Assembly (NCBI GenBank): GCA_026770705.1
Contig: JANJGN010000544.1
Span: forward strand, 248,001 to 312,000
DNA: 64,000 bases
From: Isurus oxyrinchus
Lineage: Eukaryota
Reading direction: 5' to 3'
The notes beneath the pieces are model-generated. The model saw only the letters and a program-made list of their open reading frames with translations, ran no database searches and was not told where the DNA came from. The stretch's first letter is position 1; every line of letters begins with the position of its first letter. The translations under genes and the position numbers were made by a program. This document shows positions 1 through 64,000 of the stretch, piece by piece.

Positions 1-802
1 TAATAATGCAATGTTAAAGGATATAACCAGCGAATTTCAACTGTGATGGGGAGTTAAATGAATATAACTCAAACGGTTATAATGCGGCAATATTTCCCAA
101 GATTACAACAATAAAAAAATATTATTGTTAGACATTTAGCAGATAATCTGTGCTATCCACAACTATGCTGCAAAACACAGCACAATTAATAGCAGCCGGA
201 CAAATGCAGAGGTTCCAGCAATTTCCATGGTGTTTTTTTTAAATTATAATACACACTGATCGCACTGCCGCGTTTAGTTTGAACAAGGATTTTAAATTAA
301 TTGGTTCCTCCCTGGTTAACGCAGGTTGAAAGATGCTAATTAATTATCAATATTAAATGCATTTTGTAAATTGCAGCAGGCTAATTTAATATATCTGCCG
401 GGTTGCTGAAGCTTTGCTGTGCAGCCAAACGGCGCTGTTCCTTCAATTTTGGTGTAGCCCATTATCACTAAGCTAATCTTAAACAGTTTGCCGTTAAGGA
501 ATTGCTCAATAATTCAATTCAAATTCAGAGAAAGTTCAGAATACATATGGCTGGAGATGGGCAAACATTGCTATTGAAGCAGGTTGGCTTAATTATAAAC
601 TTTTGAATTGAAGAACAACTACCAATCTTGCAAAACTGTGAGATATACGGGTTGAATTAAATGGGAGCTACCTTTAATTCTCATTAAAATCGTTGTTCTT
701 TTTGCTCGTTGAATTTCAGTGATGCAGAGTAATAGTTATCTCTCAGTTCTGCATTGATGATTGTGGATCTTAATTTCAATAAGTAGCATTAAATATTTAA
801 AT

Positions 803-988
803 AAAAAAATGCTGAACAAATACTCAGCAGGACTGGCAGCATCTGTCCATGGAGAAGCAGAGATCTGAAGAAGAGTCATATGGATTCGAAATGTTAATGT
901 TTCTCTCTCCACTGATGCTTCCAGACGTGCTGAGTTTTGCCAGCATTTTCCGTTTTTATATCAGATTTCCAGCATCCGCAGCATTTTA
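803..988. mobile_element. Palindromic non-autonomous PLE-tail-derived element with degenerate minimal hammerhead motif
   Basis: Arms aaaatgctg...actcagcagg..ggcagcatc and gatgcttcc..tgctgagtt..ccagcatttt are inverted. Centre reads CTGAAGA-A-GAGTC-ATATG-GATTC-GAAA (865-891). Homologous to the PLE tail at 8455-8555. Confidence 0.7.
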
Positions 989-3231
989 TTTTCATTATAC
1001 GTTTGAAACACATTTACGTGCATTGTGTGGATTACGGGAATGATACATCGAAGTTTGGCTGTATTATTATCAAGGGGAGGCTCCGAAAATGGCGCCAAAT
1101 TGCCAGGGCTACATTAATTATTAAAAATAAAACTGCTGTTGGAATGTGGGTTGATATTTAAACTCCGGAGTCCTGCTTTAGTGACTAGAGGATGTTGCAC
1201 TCCAATTTTTATTACCGATATGAGTACCCGGATAGTGCTTGAACATTTTTAAGCTGCCCACTTATAAATATATCATGTGAAATACACGTTTAGAACAGAA
1301 GAGCTTTTACATCGTGCAAACATAATCACAAACATGGAAATCTTACACGGGTGTAGATATAAGAGCACATTCTTATAAATTGTTGATCATCTTAATGTAT
1401 TAAAAATAATATAATGTATTTGTCCAGAAGTTTATGGAATGATTTGGTTAATTTAAGAAGTGTCACCTTAATTTAATTAAGCCTATTATTAACAAGAGAC
1501 AAATCAGAAGAAGAATAAAATTATTAACAAATTTGGCATAATGGAGTTAAATATCACCAATATGAAAATAGAGTCTAAGATCACTACGAATTAATTACAA
1601 AAAAAATCTCTCAAATGTGCTGCGCTGGGTCCAGGATTAAAGTTAAAACTCATTGTTGGAGAATTTTTAAAATTATTTTCAATTAACTTGGAAAGCAACA
1701 TGTTTCTCACTCAACTACCTTTGGCTCCATTGGATATTGCTCTACAATTTAATTAATTATCTTCGTGCTTTGCCTCAGCAGTTTCAATGATTATATATTA
1801 TTCTGAAATTATGTCAGTGAATAATAGGAGTTCAGTGTAAATATCTCCCGATTTGTTAAATTTTTGCTCTGTTACAATGTCCCTGTTATAGACATAAATT
1901 ACCATGAATGTAAATTATTTTGATGTACCTGTTCTCAGCCAAACTTACTCCAAGGCTGTTGTGAAAGCTGTACACAGACAGGGAGAAATTGAGGCCCGTC
2001 AAATGGAGTTTTTTTCCATTTAGAAGCAAAATAATTTCACAGAAGTGACATGGTCATAAATTTACAAACGTTTTAATCTATTCAAACAGATTAATAGATA
2101 ATAGAGAAATCTATCTTTAATAGACTGATTTTTGCATTGTTTATGTCTGTTCTGTTTCTATGTGCGTGGTCACTGTGCGGGAATCGGGAGCCTTCTGGCT
2201 GTTTGTGAACTTCCTGGTTCATTCTCCTGTAATTCAGGGAATTAATTTCGGACCATTTATTTAAGAAGTTTGTATATCCGAGAAAGGTGCAAATCTGTTC
2301 TTAAGTTTGAGAATATGTCTCAGAAATAAGATCAGTTTCCCAGTTTGTGGAATTCAGAAGGAATGCAAAGTGTAGAAAGATATTTTTCCTGTTCAGTGTT
2401 TGCTGTATCAGAGCCTGTGGTTTGTTGATGGTCCAGTCTAAACGCAAGTTTTAACTAAAAATGCGGAATAGAGGGTGTTTTAGAATGCATCCCACCATTT
2501 ATATTCCTGAAATACAGCGCTTCACAGGACTGTGCAAAGAGAGTTTTAGTATAATTCACCTGTTCTGTATCTGACATGAGAGTGTTGGCACTCTCAATTT
2601 TCAAGGAACTTTAATCAGTATCAAATGCATTGGGCATGAGTGCTCCGAATTAGATATGTAAAAGTAAATGATTCAATTCCTTCAATGAAGTAGCAGATCG
2701 ATAATTTAACATACGTTTCATTCTAAAAAAAAACCAAGTTTGTGATTAAGGGATGATGATTAAACATTTTCAATAGCAGATAATACTTGAATCAGATTGG
2801 CCTGATCTAAAGCTTAATTTCAGGACAGTTACAGGAAGTCACTGTAATGTTGCCTTCTGCGATATGATCGAATCTGAAAATAACTTGTGCAACGTAAATA
2901 GACAGTATGGTGCCTTACTCCTTGTTAAACGGAAACTACGGTGGGAATGAGAGCTGGAAAAATATGAATTTAACTTAACTCAATGCACAACCTGATTCCA
3001 ACTGCCCGAAGGACATTTGATGAACTATCAGAGAGGCAATTTTACTCTTGTTCCAAGGCCTTACTAGGGCTGTGGGTTTTATGTGGAACTTCAATGTTCT
3101 TCTCTCTTGTATCTAATCAGTGCAGTCTGTGAACTGTGAACGTTTGATTGTGCAGGGTAGATGGAACTCCTTTTTCTGAACATTTATCTATTCATGCATC
3201 CATTTTCCATCCATCGATGCAAAGATGGATG

Positions 3232-4010
3232 NNNNNNNNNNNNNNNNNNNNNNNNNNNNNNNNNNNNNNNNNNNNNNNNNNNNNNNNNNNNNNNNNNNNN
3301 NNNNNNNNNNNNNNNNNNNNNNNNNNNNNNNNNNNNNNNNNNNNNNNNNNNNNNNNNNNNNNNNNNNNNNNNNNNNNNNNNNNNNNNNNNNNNNNNNNNN
3401 NNNNNNNNNNNNNNNNNNNNNNNNNNNNNNNNNNNNNNNNNNNNNNNNNNNNNNNNNNNNNNNNNNNNNNNNNNNNNNNNNNNNNNNNNNNNNNNNNNNT
3501 GTCTATCTATGTATCTATAGATCTGTCTATCTATGTATCTATAGATCTATCTATCTAGGTATCTATAGATCTGTCTATCTAGGTATCTATAGATCTGTCT
3601 TTCTATGTATCTATAGATCTGTCTATCTATGTATCTATAGATCTGTTTATCTATGTATCTGTCTGTCTCTATCTTCTATCATTCTCTATCGCTCTTTTTC
3701 TATCGCTCTCTCTCTCTATCCATCCANNNNNNNNNNNNNNNNNNNNNNNNNNNNNNNNNNNNNNNNNNNNNNNNNNNNNNNNNNNNNNNNNNNNNNNNNN
3801 NNNNNNNNNNNNNNNNNNNNNNNNNNNNNNNNNNNNNNNNNNNNNNNNNNNNNNNNNNNNNNNNNNNNNNNNNNNNNNNNNNNNNNNNNNNNNNNNNNNN
3901 NNNNNNNNNNNNNNNNNNNNNNNNNNNNNNNNNNNNNNNNNNNNNNNNNNNNNNNNNNNNNNNNATCTACTGATCTCTTTAACTCTCTGTCTATCTATCT
4001 ATCTGTTTAT
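3232..4010. repeat. (TCTA)-type simple repeat with assembly gaps (N 3232-3499, 3727-3964)
   Basis: About 24-bp gtctatctatgtatctatagatct units between N runs. Confidence 0.9.
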
Positions 4011-4486
4011 CTAACCAAGATAGCTGAAATAATTGATTATTTGTAAACATCATTGAGAATTGGCAAATTTGGAGAGTTAATACAAAATTGTGATTGGCCG
4101 AAAACCAACTGTCCATGCTATCAAATAGTCTCATTGATCAACTCTGAGTCATGCTTTATAAAAGTGCTAAAACATTGTCTGCAAGTAATGAAGCTAGTCG
4201 ATCCACCGGTCAGAGTTACATAATCTTTAGAGTAAATGCTGCCAAGCATCATCCACGTTTATCCTCTGAAAACGACAACATGTTGATAATGAAACTACAA
4301 TAAATTAGCATAAAAACCCCTCTGGCCCACTGATGTCCGTCATGGAAGATAATCGGCCATCCTGGCCCAGAGATAGGTAAATGTTAGTGCATTAATTTAG
4401 TCATTTGCTGGTGAGAAGAGGTTGATAGTAAAATACTTTAAGCGAGAGCTCAGTGAAAATAATGTGGAAGGGTCTAAAGTGAAAGT

Positions 4487-4665
4487 AAAAACAAAAAAAC
4501 TGCGGATGCTGGAAATCCAAAACAAAAACAGAATTACCTGGAAAAACTCAGCAGGTCCGGCAGCATCAGCGGAGAAGAAAAGAGTTGACGTTTCGAGTCC
4601 TCATGACCCTTCGACAGAACTTGAGTTCGAGTCCAAGAAAGAGTTGAAATATAAGCTGGTTTAAG

Positions 4666-4696
<31 letters not shown>

Positions 4697-6347
4697 GGGG
4701 GGGCGCGGAGAGATAGAGAGAGAGAGAGAGAGAGGTTGGGGTTGTGGGGGGGGGGGGGGGATGTGGCTGTGTGGATAAACAAGCAGTGATAGAAGCAGAT
4801 CATCAAAAGATGTCAACGACAATGGTACAATAGAACACATAGGTGTTAAAGTTAAAGTTGGTGATATTATCTAAACGAATGTGCTAATTAAGAATGGATG
4901 GTAGGGCACTCAAGGTATAGCTCTAGTGGGGGTTTTTTTATATAATAGAAATAGGTGGGAAAAGGAAAATCTTTATAATTTATTGGGAAAAAAAAGGAAG
5001 GGGGAAACAGAAAGGGGGTGGGGATGGGGGAGGGAGCTCACAACCTAAAGTTGTTGAATTCAATATTCAGTCCGGAAGGCAGTATGGTGCCTAGTCGGAA
5101 GATGAGCTGTTGTTCCTCCAGTTTGCGTTGGGCTTCACTGGAACAATGCAGCAAGCCAAGGACAGACATGTGGGCAAGAGAGCAGGGTGGAGTGTTAAAA
5201 TGGCAAGCGACAGGGAGGTTTGGGTCATTCTTGCGGACAGACCACAGGTGTTCTGCAAAGCAGTTGCCCAGTTTACGTTTGGTCTCTCCAATGTAGAGGA
5301 GACCACATTGGGAGCAACGAATGCAGTAGACCAAGTTGGGGGAAATGCAAGTGAAATACTGCTTCACTTGAAAGGAGTGTTTGGGCCCTTGGACGGTGAG
5401 GAGAGAGGAAGTGAAGGGGCAGGTGTTACATCTTTTGCGTGGGCATGGAGTGGTGCCATAGTAGGTGGTTGAGGAGTAGGGGGTGATGGAGGAGTGGACC
5501 AGGGTGTCCCGGAGGGAGCGATCCCTACGGAATGCCGATAAGGGGGGTGAAGGGAAGATGTGTTTGGTGGTGGCATCATGCTGGAGTTGGCGGAAATGGC
5601 GGAGGATGATCCTTTGAATGCGGAGGCTGGTGGGGTGATAAGTGAGGACAAGGGGGACCCTAGCATGTTTCTGGGAGGGAGGAGAAGGCGTGAGGGCGGA
5701 TGCGCGGGAGATGGGCTGGACACGGTTGAGGGCCCTGTCAACGACCATGGGTGGAAAACCTCAGTAGAGGAAGAAGGAGGACATGTCAGAGGAGCTGTTT
5801 TTGAAGGTAACATCATCGGAACAGATGCGACGAAGGCGAAGGAACTGGGAGAATGGGATGGAGTCCTTACAGGAAGCGGGGTGTGAGAAGCTGTAGTTGA
5901 GGTAGCTGTGGGAGTTGGTGGGTTTGTAATGGATATTGGTGGACAGTCTATCACCAGAGATTGAGACAGAGAGGTCAAGGAAGGGAAGGGAAGTGTCAGA
6001 GATGGACCACGTGAAAATGATGGAGGGGTGGAGATTGGAAGCAAAATTAATAAATTTTTCCAAGTCCCGACGAGAGCATGAAGCGGCACCAAAGTAATCA
6101 TCGATGTACCGGAGAAAAAGTTGTGGAAGGGGGCCGGGGTAGGACTGCAACAAGGAATGTTCCACATACCCCATAAAGAGACAGGCATAGCTGGGGCCCA
6201 TGCGGGTACCCATAGCCACACCTTTTATTTGGAGGAAGTGAGAGGAGTTGAAGGAGAAATTGTTCAACGTGAGAACAAGTTCAGCCAGACGGAGGAGAGT
6301 AGTGGTGGATGGGGATTGTTCGGGCCTCTGTTCGAGGAAGAAGCTAA
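4487..6347 (-). mobile_element. Penelope-like element, inverted 5'-truncated arm (RT C-terminal half, GIY-YIG, 3' tail)
   Basis: Reverse complement of 6753-8554. ORFs 5761-6378 and 5038-5748 (YIDD; VYCIRCSQCGLLYIGET) are separated by a CGA>TGA stop at 5761-5763. Confidence 0.95.
4583..4621 (-). ncRNA. Minimal hammerhead motif in the inverted PLE arm
   Basis: Exact reverse complement of 8455-8493. Confidence 0.7.
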
Positions 6348-6349
6348 AG

Positions 6350-8062
6350 TACCTCTCCCTGGACCATGACCCCACCACTGAACATCAAGCCATTGTTTCC
6401 AGGACTGTCACTGACCTCATCTCCTCTGGGGATCTCCCTCCCACAGCTTCCAACCTGATAGTCGCCCAACCTCGGACGGCCCGCTTCTATCTCCTACCCA
6501 AAATCCACAAACAGAACTGCCCCGGTAGACCGATCATCTCAGCTTGCTCCTGCCCCACAGAACTCATCTCTCGTTATCTTGACTCCCTTCTCTCTCCCCT
6601 TGTCCAATCCCTTCCCACCTACATCCGTGATTCCTCTGACACCTTACGTCACATCAACAATTTCCAGTTCCATGGCCCCAACCGCTTCCTCTTCACCATG
6701 GACGTCCAATCCCTCTACACCTCCATCCCCCACCAGGATGGTCTGAGGGTCCTTAGCTTCTTCCTCGAACAGAGGCCCGAACAATCCCCATCCACCACTA
6801 CTCTCCTCCGTCTGGCTGAACTTGTTCTCACGTTGAACAATTTCTCCTTCAACTCCTCTCACTTCCTCCAAATAAAAGGTGTGGCTATGGGTACCCGCAT
6901 GGGCCCCAGCTATGCCTGTCTCTTTATGGGGTATGTGGAACATTCCTTGTTGCAGTCCTACTCCGGCCCCCTTCCACAACTCTTTCTCCGGTACATCGAT
7001 GATTACTTCGGTGCCGCTTCATGCTCTCGTCGGGACTTGGAAAAATTTATTAATTTTGCTTCCAATCTCCACCCCTCCATCACTTTCACGTGGTCCTTCT
7101 CTGACACTTCCCTTCCCTTCCTTGACCTCTCTGTCTCAATCTCTGGTGATAGACTGTCCACCAATATCCATTACAAACCCACCGACTCCCACAGCTACCT
7201 CGACTACAGCTCCTCACACCCCACTTCCTGTAAGGACTCCATCCCATTCTCCCAGTTCCTTCACCTCCGTCGCATCTGTTCCGATGATGTTACCTTCAAA
7301 GACAGTTCCTCTGACATGTCCTCCTTCTTCCTTAACCGAGGTTTTCCACCCACGGTCGTTGACAGGGCCCTCAACCGTGTCCGGCCCATCTCCCGCGCAT
7401 CCGCCCTCATGCCTTCTCCTCCCTCCCAGAAACATGCTAGGGTCCCCCTTGTCCTCACTTATCACCCCACCAGCCTCCGCATTCAAAGGATCATCCTTCG
7501 CCATTTCCGCCAACTCCAGCATGATGCCACCACCAAACACATCTTCCCTTCACCCCCCTTATCGGCATTCCGTAGGGATCACTCCCTCCGGGACACCCTG
7601 GTCCACTCCTCCATCACCCCCTACTCTTCAACCCCCTCCTATGGCACCACCCCATGCCCACGCAAAAGATGTAACACCTGCCCCTTCACTTCCTCTCTCC
7701 TCACCGTCCAAGGGCCCAAACATTCCTTTCAAGTGAAGCAGCATTTCACTTGCATTTCCCCCAACTTAGTTTACTGCATTCGTTGCTCCCAATGTGGTCT
7801 CCTCTACATTGGAGAGACCAAACGTAAACTGGGCGACCGCTTTGCAGAACACCTGCGGTCTGTCCGCAAGAATGACCCAAACCTCCCTGTCGCTTGCCAT
7901 TTTAACACTCCACCCTGCTCTCTTGCCCACATGTTTGTCGTTGGCTTGCTGCATTGTTCCAGTGAAGCCCAACGCAAACTGGAGGAACAACACCTCATCT
8001 TCCGACTCGGCACTTTACAGCCTTCCGGACTGAATATTGAATTCAACAACTTTAGGTTGTGA
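6350..8062 (+). CDS. PLE reverse transcriptase / GIY-YIG endonuclease (N-terminally truncated, frame open)
   Basis: Motifs LPKIHK, GRPIIS, FTMDVQSLYTSI, GVAMGT, YIDD, LPFLD, VYCIRC..YIGET. The first ~33 aa of the called 604-aa ORF come from the antisense arm. Confidence 0.9.
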   Translation, partial: YLSLDHDPTTEHQAIVSRTVTDLISSGDLPPTASNLIVAQPRTARFYLLPKIHKQNCPGRPIISACSCPTELISRYLDSLLSPLVQSLPTYIRDSSDTLRHINNFQFHGPNRFLFTMDVQSLYTSIPHQDGLRVLSFFLEQRPEQSPSTTTLLRLAELVLTLNNFSFNSSHFLQIKGVAMGTRMGPSYACLFMGYVEHSLLQSYSGPLPQLFLRYIDDYFGAASCSRRDLEKFINFASNLHPSITFTWSFSDTSLPFLDLSVSISGDRLSTNIHYKPTDSHSYLDYSSSHPTSCKDSIPFSQFLHLRRICSDDVTFKDSSSDMSSFFLNRGFPPTVVDRALNRVRPISRASALMPSPPSQKHARVPLVLTYHPTSLRIQRIILRHFRQLQHDATTKHIFPSPPLSAFRRDHSLRDTLVHSSITPYSSTPSYGTTPCPRKRCNTCPFTSSLLTVQGPKHSFQVKQHFTCISPNLVYCIRCSQCGLLYIGETKRKLGDRFAEHLRSVRKNDPNLPVACHFNTPPCSLAHMFVVGLLHCSSEAQRKLEEQHLIFRLGTLQPSGLNIEFNNFRL

Positions 8063-8454
8063 GCTCCCTCCCCCATCCCAACCCCTTTCTGTTTCCACCT
8101 TCCTTTTTTTTCCCAATAAATTATAAAGATTTTCCTTTTCCCACCTATTTCTATTGTATAAAAAGACCCCACTAGAGCTATACCTTGAGTGCCCTACCAT
8201 CCATTCTTAATTAGCACATTCGTTTAGATAATATCACCAACTTTAACTTTAACACCTATGTGTTCTATTGTACCATTGTCGTTGACATCTTTGGATGATC
8301 TGCTTCTATCACTGCTTGTTTGTCCACACAACCACATCCCCCCCCCCGCCCCCCACAACCCCAACCTCTCTCTCTCTCTCTCTCTATCTCTCCGCCCCCC
8401 ACACACACACCTTAAACCAACTTATATTTCAACTCTTTCTTGGACTCGAACTCA

Positions 8455-8493
8455 AGTTCTGTCGAAGGGTCATGAGGACTCGAAACGTCAACT
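8455..8493 (+). ncRNA. Minimal type I hammerhead ribozyme motif (variant core CUGUCGA)
   Basis: AGTT-CTGTCGA-A-GGGTC-ATGAG-GACTC-GAAAC-GTC-AACT: stem I AGUU/AACU, stem II GGGUC/GACUC, loopless helix III with ACGU palindrome. Confidence 0.7.
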
Positions 8494-8881
8494 CTTTTCT
8501 TCTCCGCCGATGCTGCCAGACCTGCTGAGTTTTTCCAGGTAATTCTGTTTTTGTTCTAAAGTGAAAGTGTTTGAGGAATGATTGACATTTTCCTCAATAG
8601 AGGAGTAAGGGCTGGAGGAAGCCCAGTTACAATATCCCTTATTTAACTCGCAGTTATGTGGCCTCTTGGGCAGTATTTTCCTTTTCCGACTTGTGCCTCA
8701 TCTTGTGTACAAGACTGGCCATTATGGCGGTGTGTCCCGTCGGGCATATCAATGCCTAAATGCAATTTATGACCAGGATATTTTGGAAATAAATTATCCC
8801 AATATTAAACTTCGAACAATTTGCTTATTTTATACTCACGAATCACATTTTTAACTTGTTCAATTGACCTTTCATTTGCAG

Positions 8882-9181
8882 CGACACCGTCTCCCCCCAC
8901 CCTCTACGCTCTGCTCTCCTCCTGTGAACAAGCAAACACTGCCGGCTCCATCACCTACGGCTGTTTGGCTGCGGACTACTCCCCCGAAATCACCAGCGTT
9001 TCCTGGAAGAAAGATCAAGAGACGATCACAGCTGGATTGAAGACTTACCCATCAGTACTGAACAAGAAGGGAACCCACACCCTGAGCAGCCAGTTAACCA
9101 TCACCGAATCCGAGGTGGGAAGCAGCACAATCTACTGCGAGGTTCGACAGAGTGACTCGGTCTGGCTGAAGGAAATGCCAG
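8882..9181 (+). CDS. IGHM: IgM CH1 exon (intact)
   Basis: ttgcag|CG ACA CCG; ATPSPPTLY...[15 protein letters not shown]...IYCEV...KEMP; donor G|gttcgt. Confidence 0.95.
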
Positions 9182-9294
9182 GTTCGTGTTGTGGGATGCA
9201 CATGGCGGCAGTGGCGGGGCTGGGTGAAGGGTGAACGTGGTCAGCAAATGAGTTATGTTCAAATTCTGCATCACATGGGTTAGAATGGAGTGAG

Positions 9295-9585
9295 AGTTTT
9301 GTGTATAGTTCAGGTGCCCATATGACACTTAGTGTGGATACCTGTATTCTCCACAGCACACTTAGTGGATTGTGTAGAGTTCTGGCCTCCACATCACACT
9401 TAGTGTGATATGCACAGCTCAGGTCTCCACATCACAGTTATTGTACTGTGGATAGTTTTGTTCTCCACATCACAAAGTAGTGTACTGTGTATAATTAAGG
9501 CCTCCACATCACAATAGGTGTACTGTGTGCAGTTATCCCCCTCCAAATCACATCGAGTACACTGTATGTAGTTCTGGTTTCCTCG
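9295..9585. repeat. Degenerate ~38-bp minisatellite, ~7 copies
   Basis: ctccacatcaca core at ~9349, 9387, 9425, 9463, 9502, 9541. Confidence 0.75.
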
Positions 9586-10050
9586 TAAGAAGAATGCTAC
9601 AGGGGCGTTGCAATAGGAGAAAAACTACGTACAAGGACAATACCAGAGCTGATAGATTACTTCTGTTAAGTAACAGCGGGTTGGTGGTCTATTCTCTACA
9701 AAATAAAAAGTTGTGTTGTGACCGAATAAAGGTCCTCAGACTTCCGAAATAATTTGATAGATTAGACAAGAATTAGAGCTCATGTTAACAACAGAATGTT
9801 AAAAAAAAAACAATTGGCAAATCTGAATCTTCTTTACACAAAGAGTAAGCGGAATATGGGAATTTCTGGAGGTGAGATGTTACTGAGACCCTATTGAGGG
9901 GAATCTTAATAGGTACATGAGGGAGATTGTAATGGAGGTGGTTTTTAAACTGCGAGGTGAAATAGGGCGAGAGGATGTTCGTGTGGATCCTAAACTCCAG
10001 CATTGAACTATGGGGCCGCCTGGCCTGGTTCTGTCCTGTGGATTTTATGT
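9585..10050 (+). mobile_element. Old CR1 LINE 3' fragment
   Basis: Resembles CR1 ORF2 end and 3' UTR (gggccgcctggcctggttctgtcctgtggattttatg). Confidence 0.55.
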
Positions 10051-10122
10051 AAATGGTTTTAGAGTTTTTAATTGTTTGGCTTGAAGCAAAATTAATTCCT
10101 AATAATATGTATTTTCTTGCAG

Positions 10123-10432
10123 ATATTGTGCTGCATCATCACGGTTCTGCTTACCGTGAGCCCCAGTGAAGAAATCACAAGCAGCAGATCTGCAACCATC
10201 GTCTGTTCAATCGTTGATTTCCGTCCAAATTCAATCAAGGTGAAATGGCTGAAGAATGGACAGGCCATGGCCTCGGGCTTCGTCACCTCTCCCAGCTTTG
10301 AAGTGAACAGGAACTTCTCGGCAACCAGTCGGTTGACAGTCCCCGCTGGGGACTGGTTCAGTCACACGCTCTATACCTGCTAGGTGACTCATAAAGGGGT
10401 CACTCAAAGCCGAAACATCACCAAACCTGAGG
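10123..10432 (+). pseudogene. IGHM: IgM CH2 exon (frameshift near 10137-10140; TAG at 10381)
   Basis: ttgcag|AT acceptor is out of frame with [39 protein letters not shown]. The spliced frame stops at TGA 10167. Donor G|gtaaga. Confidence 0.92.
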
Positions 10433-10589
10433 GTAAGAGACACAACCCGAGAAAGCCCAAGGCCATTCTTGGTGCCAATCTCTGTCCAAACCAAGAAATA
10501 GTTTGGAATGATTAAAAGTCAGAGAATGTGTCCCATTTGCCAATTTTCCCGTTTGAGTATCCTTCCAAAGGAAACAAAAACACACTGAA

Positions 10590-10830
10590 GGTAACCTTTC
10601 ATTTATATAGCGTCGTCCCCAGCATCAGATTCTCCCAAAACACTTAGCAGCCAATGAATGACCGTGGAAATGTTCTCATTGTCGTAAAGTAGAATATTCA
10701 GCAGCGATTTGCTGTACAACAGTTTCCAAGAAACTGCGACATGATGCTGACAGGAGTTATTTATTTATTTATTGATTTCATTCTGTTTGTTCAGGGACAC
10801 ATGTTGTCCAGGAAACAGACAAACTTCAGC
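10590..10830 (-). mobile_element. SINE fragment (Deu-domain/SacSINE1-like 3' part)
   Basis: Reverse complement contains cattggctgctaagtgttttggg...cgctatataaatgaaag. Confidence 0.45.
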
Positions 10831-11049
10831 TAAGCATTTCGAACGTTTTCTTTTCATTTTTATTTCAAGTTTCCAGCAATATTTGGCTTTTAGAACTAAA
10901 GAACATTATTGGATTTGCTGTTGGGGAGAGTTAAACTAACTCAGGAGGAGCGTGGGAACAACGAGAGAATTTCAGCATGTAATAGCATGGATTCTGGGAG
11001 CGGCAGCTAACTCTAAAAGAGGGAATATTCAGTTAATAGATGGAGTCAG

Positions 11050-24585: not shown

Positions 24586-25769
24586 AGACCTGAACTGTGC
24601 AATATATATATTTCATATATGAAATCATAGAATACTTACAGCAGAGAAAAAGCGTCTTCTTCCTACCCTGTCACTGCAACAACTCAGCCTTTTCCCCGTA
24701 ACCCTGCAATTTATATTGTCCCTCCTCGTTCTCCCTCCCAAACTGGGAATGAAAGAGAGAGAATGAAAGAGGAAGAGAAATGATGGGTTTTGTAGATCTC
24801 AGGGAAAAGAGACTTCAGGAACAGTTCATTGTGACAGTTCACACAGCAACAAGAAAACAACATTCCCTGAGGAGGGCCAGGAGTGGGAGCGTGTTTAGTT
24901 CAAACACAGAAGACTTGTTTAGCCAATAACAGCATCGAGTGTGTTAGACATAAACGTGAAGTGAACAGTGAGGTGAAATAGTGCCACAAGCTGTGGATGT
25001 GCAACTTTCAATTTCCAAGACCCACCCTCCTCATCAATGCGGCTCCTCTGAAACTTTCAAGGTCAATGTTGATCCTTTATAAGGTGCCGTTCCCAGATCG
25101 AGACACAGTCCTCCAGGTGTGATCTAACCAGGGCTTTGTATAACTGCAGCAAACCTTTCCCTCTTTCCTATAACAGCCTCTGTAACAGGTTGTACAGACA
25201 GGTGGATTAGATTGTATCGATCGAATAAGAAAAATAAGGAGATGCTTCATCAGACTAAAATTCCTTTTCAAATTCCATTTGAAATGAACTTAATTTTTTT
25301 GAAAGCTGTGTAAGAATCCCCAGCCTAACTCTTCATGTCACTGGGCCAGGGAAACTTTGTTAACTTTCACACACTGAGCATGGACACGGCAGCAGCTCCT
25401 GCACCTCTTTCAATATTGTTTTTCTTAACTCAGAGTTTTCGAAATGGAATTGGACAATGACTTGAAAGGGAGAAAAACGATCAGGATGATGGAGAAAGAG
25501 AAGGAAATTGAGACTAATTGGAAAGAACATAGTAAGGTGCTGGTAATGATATGATGGTTTAAATGGTCTCCTCGCACACTCTGCCACTTTATGATGACAT
25601 CATCAGATTAATTTGATCACAGCATTTCTAAATTTGCCACCCGAATTCCATTTCTGTAAAACAAAGACCCAAAGTGCGGCAGCAGGACCTCACAGTTTAA
25701 CATAGTGTGCAGGTGCCTCTGGCTTTGTCAGGTATTGTTCTGTAGGGGAGTGGTTATCACATGTGCATG

Positions 25770-26085
25770 AAATCACCAAGCCTCCTTAGACAGAACCTTC
25801 CAAGCCCACGACAATTACCATCTAGAAAAACAAGGGCAGCAGATAGATGGGAACACGACCACCTGGAATTTCTCCTGCAAGGCACTCACCATCTTGACTC
25901 GGAATTATGTCACTGTTTCTTCACTGTTGCTGGGTCAAAATCCTGGAACTCCCTTCCTAACAGCACTCTGGGTGTACCTGCACCACGGGGACTGCTGCGT
26001 TTCAAGAAGGCAGCTCAGCAGCACCTTCTCAAGGGATAATGAGATGGGCAATAAATGCTGGCCCAGCCAGCGAAGCCCACATCTC
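25770..26085 (+). mobile_element. LINE 3' fragment
   Basis: Ends WNSLPNSTLGVPAPRGLLRFKKAAQQHLLKG* followed by AATAAA. Confidence 0.7.
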
Positions 26086-26605
26086 GAGAATGTATTACAT
26101 ACTGTCTGCAGAATTAATCATAAATCTTCTTCCCATCCGTGTTACTAAGAGTTATTTCAGTTGCAAACATTCACTAAATTTGGAGTCTGAAACGGAACAA
26201 TCATTGGCCAAATTGGCGATAATGTTGTTTTCTGGGTCTTTGTCTCTCCTTAGGCCTCTATCACTCTCGGTGTACATGTCCCTGTGTGTTCCTCTCTGTG
26301 TGTCAATGTGGTTCAGTCTCCCGAGCGGTTAAACACATATTTTCCCATCACAAACTTTTTACACATTGGTTGTGCAGCTTCACATCACAATGTAACAGAG
26401 AAAAGTATCCAGATGAAAGGGGAATTTGCAATGTTCTTACATCGCAGATCTTCACCTCTGTATTTGCTCTTGAGCTGTTGCAATTCTGAGGTCTGATACT
26501 AGCTTTTGCTCCATTCATTCTGGTAGAGGTGATAGGCAGGGTTTCTACGTTTTTTATTACTCAAGGTCATCCTAGCGATTCGCCCTAAGTTATCAAATTC
26601 ACTGG

Positions 26606-26677
26606 TTCCTAAGCAGGAATCGAACCCACGCACTTGACTATGAAATCGAAGAACCGGAGCTATTGGGCCACCACAGA
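26606..26677 (-). pseudogene. tRNA-Glu(TTC) pseudogene
   Basis: ggtgg...tttca...GGGTTCGATTCC..aggaa, heavily mutated. Confidence 0.6.
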
Positions 26678-27882
26678 AGGTGCTCACAAGCCTCACAACC
26701 TGGGTAAGCCATGCTACCTGTGCCTTTTATTCCCATTTCAAACCTCTTTCATTAGAGACACGTTTCTCCCCCAAATTGACACGTTTATATAAAACACAAA
26801 CAACATCCATCGTCAGACAGTTCCGGGTTGTTATTGGGTCCTTAAGCGACAAAGAGAAAATAATCCAACTCTGCTGTTGCTCAGCGGGTTCCAACAGCAG
26901 TGATTTTTTTTATCTGAATATTAATTTAAAATATAATTTAACAACTGACCAACCAGGTACCTACAAATCTACGAAATTATTGGTTTCAAATAGACCCGTT
27001 AATGATTCTCTCTTCCTCAGCTCCGCAGTGAGTGAGACAGGGAAAAGCAGAAAAGCAGCAATATTCCGGCCCCGCACTCTCCAATCAGCCGCTGCCAGCA
27101 AACAGATACATTCACTTTCCTGAGTGTTTATTCTGTGAAATGGTGAAGGGCGAATCTAAGACGCTTGTAAGTTACTGTGCTCAGTTAATATCCAACAACA
27201 AACAGGAACAAGGCAGTTTTCCTCTCACTTAAAAGGGCAAGTTTTGATATTGCTTCTGCATTAATAACTTATATTGATAAAGTGCATTTAATTTGTTGAA
27301 ACGTCACGAGGCGTCCCCCGTGATCATTATATAACAAAGTGTGACACCGAGACTCATATTCGATCAGAATACTAAAAGCTCGGTCAAAGGGGGAGGCTTT
27401 AAAAACTGTCTTAAAGGAGCAAAGTATCGATTTAATGTTCCAGCTAACAGCAATAGTTCTTCTCATTGGTGAAAGAAGTCTCCTGTGTTCAACCTAAACA
27501 GACCAATTAGTCGGAGAAAGTTCTCTCTGGTGAAAAGATCGGGAATGAAAAAAAAAAGTGGAAAGTAACCTCTAAATGCCAAATGTCAAACCTTTCTGGT
27601 ACTTTCCCTTATGTCTCATGACTGGGGATCGGCGCTTCCATTAGCCCACAGCGAATAGGGTGAGGGTTTGGAAATTGAAAGTGACGCATGTGCAGCTTGT
27701 GGGACTATTTCACCTCACTGTCGATTTCATGTTCCAGCTCACAGAAACCGTTGTTTTTATTGGCTGAAGAATTCGTTTGTGTTAAGGCTAAACAGGCAGT
27801 TTTGTGGTGAAAGAGATCTGAACTGAAAAACAATACCCAAAAGCAGCGTGGATAAGCCAAATCTAAAAACAGTTTGATAGAT

Positions 27883-27954
27883 TGCCAGGTGGTCTAGTGG
27901 TTAGGATTCGGTGCTTTCACCGCAGTGGCCCGGGTTCCATTCCCGGTCAGGAAA
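27883..27954 (+). pseudogene. tRNA-Glu(TTC), mildly degenerate (acceptor stem broken)
   Basis: tgccaGGTGGTCTAGTGGTTAGGATTCGGTGCTTTCACCGCAGTGGCCCGGGTTCCATTCCCGGTCAGG. Confidence 0.85.
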
Positions 27955-28948
27955 TTAAGGTTTGTTGAGTGTAGTCACTTTCTGTTTTCAAACAGCCCCA
28001 CCGAGAGTTAAAGTTTAGCGTCACAGCAAGAAATGTCACACTTCGAACTAGTCGAGAACAAACAGTAGGGAAGAAGGGCTGGTTGCAAGGCGAAACATGG
28101 GTGGGAGAAGGACGAATGTTACTGTCTTCCATTTGCACCGGCGCAGATATCACTTCTGATCAATCAATTCCGCTTTGAAAGCAGCGCGCCGGGCCCAATG
28201 GGCTCTTTCTACGCTGTAATTTTCTATAATGTTATGTTTCCCAACACCGCCAACACTGCCACTTTATAACCCACTCTAGCGAAATGCGCTTTCTTACCTT
28301 GTATTCGGCTCGTCGAAACCAAAACACGGAGCAAATTCACCGAGTTTTCCTGTCATTTCCAGCACGAGATTCGTCACGAGACTAAATGAGGGACAAATTA
28401 ATGGTGCCAATCCTTCACTGGAGCTCACCGTGTCCAAAGAGCCTGTTATCATCAGCCTGTTAGGCACCTTCCTGCAGTACATCTGCTGAACAAATATAAG
28501 CTTATCACAGCTCTGCTTTCTCCACATTGAAATCCAGTGTAAAAAATGTGAACAATTTCAAAGCTGATTAACGTAGACAAGACTGGAAGGAGAGTGTGAC
28601 TGTGGATAATCGGCACTGTGCACATTCCTGTAATCAGTATCTGGGAGAATCAGGAATTTGAGATCCTGGTGTGTCTTTACTCTATGGTCTGCAAACCTAT
28701 CGTGTTGTGTCTTACATTCTCACGAACTGACTGTGTCTGCATCAAGCAGCTAATTGACCTGGGAGCTGTACGGGCAGACGGAGCTGGAGACGAGACAGGG
28801 ACAGAAGCAGAAAGAAACGCGACATGAAAGTGTTTTGAATTTGATGTCTGTCAGTTGGTGCCAATGGTGATTTTCTGCCTTGTAGGTGCCACTGAATGAG
28901 GTTGTGTTTTTTTTTGTTTTAGAGCATCAAGATTGCAAATGACAACAG

Positions 28949-29021
28949 CCCCCAGCATGGGGCTCCAACACATGACCCTGAAATTAAGTGTTTTATATTC
29001 TATTGACTGAGGTAGCCGGGA
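28949..29021 (-). pseudogene. tRNA-Lys(CTT) pseudogene
   Basis: CCCGGCTA.CTCAGTC...CTTAA.TTCAGGGTC...GAGCCCCA.G.TGGG. Confidence 0.7.
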
Positions 29022-29597
29022 ATGGGGGAAGGAATCCTTCATATCCCAACACATATGGCGACAGACGTTTTTTTTTCCACCTGGAGCCTCAGCTTGTTCT
29101 GAATCTTAGAGTGGAGAAGGTAATCGACCTACAAAAGCCCCAAGGTTGCAATGCATTCCTCTCAATCTCAATAACATCATTCCCATTTTCCACTTCTTAG
29201 TTGCACCTCCTTCCAAACATTGCAAACTCTCTCTTTCATCTTTCATCCTGATATTTGTCTCTACCATTTTAACATGAAGTTGCACAACTAATTTCAATAA
29301 CGTTAGTGATGGTAAAAATGTGTTCTCCACTCGGAGAACTGACTCACAGTGACACACTCAGAGGAACACGGACAAACATATGCACCGAGAGTGACAGAGG
29401 GCAAGGGCTTGTCTCTAAGGAGAGGCAAATATCCAGAAAGCAAACATGAAGCCAAGTTTTATTCCAGTTCCAAGTTTCGTGAGTGTTTTCGTGAATGAAC
29501 AGAAATAGAAACCCCCCCAAGTGTTTGGATAGATTTTATTCAATTTAACCGATAATTAACTCTGTCAACACACTTTAAACCAGGAATAATGAGAAGC

Positions 29598-29651
29598 GGG
29601 GAATCCCAATGGACTTGGGCTCCATCACCTAAACCAATCGGCCACGACAAC
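29598..29651 (-). pseudogene. tRNA-Ser 5' fragment
   Basis: GTTGTCGTGGCCGATTGGTTTAGGTGATGGA...TCCATTGGG. Confidence 0.7.
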
Positions 29652-30332
29652 TGGCTCTGTGCACAGGTTAAAGTCGATGGTATAAAATCATAAATATCTA
29701 CAGCAGAGGAAGATGACATTCAGCTCATTTTGACAATGCTGACTGATGGCAAAAGGCATTCAGCTAATTTGATAACCCCACATTTTCTCTACTGCAATTT
29801 AAATTTATATTGTCTCTCCTCGCTCTTCCTGTTGAAATGAAGCATGACAGGCATCTATTTTGACAGTGAGCTGGCACCTTTTGCATCATTCGCGTTTGTA
29901 GTTGTATGTTAAGTGAATGTAATATCTCTCAGTCACATTACATTTCCTCTTCACCATTTCACAGGATAAACCCTCAGCAAAGTGAGAAAATCTTTCAGCT
30001 GGCAGCGGGTGATTGGAGAGTGGGGGGCCGGAATATTGCTACTTTTCTGCTTTTCCCTGTCTCACGCACTGTGGAGCTGAGAAAGAGAGAATCATTGACG
30101 GGTTTGTTTGAATCCAGTAATTTCACAGGTGTCTAATGAGTTAGATGGAATTACATAGTCGTTTATTGTTTTTTATTGTGTTTGAAATGAACATTCAAAA
30201 CTAAAACATCGGTGTGGGAACACTGTGGTTAAGGGTAATGTTTGCGGGATAATTTCTTGCAGCTCAAGTAGCCAATGAGAGCCCGGAACTGAGTGACAAT
30301 GAAAGCTGATAGGGAGAAAAAAGTGAAATCTT

Positions 30333-30406
30333 CGTCCCTGGGTGGTTCCAAACCACCAACTTTTCAGTTAATAATCGAACGTACTAAGCAATTGCGCCAC
30401 AGAAAT
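30333..30406 (-). pseudogene. tRNA-Asn pseudogene
   Basis: TCTGTGGCGCAAT...GTTCG..TTAAC.GAAA.GTTGGTGGTT...CCACCCAGGGACG. Confidence 0.8.
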
Positions 30407-31600
30407 TGACGTAAGGCTGATGTGCCAGCTTTCCTAACCCAGGGTGTCAGCGAGTTTAAGCTTCAGATTGCTGCTACCGGGAGGACAATTATTCTCTTCA
30501 TTTTTTCTCAAGAGAGGGACATTCACTGCGGATACATGGAAACAGTCTGATCCCACCCACTCCAGGCACATCCATGTCACCGGGAACCAGCTCTCTGACA
30601 ACAGGTGCCGTCTCCCTTCGAGCCTTTCGGCGTCTTGTCTGTTACCAAGTATTCTGATTGCCCTGAAGCCGATGTTAGGTTTGAATTCCTGATGTGCAGT
30701 AACGAGAATCATTTCAATCTCTCAGGTCAGATAACTTCACTGATAACATCAGAGTTAATGTTCCAGCGTCTTAAAGAAGGGAAAGTTTCCTTGAATGTCT
30801 CTGGTCAGTTGAACTGATCACCCTTCATTGCTCCTCGGATTCCGGTTCCCAAAGAGTTTCTAAAGATTCACAAAGCTGGAGACTGGGTTTTCTGTTTTGG
30901 TTCCTTCTCCATTTTCCGCTGCTAACTGACAATATTTTCCAAATATTGAGGAGAGACAGCAAAGTGGCCTCGAGACCACAATCAGATCCGCCATGATCTT
31001 ACTGAATGGCAGAGCGGGGTCAAAGGGCTGAATGGCCTCCTTCTGATCCTCATTCCTCTCTTTCCTGTGACACAGCCCGGATCAACCCCTGCCTTCGGAA
31101 TTAATGGTCAGTTAAATGAAATAAAAACCATCCAACTATTTCCGTGTTTCTTATTTCCGTTCATCTGCAAACATTCACTAAATTTTCTGTCTGAAATGGG
31201 ACAATAATTGGCCATGAAGGTGGCATCGTTGTTTTCTGGGTGTTTGTCACTCTCGGTGTAAAGGTCTGTGTGTGTCAAAGAGGTTCAGTTTACGAGGGGT
31301 TGAACACATTTTCACCATCACAAACTTTAGTCATATTAGCTGTGCAGTTTCACAGTTAAATGTTACAGAGAAAAATATCAAGACGAAAGATTGAAGAGGA
31401 GTTTGCAATGTTTGGAAGGAGGTGCAGCTAAGAAGTGGAAGGTGTGAATGATGTTATTGATGATTGAGGGAATGTATTGCAACCTTGGGGCTTTTGGAGG
31501 TCGATCACCTTTGAAATTCAGAATAAGCTGATGCTTGAGGTCGAAAACAACAGTGATCTCCATGGACGTTGGGGTGTGGAATACTTCGCTCTTCTTACAT

Positions 31601-31670
31601 GCCTGGCGAGTTCAGTCGACAGCGGCTGAGGCTCTTAATGCCAGGTTATTGGGTTTGCGACCTATTATCA
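31601..31670 (+). pseudogene. tRNA-Lys(CTT) pseudogene
   Basis: GCCTGGCGAGTTCAGTCG...TGAGGCTCTTAAT..CAGG. Confidence 0.55.
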
Positions 31671-31851
31671 GTGAAATTCCCCTTTTAAACTTTGCTGCTT
31701 TCATGGGTGATCCCCAGGTCTCCATTCCTCCGGCAGTGTCACCACTCAAACTGAGTCTTTCTCCATCCTGCTTTGTTAATATCACAGCTGCTGGTTTCTG
31801 AGTGAAAACTGCTCTCTGCGTCATTGAAAGTCAGAATATTTAATTCTGAAC

Positions 31852-31900
31852 ATTTGGTGCTTTCACCGCTGCAGCCTAGGTTTAATTCCCGTACAGGGAA
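31852..31900 (+). pseudogene. tRNA-Glu(TTC) 3' fragment
   Basis: GGTGCTTTCACCGCTGCAGCCTAGGTTTAATTCCCG..CAGGGAA. Confidence 0.65.
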
Positions 31901-32760
31901 AACCTTTTCCATTTTGTTGTGTGAACTGTCACAATGAACAGGAATTCCTTATTGAATGAAATTAGATCTGGCAGCGTCTGTGGAGTGAGAAAGATTTAAT
32001 CTTTCAGCTGGATGAACCTTCATCGGAGCTGGAAAAGTCAGAGATGTGACAAGTGGAAAACAAGTCCAGAGGCTGGAGGGAGGGGAGTGAAAGGACAAAA
32101 GGGAAGGACTGTGATAGGTTACAAGGCATGAGAGAGAAACTGACTAAAGGGATGATGGTGCAACATGTGGGTGGGAATGGGACAGATTTTTCTTCCTGCT
32201 GTTCAAACTGGGACAAATTTCACTGATCAACCAATCACAACTGCTCTTTCAAAGCAGCTGGCCGGGCCGAATGGCCTCTTTCTGTGCTGTAACTTTCTAT
32301 AATTGTTTCATTTCCATATCACTGCTGCTGCCTTCACAATCATTCCATCATCTTACAACCCATTCCATCAAAATCCACCTTCTTCCCTTGTGTTCTGCTC
32401 CTTTAAGGTAATGGGACTGAGTAAATTCAGTGGGAAATTTCCTTCTCATTTAGCACGAGATTTGGAAACAGATCTGGGAAATATTTGTGTCAGTGCAAAC
32501 AAAATCTCCCCTATCACCTCTATATTTTCCCATGCACCACCATCTCTATGGTCACTGCTTTTCAGCCTATCACAGCCCTTCTCTGATTCCCTATCTTCAC
32601 CTCTGTATTTGTTCTCGACCTGGTGCACGGGTGACATTTCCGGTTCTGATGCAAAACTCCAGCTCTCACTCCACTGATTCAGGCGGAGCTGATATGCGTT
32701 TTCAGTTTTCAATCAGGAAGTGATGCACATTTATTTTAATCATTTGCAGGACATTTATAA

Positions 32761-32790
32761 ACGCTGAATCCTAACCACTAGACCCACAGG
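32761..32790 (-). pseudogene. tRNA-Glu 5' fragment
   Basis: GGTCTAGTGGTTAGGATTCAGCG. Confidence 0.55.
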
Positions 32791-33259
32791 CTTGCAAATT
32801 CACAGCCCGGCTTATCCATGCTACCTGTGCATTTTATTTTCATTTCACATCGTTTTCACCAGAGAGACTTTTCTCCCACAAAATGATACGTTTATACAGG
32901 ATACAAACGATTTCTTCAGCCAATGCCAGCAGCGATTGCTGATAGCTGGAGCAGCATTCATTGTCACACAATCCCGGGTTGTCATTGGGCCCTTCAGCGA
33001 CAAAAGAGGACAGAAATCGCCAACTCTCCTGTTACACAGCGAGTTCCAACAGATGTGTTTTTATAGAATATTCGTTTTGAATATTCTCCACTCACCGGCT
33101 GCCAATTGAAGGATATCCTCACTTTGCTGAATGTCCACTTTCTTAAAAGACGAAGAGTAAGTGTAATACGAATGTGAGATTCTGCATTCAGCTAATATTC
33201 AACAAAAAGCCAGGAACAAAGCAACTTTCCTTCTCGCCGAATTGAACAAGTTTCAATAA

Positions 33260-33331
33260 TGTTTCTGCCTGTTTTTGACCGGGGACCTTTCGCGTGTAAG
33301 GCGAATGTGATAACCACTACACTGCAGAAAC
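33260..33331 (-). pseudogene. tRNA-Val(TAC), T-arm broken
   Basis: GTTTCTGCAGTGTAGTGGTTATCACATTCGCCTTACACGCGAAAGGTCCCCGGTC...CAGAAACA. Confidence 0.85.
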
Positions 33332-33995
33332 TTCATACACCATGAGTCAAGTGCACCTGACTAAAATGCAGTTCCACAGCAGCACTTTGGGTCCATGTTT
33401 TGAAGAAATGGAATTCGGCTGTTCTCATCAGGAATGCTGCAGACAGACTGATCAACAATGTCATCATCAAATGGCACAGCGTGTTGGAGAATCATTAGAT
33501 CATCGCAGCTTCTTTTTTAAAGAGCAGTCAATTAGTCTCAACATTCTTCTCTCTTTCCATAAGCCTCAATTTCTCTATTTCAAGTAACTGTCTAATTCAC
33601 TTTTGAAGAAGGAGTTTCTGCAGAATCCATGCATAGTTTTCCTGACCCAGTGACATGGAGATTTGGACTTGGGTTCCTTCCAGACCCTCGAGGAGTTGAT
33701 CCTAATCCCAGCGCTGCCACAATTTGTGTCACATTCCCACTTTTGCGCACTTTAGGAATTCCCTGTCGGAGAACAAGAGGGGGCTCTAGTTTAATATAGG
33801 GCGGGTTGTGGTCCTTTATGTTGTTTGGAAAAGCATGGAGAGGCAATACAAATATAAATTGTTGGGGTAAAGGCGGGTGTGTGGAATCGGTAGAGCTGCT
33901 CTTCCAGAGAGCCAGCACAGACACGATGGGCCGATTGACTTATTTTGCAGTCACCTCTGATTTCATAAGGACACATTTGAGCTCGCGAGCAGCTG

Positions 33996-34076
33996 TTAGT
34001 CGAGCTGAATGTTTAAGGTGACGGAGTTGAAATCCATTGGGGTCTCCCCCTGTAGGTTTGAATCCTGCTGACTACA
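33996..34076 (+). pseudogene. tRNA-Ser(TGA) pseudogene
   Basis: TTAAGG...TTGAAATCCATTGGGGTCTCCCC..AGGTTTGAATCCTGCTGACTAC. Confidence 0.8.
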
Positions 34077-34339
34077 GTTCACATTTTTCCTCATTTTAAC
34101 CAGGTGCCGCCAACCTCATCCCTGCAGCTCCTGTGAAACTGACAAGGCGACACACGGCAGAAATTCATCTCTGAAAGTTACTGACACACATCAAATTCTG
34201 CTGCTTTCATGTCGCATCTTTTAACTTCCTGTTCTCCATCTCAGATATTTTCACGTCTACCAAATGTCACCCACCTGGGACTTAGCATCTACCTCAGTCT
34301 ATTGAATATGGTCGACTTTGCTGTGTGGTCTTAGCTGGT

Positions 34340-34412
34340 GGCTCCATGGCTCAGTGGTTGGAGCACTGCTCTTGTAAACCAGGGTTTGTGAGTTTGACCT
34401 TCATTAGAGCCC
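34340..34412 (+). pseudogene. tRNA-Thr(TGT) pseudogene
   Basis: GGCTCCATGGCTCAGTGGTTGGAGCACTGCTCTTGTAAACCAGGG with decayed T-arm. Confidence 0.8.
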
Positions 34413-34471
34413 ACCATTAACCTTTAGCTGAGAATACAAAGCTGAAAAACTGCAGAACAATATATAAGAAG

Positions 34472-35782
34472 AAAAAGCAAAGTACTGTGGTGAAGCATTT
34501 TGCTTTTAAGTTAAAGTACTGTGGATGCTGGAAATCTGAAGTAAAAACTCAGCATCTGGCAGCATCTATGGAGAGAGAAACAGAGTCAACGTATCGAGTC
34601 CATGTGATCTTCTTCAGAACTAAAGAGAAGCAGAAATGTTCACTGTTTTTATACTATTTACGAGGGCGTGGGGTGGAGCAGGTGGGGAAGTCAAGAGGAA
34701 TTGGCAAAGATATTATGTTCACAAGACAAAGGGAGTGTTAATGGTAGCAGTAAGGGCTAAAATGCTGCTGATAGTTGCTTAAAGGTAAGAAAGCAGAATG
34801 TGTGAATAGCAGAATAAGGATCAGCACTCTGTGAAAGAACAACATAGAGCAATGACAGATGGCCCTTTAGGGGCCTCTCTCCTCACCTTCCAAGTGCCCA
34901 AACATTCCTTTCAGGTGAAGCAGCGCGTCATGTGCACCTCCAATTTGGTCCATTTCATTCACTGCTCCCAATGGGGTCTCCCCTACATTGGAGAGACCAA
35001 ACGCAGACTGGCCGACCTCTTTGTGGAACATCTTCAGTCTGTCTGTAAGCATGACCCAGACCACCCTGTCATTTGCCATTTCAACACTCCACCCTGCTGT
35101 CATGTGCACATGTCTGTCCTTGGCTTGCTGCATTGTTCCAGTGAAGCTCAACACAAACTGGAGGAACAGCACCTCATCTTCCGACTAGGCACTTTATAGT
35201 CTTCCGGTGGTAACATGAAGTTCAGCAGCTTCAGATCATGAACTCTCTCCTTCATTTTCACCCTTTTTAAAATCTCTTTATAAAAAAGCATTTTATTAAC
35301 TTATTTTTCATTCATTTATTCATTATTTCACCCCAACCCCTTTTATTATCCCCTTTTCTATCTTTTTTCCCCAACTATATCCCCCTCCCACATCCCACCC
35401 CCAAAAGGGCCATCTGTTACTCGTTCCATGTTGTTTTTTTTCACAGAGCGCTGAACCTTGTTCTGCTATTCACATATCCTGCTTTCTTACCTTTATGTCA
35501 CTATCAGCACCTTCTTCAGCCATTACCATTACAATTAACATCCCCTTTGTCTTGTGTCCAGGGCATCTTTGTTAGTCTCTCCTTAGCCCCCACCTACCAC
35601 TGACCTTCTATCCAGAATCACCTGCTCTACCCATCCCGCCCCGCTTAAACAGGAGAATTCAAACAATTTCTACTTTTCTTCATCTCTGAAGAAGAGTTAT
35701 ACGGATTCGAACATTAACACTGTTTCCCTCTCCACCGAGTCTGTGAGACCTGTTGAGTTTTTCCAGGAATTTCTCTTTTTAT
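34472..35782 (+). mobile_element. Older PLE: inverted tail (34472-34866) plus GIY-YIG and tail (34870-35782)
   Basis: HCSQWGLPYIGETKRR..EEQHLIFRLGTL; 13-bp TSD AATATATAAGAAG at 34459 and 35783. Confidence 0.85.
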
Positions 35783-35973
35783 AATATATAAGAAGTGACT
35801 GGACAACAAGGTGGAAGACAGAGAAAAATGTAGCAAAGACTGAAGTAACTCAGTCAGTCGTAGTAATTTTTAAAAAGCAACAAAGCAGAACACGTTTGAA
35901 AAGGTGAGAAAGACGTGCTGATTTTCAAAGAGACTCGGCTGCACTTGTGCAAAGAACGTGGAAAGTTACATCA

Positions 35974-36036
35974 GTCCCTATAGCACAATTGATCAGCGTG
36001 TTCGACTAACTGCAAGTTAGGTGGTTCTCAGGGATG
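35974..36036 (+). pseudogene. tRNA-Asn-derived remnant
   Basis: GTCCCTATAGCACAATTGATCAGCGTGTTCGA...GGTGGTTC..CAGGGATG. Confidence 0.55.
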
Positions 36037-36136
36037 AAGTTTCCAATGTTTTTTCCTCCCATCAACATTCATTGTCCCACAGATTTGGGTTGTCAACGGC
36101 GGCAAGAAATGTTTCCACAAGTGTTTCCAGTTCTAC

Positions 36137-36211
36137 TGCTCTGCAGTGAGGTTTGAACCAGAGAATCTTCCCCATGTAAAGCAAATGTGATAACCATTGG
36201 ACTACAAAAAC
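36137..36211 (-). pseudogene. tRNA-Val(TAC) pseudogene
   Basis: GTTTTTGTAGT..ATGGTTATCACATTTGCTTTACA...GGTTCAAACC. Confidence 0.65.
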
Positions 36212-36600
36212 TACACACAGCTTCATGCATAACGACCTAGAATATTAAATTTTGCTGTCTTATTGCAGTTCCGAACCTTGTTTTGTGTAAGTACAATTCG
36301 GCTGAGAACCTGAGCCCTGCGGCAGAGAAATTGATCAAACATTAGAATCATCAGATGGCACAGCACATAAGCAATTCATTCAACACCTCACACATGTGCG
36401 AACAACCTTACAGCAGATCCGTCCCCAACTTTCTCTCTTTTCGCCGAGCCATGCACTTTTCAGAAAACTATTCAAAACCTGGAGAAAGATAAATCTCACT
36501 TTGTTTTGAGATGATGCATCCAGTTACTATTTAACAACAAACGGGAATGATGCAACCATTCCTCACACTTAATTCTGTTAATGCTTCCCCATTTCGAACT

Positions 36601-37180
36601 GGGAAACCTTCTGTAGTGAGAGACCATGATCCCTATTACCCTACACAAACCCTGCAATGTAATGGGGAAACTTTCCATGTGTGGGAGACCATGATCCCTA
36701 CTATTCTACACAAACCCTGCAATGTAGCGGGGAAACTTTCCATGTCTGGGAGACCATGATCCCTACTACCCTACACAAACCCTGCAATGTAGCGGGGAAA
36801 CTTTCCGTGTGTGGGAGACCATGATCCCTACTACCCTACACAAACCCTGCAATGTAGCAGGGAAACTTTCCGTGTGTGGGAGACCATGATCCCTACTACC
36901 CTACACAAACCCTGCAATGTAGCGGGGAAACTTTCCATGTCTGGGAGACCATGATCCCTACTACCCTACACAAACCCTGCAATGTAGCGGGGAAACTTTC
37001 CGTGTGTGGGAGACCGTGATGCCTACTACCCTACACAAACCCTGCAATGTAGCGGGAAAACTTTCCGTGTGTGGGAGACCGTGATGCCTACTACCCTTCC
37101 GAAACCCTGCAATGTAGTGGGGAAACTTTCCGTGTGTGGGAGACAGTGATCCCTATTAGCCTACAGAAACCCTGCAATGT
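36601..37180. repeat. 65-bp minisatellite, ~9 copies
   Basis: agacc unit starts at 36621, 36686, 36751 ... 37141; near-identical units, no spacers. Confidence 0.95.
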
Positions 37181-37214
37181 GAAAAGCTTAATTTAACACA
37201 CAGAAGCCAGACAG

Positions 37215-49270: not shown

Positions 49271-49935
49271 TAAATAGATTTATGAATATTCATTTCGAAT
49301 AACGCGAGAAACTGAAAAAAAATTGTGCATAACATCCAACCAATCAGAAAGATTAGGTTCAAAGCAACGAATAGAAATTGACTGTCAAATTGCAAATAGA
49401 GAACAGGAACATACCATCACAATGAATGAATCCATTGTCTGTTAAAATGTTGCTCAGTGAAAATTTCAATCACCCTCCGCTGTGTAACATACAGGCACTG
49501 AGTCAATAAGCAGTCTCCACTCAAATCAACACCAAGGGTCAATCTCCTCTTGCAACTTTTTAACCTGTTGTTATTCTCTGTACCATTTACCATGAAGATA
49601 TAATCCGAAAGTGAATAAGGTTTGTGATTGTAAAAAATGTGTTCACCCCTCGGGGAACTGAACCACACTGACACATACAGAAATATACAACGTGAGTGGT
49701 AGCGAGCAAGGGTTTATCTCTTAGGTGAGAAAAACTCTCAGATCGCAAGTATGGCACAAATTAGTTCCGTTTTGTATCATTTCTGACTGCAAATTCCGTG
49801 AATGCTAATGGATCAACAGAAATGAAGCAACACGGAAGTGAAGCAGGAAAACCATACGGGAGTGTTTGGAAGCTGCTGACTCCATTTAACCAATAGTTAA
49901 TTCTGGAGGCAGCAAAACGAAAGAACAGCGAGAAG

Positions 49936-50017
49936 TACAGTCAGCAGGACTCTAACCCACGTGGGGAGGCCCCAGTGGATTTTAAACCCATCCCTTTAAC
50001 CACTCAGTCACGGCTGC
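49936..50017 (-). pseudogene. tRNA-Ser pseudogene
   Basis: GCAGCCGTGACTGAGTGGTTAAAG.GATGG...AAATCCACTGGGG.CTCCCC..GGTT..GTCCTGCTGACT. Confidence 0.75.
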
Positions 50018-50231
50018 AAGCCTTATTCTAGCGCCATTGTTGTTCCTGTAAAATCCTGGAATGGTTACAGCAGAGAATGAGGGCATTCATCCCCACCTAT
50101 TCCCAGTCACCCTGCAATTCCTATAGCCTCCCCTGTTCTACCTACCAAGAAGAACTACATCATGTGTCAAATCCCCCGAGCCTATTCTAAGGGATTTGAT
50201 GAAACGTCTGGAAGACAAACCAACTGAACTT

Positions 50232-50313
50232 TGGCAATGGTGTGATTAAAATCGAAAACTTAATAGGAACTGCTTCTTAAATCCAGAGCCTGAGACCATT
50301 TGCATACGCTACT
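50232..50313 (-). pseudogene. tRNA-Leu pseudogene
   Basis: GTAGCGT...GGTCTCAGGCTCTGGATTTAAG...AATCACACCATTGCCA. Confidence 0.55.
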
Positions 50314-51130
50314 GCTGGCAATATGAAAATAACCATTGCCTTGATAGGTAACGGTACTGAATTAGAACATAACAAATAGCAACAGGAATAGACCATTTTG
50401 TCTTTCGAGCCCCTCACAGTACCATCAAATCAGACCCAAAAACAACATATAGAGACCATTCAACCGGGTCAGAGGAACATAGCCCATTCAGCCCTTTGAC
50501 CCTGCTCCACCACTCAATAAGATCAAGGCTGATCTGATTGTGGTCTCAACTCCACTTTCCTGTCTGTTTGTCTGTCCTCCCACCCAACGCCCTCACAACC
50601 CCCCATAACCCTTGACTCCCTTGACCATCAAAAATCTGTCTAAATCAGCCTTGAATAAATTCAGTGACCCAGCCTCCACTACTTTCCTCAGGCTAACGAC
50701 CCTCTGAAAAAAAAATCTCCTCATCCTCGTCTTACTCTTCTGGAACTAACTCACCAGGTCCCTCTCCCCCGCCTTTTCCCTGGACATGCTGCAGCTTTTG
50801 GTCCAATTCCCCTTTGAATTCCATGACTGAATCTGCCATCCCCACACTCTCTATCTAACCCAGCCGCCAGATCCATCCCTCCCAGGTCGCCATGTGGAAA
50901 TGCATGGTGACCCTGCACTAAAGAACAGGTCCCAGACATACTCAGCTACTTAACATAAGAACAACATGAAGTGATTATTGTGGAAAATTGAATGAGACAA
51001 CATTTTAAATCATCAAGACATTGACACACACTCCTTAGATAAACTGACTTTCAAACTATCAGGGTAGAATTAAACAAGCTGGTACCTTTCAGAAGGAGTA
51101 AAATTAAAGTGATGAGGGGAATAGAATCTG

Positions 51131-51520
51131 GATTTAGAAAATATCCACAAGGTGGCTGCAGGTGAACAGAGAGTTGGAGAATCTTTAAAGTTCATGCATG
51201 AACTTTTGTTTGACCCAGATGTATTTACAACATGCCAATAATTTAGAATTGTGAGAGATGATCGGAAGGTGGCAGCTCAAGGGTTTGTGTTGCTGATTCT
51301 GATAATTCTAGTAGCTTTAATATGTTATCCACGGTTTGCCATCAAAAAATTAGGAAAACAAGCTGGTAGCTTAGAAGTAGTGAGCTTAGCCAAAAATCAG
51401 TTGTGAGAAGTCAATAAGAATATTCCCTTCTCAAGGTGGGGCGATCTGTAAGAAATCACTATCTAATAACCTTATAAAATCTTCAGAAATGTATTGAATA
51501 TTATAGGAATGGCTCTTCCT
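51131..51520 (+). mobile_element. LTR-element relic: env-like TM C-terminus, polypurine tract (PPT) and start of 3' LTR
   Basis: ..AAQGFVLLILIILVALICYPRFAIKKLGKQ..* (stop at 51404); aaggtggggcgatc then TGTAAGAAATCACT at 51447, homologous to 58716-58780. Confidence 0.65.
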
Positions 51521-51559
51521 CCCCCCTCTCTCTCTCAGTTAGGAACAAAGATTCCTGGC

Positions 51560-52250
51560 TTGACAAACATAGGGCAACACATCCCAATGTTACCTCATAG
51601 GGATGGGCTCAGGAGTTAAGAAATTGAACTTGTACTGGTGAGTGAAGACAATGGTTTTGATTTTCTCAGTTCTTAAAAGGAGCAAGTTTCTACTCATCCA
51701 GCACTTGATGTGGAATAAGCAGCTTGATAATTTAGGAACAGTGGAGGAATGGAGAGGGATAGTGCTGAGGTTGAGCTGAGCATTGTCAGTTTCCATGTGA
51801 AAATTAATACAGTGCTTTTGGATGATGTCGCCTAGTGGTAGCATGTCGATAAGAAATAGGAGGGATCAAGTATAGATCCTGTTTTTAGGATGGATGATGA
51901 CAGTGGATTTAAAGGTGTGAGGAACAGTACTAGAAGAGAGAAAAAAATGAACAATATCAACCAACATGCCGAAGTTGAATGGTCAACAGTTCAGTGGAAA
52001 TAGGCTGACTGGAGCAGAAGGCAAGTCTCATGGGCAAGATGAGCACAGGGAGGCTGTGAAGGGAAATAGGAAACTGGAGAAAGATCTGAGTTCAGAGCAC
52101 AGACATGGGGGATCTTTAGAGACAGTTGACATGGCGGGCTAGTGGAAGGGAGCAAAGCAGCTGATCGGATTGACTTAATCTTAGTGACAAAGAAGCTCCA
52201 TGAGTTCCTTATGCTTGCTGTTGGACATGAGAACAGAACAGACAAGGGAG
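51560..52250 (-). mobile_element. L2 LINE RT fragment
   Basis: MLPLGDIIQKHCINFHMETDNAQL (degenerate YADDTQL). Confidence 0.75.
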
Positions 52251-52459
52251 AGGGTGAGCATTTTAAAAGGAACTAACTTCTGTAGAGAAATGAACAAGAG
52301 TCGACACACATTGTGTTTTGCACAAAGCTGATTTATTTGACTTTTATCCAATATTTTAACCCCTATAACTGAGATGGAGTTTATTAACATCAGCAGAAAC
52401 AGACCATTGAACATGGTTCAGTTCAAAATGTGATTAACAGCAAAATCCAATCACTGCAG

Positions 52460-53335
52460 TTACTTGTCAACTTGAGTTAATGTTTTGAGTCCATGTAACT
52501 TTTCTGAAGATGAGTCCATACAGACTCGAAACGTTTAACTTTGTTTCCCTGTTCACAGCTGCTGCCAGACCTGTTGAATCTTTCCACGTTTTGTTTTTAC
52601 TTGAGATTTCCAGCATCTGCAGCATTTTGCCTTTATATTTGTGAACTGGTTGGTGTCTCTGCAATGTAGTGAACAACAAAATCCGTTCCCACACTTGGAG
52701 CATGAGAACAGCCTCTCCCCACTGTGAATTCACTGGTGTACAGTGAGGTCAGATGATTGCCTGAACCCAGACCCGCAGTGAGAGCACCTTAATGGCCTTT
52801 TGTCAGTACAAACACGTTTGACATCAGTTCTCTGGAACATTTACAGCAGTTCCAGCAATCTGGGCATTTAACAGGCCTGATCAGTGTGATCTTGCTGGTG
52901 TGCCTGCAAATGGGGCAACTGAGTGAATATCTTTCCACACTTGGAGCAGGTGAATTATCTCTCCCAAGTGTAACTGCACTTGTCGAATACGGTCCCTTGA
53001 CTGCCTGCACCCAGTCCCACAGTGAGAACATCTGAATGGTCTCTGGTCAGTGTGGGCACATTGATGATACATCAATTCCCCACACCTTTGAAATCACTTA
53101 TAACACTCTGAGCATTAAAAAAAGTCTCTCGTCAGTGTGAATGCGCTGGTATCTCAGCAGGTGGAATGATGTCCTGAACCTCTTACCACACTGTGAGCGA
53201 TTGAACAGCCTCTCCCAATGTGTGAATTCACTGTTTCAGCAGGTCAGTCCAGGATAGAAATTGAGAAGAGACAAACAAATCTCTTGGTTTGAGTTTGCTG
53301 AATGTAAATCCTCCCCTTCTAAACCCTTGTAAAAG
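52460..53335 (-). pseudogene. C2H2 zinc-finger pseudogene with a PLE-derived insert at ~52467-52640
   Basis: HTDQRPFRCSHCG, HSGERLFSCSKCG with stops. Exon start and 3' UTR are homologous to the + strand ZNF. Confidence 0.85.
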
Positions 53336-53380
53336 GAGTTTCCAAACACTCGGTGTAAACTCGGCTCCGGGAGTTTCTAA

Positions 53381-53514
53381 GATAAAGGCAAAATAGTGCG
53401 GATGCTGGAAATCTGAAACAAAAACAAAAAATGCTGGTAAAATTCAGCAGGTCTGACAGCTTCTGTGCAGAGAAAGACAGAGTTAATGTTTCGAGTCCGT
53501 ATGACTCTTCTGCA
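53381..53514 (-). mobile_element. 134-bp PLE-tail element with hammerhead-like motif
   Basis: 10-bp TSD GAGTTTCTAA (53371, 53515); reverse complement CTGCAGA-A-GAGTC-ATACG-GACTC-GAAAC. Confidence 0.8.
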
Positions 53515-53688
53515 GAGTTTCTAATCCGGGTGTGGAGTCCTACACCGGGTGGTTGTGAACCCTCCCAGTCCATAGTCCGGCTCCATTCCGCTCCTGCACT
53601 CGGCACTTTCTCACCGGCAGGACTTTCCATTCCGGTTCCCCCGCTGTCACTGCGCATGCTCCTCACACCCGGCTCCGCCCCCTATTCA

Positions 53689-54675
53689 AAACAAAAACAA
53701 GAAAAACTTCCCCCAACTTAGTCTACTGCATTCGTTGCTCCCAATGTGGTCTCCTCTACATTGGAGAGACCAAACGTAAACTGGGCGACCGCTTTGCAGA
53801 ACACCTGCGGTCTGTCCGCAAGAATGACCCAAACCTCCCTGTCGCTTGCCATTTTAACACTCCACCCTGCTCTCTTGCCCACATGTCTGTCCTTGGCTTA
53901 CTGCATTGTTCCAGTGAAGCCCAACGCAAACTGGAGGAACAACACCTCATCTTCCGACTAGGCACCTTACAGCCTTCCGGTCTGAATATTGAATTCAATA
54001 ACTTTAGGTCGTGAGCTCCCTCCCCCATCCCCACCCCCTTTCTGTTTCCCCCTTTTTTCCCCTTTTTTTTTCCCTATAAATTTTATAGATTTTTCTTTTC
54101 CCACCTATTTCCATTATTTTTAAATATTTTAAAATCTTTTATGCTCCCCCCACCCCCACTAGAGCTGTACCTTGAGTGCCCTACCATCCATTCTTAATTA
54201 GCACATTCGTTTAGATAATATCACCAACTTTAACTTTAACACCTATGTGTTCTTTTGTACCATTGTTACTGACATCTTTTGATGATCTGCTTCTATCACT
54301 GCTTGTTTGTCTACACAAGCACCTCTGTGTCTCTCTCTCTCTCTCCTTCCCCCCCCCCACACACACACCTTAAACCAGCTTATATTTCAACTCTTTCCTG
54401 GACTCGAAATCAAGTTCTGTCGAAGGGTCATGAGGACTCGAAACGTCAACTCTTTTCTTCTCCGCCGATGCTGCCAGACCTGCTGAGTTTTTCCAGGTAA
54501 TTCTGTTTTTGTTTTGTTTTCAACAAGAAAAACTAGTTCTGTTGAAGGGTCATGAGGACTCGAAACGTCATCAACTCTTTTCTTCTCCGCCGATGCTGCC
54601 AGACCTGCTGAGTTTTTCCAGGTAATTCTGTTTTTGTTTTGGATTTCCAGCATCTGTAGTTTTTTTGTTTTTATT
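53689..54675 (+). mobile_element. Young PLE 3' fragment (GIY-YIG plus partially tandem tail)
   Basis: Near-identical to 7757-8554; 15-bp TSD TCCGCCCCCTATTCA (53674, 54676). Confidence 0.93.
54413..54576 (+). ncRNA. Tandem pair of minimal hammerhead motifs
   Basis: 54413-54451 (CTGTCGA core) and 54535-54576 (CTGTTGA core). Confidence 0.65.
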
Positions 54676-55160
54676 TCCGCCCCCTATTCACTCTGATTGG
54701 GTGGAGGACCAGCCTCACCCGCACCGTTCGTCAGCCGCGTCCCTTCTTGCTATTGGCCTGGAGCTGCCGTCAATCATTGTGAGCTGGCGCATGCGCAGTC
54801 CGTGACAGCAGACGGGGAGACAACTCGAAGAACGGATTTAAAATGCGGAGTTTAGAAAGAACGAGTGCGGATCCAGAGCCGAAATTAAAACCATAAATAG
54901 AGAGATGGCTGGCGGGTGAGTTGGGAAGATTCATAAACTCACGGTGTCGGCCCAAAATCCTCAATAAGGAGCCATCTGTCCCGCGTTCCCTCGGCGCTGC
55001 GAGAGAAAGGCCCCAGATTACAGCCGCCATCTTTATAGGGGCAATGTAATGATGGGCGCATGCGCGACCACCATCTTCATAGCGGCAAATGCAGCAATGC
55101 GCATGCGCCCACCATCCCAGGGAGGGATGTGCAATGTGCTATAGGGCGCGTGCGCATTTT
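54676..55160. promoter_or_regulatory. CpG-rich, probably bidirectional promoter between divergent ZNF genes
   Basis: NRF1 GCGCATGCGC at 54787, 55056, 55099 (variant at 55146); YY1 GCCGCCATCTT at 55023; ATTGG boxes; GC box; candidate donor GTGAGT at 54916. Confidence 0.75.
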
Positions 55161-55280
55161 GCGTTAGGTGACAAGGCCTGAGGGAGACATTCATAAAATG
55201 TGCGGTCACCGGGACCTTTAGATCAACAACAATAGAATTATAAACCCAAAGTCGCTCAGTAGTACAGAATTTACTATTGC

Positions 55281-55675
55281 TTAAAAAAGGAACATGCTGT
55301 TGAAGGTTTTCATGTTGCACTCATCCGGACAGATGCAAGAAAGCCAAATGTCAAAGTGAACAACAATTGATGCTGCACGAGGAAAGGGTGATGACTGGTT
55401 TGGCCAGTCAGCTCTGATTGGTTAAGGCGTTGCCATGGAGAATACATCAAGGAGCCATCATCTCCTGTGCTTTTGTTTAATTCAACCAAAGGCCCCAAGC
55501 TTGGACATGTTCCTTCTGTTTGCAGAGGACAGGTCCTTGTGTATGAATATATTGCAGCTTCCAGCAAGGATAAGTGAGCCACATTACGAGGCTGACTGAC
55601 TGAAATTTGGTGTTCTTGCGTCTTCCCTGATGTGCACACGATTAAAAAGTTTTGACAGAATGTCTACTTTTTAAT
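55281..55675. mobile_element. Old element with ~70-bp terminal inverted repeats (PLE-derived, second family)
   Basis: aaaaaggaacatgctgttgaagg...gcaagaaagccaaat versus atttggtgttcttgc...tttgacagaatgtctacttttt. Confidence 0.55.
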
Positions 55676-55679
55676 CCAT

Positions 55680-56370
55680 ACTCAATTGTCTTAAAGGGGG
55701 AAAATTGTGGTAGAAGATGGAGAGATGTAGGGAGAGATTTTCAGAGCTTGGGGTCGAGGGAACTGAAGGCACCAACACTAATGGTGGAGCGGTTAAAATC
55801 AGGAATATACAAGACCAGAATTAGAGCAGTGCAGATATCTCAGAGGGTTGTGAGGCTGGAGGAGATGACAAAGATAGGGATGGGCGAGGCCATGGAGGAA
55901 TTTGAAAACAAGGATGAGAATTTAAAAATCAAGTTGTTGCTTGACCGGAAGCCAAGGCAGGTCAGGAAGCAGAGGGTGTTAGGGCAATGGGCCTCACTGC
56001 CAGTGAAGACACCAACAGCAATGGTGCCAAGTTTACGGAGCATAGAATGTGGGAGACCAGCCAGGAGTGTGTTGGAATAGTCGAGTCTGGAGGTAACAAT
56101 GGCAGGGATGAGGATTTCAGCAGCAGATGCACTGAGACAGGGTGAGGTTGGGTGATGTTATGGAGGTGGAAACGGGTGATCTTAGTGATGGCACAGATAT
56201 GAGGTCAGGAGCTTATCCCGAGATCAAGTGTAACACCGAGTTTGTGAACAGACTAGTTTAATCTCAGACTGTTCCCCGGGGAGAGGGGTGGAGTTGGTAT
56301 CTGGGAAATGGAGACTGGAGCAGGGACTGAAAACAGTGTCTTCAGCCTTCTCAGTGTTTAATTGGAGTTA
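55680..56370 (-). mobile_element. L2 LINE 3' fragment
   Basis: Reverse complement GAFSSLDPKL*KSLP, YHPCHCYLQTRLFQ and LIFKF-type C-terminal motifs. Confidence 0.7.
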
Positions 56371-57113
56371 ATTAGTCATCAGGAAGAGAAGCAGGAACTG
56401 GAATGAACTATGAGACTGATTCTGGGTTTAACTTAGAGAGGGAGAGAAAGAAGGAAGGAAACCTTGGGAGGTTTGGAGAAACCATCTTCATGATCATTCA
56501 TGAAATCTCCACACTGTGAGTTTTGGACACAAGGTTAACGTCTGCTATTCTGTTTAGTCGGTCAGGGGGGTTTCAGATTAATGTTTTGTCACAAGTAATA
56601 ACTGAAGTGAGTGATCAAACATATTGTCACCTCTAGTTGTACAAGTTTGTTAAAAAGATACTGAAAGAGATGTCCAAAACTCTCACTGGATTTCAGCACA
56701 GGAAGGAGAGAGTGTGTGTAGGACAGGGATTTGAGGCTTTGGGGGAACAAGAGAGGAAAAAATGTTCCATAGGAACTGGAATTATCTGTTCTGAGTTTCT
56801 ATCCTGTTCTTACAGTAATGACTTTTGTAAACTCATTTTACTGAGATTTAGAAGGGGAGGATTTACTGACAGGAAACTCAAACCAAATATCACATCAAAA
56901 TCTGACAGAGTCATTCGATTCATGAGGACTTGAGTGTCATCAGCCTTTGAATGTGTCAGGAGAAATGTTCGTCTGTTCTGTCTGTGGGAGAAGATTTCAA
57001 ACAGCAGCGACTGGAAAAGCACCGAGACACACACACACACCCGAGTGAAAGTGTTCCAGTGAATTGACTGTGGAAAGAGCTTTAGCCTGAAAAAACAAAT
57101 TACAGCATTCACA

Positions 57114-58170
57114 GTGCGGAGAAAATGCACATGTTCTCTGTGTGGACGAGGCTTCAGCTGGTTATCCAACCTGGAGAGACACAGGCACACAGGCACCATG
57201 GAGAAACCGTGGAAATGTGGGGACTGTGGGAAAGAATTCAATTCCCCATCCCAACTGGAAATTCATCAACGCAGTCACACTGGGGAGAGACCATTTACTT
57301 GCTCTGAATGTGGGAAGGGATTCATTCAGTCAGCCTACCTGTTGAGACATCAGCGGGTTCACACTGGGGAGAGGCCATTCACCTGCACTGAGTGTGGGAA
57401 AGGATTCACTGGATCCTCTGATATGCTGAAGCACCAACGAGTTCACACTGAGGAGAGGCCGTTCAGTTGGACTTCCTGTGGAAAGAGATTCCAGTCTTCG
57501 TTCAACCTCACCGTCCACCAGCGACTTCACACTGGAGAGAGGCCGTTCACCTGCTCTGAGTGTGGGAAGGGATTCACTCAATTATCTCACCTATTGACAC
57601 ATCAGCTAGTTCAGACTGGAAAGAGACCATTCACCTGCTCCGAGTGTGGGAAAGGATTCACTCAGTCAGCCTACCTGCTGAGACACCAGCGACATCACAC
57701 TGGGGAGAGGCCGTTTACCTGCCCTGTATGTGGGAAAGGATTCACTGGGTCCTCTGAGCTGCAGAAGCACCAGCGAATTCACACTGAGGAGAGGCCGTTC
57801 AGCTGTACTTCCTGTGGAAAGAGATTCAAGTATTGCTTCCACCTCAAAGTACACCAGCGAGTTCATACTAGGGAAAGGCCATTTACTTGCATTGAGTGTG
57901 GGAAGGGATTCACTCAGTCAGCCTACCTGTTGAGACACTGGAGAGAGGCTGTTCACTTGCCCTGAATGTGGGAAAAGATTCACTGGTTCTTCTGATCTCC
58001 TGAAGCACCAGCTAATTCACAGTGGCGAGAGACCATTCACCTGCTCTAACTGTGGGAAGAAATTCACTCAGTTATCTCACCTACTGACACACCAACGAAT
58101 TCACACTGGGGAGAGGCCATTCACCTGCTCCGAGTGTGGGAAGGGATTCACTAAGTCATCCCACCAGTGA
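57114..58170 (+). pseudogene. Tandem C2H2 zinc-finger gene (~13 fingers), frameshifted at ~57936
   Basis: [16 protein letters not shown] repeats; C>W and H>Q finger lesions; a 14-nt deletion shifts frame and further fingers continue to TGA near 58168. Confidence 0.85.
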
Positions 58171-58715
58171 GTTCACAAGCGACTGCACGGGTTGGATTTT
58201 GCTGTGATTGCTGCTGTTAATCACATCCAGGACTGAACCATGTTCATCCTGACAGTTGGGGTTTGTTCCTGCTGATGTTCACAATCCATGTAACTGGGCT
58301 GGAGTTTAATATTCTGGATCTGTTGTGATTGTGTTCTTGGGGCTGCAGTGTCCCTTTAAGAACCGCTGTCTCTGATCTTTCCCCAGAATTCAGGAACTCG
58401 CATCAGAAACTAGTTTACAACAAGATTCTGAACTTGTACTTCAATCTCAAATTGATCTTTGGTACGAATCCTTCAATTCATTTTAATGAGAGATTCCACT
58501 GATTAACATCTCCAATTAGCAAGTGCTGATTATTCCTTGCTGCCAATTCTTACTGACTTGTACATTACTCACAGCGACATCTCCATTATCCATCAGAAAG
58601 AAGGGGAATGGAAATTGGTGGAGAATCGAGAATTCTCAAATTGTAACCCTCTCGCCTGGTACAGAAAAATCCCCTCGGCATCGGAATGGAGACAAGTTCA
58701 ATCCAAGTAACGGAC

Positions 58716-59285
58716 CACAAGAAATCACTGCCTAATAACCTTATAAAATCTTCAGAAATTTATGGAATATTATAAGAATTGATCAGTCTATCTCTTATGA
58801 AACAAGGTCCATAGCAGCTTGCTGGCTGACACACACAGGACAGGCCTGTTATCTCTGCCAAGGAGATGTCTCTAGCACAGACCCTGAAACAAGACATTTC
58901 TAACCCTGATACAATTGGATCTCATAACCCATCTGTAAACCAACTGCCTGTGTCAAGGTTAAAACAGGCTCTCGAGAGCACAGAGATATTGACGTGATCC
59001 ACACTGGCTTCAGCCCAACACCCACACTCTGGCTCACACCAGTAAACTGTTCAGAGGAGACTGTCACCACCAGCTACAGAGACCAGCACTCACTCTGTAT
59101 CATCCATCCGTTTGTCCTCTGGTACCGGTAAACCGTTCTCACCTGTCACAGGTCGTGTGTTTTTCGTATCTAGTTAGCTTACACATCATATTTAAACTGC
59201 TGCTTCTCAATAAACTATTTTAAAATCTCTTCTGAGCTCGATCCTCTTTTTGAGTAATCTGTGACTCCTGAACCTAAATCTTACA
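58716..59285 (+). mobile_element. LTR (~570 bp)
   Basis: Ends TCTTACA, the inverse of TGTAAGA at 51447; AATAAA at 59209; followed by a primer-binding site. Confidence 0.75.
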
Positions 59286-59287
59286 AG

Positions 59288-59305
59288 TGGTGTTAGGAGT
59301 GGGAT
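59288..59305 (+). other. Primer-binding site complementary to the tRNA-Leu(CAG) 3' end
   Basis: TGGTGTTAGGAGTGGGAT versus expected TGGTGTCAGGAGTGGGAT; 2 nt after the LTR end. Confidence 0.8.
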
Positions 59306-59959
59306 CACAGTGATCGAGATCATAAACTTGAGACACAACAGTCATGGTTAAACATGAATGGAGAAGTTCCTAAGTGAAGCCAGGAGTATACAATGGCATT
59401 GACACATTACAGGGAGCGACTGATAGATAGTCTCACAGAGAAAGCATGCGGGCTGGATGTGAGAGAGATCCTGGGGATTGGTGAAGAGTGTGACCGGGAT
59501 TACGATTATATTCTCAATAGGATTTCTAAAGAGGGTCAGAAATGACAAATTAAGTTGAAGAAGGTCCAGATTCAGTTAGAAAATATCCACAAGGTGGATG
59601 CAGGTGAGCAGAGAGCTGGAGAATCTTTAAAGTCCCTGCATGAATTTCTGTTTGAACCAGATGTATTTACCACATGCTAATAATTTAGATTGTGTGAGAT
59701 GATCAGCAGGTGGGGAGGATGAATCTAAGTTGATAGTTACCACATTTTAGTGGAAAGGTTTTGATGTTTATTCTTGGTGGCAGCTCAAGGGTCTGTGATT
59801 CTGATAGTTCCAGTAGCTTTAATACATTATCTATGGTTTCTCATCAAAAAATTAGGAAAACAAGCTCGTAGCTTAGAAATAGTGAGGTTAGTCAGAAATC
59901 CTGTTGTAAGAAGTCAATAAGGATATTTCTGGCTTGACAAACAAAGGAAAATGTATCCC

Positions 59960-61030
59960 AATGTTACCTGATAGGGATGGACTCGGTAGTTAGAGAACGG
60001 AATTTGTAGTGGTGACTGAAGGCAACGATTTTGGTCTTCCCAATTTTTAATTGGAGGAAATTTCTGCTCATCCAGTACTGGTGTAGGATAAGCAGTTTGA
60101 AAATTTAGCAACAGTGGAGGAATAGAGGCATGGTGGCGAGGTAGAGCTGGGCATTGTCAGTGTACGTGTTTTTTTTGATTCATTCATCAGATGTAGGCTT
60201 TGTTGGCTGGGCTGCAATTTTTGCCTATCCCTAATTGCCCTTGAGAAGGTGGTGGTGATCTGCCTTCTCGAACCACTGCAGTCCATGTGGTGTAGGTACA
60301 CCCACAGTGCTGTTAGAGAGGCAGTTCCAGGATTTTGACCCAGCAGCAATGAAGAAATGGTGATATATTTCCAAGTCAGGATGGTGAGTAACTTGCAGGT
60401 GAACTTCCAGGTGGTTGTGTTCCTATCTATCTGCTACCCTTGTCTTTCTAGATGGTAGTGGTCGTGGGTTTGGAAGATGCTGTCGAAGGAGCCTTGGTGA
60501 ATTCCTGGAGTGCATCTTGTAGATGGTGCACACTGCTGCTACTGTGCATCGTGTGAAAACTAACATGGTGCTTTTGGATGATGCCGCCTAGTGGCAGCAT
60601 GTAGCTGAGAAATAGGAGGGGTCAAAGATAGATCATTTTTTTAGGATGGGTGTTGACAGTGGAATTGAAGGTGAGAGGAACAGTACCAGGAGAGAGAACC
60701 ATTAACAATATCAGCCAACATGGCGAAGTTGGGTGACCAGAAGTTCATTGAGAATAGAGTCAATACAGCAAAAGATGGGTCTCATGAGCAAGATAAGCAC
60801 TGAGAGGGTCTGAGGGGAGATAGGAGAGAAACTGAAGAAAGATATGAGTTCAGGGCTCAGACATGGGGGATTTTTAGAGGTACTTTGGCCCGGTGGGGTA
60901 GTGGAAGGAAGGGAAGCAGCACAGGCAGCTGACTGTATTATCTCAATCTTAGTGACAAAGAAGCTTTATGAGCTCCTCACACTTGTGTTTGGAGGTGAGG
61001 ATGGAGGAGAAAGGGGAGAGAGAGGGCCTT
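59960..61030 (-). mobile_element. L2 fragment interrupted by a LINE 3' end (60170-60550)
   Basis: Paralogous to 51560-52250; insert bounded by CGTGT. Confidence 0.7.
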
Positions 61031-61094
61031 TTGAGTGGAACTAACCTGTGTTAGAGATAGACAATAAGAAATAAATAATTACAATTTAAAACCA

Positions 61095-63860
61095 TTACGG
61101 AGACATGGCTGCAGGACACATGGATTGGGACCTGAATATTGATGGGCACAGGATATTTAGGAAGTACAGGAAGTGAGGAAAACTTGGAGGGGTGGATCTG
61201 TTAGTTAATGATGGTATTAGCACAATACAGAGGGAAGACCTACGTTCAGGAAACCAGGATGTGGAAACGGTTTGGGTAGAGATGAGAAATGGTAAAGACA
61301 AGGAGTCACTTGTGGGAGTTGTGTACAGGCCCCTTAACAGTAACCACATGGTAGGGTTAAGCATAAAGGAAGAAATAAATGGAGCTTAACAGAAAGGCAT
61401 GGTGATAATCATGGGAGATTTTAATTCACATATAGACTGGAAAAGTCAAATGGGCAAGGATAGCCTAGATGAGGAGTACATTGAATGCTTTTGAGATAGT
61501 TTCTTGGAACAGAGTGTTCTCGAGCCAACTGAGAGCAGGATATACTGGAGCTGTTATTGCGCAATGAGATCGGAGTAATTAATGATCTCGTAGTGAAGGT
61601 GCCCCTAGGTAACAGCGACCATAATGTGATTGAATCTTACATTCAGTTTGAGGGGGAGCGGAGTGGGTCTGAGACTATGTTTTTAAACAAATAAGGGTAA
61701 TTATGAGAGCATGAAAGCTGAGCTGGCAAAAATGAATTGGCAAATTAGGTTAAGGGATAAGTGAATAGAGATGCAGTGGCTAATATTTGAGGGGTATTTC
61801 AGAATGCACAGAATAGATACATTCCAACGAGTAAGAAAAAGCCCAAGGGATGGACACACCATCCGTGCTTAACTAGAAAGGTTAAAGATAACATCAAATT
61901 TAAACAAAAAGCAGATAATTGTGAAAAGGAAGGTGGAAGGCCAGAAGATTGGACAGAATCTAAGGGACAGCAAAGAATAGTTAAAAGACTAATAAGATGG
62001 GAGTGGGGATTGAGTGAGAGAAAGCTAGCCAGAAATATAAAAGCAGATAAGAGTTTTTATGAATATTTTAAAAAGAAAAGAGTTAACAATGTGAAAGTTG
62101 GCTCTATAGAAAGTGAATCTGGAGAATTGATGATGGAAAACAAGGAGAGGGCAAATTTTGCCTCGGTTTTCGCTACAAAGGATACAAGTAACATCCCAGA
62201 AGCAGCTATAAAGCAGGTAATGGAAGTGGGAAAGGAAGTCAGGAAAATTACAGTCACCAGAGAAGTTGTACTGAGTAAATTTTGGAGCTGTGGGCTGACA
62301 AGAGCCCAGGTCCTGATGGACTTCATCCTAGGGTCTTAAAAGAAGCATCCAGTCAAATAGTTGATGCATTGGCTTTAATTTTCTAAAACTCCCTAGATTT
62401 GGCGAAGGTCCCATTAGATTGGAAGATAGCAAATGTAACTCCTTTATTCAAAAAGGGAAGGAAACAGAAAGCAGGAAACTGTAGGCCAGTTAGCTTAACA
62501 TCTGTCATAGGGAAAATGTTAGAAGTTGTTATTAAAGAGGTTATAACAGGGCACTTGGATAAGCGCAAGGTCACCAGGCAGAGTCAACATGGTTTTGTGA
62601 AAGGGAAATTGTGTGTAACCAAATTGGTTAAATTGGTGTTCTTTGTGGCAGTGACATGTGCTGTGGTAAAGGGGAACCAATGGATGTGTTGTACTTAGAT
62701 TTCCAGAAGGTAGTTGATAAGGTGCCACATAAAAGGTTAGTGTGGAAAAGCTCATGGTATAGAGGGTAACATATTGGCATGGATAGAAGATTGGCTGGCT
62801 AACAGGAAGCAGAGAGTAGGCATAAATGGATCTTTCTCAGGTTGGCAAGATGTAATGAGTGGTGTGCCACAGGGATCAGTGCTGGGATCTCAGCTGTTTA
62901 CAGTTCATATAAATGATGTGGATGAAGGGATGGATTCCAAATTTTCTGATGACACAAAAATAGGTAGGAAAGTAAGTTGTGAAGAGGACATAAGGAGGCT
63001 ACAAACAGATAGGATAAGTGAGTGAGCAAAGATCTGGCAGATGGAGTTTAATGTGTGAAAATGGAAATTGTCCACTTTGGCAGGAAGAATAAAAGAGAAG
63101 CATTTTATCTAAATAGTGAGAGATTGCAGAGCTCTGAGGTGCAGAGGGATCTGGATGTCCGAGTGTGTGAATCACAAAAGGCTAATATGCAAGTACAGCC
63201 AGTAATTAGGAAAGCTAATAGAAAGTTATAACTTATTGCGAGGAGAATTGAATACAAAAGTAGGGAGGTTCTGCTTCAGTTGTACATGGCCCTAATGAGA
63301 CCACATTTGGAGTATCGTGTACAGTATTGGTCACCCTGTTTAAAGAAGGATGTAAATGCTTTGGAACCAGTTCAGAGAAGTTTTACCAGACTAATACCAG
63401 GAATGGATGGGTTGTCTTGTGAGGAAAGGTTGGAAAGACCAGGCTTGTATCTGCTGGAGTTTAGAAGAGTAAGAGGTGACTTGACTGAAACATATTAGAT
63501 CCTGAGGGGATCTTGGCAGGGTGGATGTGGAGTGGATGTTTCCTCTTGAGAGAGAATCGAGAATGAGGGATCACTCTTTAAAAACAAGGAGTCGCCCATT
63601 TAAAACAGAGATGAGGTGAAATTTTTTTCACTGAGGGTAGTGAGTCTTTGTAATTCCTCCTGAAAAGGTAATGGAAGCAGAGTCTTTGAATATTTTTAAG
63701 GTAGAGCTGGATAGATTCTTGGTAAGCAATGGGGCGATAGGTTATCGACAGTAGATGAGATGCAGATTTCAGGTTACTGTCAGTTCAGCCATGATCTTAC
63801 TAAATGGCAAAACAGACCCGAGGGACGGAATGGCCTACTCCTGCTCCTTGTTGGTATGTT
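61095..63860 (+). mobile_element. Degenerate CR1 LINE ORF2 plus 3' UTR
   Basis: ITETWL, GVVYRP, MGDFN, RPVSLTS, QHGFVKG, GVPQGSVLG, FSDDTK, RPHLEY. Confidence 0.92.
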
Positions 63861-63892
63861 AAAACACTTCACAACAAAATCCAATCAGTGTA

Positions 63893-64000
63893 GTTACTTG
63901 TGAACTCGCTGGTGCCTGAGCAGGTTGGATCACTCAGTGAATCCCTTCCCACACTTGGAGCAGTGTGAGTGCATCAATGAGTTTCCAGCTCAGATGAACA
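63893..64000 (-). pseudogene. 3' end of another C2H2 ZNF pseudogene (continues beyond the window)
   Basis: Reverse complement reads CSKCGKGFTE*SNLLRHQRVHK*. Confidence 0.75.

Follow-up and report, generated by a model that had tools for sequence, protein, structure and literature searches.

A palindromic Penelope-like element insertion and the apparent amplification of a broken IgM cluster in Isurus oxyrinchus

In Isurus oxyrinchus, one IgM cluster carries a head-to-head retroelement palindrome within its J-CH1 intron. It was analyzed within a window of 64,000 nucleotides, which is the whole stretch of DNA studied (contig JANJGN010000544.1, positions 248,001 to 312,000). We favor, with a probability of roughly 0.7, the reading that the insert is a passenger in an IgM gene which was already dead or dispensable. 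What likely goes beyond an ordinary insertion is the post-mortem amplification of the IgM cluster, together with eight replicate palindromes showing some conversion. The insertion can serve to mark how IgM clusters are born and die. No earlier report of the locus was found in the literature outside subscription journals and supplements.

Structure and identity of the insert

One pair of 14-bp TSDs (TCTAAAGTGAAAGT, at 4473-4486 and 8555-8568) surrounds the whole insert. The features of the insert and of the exons downstream are as follows.

4473..4486, + strand: left TSD, 14 bp, single copy at empty sites
4487..4521, - strand: tail of the Penelope-like element (PLE), ~35 nt, left arm only (from arm alignment and family copies)
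4487..6347, - strand: left arm, inverted and 5'-truncated, with late RT, GIY-YIG and 3' UTR/pLTR
4583..4621, - strand: hammerhead-like motif, left-arm copy, mirroring 8455-8493 in the arm alignment
6348..6349, no strand: head-to-head junction filler AG, 2 nt, identical in eight of eight copies
6348..6752, + strand: unpaired loop of 405 nt, the right arm's additional 5' reach
6350..8554, + strand: right arm, direct
6350..8062, + strand: right-arm ORF remnant, 570 open codons, with RT, CX4CxxC linker and GIY-YIG
8063..8554, + strand: 3' UTR/pLTR with AATAAA at 8115 and microsatellites; tail-less short end
8455..8493, + strand: hammerhead-like motif, minimal, right arm, core CUGUCGA...GAAA (read from the sequence)
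8555..8568, + strand: right TSD
8882..9181, + strand: IgM CH1 exon, intact
10123..10432, + strand: IgM CH2 exon with a 2-bp deletion and TAG at 10381-10383
14031..14336, + strand: IgM CH3 exon with TAA at 14273-14275
14802..15193, + strand: IgM CH4 and secretory tail, intact in the window

Alignment of the arms gave 97.2% identity and 50 mismatches (54 listed substitutions minus four in the junction overhang; microsatellite indels come on top), and 15 of the 50 substitutions are CpG transitions. The original prediction had described a palindrome with these coordinates and a 14-bp TSD, whose arms differ at scattered, often CpG, sites; sequence and arm alignment bear this out. Translation agreed with its 570 open codons in the + arm and with CGA>TGA in the - arm (5763-5761), which is common to five of the eight insert copies. 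The insert had been placed ~330 nt before CH1 and ends 327 nt before the exon start at 8882. Tails had been assigned to both ends; the left arm has one (4487-4521), but the right arm lacks the extra ~35 nt. In full-length family copies this tail continues into sequence preceding the ORF. The sense AATAAA attributed to the insert is present at 8115, but it is one of three such hexamers (6049, 6871 and 8115).

The view that the element belongs to Penelope holds, as RT plus a GIY-YIG at the C-terminal end lie in one ORF. The RVT_1 profile matched above cutoff (E=1.3e-8) and the GIY-YIG profile slightly under it (E=6e-4, 20.4 bits, cutoff 22.6). In a CCHH finger, the pair of Cys residues lies between GIY and YIG (VYCIRCSQCGLLYIGET), and His residues come after it (EHLRS, VACHF). 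The RT-EN linker contains a CX2-5CxxC finger, CPRKRCNTC, in both arms and in all four full-length family copies; a DKG motif ahead of the RT core was found in three of these four and is cut off in both window arms. The structural traits of EN+ PLEs, namely pLTR, tandem/inverted structure and one-sided tail, are all present. Judged by these motifs, the insert is an EN+ PLE with a Neptune-type motif. The available text of PMC8557442 assigns the linker finger to Neptune and Nematis and not to Penelope and Poseidon; by this finger, shared with Neptune/Nematis-type PLEs and absent from strict-sense Penelope/Poseidon elements as described there, the window element would be of either Neptune or Nematis type.

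A first look at the genome gave 1,867 candidate family members, and the 40 scored were 99-100% identical over 641 bp. The full frame of 926 codons was found in four of 39 fetched copies, which were the best-scoring ones and hence biased to young copies. The family thus sampled is large and young. Since the first ~355 of the 926 codons, and with them the DKG motif, are missing from the right-arm ORF remnant, the window insertion presumably cannot be a source copy. The hammerhead-like motif is present in 38 of the 39 family copies; its core carries a U where the canonical core has an A. An Rfam scan gave no hammerhead match and only two chance snoRNA matches, and the MFE fold of the stretch was not supportive (z=+1.2).

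The head-to-head shape is common in the family. Inverted arms of at least 1.2 kb were found in 10 of the 39 other copies and shorter ones in five, TSDs of 13-15 bp in seven (plus one doubtful TSD of 12 bp), and a tail at exactly one end in all 11 head-to-head copies with ends read, or 12 of 12 with the window. An inverted copy, a TSD and a one-sided tail are typical PLE architecture in the parts of PMC3846280 and PMC8557442 that deal with it. The EN+ PLEs described in these parts share with the window element RT with C-terminal GIY-YIG, head-to-head partial copies within one TSD, and a one-sided tail (30-40 bp there, ~35 nt here). They have one inverted 5'-truncated copy, whereas here both arms are 5'-truncated and an internal direct pLTR is absent; rotifer examples have TSDs of 8-10 bp as compared to 14 bp, and the window insertion, unlike those described, was later multiplied eight-fold along with its host region. 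By its structure, the palindrome is an ordinary head-to-head PLE insertion of already known architecture.

Alleles seldom found in the family occur in both arms (for instance 8152, 0 of 39 copies, and 8058, 1 of 39), which makes one source element likely. The GIY-YIG nuclease would have cut the target with a 14-nt stagger, and each cut end would likely have primed reverse transcription on RNA of this one element. Synthesis would have begun at the tail-giving site from one end and at the short site from the other, and the resulting pair of 5'-truncated cDNAs would then have been joined head to head via the 2-nt filler. This priming model may apply by analogy to a Poseidon element, for which the available text of PMC11167929 connects the tail with two sites at which RT starts in vitro; the long-plus-short end pattern (12 of 12) fits these two sites.

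That the palindrome arose from two independent insertions or from an assembly fold-back is very improbable. Nothing beyond the 2.8% difference between the arms speaks for it, whereas a single TSD pair brackets the whole insert, empty sites hold the 14-mer once, the arms share the rare alleles, the junction is identical in eight contigs and insertions of this build are also found on chromosome-size contigs. An assembly artefact in particular is unlikely because the eight contigs hold the palindrome each with its own mutations.

Eight copies in a lineage of broken IgM clusters

The insertion junction was found at eight IgM loci in a genome search, with a ninth match (two mismatches) on contig C2. 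Related IgM clusters number 49 in the genome, eight with the insert and 41 empty. The comparison of paralogous clusters proposed in the original prediction thus yielded 41 empty sites, each with the TSD 14-mer once; its "single" palindrome stands as one insertion event, but not as one copy. The eight insert clusters form one clade (support 1.0, 0.7-2.4% apart), and their flanks are 97-99.7% alike out to 108 kb on the upstream side and 57 kb on the downstream side; the insertion therefore happened once and was multiplied as part of a unit spanning at least 165 kb. They sit on eight separate small contigs, some of which may be alleles, giving at least four loci for a diploid. The cluster tree is blurred by inter-cluster conversion, with the CH2 stop absent in two nested insert copies.

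V, D, D and J segments lie directly upstream of the window. This agrees with the V-D-D-J-C organisation of cartilaginous-fish IgM clusters in the consulted part of PMC4279169, each cluster having one V, two D and one J as well as CH1-4, a secretory tail and TM exons; different from the clusters described there is a clade of eight frameshifted clusters marked by one palindrome. The window cluster is a pseudogene by frame-breaking lesions in V and C. A 1-bp deletion in VH FR2 (about C544:245496, ~2.5 kb upstream of the window) was found by genome search at exactly the eight insert clusters, and the in-frame motif gave 38 matches. This frameshift is enough on its own to kill the gene. The CH2 TAG is present in six of the eight insert copies, the CH3 TAA in three, and the CH2 2-bp deletion in the window copy and C132; the insert copy C358 has CH1-4 intact.

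Among the empty clusters, 13 of 41 have C lesions and three of 16 V segments read are frameshifted, so that 14 of 41 are broken overall; some of the 1-bp C lesions may be homopolymer assembly errors. Lesions were found in three of the four nearest empty sisters. The pseudogene state thus stands at 8/8 with the insert and 14/41 without it, the eight being one event to be counted once. For CH1-4, counting without L035, which is identical to L034, gave an N/S of 57/28 for the insert clade, 45/26 for the four empty sisters and 37/39 for the main clade (neutral expectation ~2.5; insert versus main clade p=0.025). Relaxed selection extends beyond the insert clade. The stem value of 12/9 is too small for timing the loss of the gene.

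The IgM cluster went on duplicating once broken, and cluster counts overstate working genes: eight of the 49 related clusters represent one dead lineage. Among the contigs listed for V-D-J, putative RNA contigs of two organism labels contain IgM of this V family that is rearranged, spliced and has the base that keeps the frame. None of those listed bridges the VH deletion allele, from which nothing follows in either direction. None of the contigs listed for the right insertion junction bridges it; these samples and the window do not agree at fixed sites, and the junction result was not used as evidence.

Timing of the insertion and loss of the gene

Between loci, left and right arms differ on average at 56.5 of 1,662 columns, left arms among themselves at 34.7 and right arms at 39.4 (microsatellite and homopolymer columns omitted). 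As the left-right distance exceeds the other two, ~19 differences, a third, predate the amplification, and about two thirds of the arm divergence is younger. Most of the pre-amplification arm alleles are found in few or no copies of the family. Early changes are more numerous in the left arm than in the right, so some arm difference may have been present already at insertion. By a rough estimate, scaled by the faster arm rate and CpG-corrected by ratio, the insertion would lie ~0.45% back on a stem of ~1.1% flank-equivalent divergence; over half of the stem (~60%) would hence predate it. The idea that arm divergence dates the insertion is valid as a rough guide only, owing to decay at CpG sites, tracts of conversion and template differences that may have existed. 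The available part of PMC10587355 gives 7e-10 mutations per site per generation for the epaulette shark with a ten-fold interval; because of this interval, no absolute date is given.

In the course of events that we favor, the VH frameshift would have become fixed on the branch of the insertion, as would probably the CH2 stop, and on this branch the arms would have diverged by the ~19 early differences. The unit of at least 165 kb would then have been duplicated to eight copies. From then on the arms would have decayed under neutrality, and gene conversion would likely have passed sequence from one arm to the other on occasion.

According to the original prediction, the insertion could be the first hit that silenced the cluster; the VH frameshift and CH stops would then have followed later. 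This order appears improbable, even though several findings agree with it. All eight insert copies are broken, so that no functional cluster carrying the insert was found; their lesions occur in none of the 41 empty clusters, in which the same CH2/CH3 stops were looked for; furthermore, the ~19 of 56 arm differences that predate amplification leave time for later lesions. The VH frameshift, however, co-segregates with the insert in eight of eight clusters and is enough by itself, and silencing by the insert is without positive support. Because this co-segregation is perfect, the order of the two events cannot be read from it. A first hit by the insertion also fits poorly with the roughly estimated ~60% of the stem branch that predates it, and with empty sisters which decay at similar N/S. 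A harmful effect of the 1.8-kb duplex is possible. The proposed route, in which this duplex, 327 nt from the CH1 acceptor, blocks splicing, draws editing or silencing or shortens transcription, is nevertheless just as doubtful as the order itself. The full scenario, by which the Penelope hairpin silenced a functional IgM cluster, either as dsRNA or by blocking the J-CH1 splice, before the dead cluster was amplified eight-fold, is somewhat less probable still; if true, a transposon palindrome would be the trigger of antibody-cluster death.

The AATAAA hexamers add little to a first hit. Premature polyadenylation, as originally suggested, is a weak idea because native J-CH1 introns of empty clusters already hold 6-9 AATAAA each (eight introns read); 8115 was thus rejected as a special poly(A) site. 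In six of the eight introns a native AATAAA lies as close as 90 nt to CH1, and the hexamer context of 8115 is present in only 16 of 39 family copies.

Exchange between the arms of the eight palindromes

The eight replicates of one palindrome provide material for measuring arm-to-arm conversion. Left arms cluster with left arms, therefore conversion is not pervasive, and the arms of the insert copies remain 2.5-3.8% apart. Rare derived alleles common to both arms of one locus numbered 11 as compared to 5.6 expected (p=0.006), or 10 versus 5.0 without CpG sites (p=0.003); allele 8247 enters the count three times. Same-locus arms differ at 54.9 positions and cross-locus arms at 56.5 (p=0.016), by which conversion lowers overall arm divergence slightly. 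These patterns argue for arm-to-arm gene conversion, which is probably real but rare and patchy.

Alternatively, the sharing of alleles within a locus might be a mix-up in assembly or polishing, the arms having evolved independently. The analysis covered the assembled sequence alone; the two arms of contig C336 are fully identical over 418 bp, and arms of one locus are closer to each other than arms of different loci by a small margin only, all of which would agree with a mix-up. We nevertheless regard it as unlikely: rare-allele sharing exceeds expectation, and three related contigs have allele 8247 in both arms, in agreement with a single old event that was inherited. The 3' 429 columns of C336 contain five arm differences as compared to 13-21 in the other seven copies, and the C336 patch is interleaved with the later differences 8293, 8325, 8463 and 8472. 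Moreover, transfers run in both directions; the right arm of C342 holds two linked left-arm alleles. Rare and patchy conversion thus remains our preferred reading, and resembles sex-chromosome palindromes, for which the consulted parts of PMC7023750 and PMC5413550 describe the passage of derived alleles between inverted-repeat arms; different from these, the arms here are 1.8-kb stretches of a retroelement.

Amplification of the unit with the frameshifted IgM cluster

A unit of at least 165 kb was found in eight copies, located on contigs C544 (which contains the window), C132, C506, C342, C523, C358, C502, and C336. Each copy harbors one frameshifted IgM cluster and lies on its own contig of 0.4–1.4 Mb. 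Also located inside the unit is a C2H2 zinc-finger array:
57063-57965 of the window, + strand, open reading frame spanning 300 codons

Possible exchange between IgM clusters

The CH2 stop is absent from the clusters L013 (C358) and L028 (C336), both nested in the clade of insert-bearing clusters; furthermore, near the missing stop both carry alleles of the main clade (SPGFEVNGNF). The presence of these alleles at stop-free CH2 exons, despite the nesting of both clusters, suggests that conversion between IgM clusters has occurred. Within the window, both transmembrane exons appeared intact by reading:
20352-20479, IgM exon TM1
20620-20628, IgM exon TM2

Related palindromes and other repeats

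A further head-to-head copy of the Penelope-like family of the insert was observed at locus L117 (C101, approximately 1011-4935), with an empty sister IgM cluster approximately 57 kb upstream. Small solo palindromes of the element's 3' end, approximately 200-280 bp in size, were found at loci L066, L073, L087, L088, and L089; they likewise have one long and one short end.

The window also contains an older short repeat (864-987) akin to the 3' end of the element, in which a canonical-looking hammerhead core motif (CTGAAGA...GAAA) was seen. Further repeats in the window are:
47315-47435, 45512-45635, and 53390-53516, pieces resembling the 864-987 repeat
53708-54676, more diverged Penelope family fragment, 3' end repeated
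34874-35263, more diverged Penelope family fragment
36601-37180, tandemly repeated units of approximately 65 bp each

Additionally, the CH2-CH3 intron contains, at approximately 10950-12900, a stretch which by its look we take to be decayed and LINE-like.
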